64,000 nt of DNA, taken from assembly GCA_900088475.1 (NCBI GenBank), contig FLMG01003894.1:1-64000 (forward strand), given 5' to 3'. Shown here one piece after another: positions 1-64,000 of this stretch (its first letter is position 1; each line of letters opens with the position of its first letter). Source of the stretch: Hyphochytrium catenoides. Its lineage: Eukaryota; Protista; Hyphochytriomycota. Position numbers and translations under genes: made by a program. The notes under the pieces were generated by a model. It worked only from the letters and a program-made list of their open reading frames with translations, was not told the DNA's origin and did no database searches.

Positions 1-99
1 ATGGCTCTTCCATCACCTGCCAACGTTGGACTTGAGCCAGTAGGGCTTTGCGAATCTCCAAGAACAGCCATTACCAAATTTAATTCCTTGCTAGGTTCT

Positions 100-780
100 C
101 AAATTACTCTTACGGAGCGACAGCAGCAGCAGAGAGGGTGATTAGAACAATTCGTTGCTTTCTGAAAAAGTATGTCAACGAGGTCCATACTGACTGGGAT
201 GAGAACATCAATCTTTGATGGGTGCTTACCGCATGTCTCAGCATAGCACAACGCAGTTCTCTCCTTTCAGGCTCTTCTTCGGTAGAGAACCAAGACTTCC
301 TTCGGACCTTATCCTGGAGACGGAGTTTCGAGAAGCTAAGTTCGAAAGTATGTCTGACTACGTGCAGGAAAGTCTCAGGCAGTACCGCAAGGCCCTCTTG
401 GAGGCTAATCTGAACACTGAACGAGCTCAGGAGCTTCAGGAGCTGTATCACCATAATGAGGTGCTTAAGCACAGAGTTACTCCTACCTTCCAACTTGGGC
501 AAAAGGTATTTAGATATATACCTGTGACGACTGCGGGTCAGACCAAGAAGTTGGAGACGTTCTGGATTGAGCCTTATGAAGTCATCAGACAGATGAGTCC
601 CGTCATTTATGAGAATCAAACCAACGAGGGAGTTGATCCAGATATGGCAAGAGAAAGGCCTAAGAAAGCAGTGGGGCAGGAAAGCTGTCCACGTCAAGCA
701 TCTGAAAGCGTATCCTACTCCGTCATCTCCTCCAACCTGTATTCCTTCTACTGGGACAAATACTGAAGCTTCCTCTGCTC
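100..780 (+). mobile_element. Degenerate Ty3/gypsy LTR-retrotransposon integrase C-terminus (frameshifted)
   Basis: Fragments LKKYVNE..DWDE, GAYRMSQHSTTQFSPFRLFFGREPRLP, GPY/F-like FWIEPYEVI and VHVKHLKAY lie in different frames; typical gypsy integrase end. Confidence 0.9.
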
Positions 781-850
781 ACTTCCCTAGGTGCTGTTAA
801 AATTGTTTGAGACTGGTGAGAAAGAGCTCATCGAGTCTTTCTCAGTTCAG

Positions 851-1062
851 CGGGGGAGTGTTGGGAGGTTGAATGTTTCGTGCCGTTAACAACCTTCCAT
901 GTAAATAGTTCTCATTTATTGCGGGGCATTGTTCTTCGTAGCGGCTTGGGATTCCGATTCCCTGCTTCTGTCCTTGGTAGAAGGGGATTCGCAATTATCT
1001 CTGTAATAAGAGAGATCTGCATCTTTGGAAATGCCAATAAAGAGCTCTGTTGAGCCCAAGCA
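851..1062 (+). repeat. Probable polypurine tract and 3' LTR of the gypsy element
   Basis: CGGGGGAG (851-858) is followed directly by TGTTGGG (859). AATAAA at 1036; imperfect inverse terminus CCCAAGCA at 1055-1062. The second LTR is not in the window, so the end is uncertain. Confidence 0.5.
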
Positions 1063-1609
1063 TAGCTTCGGTTCTGATTTCTGTATCAAACGGACACGGA
1101 AACCTGCCCGCAATTGCTGAAATAGGTCACAGAGCCGCTAACGTCTCCAGGGCTGAATGAAACGGACAGGAGAAGAAGAAAAGCTCCAAAATAGATAGAA
1201 TCTGCGGCCAAGTTGAAGCTCATCCCTGCTTCATTGCTCTGTATAACCACGGACGTGTGCTGCTCCTCCATCCGGTGCTTGTCAATTTTGCTCTTGTCAA
1301 GCCACTATGCTCTGATCTCTTGGTTGACACTCTGAATGAGGCGAGGTAATTGGCCCAAGCCCAGGCGATGATGTGATTGAGTGCAGCCTCATTGCGTCTA
1401 CAATCCATCATCTTGCCAACGGTGCTCTGGCTTCTGTCTTATCTGCTGGGGCTACTTGCAATATCTACGGCTCTTTCGTCGCTTTCTGCCTCCTAGGAGT
1501 CTGCTCATCTCTATAGTGTCGCTTCTAGCCAGTCTTACGTATATTGCAGAGGCTGCTGCCCCTTCTGTCAGAGAGGCAACTGCGGCCACTTTACTTTTAG
1601 AGAAGCAAG

Positions 1610-3258
1610 ATGCCTCCCAAGAAGAAGTCTGGAGGCAAGGGCTCAGGAAAGAAGAAAGCGTCGGTGACCCCAAACGCGGCCCTACCGGGCGCTTTGGCAG
1701 CTCTCGCCAGCAGGCTAAAAGCTCCAGTGCACCCGAGTCCTCATAGAGTCCTATCTGCCAGCGACAGCCTTCTCTTCACAGCTGTGGACAACGCGAACCT
1801 TGATGATGTCCGGCTGCTGCTCAAGAGCGGGGCCAGGCCGGATGCGAAGAATGATAACGATGCCACTCCTCTACATGTCAGTCAGGAATGTTCTCTTCTC
1901 TTAGACGAATCTATTGAGGCACTACCACCACGTTCCGCTCCTGGCTCTGAAACTCCGCTGTCATTCTCATCGTCATGCTTGTATCTACTTGGCTCGCGGA
2001 CTCGTCGCTTCATAACCTTGAGATCATGATATTATCCTGTCCTATACTAATTTTTCTAATCCTTGGACCTGCATGCCTTTGCGTGGCTCTCAATAGACTT
2101 CACCTCTCTTCGTCCAGACTGTCAGAGATGGTACTAAGGTGCTCTAATGCGCAGGTAGCAGCAGGGCGCGGGTATGGAGACATTCTAGAAGTGCTACTGA
2201 CTTCCTCGCCTCCTCCGGACGTCAACGTAAGGGAACGAACCGCTTCCGGAGGCTTCACGGCTTTACATTGTAGGTCTCCGACGATGAAATTTCCTTCTTC
2301 TTTGGCGTCTCCTGTCAGTGGTGATCTGCCTCCTTGAGAATGGGTCACTGTGCCATCCTATCCTCCATGGATGGAGTCTCTTAGAGCTATCACTAACTTC
2401 CTATGACCCTGCGTCCCCTGTCCTTATGCTTTCAGACGCAGTGAAAAACAAGGACATAAGGGTAAGTTTCTCCTTCAGCATTAAATGGTTATCAGCTCTC
2501 CTCACGCTCTAGCTTTCTCCACCCGTCAGTGCACTGAAATACTACTAGCTCACGGCGCAGACCCTAATGTCCAGGAAGGGAAGGTAGGCAGACACCTTGT
2601 CTTCACAGTCTTTCTCTGGCTCAATTCTCTTGGTCCTAGATGGGCTTCACGGCACTGCACCTTGCCTGCAGAAATGGCGATGGGCCCATGGTCACCCTTC
2701 TTTTGGGCCGCGGTATGAGCATCTTCCTTCCTTACTCTACCTCCACTCCTATTTGGCTTGTCGTCTTCACCTGTTCGCATTATGAAGTATGGCATTATCG
2801 TTTGCCCTCTTTACTTCCTCGTTCCCTCTAGAGTGCGCATCATAGCGTTTGACCAGCCTTTTCCTAGGCGCTGACGCCCATCGGAGAGACTTCAAGGGTA
2901 ACAACCCTAGCGCCTGGGCCTACAACATGGAGGGCCCAACCTCATCAGTACTGCGAGTGCCAGGTCTGCCGCCTCCGGCTTCCATGACACTTGAGGATCT
3001 CACTGTCCTCCACAACGAAGCTAAGACGAAAGGTAACAAAAGCATTGGACGTCCCTAGTCTTCGCCTCTTATCTTTCCCGTCTTATGAGCCGTCATCAAA
3101 CTCGGTTCGCCCCAGGCGTCCTTACTTAGAACTGACACGGCCCTGCACTTGGAAATACAGGATACTACGTAATGAGAAACCCTGGCGGCCCGGCTATAAA
3201 AGGCCTCGAATCAAAGAAAGGCAAAGCAGGGGGAGCCACAAAAAAAAAGAAGAAGTGA
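1610..3258 (+). CDS. Ankyrin-repeat protein with Lys-rich termini (7 exons)
   Basis: Spliced motifs DNDATPLHVAAGRG, GGFTALHYAV, LLAHGADPN and MGFTALHLACRNG joined by GT-AG introns; ends KKKKK-TGA at 3258. Confidence 0.85.
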
Positions 3259-3469
3259 GGGAAGACCTCCGACATGTGTCCAGTTGGGCAGCGTATTTAG
3301 AGTATCTAGCTGGGTTATGGTCCTAAATACTCAGCTGAGGATGGAGAGAGGAGAGCGAAGGGAGGAAGAATATAAGGGACGCAAGATGGAGGAACAGACA
3401 AGGAAATACAGTGCTGCTGCATGGCTGCGGCACTATTCTTCGGTGTTTGGGGAAGTCTACACTTTCAGC

Positions 3470-4106
3470 CTAGTCTTCTAGCTGGCCCTGAGCAGCCAGA
3501 ACCCTCTTGTGCAAGACAGCTCCCCGATGGTTGAAGCCCATCAGCTCTGGGCGGTGATGAACCGTATCCCAGTTCCTGCATTTGTTAGGAAGATTAAGTT
3601 ATGAAAGAGTTATAGCAGGCTAGAGCATTCTGGAAGAGGGTGACTAGCTATAAGTAGGATGTGGGACAGCAAGAGTTCTCTAGCTAACTCTAACAATCAC
3701 ATCAGTCAGCCTTCGTACCTGCTCTTAGAGTTTAATGGCTTCTTTGTTGGAAGAAAAGTGCCCGCTGTGGAGAGCACGCCAGTCAGGGCCAGAAGAAAGA
3801 CGATGCCTAGCTCAATGATGACCTATTCATTCCATAGCGAAGTGATGAACATCCGGAAGAAGCACTGCTCAGACTGCAAAAGACTTACATCTAATGAAGG
3901 TATCGACACATCCTTATCCCCTGAGAGCTTGACTAACTCAATATCTAGTCGTCCAGTGGTTAGCCGGAGTCAGTGGAATCTATCGCAAGGCAGGGGGCAG
4001 AATTGTAGCCATTAAACTTACATTGTACGGTTGAATAGGCCGCATGTAAAAGCAGGAAGAAGGAGACGGAAATGAGAAGGCGGCCGCCAAAGCCTGCGAA
4101 CGACAT
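3470..4106 (-). CDS. EMC5: ER membrane complex subunit 5 / MMgT membrane magnesium transporter family (4 exons)
   Basis: Spliced MSFAGFGGRLLISVSFFLLLHAAYSTVQY-IELVKL..PSLD-VIIELGIVFLLALTG..-NWDTVHHRPELMGFNHRG; LHAAYS and RP..F.HRG are family motifs. Confidence 0.9.
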
Positions 4107-4756
4107 TTTGCGCTGTGCTTCAAAAGTTGAGAGTCTTAGCACAGGTACTGCTATGAAGTCCTCTAGCTTCCTTATGTGCTTCAGCCGCCTTCCAGAGCTT
4201 CATGTCCACGCTTTGCCGCTGCAGATTCTATTGCGGATTCTGTGCCGCAGACTGCGGACATCTTCAGATCTCGCTCCCACACAGAGCCGCTAACCAGCAA
4301 AAACATAAGCTTAAAAAATTACGGTTTAAAAACAAAACGAAACGGAGTTAGTACGTTTTCCGCGACGATGTAGAGAGCATAACCCCCGCTCCTACCGTCA
4401 ATTTTACGGTTTGGGGGCGGTAAGAAGAGACTGAGGTTTTGATGGACCGTGCAGGACGTGAATCGCAGAGCTTCGATGACGCTTCAAGAAGTGCCGATGG
4501 CCAATGAAAGCTAGGACTTTCAGAGAAGAGGAGCGTGCTACTATAGAATGTTCGGCTGGGAAGAGCTGCGGAGAGAGTACTCAGCTGCAGGATTAGCAGA
4601 TCTTCTGGTGTGTGACGCTTTTACAGGGGTGCTGCGGTAGGGTCTCTGATCTACAGTCAGTAGGCGAGAGACTTCGCCAGCGCTTTCATACCTCTGTAAG
4701 CTTATTGAGGTCATCAAGTGAGGCAGCTAGATCAAGCTTCCTTCGCGTTCTTGATC

Positions 4757-5260
4757 ATGACTTCAAGGCTCCGTCCTCGAGGCTGGCCCTCAGGACGCTC
4801 GTACCTCTACAAGTGGCTATTTCGGCCAGCACTACCCTCAATGCGCGGTTTCTCGACTCTTGACCTCCAAACACCAGTACAACGGCCGCGTTTCGGAGAA
4901 GCAGGTAAGGCAATCTCTAGTACTTCGCTCTGGCATTCACTAACATACGTCTTAAGTGTCATCGCTGAGGAGTAGTGGGCCCAGAGTTATGTCGAAGACT
5001 GAGGTCACCCGGAGGATGATAGAGATGCATATACAAATGAGTATGTCTAACTACTCGCTAAATGGTTTCTTCCGTACGAGTCAGAGAGAAAGGGGCTGCC
5101 ATGGCAACGAACAGGGTTGAAAGAGCAGTATTTGAGGGACAGGATGCGTAGTGAGTCTTGGTCACCGTCAACCTTCCTCATCGTGAATAGTTCGAGCTCA
5201 GTAGAAGCAAAGGGAGATTTGTCAGTAAAGAAAAGAGAAAGGATTGATATCGAAAGGGAA

Positions 5261-5291
<31 letters not shown>

Positions 5292-8200
5292 TGAGAGACC
5301 TTTGGTAACTGCGTTTATTAGTGGCCAGCCAAGGTTACAGCGGAAGGGATGGCATGGTGGCAGCGCCTAATAAATCGCCTGCAGCACCTCATCTGAATGC
5401 GGACCTTATCTCTGGCCATCTTCAGGCCTTGGAGCCCACCCAGAGGAAGCAGGAAGCAGCCGCAATTGGGAGTTTAATAGCTCGGGAGCTACTCCGAAGG
5501 ACGAGACGATTCGACTTTGGGAGAGCACATTTGATGACACAAAAGACCTTCCTTCTAAACGAGCCGGAAGTGACGGAAAGCTTCATGAAGGAAGCCTTGG
5601 ATGCGGCAGAGGAGGTAAGCGGCTTGCTCCTCTTCCTAAGTAACCCATTGCAAAAACTCCTCTTTTCCTTATTGCCGGCATTGTTCTCCACGTGATCTGA
5701 CAGATGACCATCTCCGGCTTTACGTCCCTGATTCCAGTCTGTGCATGTTTGACCGCGGCCCATAGTTAAGAGCCTGATTATTTCAGATGGCCTTGTCGTC
5801 CACCAACCATCTCTGTTTCTCTACCTTTGGCTGCAACGGATGTCTTGCTCCCACAACTCCGTCTTAATGTGTTATGGTTATCAGAACTAATGTCTTTTTA
5901 ATATGTCAGGCTGCAATTGAGAGACAATCTGTTCTAGAAGCAGGAGACACGCTCACCGCAGAGCAAGAGGAAGACATAGAGAGGCATGGGAGAATTGCGG
6001 ATCTCATTATTCATGGGCTGGCGGTCTGCAAGGGTGTAAAGACGAAAGAGTCTATCCTCAAGGCTTGGGATGTTATGAAGAGGATGAGGGCATTGCGGCT
6101 AGACGTAGCCCCAAAGACAGTCGCTCGCCTCGCCGCTAATATTTTAGATGCATATTCACCACGACAGGCCGCCTCACTTCTGACCTCAATGGAAGGCAAT
6201 TTCTCTTTTTGTGGAGACAACTATCCTAGCGGCCCGGCATGTAACGTGTTGGAGAACTCCTTCGATAGTGGAGAGGCTCCATCTGTATATCAGAAACTGT
6301 TTGTGGCTATTGCATGGGTCAGTGGGATCTCCAGGTAATGGACGGGTTCCGCCTTTGTAAGCCTTCTTGAGGTCCAGTGTGCCACGTCTTCCTGCACTCT
6401 GGTACTCTGATACTTCATTCCGTACCCTTGTTGCTGGGCAACGTTGAGTTGTCGCTCTTCGGAAAGCCCCTACATTACTTGTTCAATGCTTTTTAACTCT
6501 TCCTCTTAAGCCTGTGTATATATCTTCTCGGATGGTCCTACTGCCTGCTTTATACGCCGGCCGGTATACCTCATCTCCACCTCGTCGTAGGAATCGAGAG
6601 CCTTCAAGCTGACTCCACAATTCCTCAGATTCTCAATTCTTGAGTCCTTAATTGACGAGGTTCTGGAAAGGCAGAACCCTCAAGCGGCTGTGGAAGTGCT
6701 CTCCGAGCCCTCCTTCTACATCCGGCTCCAGGCCGAAATATCAGCGCCAAAAGAAGATTGTGATATCAAGACCAGAGAGAGCGCACACATGTCGCTACAC
6801 AGGCGCATGATGAGGGCTTATAGAGACAAACAAGGAGGTCTAACGCAGGAGGACTTCGAAGCGATGCTACGGTTGGCCAACATGAACAATTGTCTGATCT
6901 TCTTGGTGCGAGTCTATGAGGATATGAGGGTGGCAGGCTTCTCTCCGGGCCTGATCGGCTGCACGGAGGTCGTTGCAGGCCTGACTGATGTGTAAGATGC
7001 ACTCATCTGAGTTGAAACTCTATTCTCTTGAATGCGCTTCTCTTCTTGCTAGTTTGTATGATTCACTGTTGATTTGTGCTACGCTGAATAAGGTTTTTAG
7101 GATCTCCTCTCCGAACTTTTTTTGCCACTACTGCACATTGTGAAGGTTGACTTCATCCCCAATGGGGGCAGCCCTCCGTACGACCTTCTGAATGACCTCT
7201 TCTTCTCTGAATCGTCAGGAACGTGTTCCTTCCCGTGCCTGCCATTGAGTTGGCCCTCGCTCTTTCGTGCCCCTCTTCAATATACTTCTGCCTCTCTCTT
7301 GTCTTCTCGGCTCCGCCACTTACCTACTCCTACGCTGCTCGATCATTTAGGGACGATGAGAATGCTATGGATGCGGTGGATAGTGTTGTCGAAGATGTCG
7401 TGCAGCTCTGTGACTCCCTGGACCTGCCTCCTGAGCAGTACTGGGAGCGCGTCTCCCCTTTCTTTTCTTCTTATATGCTGCTGCTGCGGAAAAAGTATAC
7501 GGCAGGGCACTTGAGCACAAGGATCTTGGACATTGCGTCCAAACTGAAGCTCGTGGAACGCTCACCGACTCTGGTACATCACCCTCCTGGTCCCTTGGGC
7601 GATCTGCATAACCCTTCGGGTCCTCATGCCGTTCATTCTATCCTTTGCTATCGTTCTCCTGTTGTGCTAATCTGCTCTTTCACACCCCTGGCCAACCCTG
7701 TTCAGTCCGTCCCTTTTAAATTCTGCAGAAATCAATTGTTTAGGTTGGAGTCTCTTGCTTCGTCAGGCATCTTTTACATCTTCTACCGGTGCTCTCCTCC
7801 TCTGCTTCTCATTCTGACTCTTATGGATGCAGGATTGCATCATGTCACTTCTCCGGGCTCTAGCTCGAGGGGATAGGAGGGGAAGATATTACTTTTTGAG
7901 GATTATCGACGCCGTCCGTGAACAAGGTATACAGCTTCAGGGCCTATAATCTCAATGGCTTCAGAGATAATGAGTGCTGACCTATCCATCCGTAGGATTA
8001 TCCCTGCCTGACGATCAACTTAGCAAAGTGGATGCTATGTCACTTGCCTCTTGCGGAGAGGTTCATAACTTGGTCAAACATCTTCGCGACCCCGCCCTCG
8101 ACAGAAATGACCGCCAATTCTATCTCCAGAAGGCAGCAGTTGCAACGGTGAGGTCAACGGACCCACGGTTAGGTCTGCAGCTCGTAGACGAGGTTCTGCT

Positions 8201-8549
8201 GCAGGAACTATGGGAAATAGACGAGGAGGACATCATGTCAATTGTAGTCTCCATGGCCTCTAATTGCGTGGGGCGCGGAGGAGAAGGTTTATTGTCGGAA
8301 CTAATCGAGGCAGCAAAGGAATCAGAGTCAGTACAACGGCTCCCTCGCAGACGAAAAGCGCAACTCTACATGGAGTTGACACGAAGTGCTCTCCGACTAG
8401 CGTCAAGGAAGGTGGCTTACCAGATCCTAGACCAGATGACAGAGGAAGGACTGGATGTGAGCCGCGTGCAGGAGAAAGTTAGCAAGTACATTGGAGGCCG
8501 ACCCGAGGAGCGAGAGAAACTCTTTCAAGAAGAGCTGAAGAGCTTTTAG
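4757..8549 (+). CDS. Helical-repeat (PPR-like) protein, probably mitochondrial
   Basis: Arg-rich N-terminus (MTSRLRPRGW...MRGFST); PPR-like segments AWDVMKRMRALRLDV, VRVYEDMRVAGFSP and AYQILDQMTEEGLD. One splice junction near 6990-7120 is unresolved. Confidence 0.65.
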
Positions 8550-9022
8550 ACTCAATAACATATGCATCAACCCCTAATTTGTCGCATAGAGCCATATGGG
8601 GTATTATTTTTTAGAAATAACCTTTAGTTAACGCAATGAAAATTGCTCTTTTTGTATTAAAGGCTACTTATAGAGGAGGCTGCAGTCCCATGATTGTCGC
8701 TCCAGGGACATATGCTCTGATGGATGGAGCTCAGGGAGACAAAGCAGAAATAGGCGATAACTCCTGTCTCTGTCTCTGCTGAAGGTCAAGCGGCAAGTGG
8801 AGACCTACCGGGCCGCTGATGATTGACTTGACCCTTCGATCAGACGCCTCGCAGCTGAGTTATTCGTGCACCGCCAATATGTTTATGGCTGAAGTAGTCT
8901 GGTCTGAGGTCGAAGGATAGCAGAGTCTTTAGACAGAAGCTCCTAGGAAGCGGTTACATTGTTGAGGCTCTAGAGCCTCTGCTATAGCGTTCGCTAGTTG
9001 TGCTTCCTGATAATTCTTAGAC

Positions 9023-10355
9023 ATGCCACCCCACGGCGATGGTCAGGACGGTGGATGGACCACGGTGCTGCCACGAAGGAGAGGGAAGCATGGGCCAAGC
9101 AAGAAGGCTGAGATGGCCCGGAAGAAGCCACCCACGCATTGCAGGCTACCCTACGTGCAGCTCAAAAAGGGCCCCAGGCCTGCCGAGTAAGCTGACGGTG
9201 ATTTGATCATGAGTCAACTTTCTACAGGCAGCGACTGAGTGTAGCATGCCTTACACCCCACAGGCTTCAAACTGCAGAGAGTATCGTTGAGATAATCCAA
9301 CAAAAGCGCGAAGGATTGACTTCTTCGACTTTCTACCGGGATCTCTTGCAGACTTTCCTGGGTGGTGACCAGCCATTGACAGAGGAAAATGGCAGTACAT
9401 CAGCTTTCTATAAACACTATAGCCTATGCCCCGCCTCAAGAGCTGTCTGTTACGGCATTGGAAGTATTGGTAAGTCAGCTAACTCCCAGCTGCAGATGGC
9501 TTTAGCCATCCTCCTTCATGCGGACATGCAGATGGAGGGGCCTCTGGAAGTCTATGATCCCATATTCACAGAGGTAAGAACAACTTTCCATTGGGCAATT
9601 TGCTGTCGCCTCAGTACTCGTGCATTTTATCTAGGAGGAGAAGAAAGCTCTCGAGCTATTGGGCTGTAGCGTCATTGGTACCAATGAAGAAGGAAAGCGA
9701 GCAGTACATGAGATGACACTGTTCTTCATGCCACACTGCGGAATGAGAATGTACAGCAACATCCTATGGTCCAACTGGGGAGGAGAGCTGTCAAAGGTGG
9801 TCATCCTGGGCAACAGGTGAGCCCGGCTGGACTCAATTTTCAGGGGAGAATTCGGCCCATTTGTGACTGGATCGATAGCGTTATCATCCTAACGTCTTAC
9901 TCTTTGGCCATCGATGCAGTCCTTGTAGCATAAACCTATCGACCTTCAGCTGGGCATCTTCTCATCCCAAGAGTTTGCCGATATCTAGTACAGGCTGACG
10001 ATCTCCCTCCTGTCTCTATGTGTTAGCTTCGATGCCTATGATGCAAGGATCATTTCGTCATCAGCTCGAGAAGACCCGACAAACTGCGTGATGCGCTCCA
10101 TGGAGTTCAAGAAAGAGCTCTCTTGCGAAAAGTTCTTATGTGCCGACTACTTCTCTGCGTTTAATGACCTCAGGTAAGGTGATTTCGTATATGCAGAAGA
10201 ACTAGCATGTCAGTCTTGCTAAGGTAGCTGTCAGCATCATATACTTTCCAGAGGAGGAGATCCAGAGCCTGAGTGCCCAAAGGTTCTTTGACGAGAAACC
10301 ACCGCAATTCACAGGTCAAGACACAGAAGTGCTTGTGCCGTCCGAAGGGAGCTGA
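9023..10355 (+). CDS. SRR1: SRR1 (sensitivity to red light reduced 1)-like protein (5 exons)
   Basis: VCYGIGS..SQLQMAL, VYDPIFT, NEEGKR, TLFFMPHCGMRMYSNILWSNW, VILGNSF, AFNDLSIIYF; all introns GT-AG and in frame. Confidence 0.92.
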
Positions 10356-10723
10356 GAAGCAGCTTCTGGTTCGTGGTGTCGCGAGCCTAGAAATGACAAC
10401 GCTTTATTTTACAAGGGAAGAAGAATCCAAGTTCTGCAGCAGCCAGCAACTAGGTTCTCGAACTACGTACAAAACTCTCTCCTAAGTCACCGGAACTGCA
10501 CCAGGCAATACAGCAGGGCCAGGATGGATGCTTCAGAGCGCGAGGATCTCCTGGCCGCTCGGCAGGGCGCCTGGGCAATTTACGAAGTTGGGATCGGTCT
10601 CCAGCGCCGCTGTGACACCAGTTCAGTGCAGCGCTTCGCGGAAGCCATCAACAACATCCGCTCTAGCCCTTCGGTCTTTAGCTCGGCAAAATGCAGACGC
10701 TTGCTTGAGGATGGGCGCTTTGG

Positions 10724-11227
10724 CTAGGTGTTGACTGAAAATTTGTGTCCGCACTTCTTGCATTCATAGAAAACAGTCTGTCCCTCGTCTGCCGACCGCA
10801 ACTGCATAGTATAGAACTCCATCTCAGGGTTGTTGCAGGTGGGACAGGCTTCCTCCACCTGCAAATGGCAGAAAAGAGCTTAAGATCGGGGCCACCCAGA
10901 ATTCTTAAAGATCTAAGTCTAACTACCGTCGCTCTGGCGGGCCCAGTCGCCTTTTCTGTGACGCCTAGAGATCGCAGCCATTGAGGTGGCTGCTCTTCCT
11001 TGCTGAATGTGACACTAGTCAAGTTATTAAGGTCTACGGGAAGGCGTAAGTTAGCAACATGTCAATAGATGAAGCTTTGTCTGCCTAGAAAGCGTACCGC
11101 GGTAGCCGCACTTGTACCCACAAGTGCCACACACGATGTTGCCGCTCTCCGGCAAGTACAGGATTGATCCGCAGTAAGGACAGAACGGAGGTCCATCCTC
11201 TCGGCGGCCCCTTGTGACAGTATTCAT
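10724..11227 (-). CDS. RPA12: RNA polymerase I subunit A12 (3 exons; absent from the ORF track as a single ORF)
   Basis: N-terminal Zn ribbon FCPYCGSILYLP..VCGTCG and TFIIS-like C-ribbon EACPTCNNPEMEFYTMQLRSADEGQTVFYECKKCGHKF. Confidence 0.95.
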
Positions 11228-12061
11228 CGCACTCCAGTTAGAGTAGGACCAATCGGCAACAATAGAGCCAACAAACTAGCGCCTGCAATGGAAGTCGCTC
11301 TGCCAATGCCAGTGGCTCAAGCTCTTGCCCAGGGATGTTGACCCTTCCGTCTCCTTCTGGCTCGGTGAAGCTCCACGGGCCTGGCCGATGATGGTGCCGC
11401 ATCAGAACACACGGCTTCTAATGATGGACAAATGATTGTTCAGCGAACGGCATCCAGTCCTCCACCTCCCTCTTCCTCTTCTTTAGGCGCTTCTGATTGA
11501 CAGAGAGGGGAGCTGTGTTCAAGTCCCAGGGGAGCTCTGTGATGGTAGTATTAGCCTAAGGGGGAGGTCTGGGTGAAACCCGAGGGGAGTTCTGGAACGA
11601 CCCTTACCTTGTCTGTGCTGCGCCAGGAGGAGCTCTGGGTAGGATTCCAGTTGCTACATTGCCTCGTCTTGAGAGAGATCCAGTTCTCGATAAAAAGGCA
11701 TCGTTATTGAAGACTGCTGATCTGCTGATGCAGCGTCATGAGGAGAAGTGCAGGTGCAGAGGCTAGAGCCGCTGCTAGCGCCGACTAGAAGATTTGAGAG
11801 GACCAACCCTGATGGACCCGAAGGCGAAGGGGACCTCTCTCCGAGTCTAGCGGTGACGGGCGGGCTGCGTGGTGAGCCTACGTTGTAATTTCTGTCGGTG
11901 GACTTGTATAGGGATCCACGTCTAATGATCCCCAGTAGTAGGCAGTAAGCTCAGTCAAAGCCAGCTCCGTTTGCTCCCTAGCTACGACGTTGTCCTCCAT
12001 CAAACAAAGGAACACCAAACGAGAGAACTGCACTGTCGTGCGGACTGTAGTTGTCGCCAAG

Positions 12062-15000
12062 ATGGAGCTTCCGCTGCCGTTGGCACCCATGACGATGCGG
12101 ACCCTAGGCGACCGGTCCTATGAAAAGAGAAAGGTGGCAGCGCTAGAAATTGAAGGGCTAGTCAAAGAGCTTCAGGAAAGGGGCAAGGAAGAGCAGATAC
12201 GGGCGATCATAAAGCTACTAGCTAAGGACTTCTGGTAAGCCTTGAAGTCCTTGCACTCCCTCTTGGGCAAGAGGCTTGCACGTCCGTCTAACCGAAACAT
12301 CGCGAGCAGCTGTTCCACAAATGCAAACCATAGGAAGGGCGGACTCATTGGGCTGGCGGCCACTGCTATCGGCTTGACTCATCAGACCAACATCTACCTC
12401 GTAGAGCTTCTGCCGCCTGTGCTTCACTGCTTTGACGATCCTGAGGGAAGGGTCCGATATTACGCATGTGAATCGCTCTATAACATTGCGAAGGTGGCTC
12501 GTGGAGGCATCTTGCCACACTTCAATGAAATATTCGACGGGCTCTGCAAGGTAATGTACTTGGCCTTAATAGGCTTTCGGCTGGGACTAGCTAACCCCTG
12601 CGATAAAGCTCTTTGCGGACGTAGATCTGGATGTGAAGAACGGCGCCAGTCTTCTTGATCGGCTAGTCAAAGATATAGTGACAGAGAGTGAGACCTTTAA
12701 TGTTGATCAGTTCATCCCTTTGCTTCAGAAGTACATCCGTATGACCAACCCTTACATTCGACAGTTGCTGGTACGCGACCCCGTGGATGTCGACGTTCGC
12801 CTACATCTTCCCTCTTCATTGTGGCCCCTTCTGTTGTCTCCTGTACTGTTCGCATGTTTGCCTGTACTCCTTTTCTTACCCTTCTGCCAACCCAATATCT
12901 CTAGCCTCCTCTCAGATTGTACTTGCAATGGCAATTTCAGTGCTCTAATCTCTTCTCCAGGTCGGCTGGATCACTGTTCTAGACTCTGTTCCAGACATTG
13001 ATATGCTTGACTGGCTGCCAGGTGAGGCATCTCTTTCTCGTCTTCTGGTACCAGTACATGGTGCGTTCAAGCTGCTGATCCCTTCTCTGTCATCGTCGTT
13101 GTAGACTTCTTGGATGGACTGTTCAATATGTTGAGCGACGGGAACCGAGAGATTCGGCAGGTGAGATGACTGAGGTAACTCCCTTGATGTCAAAAGTGCC
13201 CTTCCCACCGGAATGGGAGTAGACCGCAGGCCAGAGCCCTCATCAGTCGCCCTTGGCTTTGTCTTCTCACTCATGGTAACCTTCAGGCGGCAGATAGTGC
13301 CCTTGCGGAATTTCTTCGGGAGATCAAGCAGGCAGAGTACGTGGAAATCGCCCAGATGGTTCCAATACTAGTCGGTCAGGTAAGGCAAATCTGAGAAAGA
13401 AGATCAGGCCGCAAACTACCCTCAACAGCCACGACAAAGAATGTATGGACAGGGTCACCGTTAGACGGAGCGATAGAGAAGGGAGACCTTAAGAGACCTC
13501 CTACGTGTCAGATAATGCCTAACTGTATCCCACAGTGTCGATCTACAGAGAGGTTTAACCGCCTGACGGCCATGACCTGGGTTCTGGAGCTAGTGAACCT
13601 CGGTCGGGAGAGGATGATTCCCTTCTGTCCTGACCTACTAAGTACGTTCAGGCATACGAAAGAGAGCCTAGCATGGGACAGAGAGCCCTTGGAGAAGGTA
13701 GAAAGGAAGACTTGGGAAGGCGAACTGGGAGACATGTTCAATGCGAAAAAGAAATACACTTGAGAGGCAAGAGAGATGGAAGATGGCAAAGTCAAAATAA
13801 GTGTCGGACAGTGGATATTGACGGCATATGCTTACTCATTCTTCCAGGCGCCATCATGTACTGCATCTCAGACGAGGAGCATGAGATTCGGCAGGTAGCA
13901 GAAAGAGTTAATGAAGATCTCCTTAGCCTAGTCATGCAGACAACGTACGTCACGGACAGACTTGCCTCTTGTCATTTGCTTAGCCTGGAACCTTCTTTCT
14001 CTCCTTCCTCGTGCTTATCGTCTTGCTTGTGCAGGCAGGAGGTAGCTCTTGGGGCTCTATTGGACACTCTTCGCGCAGAGCTCTTCAGCGACCATGTCCC
14101 TACAAGGATGGCTACCCTCAAGTGGGTGGCAGTACTCCTTGATCGGTCTCATGGAAAGTTTGATGCCAGGATTGGTGAGGACACTTGGTGTAGCTACTAT
14201 CCTCTACCTTGCTAATTGCTTACTGGCTACATAGGATCAGTTATGTCTACCATCGCTAAATCGCTTTATCATATGAGCTCACATTCATTGTCCTCCCTAT
14301 TCTCGACGACCCTTGATCGCCAGGTTCGCTGCTACCGTCCCTCCTCAAGACCCTATCGGACGTCTCTGATGCCGTTGTGCTGTTGGATATATCCTGCTCT
14401 CCCACAGCAACTCTGTCTTCTAACTAGTCCCTCTCCTGTTGCTTGCTGGGGAAGTCATGTTGGACTCTATGTTCCTTCATTGTCTGCAGCGATAGGTCAA
14501 AGATGTCCTCACTGTCTGTCCTGTCCGCTTTCCTCTTCCTACTCGGCATTATTGACTCCGCTTCCTCCAGTTTTACGTAACTCCCGCTATGTGCCTTCTG
14601 TGCGCCTTGACTTTCCTTACCTCGAAGTATTGGCGCGGGTGGCGGTCGATGAGTCTGATTTACATAATGTCTTGCAAAGCGTGGTAGACCTCTTTGCCGC
14701 TGATAGAAGGTCGTACGCTGTTTCTGCCCATCGTCCCTCGTGTCTTTCTTATCTCACCATGACTTGTGCATGAACTTTTATCTTTGTATACATTTTTGGG
14801 GTTTCTTCCTATGTCTTGAGTCTTTCTCTATCTTCTAGTGTGTTGTTACTCTTCGATAATCGCTCATCTTGCTTGCTCCGCTGGGCTCACATGGATTGTC
14901 CATTGCCCCCAAATGCTTACCGTCAACTCTTTAGGTTGCTAGAGTCTCGCGGTAGTCTTATTATCAGAAAGCTCTGTGTCCTTTTGGACGCGAGGAACAT

Positions 15001-16673
15001 CTACACTCACTTGGCGCGCATCATCAAGGCGGAGGAAGATACAGAGTTTGCGAGCCTCATGGTGCAGACCCTCAATATTATTTTGCTGACAGCTCCAGAG
15101 CTTGTACGTGTACATCAATCGTCCTCTGTCTTAGCTTAGTCTGAGAAGTTCTAGTGTCATCTAGCTCAGGACCTAAGACGCTTCTGACCATCTGTTAACC
15201 ACTCTGGCACACCTCATAGCTTTCCTTGGCCCACATTCCTTACCTCCCAATGGGCGAGCAACACGACTAATGAATCTCTACAGAGGGAGTTGCGTCTCAT
15301 CCTGCGAAGGAGTTTCTCAGAGACAGGTAACGAGAGTGATAGAGAAGTCTTCAAGGTGAGATAGGCAATCCCAAAGATACGCTAGACGGGCATAAACCTC
15401 CATCCCAGGCCACATGCTATTCTTTTTTGTCCCTCTCCCAGTGTTCAGAGGGGTGCCTCTTGGTGATCACCACTTTCTTCGTTCTGTGGCTTCGTCCTGC
15501 AATTCTCAGCGCACTCCTAGGCTCCATGTCGTATCCTTAAGTTCTCTGTTGTTGGTTGGTTTGGCGCTGTTCCATTCCTCTCCTTGTCCTTCGGAGTCCA
15601 TTGCAAATGTACTTACCTTCACTTCTACCTTCACCCATCATACTCATCAGGTGCTATTCGAGTCGTGGTGCCACAACTCCGTTTCCACCTATAGTCTCTG
15701 CCTCTTGGCCGAAGCTTACGAGCTCTCAAGTTATCTTATCTCACAATTGTAAGCCCACTTCTGTACAGCTTTCTATGAAACGCTTCTGTTCAAAGCTTTC
15801 AATCACTTGGCTTCCAGCCCAGCAATTAGCTATCTCTTGCATTCTAGCAGAGTCTCACCTAGCTTACTTTGATAGCGCCGCTGTGGAGGTCTCGGTGGGC
15901 TTCTTGATGCAGATTGACAAGCTAGTGCAGCTCCTAGAGTCGCCCGTCTTCATCGGTAAGTTCCCAGCTCCTAAGAGGTCTATGAACACCTCCTTCCTCG
16001 AGCATTGTCTCGATCGTCCGCCTTTTGCACTTTGGGCGGGTGCACATACTTCCAGTCTGGGTGTTCCTACGTGACTGGTATAGCCCATTTCTAAGTGGCG
16101 CCCTTCTTGCTCCTAGGATTACGTCTGCAGCTTTTAGAGACGGATGCACCTTACTACCCTGCACTTGTCAAGAGCTTGTACGGCCTTTTGATGCTCTTGC
16201 CGCAGGTATAGAACCATACCGTCGCTCCTCTGTACACTCCCCTTAATAACACATCCATTCGTGTCTCCATTTGAATATCTTTGCCAAATGATCCATCCTC
16301 AGAGCTCAGCCTTTCGGATCTTGAGAGACCGTCTTTCGTCCGTAACTTCTATGGCTACAATCATGGATGTGAGCTTTCAGCACAGGTTGGTCACACTCTC
16401 TGGTCCTTAGCCTTCTGTTTCCTCCGCGCCACCAGGGCCCGGCCTGCTGCTGCCCACGTAGCACTCCATCTTACTGAGAATGCTAGGCCCTTTAGGCCGA
16501 GTTTATAACCTTCACGTGGTGCATGTAGGAAGGAGAGCCAGTCATCACAAGACAAGACGGAGCTTCAGGGACTTCTCAGCCACTTCCGAAGCATCCAGCA
16601 GCTTCATTCCGACATTCAGCAAGCAGCGGTTAACAAGAAGCGACTCACGAGCGTGAGATCGAAGGAGGAATAG
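12062..16673 (+). CDS. VAC14: VAC14 scaffold of the PIKfyve/Fab1 complex (about 18 exons; intron 10 is AT-AC)
   Basis: [92 protein letters not shown]. Confidence 0.97.
14389..14620 (+). other. U12-type (minor spliceosome) AT-AC intron in VAC14
   Basis: 5' ATATCCTG, branch GCCTTGAC (14604-14611), 3' TAC. Removal joins VVLLD|LEVLAR in frame. Confidence 0.92.
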
Positions 16674-17057
16674 GCAGTCTCGAGAGAGGCTTCCAAGAAG
16701 ACAGTAGAGAAGCGAGAAGAACCAAGGAATCAGCTTGGGAGCGAGCGGGGGCCAGACAGAGAGACAGGGAGACTTTGCATAACCTTGGACGAGGGAGGGA
16801 TGAAGACGGTCTTTAAACAACAAGAAAGGCACAAAGTTATGTCCGCTAACAAGGGACATCCAGCTTTCTAACATATTATCTATATGTATAAATATCTACG
16901 ACGCTGACAACAAACGACATGCATGAGTTTACATAGATGGGGAAATAATGCTGATAATAGGGTAGCAGCCAACACCAGATGAGCCCTATGAACGTCAGGA
17001 GAGAGAGAATGGTGTGATCGCTCGGTTGTTACCTCGAAAGCAGCCTTGCAACCCCAA

Positions 17058-17163
17058 GGAGAGCGTGAGGGAACAGTGCCTGGCCCCTGCGGCACAAAGC
17101 GAGAACGCGAGGAGAGCGTGAGGGAACAGTGCCTGGCCCCTGCGGCACAAAGCGAGAACGCGA
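17058..17163. repeat. Perfect 53-bp tandem duplication
   Basis: ggagagcgtgagggaacagtgcctggcccctgcggcacaaagcgagaacgcga at 17058-17110 and 17111-17163. Confidence 0.95.
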
Positions 17164-17251
17164 AGAAGAGCTATACGTCTGCGGGGGACAATCCTCTGCT
17201 CCCGCCCCTCCTGGACCTAGCTATCAGCAGAAAAAAGAAACACTAGGAGAT

Positions 17252-20200
17252 CTATTTCTTTTTCTTCTTGAGCATCGCTTGGTTGAGCGCCACAGCGTCC
17301 GTCTTGACGGTGAAAGACTTTGTTGGCACAGGAGAGAACTGTTTCCTTCCAGAATTGTATCGATAGAGCTGTCCTATCATCTCATCACGGAGATAAAGAG
17401 GACCAACGCCATAGATTTTCTTGAGCTCCTGCTTGGTAGACGAGAAGGAATAGAGTGCGCGAAAGTGAAGAGACTTTTCGCTGCGGAAAAGAACGACAAA
17501 GTTGTCTGATGGATCTTTGTCCAGGGCTTCTAGAACCTGAGACAACGGGAGGAGAAAGGAGATATGAGTGGATATTGGATATGAAGCCTTTAGGAGTTCC
17601 TGGAAAAGAGGCGGAAGAGAGGACAGACGAGGCGGACCCAGAGGACGCGTCGGGAAGTAAACGGCAAGATTGCCTTAGCCATGAGATACTAGAGCTAACT
17701 TTCTAATCTGCTTTAAGAGGAGCCAGAGGGAAGAGGAGGAAGGGTTGCCCTGGGCTTTGATGCGCAGGAAGAGAGAAGGACGCAGTGGCAGGGAGCAAAC
17801 AACGTTGAGGAGAGCAAGTCTCACCTGAGAGGTAAAGAGAAAATAATAGGATTGAAAGAAGCAGAAGGGTCCCTCTGAGATGGTCTCAATAGAGAGAAGA
17901 GAGGGAAGTGCAGGGTAATAAGAATGAAGACGGGAGGAGACGTCATACTCACCTCTTGATTCTCTTTCGCCATATGGTGCCCAGCCAGGAGGTTAAACTC
18001 TAGAGCCTTCCGGATTATCCGCCGGTTGGAGGGCCGCTGGTTGCTGAGGTCAATGAGAGGCATCTCGTGGTCTTCTCTAGCCTCAGACTCCAAATCTTGC
18101 TCTTCTTCATCTCTGTCCGTCTCTCTCCCTGACATGGATGAGAGGAGAGAGGACCGTCTTGAGGCGGAAGAACGGTCTGTTGACTGATTGTCCTGCTGTG
18201 TCTCCTCTAAGAGAGTCCTTGTTTTCTGCTTGGCCAAAGTTCCCCTCTCCTTTTCTCTCTCCTTTTCTTCCCGTAGTTTCTTCTGCCTCAGAACTTCGAG
18301 CTTCTCCGCTTTTCTCCTCTGAACCTCGTCATTGTTCGGGGTCATAAATATGTCAATACGGGAGGAAGGCTCTTTCATCTCTCTTTGCGTGAGCCCAGTC
18401 TCTGGCGCTGCAGCAGCGGGGAGAGAGAGAACCTGGGCGGGTCTGTTTAGTGGCGCCTGCTCTTGATGGGTCAGAGGGGAACCTGAAGCTGGAGGCTCCG
18501 ACGCTTTTAGAGGTTTGACAAGGGTAGTTGGAAGGTGAAGAGGAGGAGGCGGCTTAGACTTTGGTGCTTCCTTAAAGGTCTCAGACGCCGTCTCATACAT
18601 CCTTCCGTCTCTTTGATCTTCGTCTTCTTCTCTACGTACTGCCGTGTTAGTTGGAAAGCTCTGCAGCTTTTGCCCAGACAGTGTAGCTCCATTTAGTGAG
18701 GTTTTCTCGTCACAAGCGCCTGAGCCCTCATCCTTTGTTTCATCCTTGGATCGCTCTTCCTCCTCTACGTTTCGACTGACTTTAGTCAGTATGCGCTGAA
18801 GGAGGCGCAACCTCCGCTGATGGTTCTCTCTCATTCTTTCTTCTCTTTCCTCCATCATCTGTCTACGTCGCCGCATCTCGTTGTTTAGCAGGGCGAAGCC
18901 TATAGCAACCCTTTGAGGCTGTTTGCTCTGCTTCTCTGGTACAGCTGAAGGAAAAGACGGCAATAGAACTGATCCGATGGTTTGAGAGGATTGTAGCAGC
19001 TGTGTCTTGGCAACGGTACCATCGCCATCATCGAGCCAGGACGAGTGGACGTCCGGCTTGTGCTCCTGCTCTTCTGCTCTCGGCTTCACCTCTTCATTGG
19101 GATAAGTTGGCTTGATGGACACTGTTAGATGAGCCGCCTGTCCGCCAGGTTCTAAAGGTTTCTCGGCTTCTGGAGCTCCAAGATCCTGCCTTGCTAAAGT
19201 TTCCAACATTCCCTCCGTAGCGTCCAGCTCTGAGACTTGTCGAGGCTCAATGGGAGGCTCCAGTGGCACCATAGCTGCTGAGTTATAGAGAATTCCCTTC
19301 GGGTCTCTTCTGCTAGCTGAGGCTGGTCTTTTCTTCGGTGTTAGAGCAAGGCTGTGATCGTGCAGGCGTTTGGCAGTCTCCTGGAAGCTGCTATGGACCT
19401 CCTGGTGCAGTTGTCTCAGCTTATCTTCCACTGAGAGTTGCAATACCTTCTCAGGCTCTTCTGCCACTGCCACAAACTGTGACGACGGCTCAGGGTGCTG
19501 CCTGACCTCCCTTGGTGGGTCTACTTTTGCCGTTGAAGCCTTGGCTGGACTCGGACTCTCGTTTACTTTGATCTTGTTCCTCGGTAAGGTCTCTTCGTGG
19601 CTAGATGGCAGTTCATCGCTTAAGAGTGAACCCGCCTCTGAGCCTTTCTCTCTTTGTTCCATCTCAGTCGTCCCTATCATGGACTGGCGATGGATGGAAA
19701 GAATCGAAGGCTCTGTCTGAGATCTCTGGAAACCTAAAGCAGTCGGAATGCTGCCGAACGTTGACCATCTCTTTCTTCTCCGACCAGTGCTAAGGGGAGC
19801 TGGGATCAGTGTTTCTTGCTGAGTACCGGCAGCGAGGGCTCTACCCGCAGTCTTGGCACCTTCCACAACGTCCGCAGTCGTAAGCTGTGCAAGATTCAGC
19901 AAAGGCACAGGCCGACCGAAGGGCTGGAGGGCAGGAGAAGGATTGGCAGGCAACAGGACTGTTCCTCTCTCTTGATGTGCACCCACAGCCCCTGTCAAGG
20001 TGAAGGATTGGTTACTCTGGTCTGAAGACACTGTGCCCTTGAGGATGGACTCGATCTGAGGGCTGAGCTTCGAATATGACCGCCTGAAGTTCTGGAGTAG
20101 CATTTGACCCTTGGACAGTCGGAGAGGTTCCTCCCGGACAGTGGAGGATACAGTGTGCCCTGGCTCAAGATCGGGCTCTATTGTTTGAGTTAGCTTTGGC

Positions 20201-21538
20201 TCGGTATTGTCCTCTGCGTAGCTCTTACTAGGTCTCGTCTCTGGTCTCTGTTCATCCCTGGTAGGAGCCGCAGCTTCAAGCGGCTCACTAGGCGGTGCTA
20301 TCGCAAGTGAGGTGACATCGGTCGCTTTAGGAGTTTCTGGAAGTATGGAGGGATTGACCCGTGCCGAACTAACATGAGGCACTGTGGCCGGGTTTTCTAC
20401 TTCAGGACTGGCGGAAGGTTCTCGCGCCTCTTTAAGGTCTATTCTTGGCGTCAGAAGCGTCTTTTCTGCGGTACCTGAGGCAGATGATCCACTACTGCCA
20501 ACAAGCCGACCTAGATCATCCTTTAGCGGTGAGTCCCGTCTAGTAACCGTCCAGATTGTATATTCGGAGTTCTGAGGTACATTGTCAGCAATGTACGCTG
20601 CGACTTCCCCTACTCCCGAACACAGGCAGAAGAGTGGGCCTGAGGCCTTCGTATGTCGCCTCTCTGAAGGGTCAAAGATCACCAAGCTCTCGAAGGCCTG
20701 CTTAGGAAACCAGATCGCGAAGTGCTGAACGCCGTCTGAGAAGATAGCCACCGCTTCGTTGTCGGCAAGCCGCCGTTTGAGACCTGATAAAGAGTTGTCT
20801 AGATCGCTTACATCTTGAAGAACACTTCCAAGGTCCCAAGATGGATTCAGGACGATGGCGCGCTTGCTATAGTCTCCAACCTGCTGAAGAACATCCCGCA
20901 CCGAGAAGTCATCTTCCGGAGAGCTGTCGTTGCGATGGAGAAGCTTGGTAGCATTTTTGCAGCCAGTTTCAATGATCTGAGGAACATGGGGAGATGCCCA
21001 GAAAGTGAATTGTAAGAGAAGGTCGGCAGCGTGAGAATCCCTTTGCCCTCATTAGAAGTTTATTCCCTCCCCACCTTCGTTTTATCTCTCCCTCTCTTTC
21101 TCTCTCTCCCTCTCTCTCTGTCTGTCTCTCTTACTCTTTCTGTATACTTCCGTCTCTCGTGCTCTGTATTGCTTCTCGCTCTCCGTGATAAGATCTGGTT
21201 CCTCTTTGATTCTTCTCTGCTATCACCTGGCTGACACCCTCACGGACATGGATACCTTTGACCAACATCCCTAATCCATCTCTATGTCCTAAATCTGGCC
21301 CCGGGACCTGTCTTTTGTCCTGGTGTCCTTTCTCATACAACCATCACTTACTTTCTGAATGAAAGAAGGCGTCGCCTTGTGACTGAAGAGCTGCTTCCAG
21401 GTTACGCCGCCCGCCAAGAGGCGTATAGCGCAGTCTGTGACTACTGAGAGCGATGTCAAGCCGTACAGAGGCGCTTCTTTGGAGATGCCGGTGTAGCTTT
21501 GAATCCCAAGAGTCCCGTGGACTGTTTGGACTGTGCAT
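17252..21538 (-). CDS. Large protein with C-terminal CAMSAP/Patronin CKK microtubule-binding domain, coiled coils and a long disordered middle
   Basis: SNRRIIRKALEFNLLAG..|VLEALDKDPSDNFVVLFR..HFRALY..KIYGVGP..LYRYNSGRKQFSPVPTKSFTVKTDAVAL matches CKK. 1026-aa central exon; 5' exons and start are tentative. Confidence 0.8.
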
Positions 21539-22419
21539 GGCGACGATGAAATAAACGCTTAGACATCCAAGACAGCTAGATTTGGCGGTCAGAACCTTAC
21601 CCTGGCTAAGATCATGGTTTCTCATATCCCCCGCGGACTTTTCATCGGCTTAGCCGCACATATATATCGCCCTTCCAACGCCACCAACTCTCATTGGCAG
21701 AAAAGAGCGAGAAGTAGAGCCCACTTCGCCTGCTCTCTTACAGGCCACACACTGCTGCCTCCAGTGCTGGCGGTGGGCCTCAGTGCTCGGCGCCTCTTGG
21801 AATGAATGAGCCGGCCCTGCTCCAGCACTATTAAGCCTACCTAGGGTATATGAAGGGCATTTCTCAATGAGCAGTCTCTGTAAGGAGCTTCATCAAGCCT
21901 GAAGATTGTCGGCTGGAAGTGCACTTTCTGTGACACAAAACTCGTTGTAACCTTTCGAGAAGAGCCGTTACTGGCTGAAAATATGACGGCTAACGGCTAG
22001 CAGACTACCTCGCCACTGGGACACTGCAGCTAACAGCGGTCCACACATTTGGAGTGCCAAACACAAGCACCCGGGTCTTTCAAATAGTTCTTCTTCCAAA
22101 AAACCCTAGAGCCCTTACACTTACCCTCTCTACCCGGGTCATGAGAGGACTAGGAATACCCGGAACTATTGTCTAGAAAAGTTATGTGTCTCCTGGGCTA
22201 TGACGGAATCTACTCGAGACACCTAACCCGGGTCTTTGAAGTTGTGGAGGGGTGATGTCAGAGCTTCTGATCGGTCAGATCCTTCCTCTTCCCTCCTCCT
22301 CTCTTGATTCCTCTCTTCGTCACCATCCTTTCTGATGAGTTGTGCCGTACTCCAAGGGGAGAACTGGAATGATTCCGATGGTCAATGGCCACTGAGGTCC
22401 AGTGCGTGGAGTGATGGTG

Positions 22420-22680
22420 AGGGAGAGAGAGGGAGAGGGAGAGAGAGAGAGACAGACAGACAGTGAGAGTGAGACAAAGAGAGACAGAGAGAGAGAGAGA
22501 GAGACAGAGAGACAGAGACACCAATGGAGAGAGAGAGAGAGAGAGACAGAGACACCAATGGAGAGAGAGAGAGAGAGAGTGAGCAAGAGAGAGAGAGAGA
22601 CATCAAGAGAGAGAGAGCAACAGAGAGGGAGAGACACCAAGAGAGAGAGACACGAAGAGAGAGAAAGACTGAGAGAGGGA
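22420..22680. repeat. Long imperfect (GA)n microsatellite; similar tracts near 5255, 25795, 28345, 30120, 39896 and 45150
   Basis: Direct inspection; explains the spurious ER/SL-repeat ORFs in the track. Confidence 0.95.
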
Positions 22681-22924
22681 GAATCCGAAAGGGGAGGAAG
22701 GGCAAGGGAAGCTCATCAACCAGGAAGTTGAAGGACAGACACGGCGTTTCTTTGAGCCTCGTGGCGCCTCTGGCTGATCTGTCGAGCTATCTACTCGGTG
22801 TTTTTACACCTCGTCTTCATCGCGCGCCCATATCTCCATCTGCAAGTGCAAAGGAAGCTTTCCTTCCTTATCCGGAGCTCTACACTCAATAAGAGGACAC
22901 GCAGCCGCATAAGAAGCGACTGCC

Positions 22925-25788
22925 ATGGAGGACGAAAAGAAAGGTCAACCAGAGGAGCAGGAGGAGGCCCTGCGGAAGGAGATGACGGTCGGCAAGGAGG
23001 CTGAGAAAGAAGACGCCACTGAGGAAGGCAAGAAGGAGACCGAGAAAGAAGAGGCCGGTGAAGAAGGCAAAAAGGACAGTACCTCCGCGGCTACCCAGAC
23101 TCTTCTCAAGAAGCTTGAGGAGGCTGACCAACAAATCTTGCAGGAAGTTTCGGACGCGGAGCCTCTCGTCTTTTCCGTCAATTTAGTTACTCCTTCGGGC
23201 TCCACCGTCCGATTGGATCATGTTAGCACCTCGGACACGGTCCTTGGACTCAAGCAGCTCATCGGTGATCTACCTGAGCTTGCCTGCGAGACGTGCTACC
23301 GCCTTGACCTCGTTAACGGCTCGGAAATGTAAGTATAGGCCAGGCACCTTCCGTCTACCTGATCTTTATCTAGAGGTCTGCTTTGCATCTTCCTATATTT
23401 CTCCTCCCTACCTCCCCTGTCAGAATGCGCCGCTGCTTCCCTTTCTGTTTAACTGCCCTCTGACCGAGTATCTCTTGTGCCGTGCGTCTCAGAGTCACTC
23501 TGAACGACTACTCAGAGATCACCGAGTTTCCTGCGCTTAAGGAAGACTGTGAACTGCGCATGGTGAGAGAGATTTATGACGCCAGGAAGGCGAAGCTTCA
23601 TTTAAAGAGATTTCGAGAAGTTCTTGCGAACCCGCCAGTTCCTCCTCCTCCAGCAGCTAGCCTCACAGAGACCGAAGAAGCAGCAGACGCAGAGCCGGAG
23701 AGCAGCTCGACTTCGGATCTACCTCTGCCTCCGGGATCAGGAGAGAGGAAGAAGCACAAGAAGGGAAAGAAGAAGAATGCCAAGAAGGCAGCAGCCGATC
23801 AGGAACTAAAACGCGCTCTCGAGGAGCTTCAGTCTCTCGATATTCCTGTCAAAGTGAACCTACTTAAGTTCTATGAGCATGTAAATAACGCAGTGGGCTC
23901 CAGCAAAGAAGAAGGATCGGCCTCTAAGAGCAAGGAGGCCGAAAAGGATAGTGTCTGGCTGCCACAATGCCTAAAGTCCATCTGCTTTTCGGGGTTCAAC
24001 CCTCCTCCTGGGCCGCGGAGGCTACAGGGAGACCTCTTCTACCTGGAAGTAACGCCTTTGGAGGGTCCTGTGCTGCACATCACCGCCTGTCCTCAGGGCT
24101 TCTACGTCAACCGTTCCAAGGGAGAGACGTTCTCTGCTCTTCCTGCTGATCAATCTTTCCTTTCTCACTCACTTCTGGAGCTGCTGTCGACTGCCTCTCC
24201 TTCTTTCACTTCCCAATATGAGAAGCTTCTGAAGGAGGCAGAGAAGATTGCTTTAGAAGGCAGTCTCCCCATTGAAGCACTGCTAGCTTCAGGGAAGAAC
24301 GTCGGTGCCAAGCCTCAGTGGAACTACCCTTATAAGAAGAGTCAGAAAGAGCCAGATCATAATTTTGATAAGGTGCGAGCGGAGGAGAGCCTTCTGTACA
24401 GCTATGGAATGGAGGAGAAGGGTGTGGTTAGGGACTGGAACGAGGAATATCAGTGCTGCAAAGAGCTTCCTTCCGCCACATTGAAGGAAAGAGTTGCTCG
24501 GGCCCGTGTTCTCACCAAGATATACGCTGAGTTTGAAGACGCAGCCCGAGCCGGAGCGGTGGCCATTGTACAAGGCCACATTCCTGCTCTGAACCCCATG
24601 GATCCGCCCAAGGCGCATGTCTATGTGTTCAACTCTATCTTTTTCTCTTACGCCGTGGACGGAAGAAATGTCTTTTCTGGAATGGGAGGGGATGAGGCTG
24701 CACGGAGTTCTGCTAACCACGACCTCAGGGGAGTGATGCAGGTCAACCTGGCAGGCATACCAGGCTTACACACCTTGCTGACAGCGGTAGTAGACTATTG
24801 TGGGCTGAGAGTGGTGGCACAAAGCATCATTCCTGGTATTTTGCAGGGAGAGGCAGCGTCCACCCTCGTCTATGGCTCTGTGGACAATGGAAATACTCTC
24901 GCTTCGGATCCTAAGATGCATGAGATGATGTGCCAGCTAGGAAAGGCCCTGGGAATGGTAGAGAGAGAGATCAAGCCTCTTGGAAAGGCACAGAATGAGG
25001 AAGAAGGAGAGGCAGAAACCGAGGGGTCTGCAGATGAGAAGCTCGGCGTCAGTATTGGAGGAGGACAAGCTTCAGAGGATCCGCAGAGGATTTGTGGGCC
25101 TGTGGATTGCAAGGGTATCAAGGGCTCAGATGGTCGCTTTTACATCCTTGACTTGGTGAGGATCACCCCGCGGGACTACACTTACTACGATTTAGCCATG
25201 AAGAGGAGCCAAGTGAAGGAGGACGACACCGAGAAGAAACCAGAAGAAGAGGGAGAGAGCCAGGACAAGAAAGAGAAAGAAACAGCAGGGCTTAACTTCA
25301 GCGCCGTGGATGATCCCACGGTCCTCCTCCGACCGGAGTTGGTTCAGCTCTACCTAAAATGGAGTCAACACCGCAAGAGAGCAGCCAAGGAGGGCAAGAA
25401 GGGAGAGAATGGAAGCGCCTCGACGGAAAAGGCCTCGGCGGACGCGGAAGAGTCAGGTTCTGGGAACAAGGAAGAGGAGCAGACGCCAAGTCTAGAAAAG
25501 CAGGAAAAAGCGGAGGACAAGCAGGATGAAGCTCTTGATGCCACTCCTCTCAACGTGAATGTCTTCATGCCTTATGCATGCTCCACGGATGCTGAGGAGG
25601 CTGCTCAGGACATCGAGAACGCCAAGGAGGCAGCGGTGTATCTGCAAAAGGTGGGTATCTATCTCGGGACTTTGTCTGATGCATCTTCCTACTCGGTGCG
25701 CAGTATGGCCATTATCCTAGTCCTAGCCCCATTCTTCTTCAACTCCGTGACCTAGGCTGAACCAGCGACACTCATTCTCTGCCTCCTC

Positions 25789-25846
<58 letters not shown>

Positions 25847-27388
25847 GTCATCGTCCTTTGCCCTTCCTCTCCCTGCTCGCAATCTCGGTTCCTTCTCTTT
25901 CTGTCGGCATAGGTGGTCATTCCAAGCTTTCTTTCGGACCTTGTGCGGGGCACAGTGAATGTTAGCGATGGACTCACTCTGACTGAGGCACTGCACTCCG
26001 TCGGCATTAACGCACGCTACTTGGGCCGCCTTGCCGCTCTTCTGACCGAGCTAGAGAAAGAACTCTCTCCTCCTCAGTTTCTCCTTGAGCTCTTGGAGAC
26101 AGAGATGGTTGCTAGAGCGGCGAAGAGGCTGTTAAGGGACTTTTTGTCTGAGGAGAGTGCCCGGCTTGCCCCTGGCTCCATAATCCTATCTCTCTTAAAC
26201 AGCCTGTTGGGGTCTCCTGCTGCTGAAAAGACTGAGCCTACGGGAAAGACGGGGACTAAGAATAAGCAGCAGAAAGCGAAAGAGAGTGGAAACTCCGGTG
26301 CTTCCGCCCCACCCTCTGATGTCCTGAACAGGACCACTCTATGGGGGAAAGTCAAGCAGGAAGTACAGAGTCACTTTGGCTACAATCTCCGCTTGTGGGG
26401 CTCAACAGCGGGCTCGGATCGATGTGATGCTCTGCCACTTCTGAGGCGGTTCTGCCTCGTGACAGGTGTGCAGGTTCTTGCAAAAGAATACGACTTCACT
26501 TCTTCGTCTCCGTTCTCCCTTGAAGACGTCTATGATCTTCTCCCCGTTGTGAAGTCTAGTCAGCCCAAGCAGCCCCTGAAGGATGCTGCAGCCATCTTAG
26601 AGAGGGCTCGCCTCTATCTGGCAGCAGGTCAAGCTCCTAAGGCCTACCAACTGGCACAAGAGAGTGCCCTTCTTCTCTTCCAAGTCACCGGTCCGGTCCA
26701 TCAGGAGCTAGCCTATACCTCTGTCTTGCTTGCTATGGCAGCCTACGAGGCTCAGGACCCTCTTGGTGCCTTTTCTCAGCAGCAAAGGGCACTCTCTCTC
26801 TTCTCGCAGCTAGACGGTCTAGACCATCCTCACACGGCGCATGCACACGCTACAATGGCCCTTTACTGCCAGGCAGTAGGTGATGGACCCTTGGCTATTC
26901 GTCACACACGGCGAGCTATCTACTTGTTAGAACTTGTGGGAGGAGAGCGAGGAAGAGAGGTCATGGTGCTCTATCATAAGCTGGGACAGCTTTACCACGA
27001 GATGGGCCTGGTGAATGGTGCTCTTAAGAGCTTCGGAGAGAGTCTTAGGCGCTGCACTGACGATCATCTCCATATCGCTGCTGTCCTGCACTCTCTGGCG
27101 CTCGTTTATTCATCGGTTGGCGCCTACAGGGAGGCGATGAAGTTTGAAAAGAAGGCCTTCGCACTGTTCAAGGAGCTCCTTGGGGAGAATGACTATAGGA
27201 CTAAGGACTGCGCCCTCCTCCTCGCCGTCTTCACTGAGAGGGCAGTGGAAGGTGCCAAGCTGGACAAGCAGCAGGAGGCAGCGGCGGCATCTGATGCGGC
27301 TGCAGCTGACCTAGTAGCTTCAGAACTGCTGAGGCTAGAGGAAGAGAAGGCAGGAAAGAAGAAGAAGAAGCAGAAGGGCAAGAAGTAA
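22925..27388 (+). CDS. CLU1: Clustered mitochondria protein (CLU1/CLUH), 3 exons, C-terminal TPRs
   Basis: SGFNPPPGPRRLQGDLFYLEV, RDWNEEYQCCKELP, VDYCGLRVVAQSIIPGIL, KGIKGSDGRFYILDLVRITPRD, LHSVGINARYLG. Confidence 0.97.
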
Positions 27389-27804
27389 AGGATGACCAAG
27401 AAAGTTCCCATAGGGAATAGCAGGAGTCGTTCCTCTATTAGAGACGACAGAAGTAACTTCTACGTTGCTTATCCCCTCCGTCTTGGGCCTGAACGGCTCC
27501 ATAGTTTCAGAGTGACAAATGCCTTCATGATTCAAGCGAGGGAGGACAGGGGACGGTGCACGGGGTTGCCTACTAGCGTCTTAAGCCATAATCATAGGGT
27601 TAGCTCTGTAGACATTCAAAAGATCATTGGGACCGAAGAAACTCTTTGTGCCTCCCTCGCATTAACAATCTTTCACCGACACTTAGGCTGTGCAGAATAA
27701 ATAGAAGGACACTCACAGCCTGCCCTAGCTTTCACTGCTGTTATACAACGTCCCATACCCTTCCTCTTGACCTATTCTCTCGCGCCTAACAGGAGCTGAC
27801 TTTC

Positions 27805-29428
27805 TCAAGGCATCCGATCGAAGGGCTCTGTGTCCTTGTAGCAGTGTTCGAACACTGCAGCTACAAAGTCCTCGGCCTGATTATTGAAAGTAAGTGAGGA
27901 TCTCTTGATGCACCAAAGAGGGGGATGGGCCACAAGGTAGGCCCTGCAGGAAATAACAGAAAGAAAAGGATCGAGCTTAACAGCGTGGAGACGTGGCGTG
28001 CGTACCTTCTCACGGCAATGCGGGAGGCCTTCCAGAGACAATCGAGCACGACGTTTGACGCAAACCTGTCCCCAGACGGTGTTCAAATGGCGGTTGGAGG
28101 TCGGTTGAGGGAGGAACGAAGAGTGCATAGAGTAAGAAGGGATTCACCCTGTGTCTTAGATGAGGAGCGGGGAGACGTCACCTGGTGCTGCTTCATGACC
28201 GCAAAGTTCCTCCGGTTTATCTCCACCCAAAAGTCGCAATCTCCACTTAGAGCAGCAGCTCTCACCTACTTAGGATACTTTATGAGACGCTTCTGCTGTT
28301 TCTATCTGCCTCTCTTCTCTGTAATCCTCTTTCTCTTTCACTCATCTCTATCTCTATCTCTGTCTCTGTCTCTCTCTCTCTCTCTCTCTCTTTCTCCCTC
28401 TCTCTGTGTCTCCCTCTCTCTCTCCCCGTCTCTCTAGATGTAGATATATCTTTGATCAATCTTCTTCTGACCTCGCTACAAGCCAGGTGAAGGCAGTTGT
28501 CTGGCTTCATGTGTGCTCTACACCGGTCAAACGCGTGGATGAGCTCGTGGGTGATGGTACGGTCCACATGCGACTGTTTCACCATGTGGTTCGCGCAGAG
28601 TACAACCTGCCCACCCCAGAAGACGAGAGAGACAATAATCAAAAGGAAGCACGGCACAGGTTGAGGGAGAGGACAGGTGAGAAAGAGAAGAAAGAAGAGA
28701 GCTGATGCAAGAAATTATAAGAGAAGGAAGAGCCTGGTCAGGACAGCATGGGCAGAGGGTCACTGGAGATAAGAAGGATGGAAGCCGGAGACGAAGAGAG
28801 TCAAGAGGCACTGATTAAGAGAGAGAGGTAGTGCGCAGCCCGCATCTGAGAGTAGAGGCACTCATAGCCTTGATAACGTCAAAGGAAGAGCGGAGCAGAA
28901 GGCGCCAGTACGCACGTAAGGCTTGCCGTCCTCGTCCATCTGGAACCCTCCGAGGATGGGACCGTCACAGTGAACTGCCTTGAACACCCGCGGATGGAGC
29001 TCACACCCCATCCCTTCAATCTTTTCCATCATGAACTTCACCATTGGAGCTGCAGGTAGGAGGACAGAGATTAGCTCAAAGGAGAAGATGGCAGGAAAGG
29101 CAAGCCACGTTAGAGTGTGGAATAGACTGATAGCTAATGCGACGAAGGGACAACGGAGCGAGGCCGAGAAAAGCGCTTGGTATACATTGGTACAGACAGG
29201 TCCGGGACATTCAGGAGAAGAGATGCGAGAGCCCAGGAGTGGTGCAGTGAGAGCCCTTGGAGCCAAAGGAAGAGTGGGGCGCTTGAGCGATGCAGAGAAG
29301 GTTTTAGCGGGTTCCGTACATCTCCGGATGGCATGATGAACTTTTTTATAGCATTTCTCAATCTCCTCCTGGTGCTCCGGAGGCGCCGTCTCCTCTGTGG
29401 ACTCGACAGCCCGCTTCAGATCATCCAT
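27805..29428 (-). CDS. ATP23: Mitochondrial inner-membrane metalloprotease ATP23 (6 exons)
   Basis: SPMVKFM, HELIHAFD (HExxH), HLACSEVRAAALSGDC, CVKRRARLS, CYKDTEPFDR. Confidence 0.95.
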
Positions 29429-29972
29429 GGCTCGGGATCTCTCTTAACACCTGCTCGCTCCTCTCCCCTGCGCGCCACCGTCGCTTTGACCTGGCTCTCA
29501 GTCCAGAGATCTGCTAGCGCGTGTGGCTCTGTAGCCGAGTACCTCGTCTCTGTCTGCGCTTGAGCCGGGATGTTGGGCGTCTCTAATGAAGCTGCAGAAA
29601 CAGCGGCGACGACCAGAAAAGAAAAAATCTCTGGATGGTGGTGACGGCGTAGTAATACGCGGCTGGTCATCGGATCCCATAACCTGAGAGCCGGTGGTCA
29701 ATGGAAAGTAGTAATACTGTTGGAGCTCGGGTATGGGGCTCTGCCATCATCAGAGCTCCAAGGATCTGGAGAAATCTTTGTCCTTTGACCTGTCTCCAGT
29801 CATCAAAAAGTCACCCTTGCGGAGCGCTCTCTCTCACGGCTCAGCCTCTCTCTATGCTTGTCTAAGAGCTCCTCTATCTAGAAGTCTTCGGCTACAACGC
29901 AGAGTCCCAGCCTCTAAGCGAGTGATAAGCTCTTTCTGTCTCAGTGCTGCTTTGCCTTCTAGCTGATCAACA

Positions 29973-30117
29973 ATGTCCTCAACGAAGATGGTGGCAAGAG
30001 ATGAAGAGCTGGAGGTGGAAGTGCGGAGAGAAGATCAAGATAAGATTAATGAGTTCGGAAGGCTGAACTTTCGGAAGCACGAGCTCAAAGCTGACATCCA
30101 AAGACTAAAGGTGAGAA

Positions 30118-30155
<38 letters not shown>

Positions 30156-30841
30156 GTCTCTCTGTGTCTCTCTTTCATCCTCTCTCTGTCTCTTTCGCCA
30201 TATCTGTCTCTCTCTCTCTCTGTTGAGCTCGTTCACCACTTGCGGAGTATTAGCTCACCGATAAATACCTCTAGGAAAAGCTGGAGCGGCTCGATGACGC
30301 CTCAACGGAGCTGATGATGGCTGAAGGCGAGCCCGTCCAGTAGGTCCCTGGCCTCGGAACGAACCCCTTTCTCCATTTCCCTCACACTTCTACTCGCTAG
30401 GCTGTACATCGGCGACTGCTTTGTGCAGACAGAAGAAGAGTACGCCACAGATTACTTAGAGAAAGAGCAGGAGGTGAGTTCATTGAAGAAGATATGGTTG
30501 ATCTCTTTATTCCTCGCCGCTACCTTATTCTCATGGACTCTCTCTTGAACCTTAGAAACTCCAGACAGAGCAGTCAGATTTATCCGCAGAGCTAGAGCGC
30601 GTACTGGCTCGACAGCAGGTAGGGGGAAGATAGAAACGCTTGAGGGTGCTCTGATCTACTCCCCATCCTTTTCTCTCTTCTCTCCCCTCTCTCTTTGGCA
30701 GATCATATCTCAACTATCACTAGTCTCCACTTGGCTCGCGTGTCTCTCTCGTGTCTGTCATCGGTAACAATCTCCATATAGGAGCTTAAGAAAACGTTGT
30801 ATGGACGCTTCGGGAAGAGCATCAACCTCGAGGACGAGTGA
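29973..30841 (+). CDS. PFDN4: Prefoldin subunit 4 (5 exons)
   Basis: EVRREDQDKINEFGRLN, LDDASTELMM, IGDCF, LKKTLYGRFGKSINLE. Confidence 0.95.
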
Positions 30842-31295
30842 TCTTCTTCGTGGAAACGAAGACACACACACCATCGTCCTCCCTCTACCTGACCTGAGGC
30901 GACCTTGACCTTATCGTCGAGCTTGTCGAAGAGTGTATCAAGATTGGATGGGCAACTTGTAGATGGCCAACCGATAACCGGCAGAGGCTGTAGAGAGTTA
31001 GTTCATGCCTCGGATATGGCCTGAGTGAACATAGAACTGCCACTGCTCCCAGCTCGTGCCAGAACCTGCTGCTACGGCGTACTTCTAAGGTCCTCACATA
31101 GAGGACCAGCAAGAGATGAGCCTTAACCGATGATTGGCTGACTTGATGACATCGAAGTGCTTCTTCATCTCTGCCGTTCTCCTCTCATGTCCTTCTCTCG
31201 GTGGCCTCTTGCTCCCCTCCCTCGCCTGCGCTGCCTCGCACAGCTAGGAGCGTTAAAGTCGAGAAGAACGGACTCCTCTAGCCTTCCGGTGTATG

Positions 31296-32769
31296 TTATG
31301 GTCGACTTTTCTTCATGATGTAGACAAAGGTGGGCCCACCCGTCTGCGGGTCAGAAGGATCAGAAAGAATCTCTGTCGCCTCGATGGAGGTAAACTTCGC
31401 CCACTTTAGATAGCTGCTGGACAGCTTGTAGCTGAGCGTAGATATCAGGATTAGCAGTCCTACCAGCGGATCGATGGATGAGGTGTTGGTCAGGAGGGCA
31501 AAAGGACATAGCAAGGAAAAGGCCGACTGCTTGTATAAGTGGCAGTAAAGAAGAGATTGATTGGCATGGACAAAGCTAAATTGTCTTGAACTGCAAGAGA
31601 GTCCAAGGGAACGTACCTCCTTTGACCAAAACTCTGTGATACTCTTTGACGGCTCGTCGAGCGTGATCTTCCCCGGCATGAGGGTCGCAGGCGATGGAGT
31701 CGAGGCAGCCCTTGTCCACCACCACGTCAAACGACTCATTCGGAAACGTCAGTTCCATGGCATCCATAAGGACATACTCCATGCCACGCTGAGAAAGAAG
31801 CATGAGGCCATAAGAAAATTTGAACAGAAACCACGAGACTTAGCGAGAAGAAACGAGTAGCTGCTGTCAATCAAAGTTTGTTGTGAGTGTGTTAGGGAAG
31901 AAGAGGGTGAGAGGCGAGCACCCATAAAATTAGTAGAAGACAAGCTGAGTCACGTACAACTCTCGCTTTGTTGAGCCTCCTAATGAGCGTCCTCGAGCTG
32001 TCAATATTGGTGATGGATCGGACACCGTGTCGCATGAGGCATTTGGCCAGTGCTGGACCACGGGGCACGACGTTCATGTAGGGTGAGATCGTAGTAGAAC
32101 ATGGTCCAAGGTAGCGAGAGAGATTGGTCGACAGTAAGAAAAAGAAAAGGAGAGAGGTGGGGCGCGGAAAGAGAGAGCGCGTGTGTGACTTAAGTGACGT
32201 GGGCTTCTCGGCTAATGATAAGCAATGCTGGCTACCTGATGTCCCACAGCCCACGTGAAGGATACGATCGCCTGAGCGGAGGTAGGACCTAAAGATGGGC
32301 CGAAGAGCCTCATAGGCAATGTACCAATCATACTCCGAGGCGTCTCTGAACGTGAAGAAGGTAAGGGCAACGTCAAGAAAACCCGTAGCGAAACTCTGCC
32401 TACTTTGTATAGAGCTTCTCCCAATAAGCCTACGTACGTCCCAAGACGGAAACGTCAGTCGTGCATACGGACAAGTGCGACGCTTCGCGGTACCTTTGAG
32501 TAGTAAGAAGCTTCTTTGCTGTCTCTTGATGGACCAACACTGGCCCTGCGACGACTCTCATCGTCGCTGTCATCCTCACTAATGTCAGAATCAAACAGCA
32601 TATCCAAGGCCCTGGGCTTGAAGAGTAGGCTGATGATAACAGAGAGACCTAGTAGGCTAATGGAGCACAGCATGACGAAGACCACTGACGAGAGTTCCCT
32701 GGATGCCATCAGATGATGCAAGTCAAAATATCCTGTGTTTCTCAGTTCCATCGTTGATACAGTCATCAT
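31296..32769 (-). CDS. Class I SAM methyltransferase, METTL13-N/EEF1AKMT4-like, with possible N-terminal TM helix
   Basis: YWEKLY, EYDWY, RILHVGCGTS, ITNIDSS, MDAMELTFPNESFDVVVDKGCLDSI, HRVLVKGG. Start codon uncertain. Confidence 0.85.
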
Positions 32770-33616
32770 GGGCTCGCGGAGTAGCCAAGCGATGCCAAAG
32801 CGATCAGGGACCGAGGCACCTCGATCCTCGCTGTACCATTTGCTGCGGGCAGTACTTTTTCCTAGGAAAAACTGTGAGCTCTTAGCACTCCGGTAAGCGC
32901 AATGAGTACTCTCCTGGGGACTGAGGCGATATATATATATATATGCAGCTTCAGACCTGTACAGGTCGATGACTGGCTGCCTGAGACAGATCTGCAGACA
33001 TCTGCGGAGCATCATCGTGAGCTCCGATGAGCTCTGAGTGAGTGTCGAAGGCCGAAGTTCTGCAGTTCTCCAGCAGCTTGAAGCTTCACCTTGAGCTTCA
33101 CACATCGCTGATAACCGAACATAGCCAGATACAGATTATCTTTCAGTGATCCTCAGGACAATCAAAGATCGGACTTTCATTTCCTTTCTCGGGAAACCTT
33201 GAGGCGTTTAACGGACTGAAAAATTGAAGGAAACGCAGTGCATAATGTCAGTGGAGAAAGTTCTTTGAAAGATTGCTTCAATGAATCTTTCGATATCTTG
33301 GACTGCAACATGTGCTGAGTGTGTTTGTCTCTGTAAACTATGCGGTGAAGCGACACTGGGTTTGACGCGGGCCTTTGCCTTTGTGTTTCTACTGCAGCAA
33401 ACTAACTTCCGCACTGTCGGCGTCGGTCAGGGTGGCACTTTGAAGATCTGCAGACAGAGTTCGCCTTGCAGAGCGATCTTCATATCAACGTCTGAGCCGC
33501 CGCTAACAGACAGGGCTAGCCGAAGGGCACACGATAAAGCCGAGGGGAACTTGGTACTCTGTAGAACACCTAAGATCTACCAGTCTTCGCTAAGCTCTTG
33601 ATACAGGGCGGCTATC

Positions 33617-35945
33617 ATGGCGCACCACCATGCAGATCTTGCTGCAGATCTCCAGGCATTCAAGCTCCATCAGAAGGCTGTGGTCAGAGATTATTACGTT
33701 GAGCCAAGACTAGGTACGACTTGTAGTCTGTGTGGATGCCTCTAAGCCAGCTGACTATTTCTTCAAGATTATCGTACTATCAGTGGCGTGAATGGGCCCC
33801 TGGTGATTGTAGAGAATGTCAAGGTAAGGATTGCCACTCCGAAAAATAAGGCCATATGAAGACAACGGCTGTGCTGATTCAGCTCCTTTCCAGCTCCCAA
33901 AATACAATGAGATCGTGAATCTTACGCTTGCAAATGGTGAGACTCGGCAAGGACAAGTGTTGGAGGTGCAAGGCTCCCGAGCCGTCGTGCAGGTAACATC
34001 GAGCTCATCCTCAATGCACAGCACCCAAAGGACCAGCCTGACTGAGCCTCTGCAAAGGTCTTTGAAGGCACAGACGGGATTGATAATAGGCATACCCATT
34101 GTGAGTTTACCGGCGATGTCTTGCGGATGCCTATCTCCGAAGAGATGCTTGGCAGAGCCTTCAATGGTTCAGGGAAGGCTATCGACGGCGCACCACCGGT
34201 GTTAGCGGAGGAGTATCTTGATATTCAGGGTAAAACTTTTCCACTTCTTTAGCGTCGGTTCTCCTCTCGGCATCTGAGCAGCTTGCTTGCACAGGCCAAC
34301 CTATCAACCCCTCGTGCCGTGATTATCCCAAGGCTATGATTCAGACGGGTATCTCCGGTATCGACGTGATGAACTCCATTGCCAGGGGGCAAAAGATTCC
34401 TCTTTTCTCTGCAGCTGGTCTCCCGCACAATGAAGTACGTTTTTTCGTAAAGGGCACCCTTGATCTCCTCTTAAATGCACCGCTTGTATAGGCGCGAGTA
34501 CCGACATCGAGGCTCATGTCTCTTTCTTCTCTAACCTATGATTCCCTTGTGTTCTAACCGATCGCCCCGTAGATTGCTGCACAAATTGTGCGTCAGGCGG
34601 GGTTGGTGAAGAAGAAGGACGTCATTGACGGTAGTGACGAGAACTTTGCCATTGTCTTCGGTGCTATGGGTGTTAATATGGAGACGGCACGTTTCTTCCG
34701 CAACGACTTCGAGGAGAGTGGCGCCATCCAGCGGACAGCCCTTTTCATGAACTTGGCGAATGATCCTACCATTGAGCGCATTATCACACCCCGTCTAGCT
34801 CTCACGACTGCTGAGTACTTAGCCTACGAGAGGGACTTGCATGTGCTGGTTATCTTGACAGATATGAGTTCCTATGCCGATGCTCTGAGAGAAGTATCTG
34901 CTGCAAGAGAAGAAGTGCCAGGCCGAAGAGGCTATCCTGGTTATATGTACACAGATCTCTCCACAATTTATGAGAGAGCGGGACGAGTGATGGGGCGCAA
35001 CGGGTCAATCACGCAGCTGCCCATCCTCACCATGCCAAACGACGATATCACACATCCAATCCCAGATTTGACTGGGTACATCACGGAGGGACAGATCTAT
35101 GTAGACAGACAGCTGCACAACCGTCAGATCTTCCCACCAATCAATGTGTTGCCGTCTCTGTCTCGTCTGATGAAGTCCGCCATTGGTGAGGGGATGACCC
35201 GAGATGATCATGGCGCTGTCTCCAACCAACTGGTAAGGCTTTCAGTAGGTAGCGTCGAACTGGACGGTAGACGTCCTTTGGAGCCAGTATGATAGCTGAC
35301 GCTCTTCCTTTATTTTTCTTTATTCTCTCCATCTCTCTATCGGCTAACGTATCGCTGATGCCATAGTATGCGAGTTATGCTACCGGAAAGGACGTCTTGG
35401 CTATGAAGGCGGTCGTGGGAGAGGAGGCTCTTTCTCTGGAAGACCACCTGTATCTGAAGTTCACAGAGAAGTTCGAGAGCAAGTTCATTGCTCAAGGTAC
35501 CCTCCCATCTCTGTTTTAAAGACTGGTAGTGTAGGCTGCCAATCTATGAGCGTGTGCCGGCGACGATAAGCGAGGGAGGTGTGTCTTGATGGAAGGAGAA
35601 AGTGAGCAAATAGAGCTTTGGTCACGCCACGAGGGGAAGGGCGGATGGCAGTTCCCCACTTTGTTCCTTCTCGACGACGCACGGCGCCCGCACTCTTTTT
35701 TTGGCAAGCGGTCAGTCCAAGGCTCACTGTATATTTCTTATCTCTGTCGCCCCGTTCTTCTCTCTCTTCTCTGTGTCCTAGGTCCTTATGAGTCTAGGGA
35801 TATTTTCGAATCCCTGGACCTTGCGTGGTCTCTCTTCCGTGCCTTCCCTAGAGAACTCCTCAAGAAGATTCCAAAGGAGCAGCTGGACAAGTACTATGCC
35901 AGGAGGTCCAAGGGTGAAGAAGAGGTGGATGCCGAGAAGGAGTAA
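33617..35945 (+). CDS. VMA2: V-type H+-ATPase subunit B
   Basis: [88 protein letters not shown]. Confidence 0.98.
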
Positions 35946-36206
35946 GTAAGCGGTCAGTTATAAGGTAAAAAGGAGGAAAAAGACGGTAGAGAAGGCTAAA
36001 AGAGAGGAAGCTCGTACTCTCACTTTCTCAGTGGTAGGAGAAGCTTTCTTAACAGATTTATAGCAGATTTCCTTTGACTCTGAACCAGCTTAGGGTGAAC
36101 AAGTCTTCACTCTCTCCTCGATGGCCATGGGTGCTCTCCTTTCTATCTGCTCTTTCCTTATTCCTTTCTGTTGCTGTGATTCTCCTATACTCAAGCGCTT
36201 CTTGGT

Positions 36207-39200
36207 CTACCAGTCCTCGTCAAGCACCTCCAGCCTATCGCAAAACTTCTTCACTTCGTCCTGAAGCCGCGAGACGAGCTCTTGTGACAGTGCTGAGGAT
36301 TCTGATCGAATGGTAGATGGCATTCGGGCCAAAGAGAGAGAGCGTGGCAAAAGGGGAGAAGGGGGAAAAGACATGTCGATGAGGCAGGGGAGATTGCAAT
36401 AGAAGCTATCGTTAGATGACCGTGGCACCAGGCAGGCGGGAGGTTATCTGAATACAAGGAAAGAGACAATCTAGACTCCAACCTTCTGGATGGCTGTTCA
36501 CTCAATGATGGGAAGACATAAGCAATATCAGGCTGTGTATCAGTAGCAGACAGGGACGTAAACCTTGCTTTCCATTCAGCACCATCAAGATTATCCATCG
36601 AGGGACAAGGCTCTTGAGAGACGAGTCTGTCTTTACGTCTTACCTTCAATCTCTCTCAGAGTATTGGGGGCGTGCACCTGAAGATGCTCTACCAGCGCCG
36701 TGTACGTATCGGCCAGGCCCTTTGGATCTTTGGGAAAGAACTTGAGGAAATCCGAGGTCACCAGGACTAGAGCAAGTAGAGAGTCCAGACGTTTGAACGA
36801 CGAAGAAACGTCCTGCACAGGTAAAAGTCGTGAGCCATAAGCGAGAAGCGCCATGTGGAGAGTGCGAGGGAGGACGGAAGGCAGACGCTTCCTCTATTGA
36901 AAGGTTCAAAAGAGCAATGAACAGGATCGGACATTGGTAGGAGAGTACCACATAGAGGAGAGAAGACAGCGGTGTGCAAATGCTATTCCGGAAGCGTAAG
37001 GAGTCCTGGACATGACCAGAGGTTGCCTTATAGAGGAAGCTTTGAGCTTGGAGAAGCTGAGCGAGGGGAAAAGAAGTCTCCGGCACCTCTGAGTACAGCA
37101 TTTGGATCTTGGATCTATCACTTAGCGCCTCAATCACGTCAAGCTCAGGCCGCAGACCAAAATCTTTAGCGACCTCTGCGCTCGTGGCAAGCTGATTGTA
37201 CTGAGAGAGGAGCCCTCGCATGACCTAGAAAGAGCACAGTTTGAGATACACAAGGAGGGAGAATGAGATAGAGGCAAAAGATGAGAACGGGAGGCTCGTA
37301 AAGGCTGACGAAAGGACAGAGAGCCCAATTATTCTTGCTGACGGAGTGCCAGACACAGGAGAGCGGCGGAGACCAACAGGGAATCGCCAACGAGACAAAC
37401 ACCGACAGCCTGTTACATCGTCTAGGACAGAGTGAGACAAAAGGAACGCGATGGCCTACCTGCACTAAGGAGGCTAAAGCTGGGTCTTGATAGGGCGCGG
37501 GACGCAGAGAAGCACCGGGTGCTAGACAGTTAATGGCCGGGAACGTCTATCCGGTTGTCGATGTGAGAGAATCTCAGGGGAAGAGAAAAGGACTACGGAA
37601 CTGGTTGACTTCAATATGAAAAAGAGATATAGATGCGGTGCAGACGCTTGAAGAGTACTAGAAGAGAGGATGGAAACTGAGAGTAGCTTCATTGGCGCTC
37701 ACCTTCTCTCTGACAAGGTTAGCGTCCAGCAGGACATGGCTGTCATGCATTGAGGCGATTATCTCGGGGGTCCCTACGGCCAACGCACAGCAGATTAGAG
37801 GCACTCTTCATCCCATAACTTCCAAGGAGAAGCGCCGGACTGAGACGCCGCGTCCCAAACTGGATGGCTGAGAAAGGTCGCAATGTAAACAAGCACAGGC
37901 TCTCTCGCTCATAGATCAAATAAGAGAGGAAAGGAGAGAGATGTCGAAGCACGGAGGGGGGGGGGGGCACGCGGTCGTATACCAAGAAGCCATATGGGAC
38001 GTAGAGAGACAGTGTATAGATAGCAAGGACGGGCCAATGCGCCGATTAAGCTTGACACGGTCAGTACATTTCGTAGGTCTTACCGCCTGTAGTGCTTCCT
38101 TCCCCGCGTTGCAGATTGCAAAGAGAGAGGACAGTAATAGAACCGCCGCCACTGGCAGGTGACAACGCTCCTGCACGCTCTAGTAGTGGACCATGAACAG
38201 ACACTCCTCTACGGTTGTACAGGGGCAGAAGCATCGCGCGTGCTAGCTCCTCATACGCCTGACAAACAGGCGGATGGAATGAGGAGTCCGAACAGTAGAC
38301 GAGGACAATCGCAGCATTTGATCGAATGCCAGAGCGTTATTTGGACTCCTTCTCACTAAGACTTACCGCTGCATGCATGCCGAGGTCATCGAACACCACA
38401 AAAGCGTCCTCTCCCCGATCTCGGAAGTGCTCTGCTAGAGAACAGCCCGCCAAGGGGGCGAGGTAGCGAAGAGAGGCAGGGTCATCGCTGCAGGCGGCAA
38501 TCACTGAGCAGTGAGCCAGCGCTCCCCGAGCCTTCAGGGCTGCGACAATCTTCTGTAGGCCGAGCCTGAAAGAGGAAAAAAATGAAAGGAGAAGTGAGCA
38601 GACCTCCATTATCGGTCGTGATACGGAGCTTAAGAAACACGACTCAATAATAGTAGAGCAAAAAGGCGGCTGACAGGAGAGAGACAGAGACCAGCATGAG
38701 AACCTGCTTTGGCCAACGTAGACGTAGACGCAGTGCATGCGAGAAGCATTAGTCTCTCTCTGCTCACAAAGGTTTGAGATGATGTCAACCGCCAGAGATG
38801 ATTTTCCTGTGCCCCTGCAACAACATGAAAGATTAGAGAAAGAAAGGCTAAACAGAGGATGAATGGGGGATTGGGGAGAGGCAAGACCAGACACAAATGA
38901 GGAAGCGATAAAGCGGCCATTCGAAGGCAATATAAGAGATATAAAGAGGTTTCTAAGGGTTTCCACTTACTGCTCACCGAGAACCGCTACTCTGCTGCCA
39001 TAAGCGAGCGGATGGAAGACATCGATGATCTTAACTCCAGTGACTAGTCGCCGGGTCAGTCTGTCCCGAGCCAGCAGTCGAGGAACAGGCCCAAAGACAG
39101 AGGAATCCTAATTTATGTGGAGGATGAAGGTTGAGGGATAAGGAACTAAGAGAATCTCTTTACTTTGTCACGCTCCTTCTACTTTTTAGGTGACGACTTG

Positions 39201-39977
39201 TCTCCAAGCGGTCGTTGTATATCTCCCGTGGCCCCTTAGAGATCCTATCCTCTCACCTCTGGGCTGTAGGCCTCGACCTCTCCATCCAACGGTCTTCCCA
39301 AGGGGTCAATGACGCGTCCCTCCAATATGGAGCCCACTGGCACGGTGAGAGCCTTTCCAGTCGCCTGAATAAGTGTTCCTCTCTATCGAGTTAGGAAGAC
39401 CGCAGGTGAGAGTAACAAGAATCACCGAGGTTTTGGGTCGACGCCTTGGAATGGAGGGTAGAGAGGGGAAAGCGAGGATGGCTATGGCTGACACAAAAGG
39501 CTGTAGGACATTGAGAAGAGACACATCTTTGCCAGAGAAGAACGATGAAGAGAGTTGGATTTTATCGCTTTGAAGAAAGGGATGGGAACAGGCATTACGT
39601 TGCCCAGAAAGAGACTGGACGAAATGGTAAACAGAGAAGAGAGCTGAGGTGTAGACCTTCAGTCCCCGTTCTTTGCCTAGCACAGCTATTGATACTGTTT
39701 TCCTGTCCAGACGGAGGATAAATCCGCGTACTGGGGGTGATGTATGAATGATCACTTCCTCTCCCAACTTCGCTGTCTTCAGTCCTAGAGAGTGGCAGGA
39801 ACCAACAGCATTAGAGCCAGGGCCAGGAGAGGAGCTATGGATTTGATAGGAGAATAAGGGAGCTATCGTGAAGTAAGTGGCGTGCACGCGTGGGCGAGAG
39901 AGAGAGAGAAGGAAATAGAGGGGAAAGAAGGAGGGAAGAGAGAGAAAGAGAGAAAGAGAAAGAGAGAGAGAGAGAGG

Positions 39978-40015
<38 letters not shown>

Positions 40016-40583
40016 AGGGAGAGGAAGGGAGCAGTCTTCCACGGAGAGGGCAGGTGGGAAGTCGTGGTCTTTAGGATCACATTACGAACTTGTGCGATAA
40101 GGGCCTCAGACACTTGTGAAGAACTTACCATTGGCTATCACAATGCCTCTAAGAACCTCCAGCAGCTCCCCTTCATCCTCTGAGCGCGGCGTTGCCTGAG
40201 TCGTCTTGCTGAGAATTTGCTTAAAGAGTACCTGGGAATCTTCAGAGGGAGAGACTGGCCGGTTGCCTTCCCTCTGGGCAGCTGGCGCAGTGTTATGGAA
40301 TGCTCGTATTCGCGCGGGTGAGCACTCGGCAGCGGTGACCACCGAGCTGAGGCTCTGAGGTGTAGCACACACAAGGGCCCATTGACTGCAAAGACAAAGG
40401 AGGTCGCTCTAAGATCATGGCGAGAATGTTGGAGACTAACCGGAGGGAAGTAAGAGAGAAAGACTTCATATAATGGCCTGTAGGAAGACCAGGACGTGAG
40501 CGGTCATACGCCTACCTGCGACGGGCAACGCAATGCGTCGTTGCTGCACTAAGCCGACCTCGGATCAATCTCGCTCTTCTCAT
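36207..40583 (-). CDS. Divergent nuclear F1-ATP synthase alpha-subunit-like protein with mitochondrial presequence
   Basis: Spliced motifs TGVKIIDVFHPLAYGSRVAVLGEQGTGKSSLAVD, CVYVYVGQ, DPASLRYLAPLAGCSLAEHFRDRGEDAFVVFDDL, HGPLLERAG..GGGSITVL, FPAIN, LSQY. Collinear with F1-alpha from the N-terminal barrel to the C-terminal helices. Confidence 0.88.
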
Positions 40584-41371
40584 ATCGTCGTCTTCTGCTT
40601 TCCTACAGCTCTACGAGGAGCAGGGTCCCACTATACAGTCTTACACTATGTGGTCCACATGTCAGGGGAATCTCCGTTCTCTGGGTCCCCAGATGGCTCT
40701 TGCAATCAACGTGGGATTCAAACAAGGGGCAAATCAGAAGGACCGGTACGGGTGACTCGCGCACCCCCAAGGTAGCTTGGCTCTGATCAATGTGGGTCAC
40801 TGTGGGTCTACGCGCTCAAGCTGCACTCCCAACGTCGCTGGCCTTTCTGTCGTCTTCGCCCAGATCTAAGCGCTGCTGCTCCTCCTCTTGACCCTGTCCT
40901 GTCCTGTTCTGCTGTTGCTCTTGTCTCCTCAGTGACTTTCACTCTTCCTTCAGCAGCCTCAGCAGCGCCAACATCCGCATCTTTCTTTGTGAAGATTATT
41001 GGCCACCTCATGGCCGTTAGCGGTAACCATTCAGTACTCCTCCAGGAGAGGATGAACGGCGGCAAAGGGAAAGGTGCTGCAGAGTGTCGGGGATGCTCTT
41101 CCGTGTGCCTCCACCGCCTATCTCTATTTACCTCTGTCTCGATATAACATGAAGTGTTTACACTGTATAAGGTAATCTAGTGGCCAATCTGTGTCTCTGT
41201 GTTTCTTGTCCCGATTGCCTTCTCGTTTCCATCGCAAGCAGGCCGCCGACTGGAGTGGAGATTTTAACCGCAATGACGGGGCTCTAAAGAGCGTTGAACA
41301 CGAGCTGCGCGGAGAACATAGGGAACTTTGAAGCTATTCTTAGAGCTTTGCTCACCTGTTGACTAGGAAGG

Positions 41372-42512
41372 ATGAAGAAAAGAATCGCCTTTAGGAAGCT
41401 TGGCAGGGACACTGCTCATCGCTGGGCTATGCTCAGGTTGGCGAAACCTCCTCGTGCTTTGTCTGCGGCCCTCTGCTCATCCCTTGCCTTTCACATTCAC
41501 CACCTGGTCTATTGCGTTCTCCTCATTCTTCCTCTCTTGTTATGTACTTCCTTGGCTGAGCTGGAGCACGTTCCTCAGCCACAACTGGGAGTTCGGCCTA
41601 TTTACCCGGCAGACAGTCTCATAACGTTGTCCTAACCTCCACCCTCCTGGTCCCCCGTCTGGCGCGTGATCGTAGGACGATGGTAACCCAGCTGATCCAA
41701 CACGAGAGGATCCGCACCACCACTCCCAAGGCCAAGGAGCTAAGACGGGTGGCAGACCAAATGGTCACGCTGGCCAAGCAAGGTGAGGCCAGTGGCACAT
41801 TACCAGCGTGGGCGCTTCCTAGTCTTCGTCTGCTTTGGTTCCTGTCGTTTCTTCTCTTCTCTTGTGTCCGGTCGTTACCGAAGAGGATCACCTTGTTCCT
41901 AGCTGTGATCCCCATCACTTTTGGTGGTACCTTCCGGCTCTTTACTTCAGCTAACATTTCTTGTTCCCGCCCTGCTGCCGCCCTTCCCCCATAAAGGCGG
42001 CCGTCACCACTTTCTAATGGCCAGAGCTGTAGTGCGCGATGCGCCCACCACCAGGAAGCTCTTCGACGTATTTGGCCCTCGCTACAAGTAGGAGGCGCAC
42101 TCGGTGTATCGTCTCGCTTGCGATCAACTTGCTTCTGCCTTCTGCACAATCCCATTCGACTCCTACTTGGCAGGGGATCTGCCTTCTTTGATACATAGCT
42201 GACTTTTGATATGCAGGGAGCGTGAGGGTGGATACACGCGTGTAATAAAGTTGCACAGGCGACGAGGTGACAATGCAGACATGAGTATTATAGAGTTTAT
42301 TGACAGGTCAGAGGAGATCCTGCTGCTAGATATTGCCTTTTCACAGCCTGCGTACTTCTCTTTTCTCCTTGTGGAAAGCTTTCTGCTCTTTGCGCATCCT
42401 TGGTCTGACCCTTAGCGCCTCTCAATGGCTTGTTACATTTAGAACTGGAGAGATCAGGACCCCTCGGCCTCCGCAGCAGCGAGATCTCGGTTTGAAGGAC
42501 CTCGTAGTTTAA
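41372..42512 (+). CDS. MRPL17: Bacterial-type ribosomal protein bL17 (probably mitochondrial), 5 exons
   Basis: [65 protein letters not shown]. Confidence 0.93.
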
Positions 42513-42588
42513 AGGCGTAGGACCGTCGTTCCATTACATTGTAGTCGATACCCTCCGCCTTCTCTATCAACTCTATATCTGGCAGGAA

Positions 42589-44903
42589 TTACGTCTGGCC
42601 CCAGTTTGCCCTCTGACATAGCCGTGAGCAAAGTCCCGCTAGCTGCAGTGGACCGCCGACTCCATCAGCTATTCTCATGTGCGTAAAGCCAATCTCCTAC
42701 AGTCCGCAATGAGAGATGAAGGAGGCCTTAGTACTTCAGGTTCACTTCTAAAATAACCTAATACAATTGAGAGCGATGACGTGGAGCACGGTTCCGTCCC
42801 GGTACTTTGACCTCCAATCCCTCTCAAGCTCCTGCCCGACCCGGTCCAGCAACTATACTTTCCGATCTACCTCTATTTCTCCACTGACCTTTATGAGTTC
42901 GAGCTTTAGAGGCTCAGGGATGTCGTAAAACTTTAGCACCCGGAACAGAGTGCCAATGATATCTAGTGAAGAGTAGCCTGAGAGGACATACAAAGGCTTA
43001 GATGAAGGTAGAAAGGGTGATAGGATACATGTCCACCAGCTTTACCCATCTCGAAGAGCTGTAGAATCTTGTCTGTGGCCACCTTCAGCTGTCCAGTGAC
43101 GCAGCTCTCTACTATCGTCCGGATCACTACAGGATGGGGCTGGTCGCACACCTGCACCATAAGGTACGAGTATGAAAACACGAGCAATGGCATCGCGATA
43201 AGAGCAAGGAGGGACACAATCACACCGACGCAGATGGGAAAAATGCCAAATCTCTAAAAAATGCTCAAGAATGCTCTTCTCCGTGGTGGGGGTAGCTTCA
43301 GTCTGTTATGTCACCCTTTGACCGTAGTTCTTAATCTCATGTTCCATCCTGCTCAACCCAAGCGAGTGTCACATCGCTTGCTCCTCCCTCATCCCTCTTT
43401 TCTAGTCAGCCTCTCTCAGGGATAGATGTCAGTTACTTGACGGACCTTGAAGACATTCGTATCATTGACAAACTGGAACCCTGCATAAGTGGCCTGGAGG
43501 TTGTTGATCGCATTCCTCATGTCGCCCTCAGCCGTGAAGATTAACGCCTCCAAGCCCTGGTCTGTGTATTCGATCTGCAGTCACGATGGTTAGTATGACA
43601 CCTATTAAGGAAGGGGATGAGGTTACAGACCCATTAAGGCTCAAGACAAGAGAGAGGTGACGGTTTATATTAAGGATGACTGTGCAAGTGTGAGGTTACG
43701 GAGGACGATGGGCCTTTCCAACACCTTTTCATTCTTGCAGACATCCAATAACCGAGATAGGATCATCTCATCCTTCAGAAGTGAGTAGCGCAAGATGGCG
43801 CATCGACTCTGGGAGGAGAGAGAAGAGGCGTCAGCTCCACGCAAGGCGATTCTTGCTGGTCAATGCAAGAGGAGCAAACAGGAAACAGAGGACATGCCAG
43901 GCAGCTGCGAAAACAAGTGCAGGGCTAGATATATGATGGGGAGATGAGGACTTGTCACCCACGCTAGGGCCACAGAAAGGATAGGAAAGAGAGCAGAGAC
44001 CTGTATGGGTTCGATAATCTTTGTGGAGTTATTGCAGGCTAACGCAAAGCGGGTGGTGCTGGAGAAGAGCTCCATCGTACGTCTCAAAGCTTGCTGCGCC
44101 GCTTCTGTCATGCTGTGGGTTGATAATGCGTTGGATAAGAAAGCGTTGTCAGCGCATGTGGTACAGCCAAGGCGAACTAAGGGAGATGGACGAAGAGTGG
44201 CCTTAGCGCTGTTTTACCTGTCCGCTTCATCGAGAACGATGATCTTGTGCTTTCCTGGAGGCAGCGTGACCTTCTTCTTCGCAAAGTCTTTGATCTTATT
44301 CCTGACTACATCGATTCCCCTGGGACCGCCAAAGATAGATAGCGCGCAGGAGTCAGGTGAGGTAATATAGACTAAAGGAGGAAAGGCTTCGAAGCAGACT
44401 GAGTTGTCGGGCCTCAAGGATCTAGATAGGAGAATATCTTTGACTCCCATCTTTGACTCCTTTGATTTAGTGAGGAATAAGCTCACCTGTCATCTGAAGC
44501 GTTCAACTCGAGCACAGCATCCTTGAAGGAGTCACCTAGCAGCTCGTGGGCCAAGCATAGGATGCTGGTGGTTTTACCTGTCCCTGGAGGACCCTGCCAG
44601 GCTCAGGTAAGAAAGAGCCAATGGACAAGAGGGGGGAAGGGCATGCGTTACCGAGAGGATAATATTGGGCATGTTTCCCTCCTGTGCAATAACTCTGAGC
44701 CTTTCAACTGTGTCCTCGTTGCCGACCACATCCTTCAGCTGCAGATGTCAGCAGCAATGAAGAGCAGGATGGGGGAGAGAAGAGGGTTAGATTATATATA
44801 AAGCACTTCCAAGATTCACTCAGCGCTGCCCTACCCGCTGTGGTCTATACTTTTCTACCCATGGAGCCTCGTACTCCATCGTAGCTTCGCCCATCAGAGT
44901 CAT
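42589..44903 (-). CDS. RFC2: Replication factor C small subunit (human RFC2 / yeast Rfc4 type)
   Basis: [69 protein letters not shown]. Confidence 0.95.
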
Positions 44904-45394
44904 TGTCCTTTCTTTAGACTCGACTCAAGGCCTGCAAGAGGAGCAAGTCAAGGAGACCTTGACCGACGAGGATGCACTATAGCGCTCCGGCGTCTGAGCT
45001 CTGAAATGAGCGTGGTCCGCAATAACGATTATTAAAAGGAGGAGGAGGAGGAACGCCAGAGTGACGGAGACCTTACACAGGTTGATGCAGCCTAAAGGCT
45101 AGAATGTGTGAGAGTTTTTATGAGTCTCTTTCTGCCAAATCCTCCCCCACCTCTCTCTCTCTCTTTCTCTCTATGTCTCTCTCTCCCCCTCTCTCTCTCC
45201 TGTCTCTCCCCCTCCTGTCTCTCTCTCTTCTGTCTCTCTCTCTCCTGTCTCTCTGTCTCTCTCTCTCTGTGTTCGCGCCTTGAACCTTTTGCTTCCCGCC
45301 AAATTATTCTCCTTACGAACTCGTCTATTTTAGGACACTGATTCATAATAAGTAGAAATTCAAATTTAGTTATTCCGTATAAATAGTCTATATT

Positions 45395-48300
45395 TTATAG
45401 TCTGGCGGGGTGGGTGGGCCGCCCCGACTGGCGGATGGGCTGGCCGCGCGTGGCATCACGGAGCGCATCGATCATCTTCTCCAGCGCCCAGTCTGGGAGC
45501 TCCGGCGTCACAGGCAGGTAGACAATGCTGCGGAGGGCAGGGCCGAGCCGTGAAGGGCCAAGCAGGCGAGCAGAAGAGAAAGAGATAAGGACACGAGCTA
45601 CCAACACCAAAAAAGAGCATGATAGAAAGCGCATCGCATAAGAAGGAAAAGGAGCGAGTAAGGACATCAGACACACAGAATCAGACGAGGCGATGGTGCG
45701 AATAGGACCCAACAGGAGACCAGGAAATGCAAGGAAGAGACTGAGATAGTGGTGCATAGAGACACTGGGAAGGCTAGTTAAGGAGGGAAGCTAGAAGAGT
45801 AGGAACGGTATGGCGAGGTAGAAGTCTGGGCGGAGTCAAGCGCATGACGTAGTCAAAGGCGAACAGAACGTAGTCAAGCCAATGGCTCTGTCCGTACCTT
45901 CCCATCATTTCTGTACTCTGAGCATTCTCCTTCACATGCTCACTCTTGGCATACCTGCGGCCAGATTATGAGCGTGCCTGTGCGATGAGGGGCACTGTCT
46001 CTGTCATTCGTGTCTGTCGCTTTGATACTGGCCTATGACAGCCGCCATCCCTCTCCTGGTCTCATACCCTCTTCCGCTGCTGTTAGCCTCCTTCCACCCA
46101 CCCTTACTACCATATTGTCCTTTCTTTGAGTTGACACCTAGGTCGTCTCTCTCCCTCTACCAGCGCTTCCTCAGTCTCACCGATGCACGGAACCGAGCTG
46201 CGTGGTCCCCTGGGTGACATCAAAGCCCTAAGGTAAGGGAGAGAATAGGAGCACAGGACAGTGCCGTTATTCTCGAGCAGAGTACGAGATGAACATACGA
46301 ACGCTGGCAGTCACTATTGGCATGGAAGAGGCCCGGAGATGACGGCAAACATGTCTTGAAGTGCTCGATACACAAGGCAGACGGAGGCAACACATACTGC
46401 TAACAGCAAGCCGAAAGAGCGAGGCGGAGGGGGGATAGCAGCGCTAGCATTGTATCTCTTCATCAAAAATGTTACCTCTCGAAGCATATGGTGACAGACA
46501 GACTTGGGATTCGCTACGATGACGGGGAAGAGCCAATAGGCGTGATATTGGGCTCCTTTGCCTGGAATCTGTAGCCAGAGCCGCAGAAAGTTGACGACAA
46601 CGAGAGAGGTCAAGAGGGTAGATAGTGCTTGAAATGACCTTGGGGTCATGAGAAGCGATACCAGGAGAAGGAGAGAAAGAGCTCTCCAGGGAAACTCACC
46701 TGCACGGTCCGCACGTCCTTCAAGAGTTCCTCCACCTTTTGGCACTTCTGTCTATAGGACAAGGTTTAGTTTAGTTCAAGGTGACAGGGCAACACACCTT
46801 TCCCAGCAGCATTCCATAGATTGCCATGCCTCTCATCTCCTCCCCGCCAATTAACTACCAACCCACTTTTTGGGGCGCATCAGGCCTTCTCGGAGTCCTT
46901 TCTTCTTATCTTTTGGACACCTACCTCCGCTGGTCAAAATAGACAGAATCAAACGTAGTCAGACGTCTCCACAGCAAAGCAACAAGAGGCGTCGATGGCT
47001 GTTGCCTGATGAGGCGGAAAAAGTCCTCGCCTGCGAAACCTCTGATCATACTCGTGATCAGCTCGTCATGATCCTCTGCCAGGGCGATTAGAAGGGGAAA
47101 ATGGGAGTGCGAGAGTGAGAAGGGATATAGAAGGACGAGTGAGCGGGAAGAGTAAGAACCAGATTCTTCATCACTAGAACGTCTGAGTAATCTAGATAAG
47201 GTAACAATTGACTCACTGCCGAGGGTCCTGCATCCCCTCACAAAGATTCCATAAAGAGCAGGAGAGCTCATTGAGTGCAGCGCACTGTACTTCACGAGTC
47301 GCTGCATGAACTGAGTCCGCGGACGGACAGGGTACCTGATAAGAGCCAGGAATCAGAAGACTCAGGATTTAGACTGGAGAAGGCAGAGCAAGAATGTGGG
47401 GGAGAGAACCGGGGGCCGATCTCATTCCGTCTTCTAGCTCCTCTTCGTGAGGCACAGAGAATGAAGGACCAAAGCTGCCCAGTATAGAGACGGAAAGAGG
47501 TGTCGATGAGCTTACGCAGCGTTGAGTTCTCTCATCCTCTTGAGAATTTTTTCATCCGCAACGCGCGCTATGGAGCCACCAAAGGCTGTGGCTGTCTTGA
47601 TAGTCCCAAAGCTGAAAAGAGAGATATCGGCGACCGGAGAACCTCGGTAAGAAGCCCCTTTATAGCACTCTGCACAATCCTACGAGCCATAAAGCATGGA
47701 TGAGGAGAGCGGACGACAGCACCAAAAGAGCAAACAATGACTTTTCAGCGGCGAGGATGATGATATGTGCGGGGAACCATCCGCAGCCTATAGCAGTCTC
47801 TACGTTTTATTCTGGCTGCATTACCACCCTCCATTCTTCTTCAACCTACCTCTACAAGCAGGAGCCCATGCTCCTTAGCCACCTTCGATATGCCGTCCAG
47901 GTTGTTCAATGTGCCGAAGATATGTGCGAAGACAATCATCTTGGACTTCTGCGAAGGTCAAGATACGCGGCAGGATGCAGAAGCACAGATGATTAGCGAG
48001 CAGCAGTGAGAGACAACGAGGGTCAATGCGCAAGATAAGGGTGAGACAGAGAGAAACGAAGAGGCAGAAACCCTCGAAAAAGAAGAGGAGAGGCCTCGGT
48101 TGCCTCACTCACAGGGGAGATGCAGCGCTGGAGGGGCTCGACCGAGGGACCTAGGCTTCCTCCGTCTAGTTCGCAAGGGACAGGAACAAGCCCGTGGTGC
48201 TCGACGATGGCAACCATATCCTTGATTGTCACAGCGGACATGATGACTTCGGATCCTGGAGGCAGCCGAAGGGCCTGCAGCAAGAGATCGAAGGCCGTCC

Positions 48301-48912
48301 TGGGGAGACAGTCAGATTGGACATGGAGAGACATAGATAAAGAAGTTGGAGGGAAGGGGGATGAGGGGAGAGGTAGAAGGCGGAGGACAGAAGGCGGAGG
48401 ACAGAAGGCGATCGGGAGTTGAGCGTCAACCTGACAGAGAGGGCGACCATGGCATCGGGGCTGCCGCGATGCCGCCCGCTCCAGAACCTCTCAATCCGCT
48501 CTATGATTTCTGCGCGCTGGGTGTCCGGCGCCCTGAGGCTCTGAGAGATGCCGAACCACAGGTCGGAGAAGGAGACGTCCAGCCTCTTTCGCGGGAATAT
48601 CGCCCATCGGCTCTTGGCCAGCCGCTGCTCCAGAGACCCTGAGGAATACCCCACAGTCAGAGTGAGGGCGAGAGGAAGCGAGACATAAGTGGATGTCTGA
48701 CGGAGAATGAGGCAGCAAAGGCGGCCAATTAGAAGAGAGAAGAATTCTCAATGTGGGTGGCGGTGAGTGCTGGGAGGAGAGGGCAGAGAACAAGGAGAAC
48801 TGCGGGAGGGTGAGAATGAGAAGCGACGTAGAGAGAGAGTCCAGCTTCCCAAGAAGCTATAGGGCGACAGACCGAAGGGCTTCAGGCTGCCCTCTCCCGC
48901 TGTGAGCGCCAT
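45395..48912 (-). CDS. DegT/DnrJ/EryC1/StrS-family PLP aminotransferase-like protein ending in -ARL
   Basis: PRKRLD, LSVRTAFDLLLQAL.LPPGSEVIMSA, GLVPVP, AHIFG, LLVEDCAE, SFGTIKTATAFGG (putative PLP Lys), YWLFPV, YLPVTPEL. 5' end tentative. Confidence 0.85.
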
Positions 48913-50059
48913 TCTTTTTCTCTTTGTGAGCCGCGGCAGACCCTCTCCGGCGTCCAATTGTGAATCTCTGTCTGCAGCTTGTCCTGCCCGGGCTGGGAGC
49001 TGAGGACCTCTTCCCGGCCCAACCCTGCCGCTGCTGAGCAGCTGAGGAGGCCCAGCAACTGGCTCTCTAGACGTCACTCTCGGTCGTTCCTCTCTCTCTC
49101 TCTCTCTGCTGTCGCTTTCCCCCGATTCTTCACCTCTCTCTCTCTCCTCCCCCTCCTCTCTTCTCCCTGGTGCTATGAAGCTCTCTCATGATGCTTGACC
49201 AAGGAACGAACTTAACGCGCCACTACCGAAGCTCACTTGCCCAAAGACTAGAAGTAAGGCCTTTGGTGCTTTGCCCTTTGCCCTTGCCTATCATAGGAAG
49301 GAACTTTTAGAACGAAAAATGAAATATCAGGTCTTGCACCCGAGAATAAGATCTCAGCCGAAAGTAATGCACGAGGCGCATTGCTTCCTTTTCCCTCTTC
49401 AGGGCCTTCTGGGGCCCTTCTGCCGCCTGTGCCGAGCATCTCATCAGATCATCATCTATGTGATTGAATATATTTCCCTGTAGCTCAGAAGACCTCAGAC
49501 TCTGGGGTATTGTAGAGTTTCTGAGCCTATTCTGCTCATATAGAGCTTGTGTTTCGTGACAGAGCTTGACAGCTCTGAGCTTATCTTTCTCTGCAATTCT
49601 ATCTTTGCTTTCACATCTCAGTCCCGTCCCACACCGCCAACTCACTGCCTAACGCGGATCACTTCTGTCTCTCAGCTACTTCGCAGCCTCTATCCAGCGG
49701 AAAGATGCTGGCCTTTCTTACGTAAGCGAGACAGAAAGGTGAAGGACAGGTCTGTAAAGAGAGAGAGAGAGAGAGAGAGTCAGGTTTGCAGAGACAGACA
49801 CAAAGAGAGCGAGAGCAAGAGAGAGGAGAGACGAGAAGAGAGAGAAGCACAGCGTGAGAACAAGAGCGGCACTAGACAGACCTCGGCATTTGTTACACTT
49901 AAGCGCTAATAAATGCTAGGCTTGACCCCTCTAAACTAATCAACAGAGCCCGGACTTCATGTTGAAGCAGAACAGACCACGGCAACATCTGCTCCAAGGC
50001 GGGAGGGAGGCCATAGACCTCCACAGAGAGGCAGCAACAATGCTCAGCAGCCTGAGACT

Positions 50060-52333
50060 TCACTGCTTCTTTTCGCCCTTACTTCCAGCCTTCTTGAAGC
50101 GATTCGCAATGCTTTTGCGGAACTTTTTGTCCTCCGAGACCTTCATCGCCATCACGAACAAAATCAGGAAGGCGGAGCCGCCTAGTGTTGCCAAGCCCAC
50201 GTAAATCATCGTGGAGTCCTCCGCCAGCTGAGTCACTGAGTAGGCAGGGGCAACGTGATGTTAGCACATTGAGCTTAGACGAGAAGTAGAGAGTGAGGGA
50301 GACAACAGAAGCAAGTCAAAGATAATCTGGGAGAGAAAAAAGAAAGTCGCAGAGAGTGATAGTAGCGGGACGAGATGGCCTAGGACCTGTGTCTCGGCCG
50401 ACAATTAGCCTGGTTCCAGCGTAGGGCATAATGAAGTCGTCTCCCTTCCTGACCAGCACATTGATATAGAAAACATCGCCCTACAAGGCCAAGAGGGAAA
50501 AAATAGGACCGGCAGACGGGACCAGGGCGAGTGAGGGCTAATCGTTCAACAGCGTAACGGACAGACAAAGCATTACCGCCCCAAAGGTCATTGTCCTGCG
50601 GATGGCTTCAGCGCTGGGATTGATCTCTTCCCATCCCTGGAATTTGCTGACGTTCAAGTTCTGCATGAGGCCGCACGTGGTCCAGAGAATGCACTGTGTG
50701 TTATTCTGCAACCAGCAGACCGTGAGATGAGGATACTTGGCTTACGAATAAGCGGCTAGGACGGGGTGGGAAAGAGGTCGAGGAGAACCAGGACAGCTGC
50801 AAGCGCCCAGGACAGGTCGGAGTCTAGGTCGGCACAGGAAATGGAACGAGAGTTTGAGGGCGAAAGGAGAGGAACAGGGTCGGACCTTGACCACTGCTAA
50901 GTCCGTAGAGGCATTGTGATAGCAAGGATGCTCTGGATCTTTGGGTATGGAGTAGGCAACCAGATGGTACTCAAAGGCCCCGCCGGAGACGGTATTCCAG
51001 TAGACATCCACGGTCTCATTGTTCACTTGCTCAGCCCACACCGTGCGATTCTCAGGAAGCGGAGGGACTTGGGCTGCAGTTGCCAATCATTAGTGCTGTC
51101 CAGCCAGAAGGACATCAAGAGGACTAGCAGGTAGGTCCTTAACCCCCAAAGAAAAGAGGAAAAAGCCTCAAAATGAGAGAGCGACAGGTACACGAAGGTA
51201 GCCATCACCTTCAGCCGTAGGGATAAACAGCTGGACCGAGTAGTTTGCTTTGGTTGAGGAGTTGACAACCAGATACTGCTCACTGAGAGGAGAAGGAGAA
51301 ACAGAGTTCATGAGAAACCTTGCCAGATCCGATAGAGCTGGGAAGGAAAGCGACCTCACCTATACTTCATCGGCAGAGTGATGACGTTCAAGTCTCCAGC
51401 TAAGGTAAGAGAGAGAAAGAGAGCGGGCAACAGGACAGAACAGCGGGGACTGGTGAGGCTGGCTTTCCATGTGAATGGCCATTGAAGGGCTTACTAGGCA
51501 AGAATATGGCAGCAATGGAAGGCAATTGGATAGAACCAGGCAGATGGACAGAAAGATGAAGGGAAGAGGCATCTTTGCCAGAGCAATGAGGACGCCATAA
51601 AGGGACCAGCTTTGTGGCAGAGACGATCTAGGGGTAGGAAGAAGGTGCTAAAAAGACAGGCTCTATAAATCGAAAGCGTGGGAGAGAAGAAGAAAGGTTC
51701 ACGCCGCCCTCGCTCACCGTTGGCAGGGTCGGAGGTGAATGACTTGAGGATGTTGTGGGACTGATAGAAGCCAAACTTGAGGTCGAGCAGCACGTCTCCG
51801 CCGCAGGGACTGACGATGAAGCTGATGTTGGGAGTGCCGTGATGGATCAGCGAGTAATCGTCCAGCAGCCAGTGAAAGTTTCGGATCGCGCGGTCGCCCT
51901 CTCCCTCCGTGCTGTTGGCCGTCGTAGTCTCATTCACCTTCATTCAAAGCGAGGGCGGGCTTAGGAGTATTATACAGGGTGAGGAGATAGGCAAACTGTC
52001 CTGCTTATCCTCCAGCTTACTCTAAGATATCACTGGACAGCGTAGATAGTGAGAAAGAGAGGAATGAGGAGACGGAGGCGGAGGAGCGAGGAAGGTAGGG
52101 AGAGAAGAAAGTTCCGGGCTCCGTACCATGATGGGCGCTGTGTTCTTGTACAGGCAGTCACACTTGGGATAGGCGAACACCTCGCCGTTCAGCTCGTAGC
52201 TACAGCAGGGAGGGACGGCCGCCGCGGCCCTGAAAGTCAGGCAAAGCACCAGAAGCAAGAGGACAGGTCGGTATGACCTGCCCCTTGCCGCCTGGGAGCC
52301 CATGCACCTGGCAGGGACTAGCAGGGATCTCAT
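50060..52333 (-). CDS. Type-I single-pass membrane glycoprotein of unknown function
   Basis: Signal peptide (PVLLLLVLCLTFRAAAA), Cys-containing beta-rich ectodomain with N-x-S/T sites (CILWTTCGL, FYINVLV), TM IYVGLATLGGSAFLILFVMAM and a basic cytosolic tail; GT-AG introns. Confidence 0.75.
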
Positions 52334-53279
52334 CCGTCAAACCCTCTTATTACCAGCGGGGACGCCGAGCCCTCAAAGGTACAAGCCACCGTTAGTCACT
52401 GGCCACTAAGCCTCTGAACAGTCCCAAGATCGGTCAGGAGCGAGTACCAATGCCTAGAGGAAAGCTTGGTGAGAAATGCTCTTGTCCGTCGCCCCCTCTC
52501 AAGACGGAAGTATAGCCTCTTTCCTGCTGCCTTTCTCCCCCTCCTAGTCACTCTCAGTTCTGCTCTCTCTTGCTCTCTTACTCGTTTGTCTGTTCTGGGA
52601 CGCGGCTGTGCAGATGTGGCTCCTCACCCACGATAAGGTGTCGAAGGGAACAGGAAGGATAGGACAGTGGAGGAAGCTTTCGAAGAAGGATAAGGGACGC
52701 TCTCAACCGCCCTCACATTGCACTTCCCTCTCCTTCCTCCTTCTCTTGTTGCTCTCCCGGCTGCTGCTGCTCCTGCTGCCCTTTCTCAACGCTGTGTCTC
52801 TATCTCCTCACTCCTCACAATCCCTTCTCCTGATTGAGCTCCTCTCTTCTCCCTTCTCGGATCAAGCGCCAACTCCCTCATGAAAACAATCTGTGACCTT
52901 TGACAGCACCCTACCAGGCAGGCCGTTAGCGACTCTAGGGCAGGCGTTGTCTGAGGCCAACCAAACCTTTGAAAGGACGCTTTTGTCGCTGTCACGGCCC
53001 CTGCCTCCCTTCCCCTCCGTTGCCCTCAGCAGTACGAGCTAGAGCGTTATAATGACCAGAGAGCGGCGACAGCAGTCCTCGCTCCTCCCATCAACCATAA
53101 GGAGGCCTGCTTCTTCTGGCTCTGCTTACAGCTGGTACCTGAGCTGGCTGATGGATCCGAGGAAGGAAGCTGAGCGAAGGGAAGCTGTTCGACAAAGGAT
53201 CTCTAGGGACGCAAACATATACTTGCGAGGGAAAGGGACCAGCAACAACAAGGCTCCTCCAGAAAGAGAGATAAGTCCA

Positions 53280-56240
53280 GGGACATATGCAAGCCTGCCA
53301 AGAGACAGGACATTGGGCCAAGGACTGCCCTCTCGGGAAGGCCGAAGCTAAGGAGAGAAGAGTAGAGAAGGAAAAGAAGGAGGAGGTGAGAAATGCCTGC
53401 AAAAGCGAAAGATGGTCAGGAAGGTCGTGCTTTGATGGCCAATTCGACTAGCTCTCGGACGGGAGCACCTACCATGTCTGCACCACATTAGGATGAATGC
53501 GGTCTGTTCAGAACCTGGTCCACGCCATTGTAATCTAGGGCATAGCGGGCACCAGTGTTACGGCACTCGCGAAGGGAACAGTTCTTCTCTCCGTCATCGT
53601 TTGATGGCAAGGCGGCTCCCTTGAAGGTTAGGGATGTGCTTTACCTCCCTAATGCCTCCCACAAGTTTGAAGTCCATATCCACATGCGTGGACTCTGGGG
53701 CAGAGCTACTGCTCAACAGAGAGACCAGAGTCCTTCCAGGGCCTTGACCTAAGGAGGTCCTCTGGACAGCGGATGCCGCAAACGGGGTCTGTGCAGTGAA
53801 TGGAACGACCACTACCCTACAAAGTCTTCTTAAGGACCTTGAGAAAGCAGGTGTTGCCTAACCTTCAAGGGCGGATCAAACCTGCGACTTCAACGAGTGC
53901 CACCTCTTCCTCACTTCAGCAATCGCATGATGTCTAGGCCATTTAGGAGAAGCAAGACTCAGACAGGTAGTGGCCCTAGCTAATGGGATTCATCCCAAAG
54001 AGGTCGATAGAAAGCTTGCCGACTGTGTAGAGTGCGCTGAAGATAAGCGTACACAAACTTCTTTTCCTCTAGGTGAAGCTAACCGAGCGTCTGAACCGCT
54101 GGGCCTCGTGCATGCTGATAAGGTGCAGGTAGAGGCGAAGACGCATCAGGGAGCGCGCTATGCTGTCATCTACAATGATGACAAGAGCAGGTACAAGAAG
54201 GGATATCTGTTGAAAGCCAATGCTGACCAGCCAGCAGCCTACCAAAAGTACCTTGCTGACTGCAAAGGAACCCATGGGAAAGTTGCTCTTACTCTCCACA
54301 GTGACAACGGCGTTGAGTTTATCAACGAGAGATCTGTAACTTCAATCTGCAGGAGAGCATCGACCACATCACTACTACGTCATACACTCCACAACAAACA
54401 GAACGGGGTAGCAGAGAGAGGCAATGGGCCTTTCATGGAAATGGTAAGAGCCATGCTGCTCGCAGCAGGTCTTCTAAAGTTCTTTCCTGGAGAGGCGCTG
54501 CAAGTGGCAATCTACCTTTCAAACCGCCTCCCAACCAAAGCTGTCCAAGGAAAGGTGCTTTATGAGGCCTTCCATGGACGGAAATCTTCCCTTCGTCATA
54601 TCAGGACTTCTGGCTATCCTGGGTTATGGTACGCCAGAAGAAGGCGTACAGACTTCTAAGGTTGGATTTATCGCGAGATGATACTCTCACGAAACGTGCG
54701 GTTCTTCGAGGACATCTTTCCTTACAAAAATAGCCTTCTTCAGCCAGACGAAGACGACCGGGCTGTGGGTGCAGCTACTGAGGATGGAGTACTTGAGTTA
54801 GCAGCTGGTGACAATGGGAGTGTAGAGGATAGCGACGGTGATTAAGTACCAGTCGAGGAGGAGGTTCAGTTGGATCTATTGACTGGCAGATAGCTCTCCA
54901 GCAGGAAGAAGGTAAGTTAGACCGGGACGGGAGAGGCGTAACCTGACAGGCCATTTATGGTGTTTTCCCTCGTGGCAACAACTGACCCTACGCAGATACC
55001 CGTGGTTGAGTCTCAGACCTACAAGAAGGCCCTAGCGTCACCTCAGACGGAGGAACGGTTAGAGGCTATGGCGTCTGAGATGAACTCACTACCTGAGAAC
55101 AACACATGGGAGTAGCTAGCAGAGTCCACGTCAGTGGAACAAAGAAGTGGATCTGACTCTTGTACCTACTACAAGAGAAGGATCTTCTCGCAGAATGCAG
55201 TACCAAGAAAGTCAGATCCACTTCTTTGTTCCACTGACGTGGACTCTGCTTAGGACCATAGATAGACCTCAGCAGGTCGCAGACAAGCTTGGGTTGACCT
55301 GGGTCTGTAAGCCCCTCCGTCCACCACAAAGATCTCCTCATCAAGCTTGTCATAGCGAAAAGCCGTAGCAACATCTAATTGCTTGACCGAGTAACCTTCA
55401 TTAGCACCCTCAAACATTTTCTCGGTATAGACTTCCAGTGTGAGAGGGAGGGCGCGTCTTGGTCATGGTACAGACCAGCTACATTGAGCGTTTGCTGTCT
55501 TCGTTTGGCATGAGTGATGCTTAAGAAGCGGCCATCCCTCTTCAAGCAGGAATACATCTCAGAAAGGTAGGAAAAGGCCAGTCTCACTTTGGAGGAAGAG
55601 GTAAAAATGGCTAGGCCTTCCTATCGGAGTCTTCTTGGGTCTCTTATGTTTCTGGTCACTTGCACTCGTCCGGCCTCAGCCTTTGCAGTTGGTCTTCTCT
55701 GTCGTTTTCTTGGTCAACCTGGTCCAGAGCACTGGGAACCACGCAAATAGGTGCCTAGTTACCTGAAGAAGACTAAAGACTTAGGTCTTCTACTTGGCTC
55801 GTCCCAATCCCTCTAATACCGCTACCTCACCTATTACTGGTAGTGCCCTCCCTCTTCCCCTTTAAGGGTTATGGTGATGCCGATTGGGTTGGAGACCTTG
55901 CCAGTAGAAAATCCACTACTGGTCTAGTGGTTCATTTGGCACACACTCTCTTGAAGGGAGGCAGAGCCCATCGCTCTGAAGGACGTGATTAAGAAGTCAT
56001 TTGGCTCCAGCTCTTGGTCTCAGAAACTTCAGAAAGTGAGTCTTCTGATGGTTCTCATACCACTCTCTACAGCGATAGCGCTAATGCTATCAGGTTGGTT
56101 CTTTATTAAACCTTTGTGCACCTCGATGTGCACTGTGGGCTATCACTTTTGTGAAGGAGAGATTGGAGATGCATGGCTTGGACTTGAAGCATTGCCCGAC
56201 CAATGGGATGGTGGCAGACCTTCTAACTAAGCCTCTGGCA
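53280..56240 (+). mobile_element. Degenerate Ty1/copia retrotransposon (gag knuckle, PR, IN, RT, RNase H) with an internal inversion
   Basis: CQETGHWAKDCP knuckle, DGSTYHV protease relic, LVHAD..HSDNGVEF..QNGVAER integrase, YRSLLGSLMF..TRP, YGDADWVGD..RKSTTG. Domain order IN-RT-RH; many stops and frameshifts. Confidence 0.93.
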
Positions 56241-56458
56241 CGATGTATGTTGGTTGGAATTGGGGATGCAGCTGATCCTCCCCTTAATGGTGTACCGGGT
56301 GGTTAACGATTAAGGAGATCCGGTGGGAACGTCAGAGGACTGTAGCGATACCTTGACGGAGTATGCAGATTGTCGTCTGATTCGCGGAGTCTTTGTCTCA
56401 CCCACCCGTTATAGCAGAGGGAGGAGGTTGAGCTGTATCCACGATTCCAATTAACCTA

Positions 56459-56713
56459 CTACCTCTCAGCTAAACCGAGGCTCCACTGTCGTTGAGAGAT
56501 GGGACTAAGCTGCTTAGCCACAGTCTCAAACGGGGCTCGCCCCAGAGGCTTAGTAAATATATCTGCCACCATCCCATTGGTCGTGCAGTGCTTCAAGTCC
56601 AAGCAATGCATCTCCAGTCTCTCCTTCACAAAGTGATAGCGCACATCGAGAGTTTGTACCGCGAGTGACATTCCCTTCCTACACCTCCAGCACTCTGACC
56701 CGGGCCTGCCCAC
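56459..56713 (-). mobile_element. Second copia fragment (RNase H C-terminus), opposite orientation
   Basis: DVRYHFVKE..HCTTNGMVADIFTKPL; high nucleotide similarity to 56122-56238. Confidence 0.9.
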
Positions 56714-57337
56714 TGATTGTAGAAGAAGTCACAGGAGGGACAGTGGGTGGCGATGACCGTCTTCTCTCCAGTGCTGCTCTTGTTTCCAAGGCAGGGTCCG
56801 CTCCCACTCATCTCTTCAGCTCTTGGCGAATAAAGGCACCGGAGAGAGCTAAGGAGCAAAAGAAAGAGAAGTTATCTTATGGAAGCAAAGCGCCACCTGG
56901 TGCATCAGCGCTGCTGCTGTACATCTTTTTACAATAGGGCCTCTGCCCTTCAGCCTAAGCTTCTTCTGTTGACCTATTTCCACTCGGCGCTAATCCTCGG
57001 TCGCCTCCCAGAGAGACAGAGAGATGGTTGACACTAGAGAAATAGTGAAGCTGGTCAACCCGATAGCAGAGTATCTGCCACGGGCAGCTCAGCAGCAAAG
57101 GAGCCGGTCCCAACGCGGCAACATATTAACCTTGAGAAAGAATCTGATGACAGCATAAGAGTGAGATGAGGAAGACACTAAGCAAGTCGTTGGAAAGCTA
57201 GGGAGAGAGACTAGAGAAACGGCTAAGTCTCCAGGGGTTCCCATGCGGGCACCCAATCCCATGCGGACAACCCCTTCCACGGCGGAACGGTAGCGTTGCG
57301 GCATCTTGGTTCAAGGCCCTAATTCTGAACAGTTCCC

Positions 57338-59778
57338 TCAACAGGAATGCAGAAGGGACGTGGCGTGGGCTCCTCCTAACCACTCGTTCGCCATGACGAC
57401 GGGCACCCAGCGGCGGAGTGAAGTCAGAAGCTCTTGGCCCGGTCGACCCTCAAACCTGTTCGCCATCAGGTCAAGGAATTGCAGAGGAAACCGTGAGGTT
57501 GAGGTGTTAGTGCCACAGTTGTTTCTGACCACAGGCCTCTCCAACGACAACCTGCGTCGCTTTGTCAGCGGGGACCGTTGCTCTGCATTTCTACTCTGAG
57601 AGCCTTTCTGCGGCCAGCCCTCCACCAACCTGACGAGAAGAGATAGTGTGCTGGTTGTGAGCTCGCATCGCGCCAAGTGGAGAGACTGCAGCCTAAACAT
57701 GTCTTGGCGGTAGGACAGGAGCTTGGCGACTCCAGCGTCTCCAATTAGGTTCCAGCTGAGGTCCAGTTCCTGTAAGGCCCCGTGAGCATGGAAGGCTTCT
57801 ACAAGGTCCTGCTGAAAGCTCTCTTCTCTAAGCCCTGTTCTTCTCATGATCAACCGTTGAAGTCGGACATTTTTCCGTAACAGCAAGGCTAAGGCTTCTG
57901 GCAGACATGACTCGCCAAGGGGATTATAGCTCACGTCCACGCTGGTCAAGGTTGTGAATGATTCTGCGACGGCGAGAAGGCCAGGACTGCCCATAGTGAG
58001 GCCAGAGAGATCCAGGACAGCAATTGGGGGTGCCCCTTCTCCTGCGGCCCGAACCGCCTCCGCGAGCCTGGTAATTTCAGGTGTACCAAGGTGGTGGATA
58101 TTAGAGAGGCTTAGAGACGTCAAAAATCGGAGGTGCCCTCGCTCCATGGCTCGGAATAGTCCGCCACCCCCGTCGGCCAGGTGCTGGGTGCTGGTGAGAT
58201 CAAGTGCACGGAGTGTGAGAGGGCCAGGTCGCTGTTTGCCACTCAAACCTAGCACTTCCAGCATCTCTCCATGGACCTCCTCTAGTCCCACCAGCCTTAG
58301 CGACTGGAATTTGCTATTCTTTCTCATTCCAATATTCCAAAGTTGAAGCTCATTAACTCCGAAGAGCTGCACGTGGAAGAGTGTGAGGCGGTAGAGTCCT
58401 GGGAGAAGCCGTGTGAGGAAGGTCTTCACCCAGGCCTTGGGTTCGTTATCTGCCTCACTCCCTCCTTGGGTGCTCACCATAGAGTGCCCACGCTCATCGG
58501 CGATACTCAGCGCCAATATGGGGCAGTTTGAGGCATTCGAAGTGAGCTCTGAGATAATAAAGCCGGTCAATTGTGATGTGTGATAGCCATAGGTGATGGC
58601 AGAGCACAGAGGGAGAAGAAAGACGTAACCTAAAGGTGAAAAGGTGGAATACCTTCTTAAGGTACAATCAGACCTTAAACAGCACGAGCGAGGGAAACCG
58701 CAGTATCGAGTAAGAGGAAGAACAGAGACGCCGCAGCCTCAACCTCACCTCCGGCCTCTGAGTGCCCCTTCGGTCCTCGACTTGTGAGTGCGTTCATAAC
58801 ATCCCTCATGTAGATCTCAGACCCAAGGTCCACGCAGACCTCCGACAGCTTCGGAAGGTCGTGAATAAGATCTATGACTCGGGCGAGGGAGGTGGCGTAT
58901 CCCCCCAATTCTGGCGGCGTCCAGCAGGCGCCTGCATGCGTGAGCTTTATCGTCCGCAGGGAGTGAAGCTCGGCCAGTGAGGGCAGCTTTGAACGCCAGT
59001 TAACCAAGCTTTCGACCCTGACAGTCAGGGTCCAGAGAACTCCAGAGAGGACCATACGAAAGACTCGTGGCTCCAGATTTCTGAGGAGACCTGCCCCCAT
59101 TGCTGCTCCAGTGCTGCGCCTCTCTCTCAGTTCCCCCGCCATCAGCAGCCGCCAAAACCATTCACGGCGGCTTTCCTCCCGCCGCCATCCGACAATTGTA
59201 TTGCTGTCACTTAGTCGCTGGTAGTGCTGAACGCTAGGCGTAGACAGAGAAAGCAGATTCGGTAGGGGCTCAGAATGAGAAGGTAGGTAACACGGAAGAA
59301 GAATCCCCAAGAAAGAGACGAGGTAACAGCAGCAGAACTCTTACCATGGAGGGAACATGCCACTCCGCCGACCTTGCGTCTCCCACGCTCCGGCTAGCAA
59401 CGGATAATCTTCATCTAAGACCTGCAAGGCTTGTGCAGTCGCCTCCTCAGCCAGATCGGCAGCGTCTGAGATGACTGGTTTGAGCTCATCGTCCTCTTCT
59501 ACTCTTCTCTTTCTATGGGCGACTTTGTCAACCCCATTTGGTCCCAACGAGATGAGGAAGCTTTCTAGGAGGCGCAAAGAGACGGCGTCCAGGCAGTCAA
59601 CTATACATGATAGCAGATCTGGCAAGGCGCAGATTGAGAGGAAGGCTGGGTCCCTTTGGCTGCTCGCCTTCTTCTCTCCAGATACTGACGCAAAGCGCGA
59701 GGACATCACTGCCGGCAATTTCCTATCCTTCTTTTCATTGAGACCTTGCTTCTCGCCATGGCCCTCTTCCCGAGGCAT
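57338..59778 (-). CDS. Leucine-rich repeat (RI-like) protein with possible F-box-like N-terminal motif
   Basis: LRALDLT, LTSLSLS, LTSVDVSYNPLG, LQELDLSWNLIGDAGV, LQSLHLARCEL; N-terminal LPDLLSCIVDCLD. Ends approximate. Confidence 0.75.
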
Positions 59779-62700
59779 GAGGAAGCAGTAGTCTCTTCTT
59801 GGCACGGAGTAAAGAGCATCAATACTGCTGCTTCTTCTTCCCACTGCCCTTGTACAAGGGGAAGTGACAGACTCCTTCCAGAACCTCTATCAAAGAAGCT
59901 TCTTGTGAATCCTTCCTTCTCCCCCGACGATGCTATTTCCCCCTGCTCCTTCCTCCCCGCTATCCTCCTTCTCCAGCGGTGGTACCTTGCCGGGTAGCCC
60001 CGATGACGCTTTCTCCGATGATGTTCGTGTTTCCTTCTTCTTCCATTGGGACTGGACGATGTCTCTGAAGAGCTCAGCGTGTGTCCCTCTGCCCTCTGCT
60101 GCTCACGGCTGGACGACTACTGGGCGAGGCTGCCATTTGTATCTTCATCCTCCGTAGCCGCGAGGCCCAGCTCCTCCTCCTCCTCATACAGCACCAGGCA
60201 CCAGGGCTTCACAGCACCTGCTCCGCCCCCGCCGTGTCGTCCAAGCAGATGGATGATGTTCTCTGACAAACACACAACAAATACAAGTACCCACCATAAG
60301 TACCTGAGAGACCTAAGGACTTGGACCTTGAACAAGTACAATCCGCGCCGCCCCATAATGACTGACAAGCTGACCAGTGCTGCCCCGCCGCCCGCCACAC
60401 ACTGCTGTGGGAGGAGGAGGAGGGAAGAAGAAAGAATCGCCACAAAAACTTACGAAGAGCTTGCTGCCCGGAAGCACCACTTCCCAAACCTCTTCCCGTT
60501 GACGACACGACTAATGTTTAGAAAGCATTAGTCTACAGTCCGGACTGCCTAGAGATGGTAAAAAAGTAGAGTAGCAGTTTCGGTTCTAATAACTCTTGGT
60601 GCCGCATAGTAGTGATGAGCCATTCTTGATGGTTCAGCCTCCTCATTTTTCCGTGTTGACTTCTGCTGCTAGCTTCCTCCAGCAGGTAGCAGCAGTCGTG
60701 GTGCTACAGGTCGTGTCGTCCATCATCAGAGAGCAGCAGAAAGCGTCGTCTTCTTGGTGAAGATGATCGCTGCTGCTGCTTCTTCTCGGACTGACTTCCC
60801 AGCTTCTATCGCAAATCGGTCGTTAGACACCCGCTATTTCAGTCTTCTTCTTCTTCCTGCATTGCTTTCATTCTATTTCCTATCCTTGACCCTATCTCGC
60901 GCCCTCATACCCCACCGCAGCACCATCTAACCGAGAGCAGATGATCTGGAGGAAGCCGCGGCGCTCTAATGTGAACACCGACTATTATCATATCCATACC
61001 TACAGCAGCATCATCATCCCTATAATAGTAGTAACGTGTGATGAACCTCTAGAAGACGCCTACTCTGCAGCTCCTTCTTTGATGATAAGGTCAGAGAGAG
61101 AGAGAATAATGATGAAGGTTTCTGGTACGTGGGAGGGCTTCATCTTCTAGTTCCTGAGGTGCTCCTTACTTCCCAACCTCCTTTGTTGTTGTTGTTAGTA
61201 GTCTTTCTTCGCTCACCCTCCTCGCTTTGCCATCATCATGAACCTAGCTGCTCGTTGCGTCTCCTCCTCCGCAATCTCTATCGTTCAGTTCCGCTTCTTT
61301 CGTTGCTATTCGTAATAATGGCATCTCTTACCTCACTCTACCACCGATGATGTCATCCTCTTCTCTCACGAGCGATCAACGCCTTTACTTGTTTGTTACG
61401 ACCTCTCTTCTCCCAGCTCACAGTAGTAACCGCCGCCCTGGCTCGCTTTTACTCTATAATGGCTGCCATTGTCATTTCTCCTCGATCATCTGCTGCCGCC
61501 AAAGCTATAAGTGTCCATTATTGGTATTCACTCATGTGGTGGCTTGTAATATAAGAAGACTAGGGACGGGTCCTGAGGGAGAAGAATGAGAAGAAGAAGG
61601 TCCTTTGTCTGTACCTTGGCTGGCCAGGCCTCTCTACAGACAAGCTGAGGAGGAAGACTTAGCGGGAACGCGGTGCGCAAGTAACAAAATGCCTTCTACT
61701 TCAGAGAGAAGTTTTATTAATTGAAATATGATAGTGTAGGAGTGTAACAAGGTGGGAGTCTCCCTTGGGAGAGTCATTCAGTCTACCTGATAATGTAAAG
61801 ATAGAAGTAGTTACATGCAAGAAAGATTAATCCAGAAGAGGTTATCCAAGAAACACGCAAAGGGGAAGAAGAGAGCAAAAAAGGAAAAGAATGAGAGTAT
61901 CCGTCGTCAAAGCGATCCGTTGCGTACTCTAGTCACGACTGCTGCCTGTCCTGAGAGTACTTCATCATCCCATACACCCGCCGATCCTCCGTGTCATCCA
62001 GGGCGCAATCAGGTTGTGGTTAGCAGCTGTCAGAGAAACACGCACACAGGTAAAATCATGACTCTATACTTAGCGTTTGAGACCTGGGAGCAGGAGAGCT
62101 TCCTCCTGGGCGGCGCCGGCTCAGCTCGTAACGTACTACCCCTAGTAGTTGCCCGGCGGCACCGAGGAAGCTTGAAAAGAACGCTCTAACGCCGATATGC
62201 GAGTAGTAGAGACTGCCCAATATTGAAAGTGAGATTGCAGAAGAAAGACTAACGTGGAGAGCGCCGGGAATGCCTATTTCTTTCTTGATGCACTCCTCCA
62301 TGATGATGATGCAAGATCCAGATTACTACCAGCTAAACATGGAAAACATGCAATCAGGAGTGCCGCCATCTCTTTAAACCACTTCTTATTACGGAGGATG
62401 TGGCCCTTGACTACTACTTTACTACTTGGCGAGGACACATAAGAGACTGCCGTCCTTGGCAAGAAGCAAAAAACCTACTACATCTTGTCAAGCCGTCAAT
62501 TCCTGCATAACAAGAAGCTCAGAGCCAAGCGCTTGACGGAGGTCGTTAAAAATGAGTAGGGCTACTTCTTCACCACCACCATAATTCAGAACAAATTTAC
62601 CTGCTTCAGACTGCCAGTTTGACCATCACAAGAAAGGATAACAGAGTCATGACACGAGACCTTGCCCTCTCAGAAAAAGAGACGCTAAAGCAGATATGGA

Positions 62701-64000
62701 CGAGCCTGGATCGCCTAAAGATAGTGAAGAGGTGAGATTACAGTTAGTGTGCGGCGAGGGGAAATCTCTATCCCTTTCCTCGTCCATGCAAGACATCAGG
62801 AACTAGACTCCCACGCTTAGCTGAATATCTCTTTTAGAAGAAAGGACGCCATCAAGAGTCCCATATGTAGAAAAGAAGCATACCCCATAAGGGATGTGAC
62901 GGTTAATAACCTGATAACACCTTACCGCCAAACATGAACGAAGAAGACAACAAAGGATTCTACTGTTGTATGTAAGGCTGGTGATGAGGGGTTCGAGGAG
63001 ATTGTCTAGATTGACACCGGCGCCGCCTTAATAAGTGGTTCGTGGAGTTATTTTACTGCGAGTCCGAAGGGGGAATCTCACTTTCAGCCCGCGCAGAACG
63101 ATCCGCCTCTCTATTTTTTTCTATTTTTCGTGTTGGTGTGAGTCTATCTTGTCTTCAGGTTTTTACTCCCATCTTCTCATTAACACGAGATGATTGATAG
63201 GCTACTACTAGAACAAGAAGAAGTAAAAGAAGCAAAAAGAAGTAGGAGAAAGAGGAGAAGAGGAGAAAGAAGAAGAAGAAGAAGAAGAAGAGACAAAAAA
63301 GAGGTAAAACGCCTTGGTCTCGTCCTCAGCTCGATCTCATCCACGCTCATCATCAGTAAAGGAAGAATCATAGTCGAGCTCCTCAGTAGTAATGCTTTTT
63401 ATTGATGGCTGTATGGGTGGTGAGGCTTTGTCAGCTTCCGCTCTCAACACCTCCCCGGAGGTCCAGCCTCCTCAAGTGTCCTTCGGCCTCTGCGTTGTTC
63501 TCCCCGGAAGGTAGACTTTGTCTTACGCAAGTAGAGGGGACAATCCCGAGTTCTGGAAGCAGTTCTCGGAACTGAGGGGCAGGTAACGCCTTTCTTGTCC
63601 CGGTTTGTCCAGTCATAGCACTGGACAAAGTCTTCACTTACGATGCTTTCGGACGTCTGCCTCTTGGAGGGTCGTGTGCTGATCTTCCTCCTTCTTGGGC
63701 CTGTTGCTCTCTCAGAAGGACTGGGAGGAGGAGGAGGAGAATCACTTGTTTGTAGAGCCGTCTACCTCCTCAGTAGTAGCTCATACTGTTGGAGCCTGGG
63801 TGGTGCTTAGTGGTGTGTGGAACGTCCACTTGCCTAGGTCTTTGATCTCTCCTGCGACTTCATCCATCCACATGGCGCGGTAAAGGTTAGGGCCGGTGTT
63901 GTCCTCAATAATAGGAAGAGGAGGACTTCCTCCCCAAAGAAGGTGGTGGTGACGGCGTTGGGCATGGTTGAATTGTTCGCTCCTTATTAAAAAATGTTAG

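What the first reader, a model, noticed from the sequence alone, without database searches (positions are those of the whole stretch)
14389..14620. Minor-spliceosome (U12) AT-AC intron in VAC14
Seen: the exon 14324-14388 ends ...[13 protein letters not shown], and the next in-frame VAC14 sequence LEVLAR starts at 14621. The 232 nt between begin ATATCCTG, carry GCCTTGAC with the branch A 10 nt from the end, and finish TAC. All other introns checked in the window are GT-AG, and no GT donor inside this exon restores the frame. Established: RTATCCT plus CCTTRAC plus a short branch-to-3'ss distance defines U12 introns, which need U11/U12/U4atac/U6atac snRNPs and have been lost in many protist lineages. 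Inference: this organism keeps a minor spliceosome, which could be new for its lineage. Standard gene predictors would mis-annotate this gene.
Basis: partly seen in the sequence, partly recalled or inferred. Interest (0 to 1): 0.85.

Follow-up and report, generated by a model that had tools for sequence, protein, structure and literature searches.

The report
U12-type AT-AC intron in VAC14
The tenth intron of this protist's VAC14 gene has the sequence signature of the rare introns removed by the minor (U12) spliceosome, an expected find because the organism is a close relative of oomycetes, where minor splicing is already known.

Summary
Window 14389-14620 (232 nt) starts ATATCCTG, carries CCTTGAC with the branch A 10 nt from the end, and ends AC. 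It lies between two exons of an otherwise intact VAC14 gene of at least 17 exons.

Joining 14388 to 14621 gives ...AVVLLD|LEVLARV.... This aligns without a gap to dozens of VAC14 proteins and is uninterrupted coding DNA in four other stramenopile genomes. The other 15 introns I mapped are GT-AG. It is the only credible U12 candidate in the window.

The genome is very probably Hyphochytrium catenoides, sister to oomycetes. Oomycetes and Blastocystis are known to have minor introns, so this is a new member of a known kind.

I found no RNA evidence: no RNA run was listed, and the three runs laid are DNA. No minor snRNA lies in the window.

The scan has noted this kind of intron on other DNA of the same genome many times. 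One note (ICMT) was followed up as RNA-confirmed, and another reports an RNPC3 gene. I could not check either.

The intron position is not shared with any VAC14 gene I examined. The vertebrate VAC14 U12 intron corresponds instead to a GT-AG intron here (15749-15875).

The parts
12062..16344 (+). VAC14 gene: start codon to the end of the 17th mapped exon. The 3' end and stop codon are not resolved.
   Evidence: Pfam Vac14_Fab1_bd and Vac14_Fig4_bd match its exons. Exon chain from tblastn. Splice sites chosen by homology scoring. The 611-aa model has no stops and is 62-70% identical to oomycete VAC14.
14324..14388 (+). Exon 10, ending ...[13 protein letters not shown]
14389..14620 (+). Intron 10: 232 nt, phase 0, AT-AC, U12-type by sequence
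   Evidence: Reading through it hits a stop after 13 codons.
14389..14396 (+). 5' splice site ATATCCTG, matching 7 of 8 positions of RTATCCTT
14605..14611 (+). Branch-site box CCTTGAC. The predicted branch A is 14610, 10 nt before the last intron base.
14618..14620 (+). 3' end of the intron: TAC, terminal dinucleotide AC
14621..14709 (+). Exon 11, starting [12 protein letters not shown]...
15749..15875 (+). Intron 14: GT-AG, major-type, phase 2. It sits at the position of the vertebrate VAC14 U12-type intron. Included for comparison only.

Best explanation
Window 14389-14620 is a genuine U12-type (minor-class) AT-AC intron, the tenth intron of an intact VAC14 gene in a hyphochytrid stramenopile, very probably Hyphochytrium catenoides.

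The mechanism below is inferred from the established pathway of minor splicing and was not shown here. The U11/U12 di-snRNP binds the ATATCCT donor through U11. It binds the CCTTGAC branch box through U12, bulging A14610. U4atac/U6atac.U5 then joins, and U6atac replaces U11 at the donor. Two transesterifications join 14388 to 14621, producing GAT|CTC and the conserved peptide VVLLD-LEVLARV.

An unspliced transcript would terminate 13 codons into the intron and lose the Fig4-binding half of the protein. VAC14 function therefore depends on minor splicing.

Shown here: the motifs, their exact placement on homology-defined exon ends, the integrity of the gene, and the lack of an acceptable major-type alternative. 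Inferred: actual excision and its dependence on the minor snRNPs.
For: - Motifs and coordinates were read directly.
- The spliced peptide aligns gaplessly across the junction to more than 40 VAC14 homologues.
- The same peptide is continuous genomic coding sequence in Phytophthora sojae (L003), Triparma strigata (L007) and two metagenomic relatives (L001, L002).
- AT-AC 14389-14620 scores best among all in-frame splice pairs.
- The 15 other introns are GT-AG with GTAAG/GTGAG/GTACG-type donors.
- The branch A lies 10 nt from the 3' end.
- It is the only RTATCCT plus CCTTRAY pair in the window.
- Oomycetes, the sister group, have minor snRNAs and mostly AT-AC U12 introns (PMC2846911; PMC10639083; PMC11347168).
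- Unchecked scan notes report many other AT-AC U12 introns, one said to be RNA-confirmed, and an RNPC3 gene in the same genome.
Against: - No RNA evidence for this junction. No RNA run was listed, and the three runs that hold the locus are DNA with no joints.
- No minor snRNA gene lies in the window, and the rest of the genome could not be searched.
- Donor position +8 is G, not T. The two bases upstream of the branch box differ from TTCCTTRAY.
- A 10-nt branch-to-3' distance is at the short end of the working range.
- The intron position is not shared with any of the seven other VAC14 loci examined, so conservation gives no support.
- Logan contigs of all three DNA runs leave 14310-14617 uncovered, so the stretch has no independent sequence confirmation.
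Confidence: 0.85

Rival explanations
1. The intron is removed by the major spliceosome at alternative GT-AG or GC-AG sites. This would give a VAC14 isoform with an insertion or substitution at this point.
For: One search lists in-frame GT/GC-AG pairs, for example 14382-14502 and 14396-14627. The intron is open in one frame because it is pyrimidine-rich.
Against: Every such pair inserts 30-60 residues with no homology, or removes or replaces the invariant D-L-E-V-L-A. Their donors (GTTGGA, GCTCTC, GTCTTC) are unlike the 15 real donors of the gene.
Confidence: 0.05
2. It is an AT-AC intron spliced by the major (U2-dependent) spliceosome, a rare known class, so it says nothing about a minor spliceosome.
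For: U2-type AT-AC introns exist (established knowledge). No snRNA evidence was obtained here.
Against: U2-type AT-AC introns lack the RTATCCT donor and the CCTTRAC box close to the 3' end. Both are present here at the right places.
Confidence: 0.05
3. It is a relic. The lineage has lost minor splicing, the intron is no longer removed, and this VAC14 copy is a dying gene. Alternatively, the stretch is an assembly artefact.
For: No RNA evidence. There is a hole in the Logan contigs over 14310-14617 in all three DNA runs.
Against: The gene is otherwise intact over 17 exons, with no stops and 62-70% identity to orthologues. Both U12 motifs are well preserved. The tool itself states that a hole proves nothing. 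Scan notes report other U12 introns and RNPC3 in this genome (unchecked).
Confidence: 0.04

Closest known systems
U12-type AT-AC introns of oomycetes (Phytophthora sojae and P. infestans peptidyl-prolyl isomerase and others; Saprolegnia)
   Same: Same intron class and the same AT-AC subtype, in the sister lineage within Pseudofungi. Minor snRNAs were reported there (PMC2846911; PMC10639083; PMC11347168).
   Different: A different gene and position. P. sojae VAC14 has no intron at this site. Saprolegnia VAC14 has a GT-AG intron 25 nt upstream.
Vertebrate VAC14 minor intron (mouse Vac14, shown U12-dependent in vitro, PMC8848931; viper locus L005)
   Same: The same gene carries a U12-type intron. 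The viper intron has a GTATCCTT donor and CCTTGAC 12 nt before the AG.
   Different: It is a different intron: GT-AG subtype, in the Fig4-binding region, phase 2. Its position corresponds to window intron 14 (15749-15875), which is major-type here. The window's U12 intron lies about 140 codons upstream, where vertebrates have no intron at that exact site (their nearest is GT-AG, 5 codons upstream).
Blastocystis minor introns
   Same: Also a stramenopile. Its minor introns are mostly AT-AC (77%) and often phase 0 (PMC10639083), like this one.
   Different: Blastocystis minor introns average about 42 nt; this one is 232 nt. Blastocystis belongs to a distant stramenopile branch.

Membership tests
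U12-type (minor-spliceosome) intron | 5' splice site matching /RTATCCTT | tested here: met
   ATATCCTG at 14389-14396, 7 of 8 positions. It falls exactly at the homology-defined exon end.
U12-type (minor-spliceosome) intron | Branch-site box matching TTCCTTRAY | tested here: met
   cgCCTTGAC at 14603-14611. The core 7 of 7 positions match; the two upstream T positions do not.
U12-type (minor-spliceosome) intron | Short distance from branch A to 3' splice site (about 10-26 nt) | tested here: met
   A14610 to the last intron base 14620 is 10 nt. This is at the short end of the range; the range itself is from my own knowledge.
U12-type (minor-spliceosome) intron | Terminal dinucleotides AT-AC or GT-AG | tested here: met
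   AT at 14389-14390 and AC at 14619-14620.
U12-type (minor-spliceosome) intron | Excised in vivo at the predicted junction | not testable with these tools
   No RNA run was listed. X1-X3 are DNA with no joints.
U12-type (minor-spliceosome) intron | The genome encodes U11, U12, U4atac and U6atac snRNAs and U11/U12-specific proteins | not testable with these tools
An unchecked scan note reports an RNPC3 gene.
U12-type (minor-spliceosome) intron | Position conserved as a minor intron in other lineages (supportive, not defining) | tested here: not met
   No intron at this exact site in P. sojae, S. parasitica, Tribonema minus, Triparma strigata, Vipera latastei or two metagenomic relatives.
VAC14 (PIKfyve/Fab1 scaffold protein) | Vac14_Fab1_bd and Vac14_Fig4_bd domains, with full-length similarity to VAC14 orthologues | tested here: met
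   PF12755 E=3e-31 and PF11916 E=4e-18. The 611-aa model is 62-70% identical to oomycete VAC14.
U2-type AT-AC intron | AT-AC termini with a major-type donor and no U12 branch box near the 3' end | tested here: not met
   The donor is ATATCCT and a CCTTGAC box lies 10 nt from the 3' end.

The most novel reading that the evidence does not exclude
This intron may be one of an unusually large, AT-AC-dominated and partly lineage-specific set of minor introns in hyphochytrids. Its position is shared with none of the VAC14 genes examined. If so, stramenopiles would show a shifted minor-intron repertoire (as in Blastocystis) or even minor-intron gain, which is otherwise known at scale only in Physarum.

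Alternatively, the GT-AG intron two codons downstream in Tribonema could be this intron converted to major type by a splice-site shift after ochrophytes lost the minor spliceosome.
Probability: 0.15. Interest if true: 0.5.

Novelty: new member of a known kind. Interest (0 to 1): 0.27.

Why it matters
It adds hyphochytrids to the stramenopile lineages that keep minor-class introns. This fits retention of the minor spliceosome in the common ancestor of oomycetes and hyphochytrids, and its loss in ochrophytes.

In practical terms, VAC14 cannot be modelled correctly in this genome by predictors restricted to GT-AG or GC-AG introns.

The comparison also gives a clean example of a vertebrate minor-intron position occupied by a major-type intron in a stramenopile. 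That matches the published pattern (PMC11347168).

None of this changes current understanding; it is a useful annotation-level result.

Tried and rejected
- **RNA evidence.** Three calls to the look-up of sequencing runs failed as busy. The RNA search then listed nothing. The 'any' search gave only DNA runs. Read laying showed contiguous genomic contigs, no joints, and a hole over the intron.
- **Minor snRNAs in the window.** Rfam found nothing at gathering threshold.
- **A Physarum-like genome with massive U12 expansion.** Rejected: there are only 12 RTATCCT sites in 64 kb, about the chance level, and one credible intron.
- **The organism's own annotated VAC14 model.** It did not appear in any protein search.
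- **PDB sequence search with exon 2.** It found only transportin HEAT repeats and no VAC14.
- **Positional conservation.** None was found. The plant locus (Nymphaea) was not on record.
- **The GTATCCTTA at 15531 as a second U12 donor.** Rejected: it lies inside intron 13, has no matching branch box, and its G is heterozygous.
- **Supplementary species tables of Larue and Roy 2023.** They are not held as text, so I could not check whether Hyphochytrium was in their survey.

Full report
**Observation.**
- Exon 10 of a plus-strand gene ends ...TTGGAT at 14388.
- The next 232 nt begin ATATCCTG.
- CCTTGAC lies at 14605-14611, with its A at 14610, ten bases before the last intron base.
- The stretch ends TAC at 14620, and coding sequence resumes with CTCGAA at 14621.
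- Reading through from exon 10 meets a stop after 13 codons.

**The gene.**
Pfam places the neighbouring exons in Vac14_Fab1_bd (E=3e-31) and Vac14_Fig4_bd (E=4e-18). tblastn with three stramenopile VAC14 proteins gives a collinear chain of exons from 12062 to about 16370.

I then scored every in-frame GT-AG, GC-AG and AT-AC pair between neighbouring exon cores against eight homologues. For 15 of the 16 introns the best solution is GT-AG, with donors such as GTAAG, GTGAG and GTACG. For intron 10 the best solution is AT-AC 14389-14620.

The resulting 17-exon, 611-residue model has no stop. It is 62-70% identical to oomycete VAC14 over its whole length. The 3' end of the gene was not resolved.

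**Are the boundaries forced?**
The spliced peptide ...[20 protein letters not shown]|[12 protein letters not shown]... aligns without a gap across the junction to more than 40 diverse VAC14 proteins. The same stretch is uninterrupted genomic coding sequence in four places:
- Phytophthora sojae (L003);
- Triparma strigata (L007);
- two metagenomic relatives (L001, L002).

One search lists 38 in-frame pairs, including GT-AG and GC-AG ones. Every one of them inserts 30-60 unrelated residues, deletes conserved ones, or replaces the invariant LEV through a very poor GC donor. Only 14389-14620 reproduces the conserved sequence.

**Is it more than chance?**
A loose pair anywhere in 64 kb is expected about 1.2 times per dinucleotide-shuffled window. 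"Loose pair" here means RTATCCT, then CCTTRAY within 1 kb, then a matching terminal dinucleotide 8-15 nt on. The window contains only 12 RTATCCT sites in all, which is about the chance level. So the motifs alone carry no weight.

What carries weight is that both motifs and the AC fall exactly on exon ends fixed independently by homology. I estimate the chance of that at about 1e-8 per intron (2/4^7 x 8x4/4^7 x 1/16). None of the other RTATCCT sites has a convincing exon end and branch box. This is therefore the only credible minor-type intron in the window, and the genome is not Physarum-like.

**Organism.**
- The named best hits of VAC14 (62-70%) and of the neighbouring CLU/TIF31 gene (43-45%) are oomycetes, with no closer named relative.
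- A note of this scan reports a kalium-channelrhodopsin-clade gene in the same genome. Those channels were discovered in Hyphochytrium catenoides.
- The genome paper for H. catenoides (PMC5795050) gives a mean intron length of 208 bp. It describes data of two GAIIx lanes plus one HiSeq lane, deposited as an update of a 2011 BioProject.
- The runs that hold this locus fit that description. They are two runs from 2011 and one from 2017 in a single study, with word depths of about 25x, 3x and 400x.

I take the genome to be H. catenoides or a very close relative. This is an inference with about 80% confidence.

**What is known.**
- Phytophthora has minor snRNAs and a handful of U12 introns, mostly AT-AC, while diatoms have none (PMC2846911).
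- Saprolegnia has dozens of minor introns, and Blastocystis has hundreds, 77% of them AT-AC and about half in phase 0. Ochrophytes and alveolates show none (PMC10639083).
- U11, U12 and U6atac genes were found in the Gyrista clade (PMC11347168).
- No paper in the library mentions Hyphochytrium together with U12. The only spliceosome mention in the genome paper is incidental.

A minor intron in a hyphochytrid is thus apparently unreported but phylogenetically expected.

**Evidence not obtained.**
- No RNA run was listed for this locus.
- The runs that hold it are genomic. Their contigs run through introns and show no joints.
- All three leave 14310-14617 uncovered. The tool says this proves nothing, but it means the intron sequence has no independent confirmation.
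- No snRNA of any kind reaches the Rfam threshold in the window, and the rest of the genome was out of reach.

Notes from this scan, which I could not check, add three things:
- many further AT-AC U12 introns in the same genome;
- a follow-up that calls the ICMT intron RNA-confirmed;
- an RNPC3 (U11/U12-65K) gene.

The same stretch was also flagged independently from an overlapping window.

**Comparison of intron positions.**

| VAC14 locus | What lies at or near the window's U12 intron site |
|---|---|
| P. sojae (L003) | No intron |
| Saprolegnia parasitica (L004) | GT-AG intron 25 nt upstream |
| Tribonema minus (L006) | GT-AG intron two codons downstream |
| Triparma strigata (L007) | No intron |
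| Viper (L005) | GT-AG intron five codons upstream |

Mouse Vac14 is a known minor-intron gene whose intron is U12-dependent in vitro (PMC8848931). In the viper locus that intron is recognisable: a GTATCCTT donor and CCTTGAC 12 nt before the AG, phase 2, inside the Phe codon of ...LIQK-F-GDLEV.... The window has an intron at exactly that position and phase (15749-15875), but it is major-type (GTAAGC...). This matches the published observation that human minor introns correspond to major introns or to no intron in stramenopiles.

The window's U12 intron is therefore not the animal one. Either it was inherited and lost elsewhere, which is plausible because oomycetes are intron-poor, or it is lineage-specific. 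Conversion of a U12 intron to a U2 intron by a shift of a few codons has been described (PMC2846911). The Tribonema intron two codons away could be such a descendant, but this is speculation.

**Mechanism.**
This is inferred from the established minor-splicing pathway. U11 pairs with the ATATCCT donor. U12 pairs with the CCTTGAC box and bulges A14610. U4atac/U6atac.U5 joins, and U6atac takes over the donor. The exons are then ligated 14388|14621. Without this step the protein would lack its Fig4-binding half.

**Verdict.**
It is a typical U12-type AT-AC intron in VAC14, in a lineage where it was to be expected. It counts as a new member of a known kind and is of modest interest.

Noticed in passing
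window 15749-15875; L005 about 63586-64471: Window intron 14 of VAC14 is GT-AG and phase 2, inside the Phe codon of ...LISQ-F-AAVEV.... It lies at exactly the position and phase of the U12-type intron of viper VAC14 (GTATCCTT...CCTTGAC, 12 nt before AG). So a vertebrate minor-intron position is occupied by a major-type intron here.
   Followed up: partly
window 15531: GTATCCTTA, a perfect U12-like donor, lies inside intron 13 with no matching branch box. Its G is heterozygous G/T in DNA runs X1 and X2. It is probably a chance match.
   Followed up: partly
window 14310-14617: Logan contigs of all three DNA runs that hold the locus leave this stretch (exon 10 plus nearly the whole U12 intron) uncovered, while the flanks are covered at up to about 400x. 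This is unexplained. Dense heterozygosity or the tool's filter are possible causes.
   Followed up: no
window 12235-16302 (VAC14 introns): Introns are pyrimidine-rich on the coding strand, 59% overall and up to 69%, against 50% in exons. This explains the strong negative AT and GC skew of 14001-16000 and the long open frame through intron 10.
   Followed up: partly
window 12551, 15749, 15956 and the viper locus L005: Three VAC14 introns (introns 2, 14 and 15) share their position with the vertebrate gene. This suggests very old intron positions in this gene.
   Followed up: partly
window 17821-20901 (-): A 1026-residue open reading frame has no Pfam match at E<=0.001. It is purine-rich on the plus strand and may be low-complexity or a lineage-specific protein.
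   Followed up: no
window 23482-27385 (+): A CLU/TIF31 (clustered mitochondria) gene lies in two long exons. Its best named relatives are oomycetes at only 43-45% identity.
   Followed up: partly
L001 10001-12433; L002 10001-12614: Marine metagenome and SRA contigs carry intron-poor VAC14 genes that are 84% identical to the window in exon 2. These are unnamed stramenopile relatives as similar to the window in this exon as any named genome, or more so.
   Followed up: no
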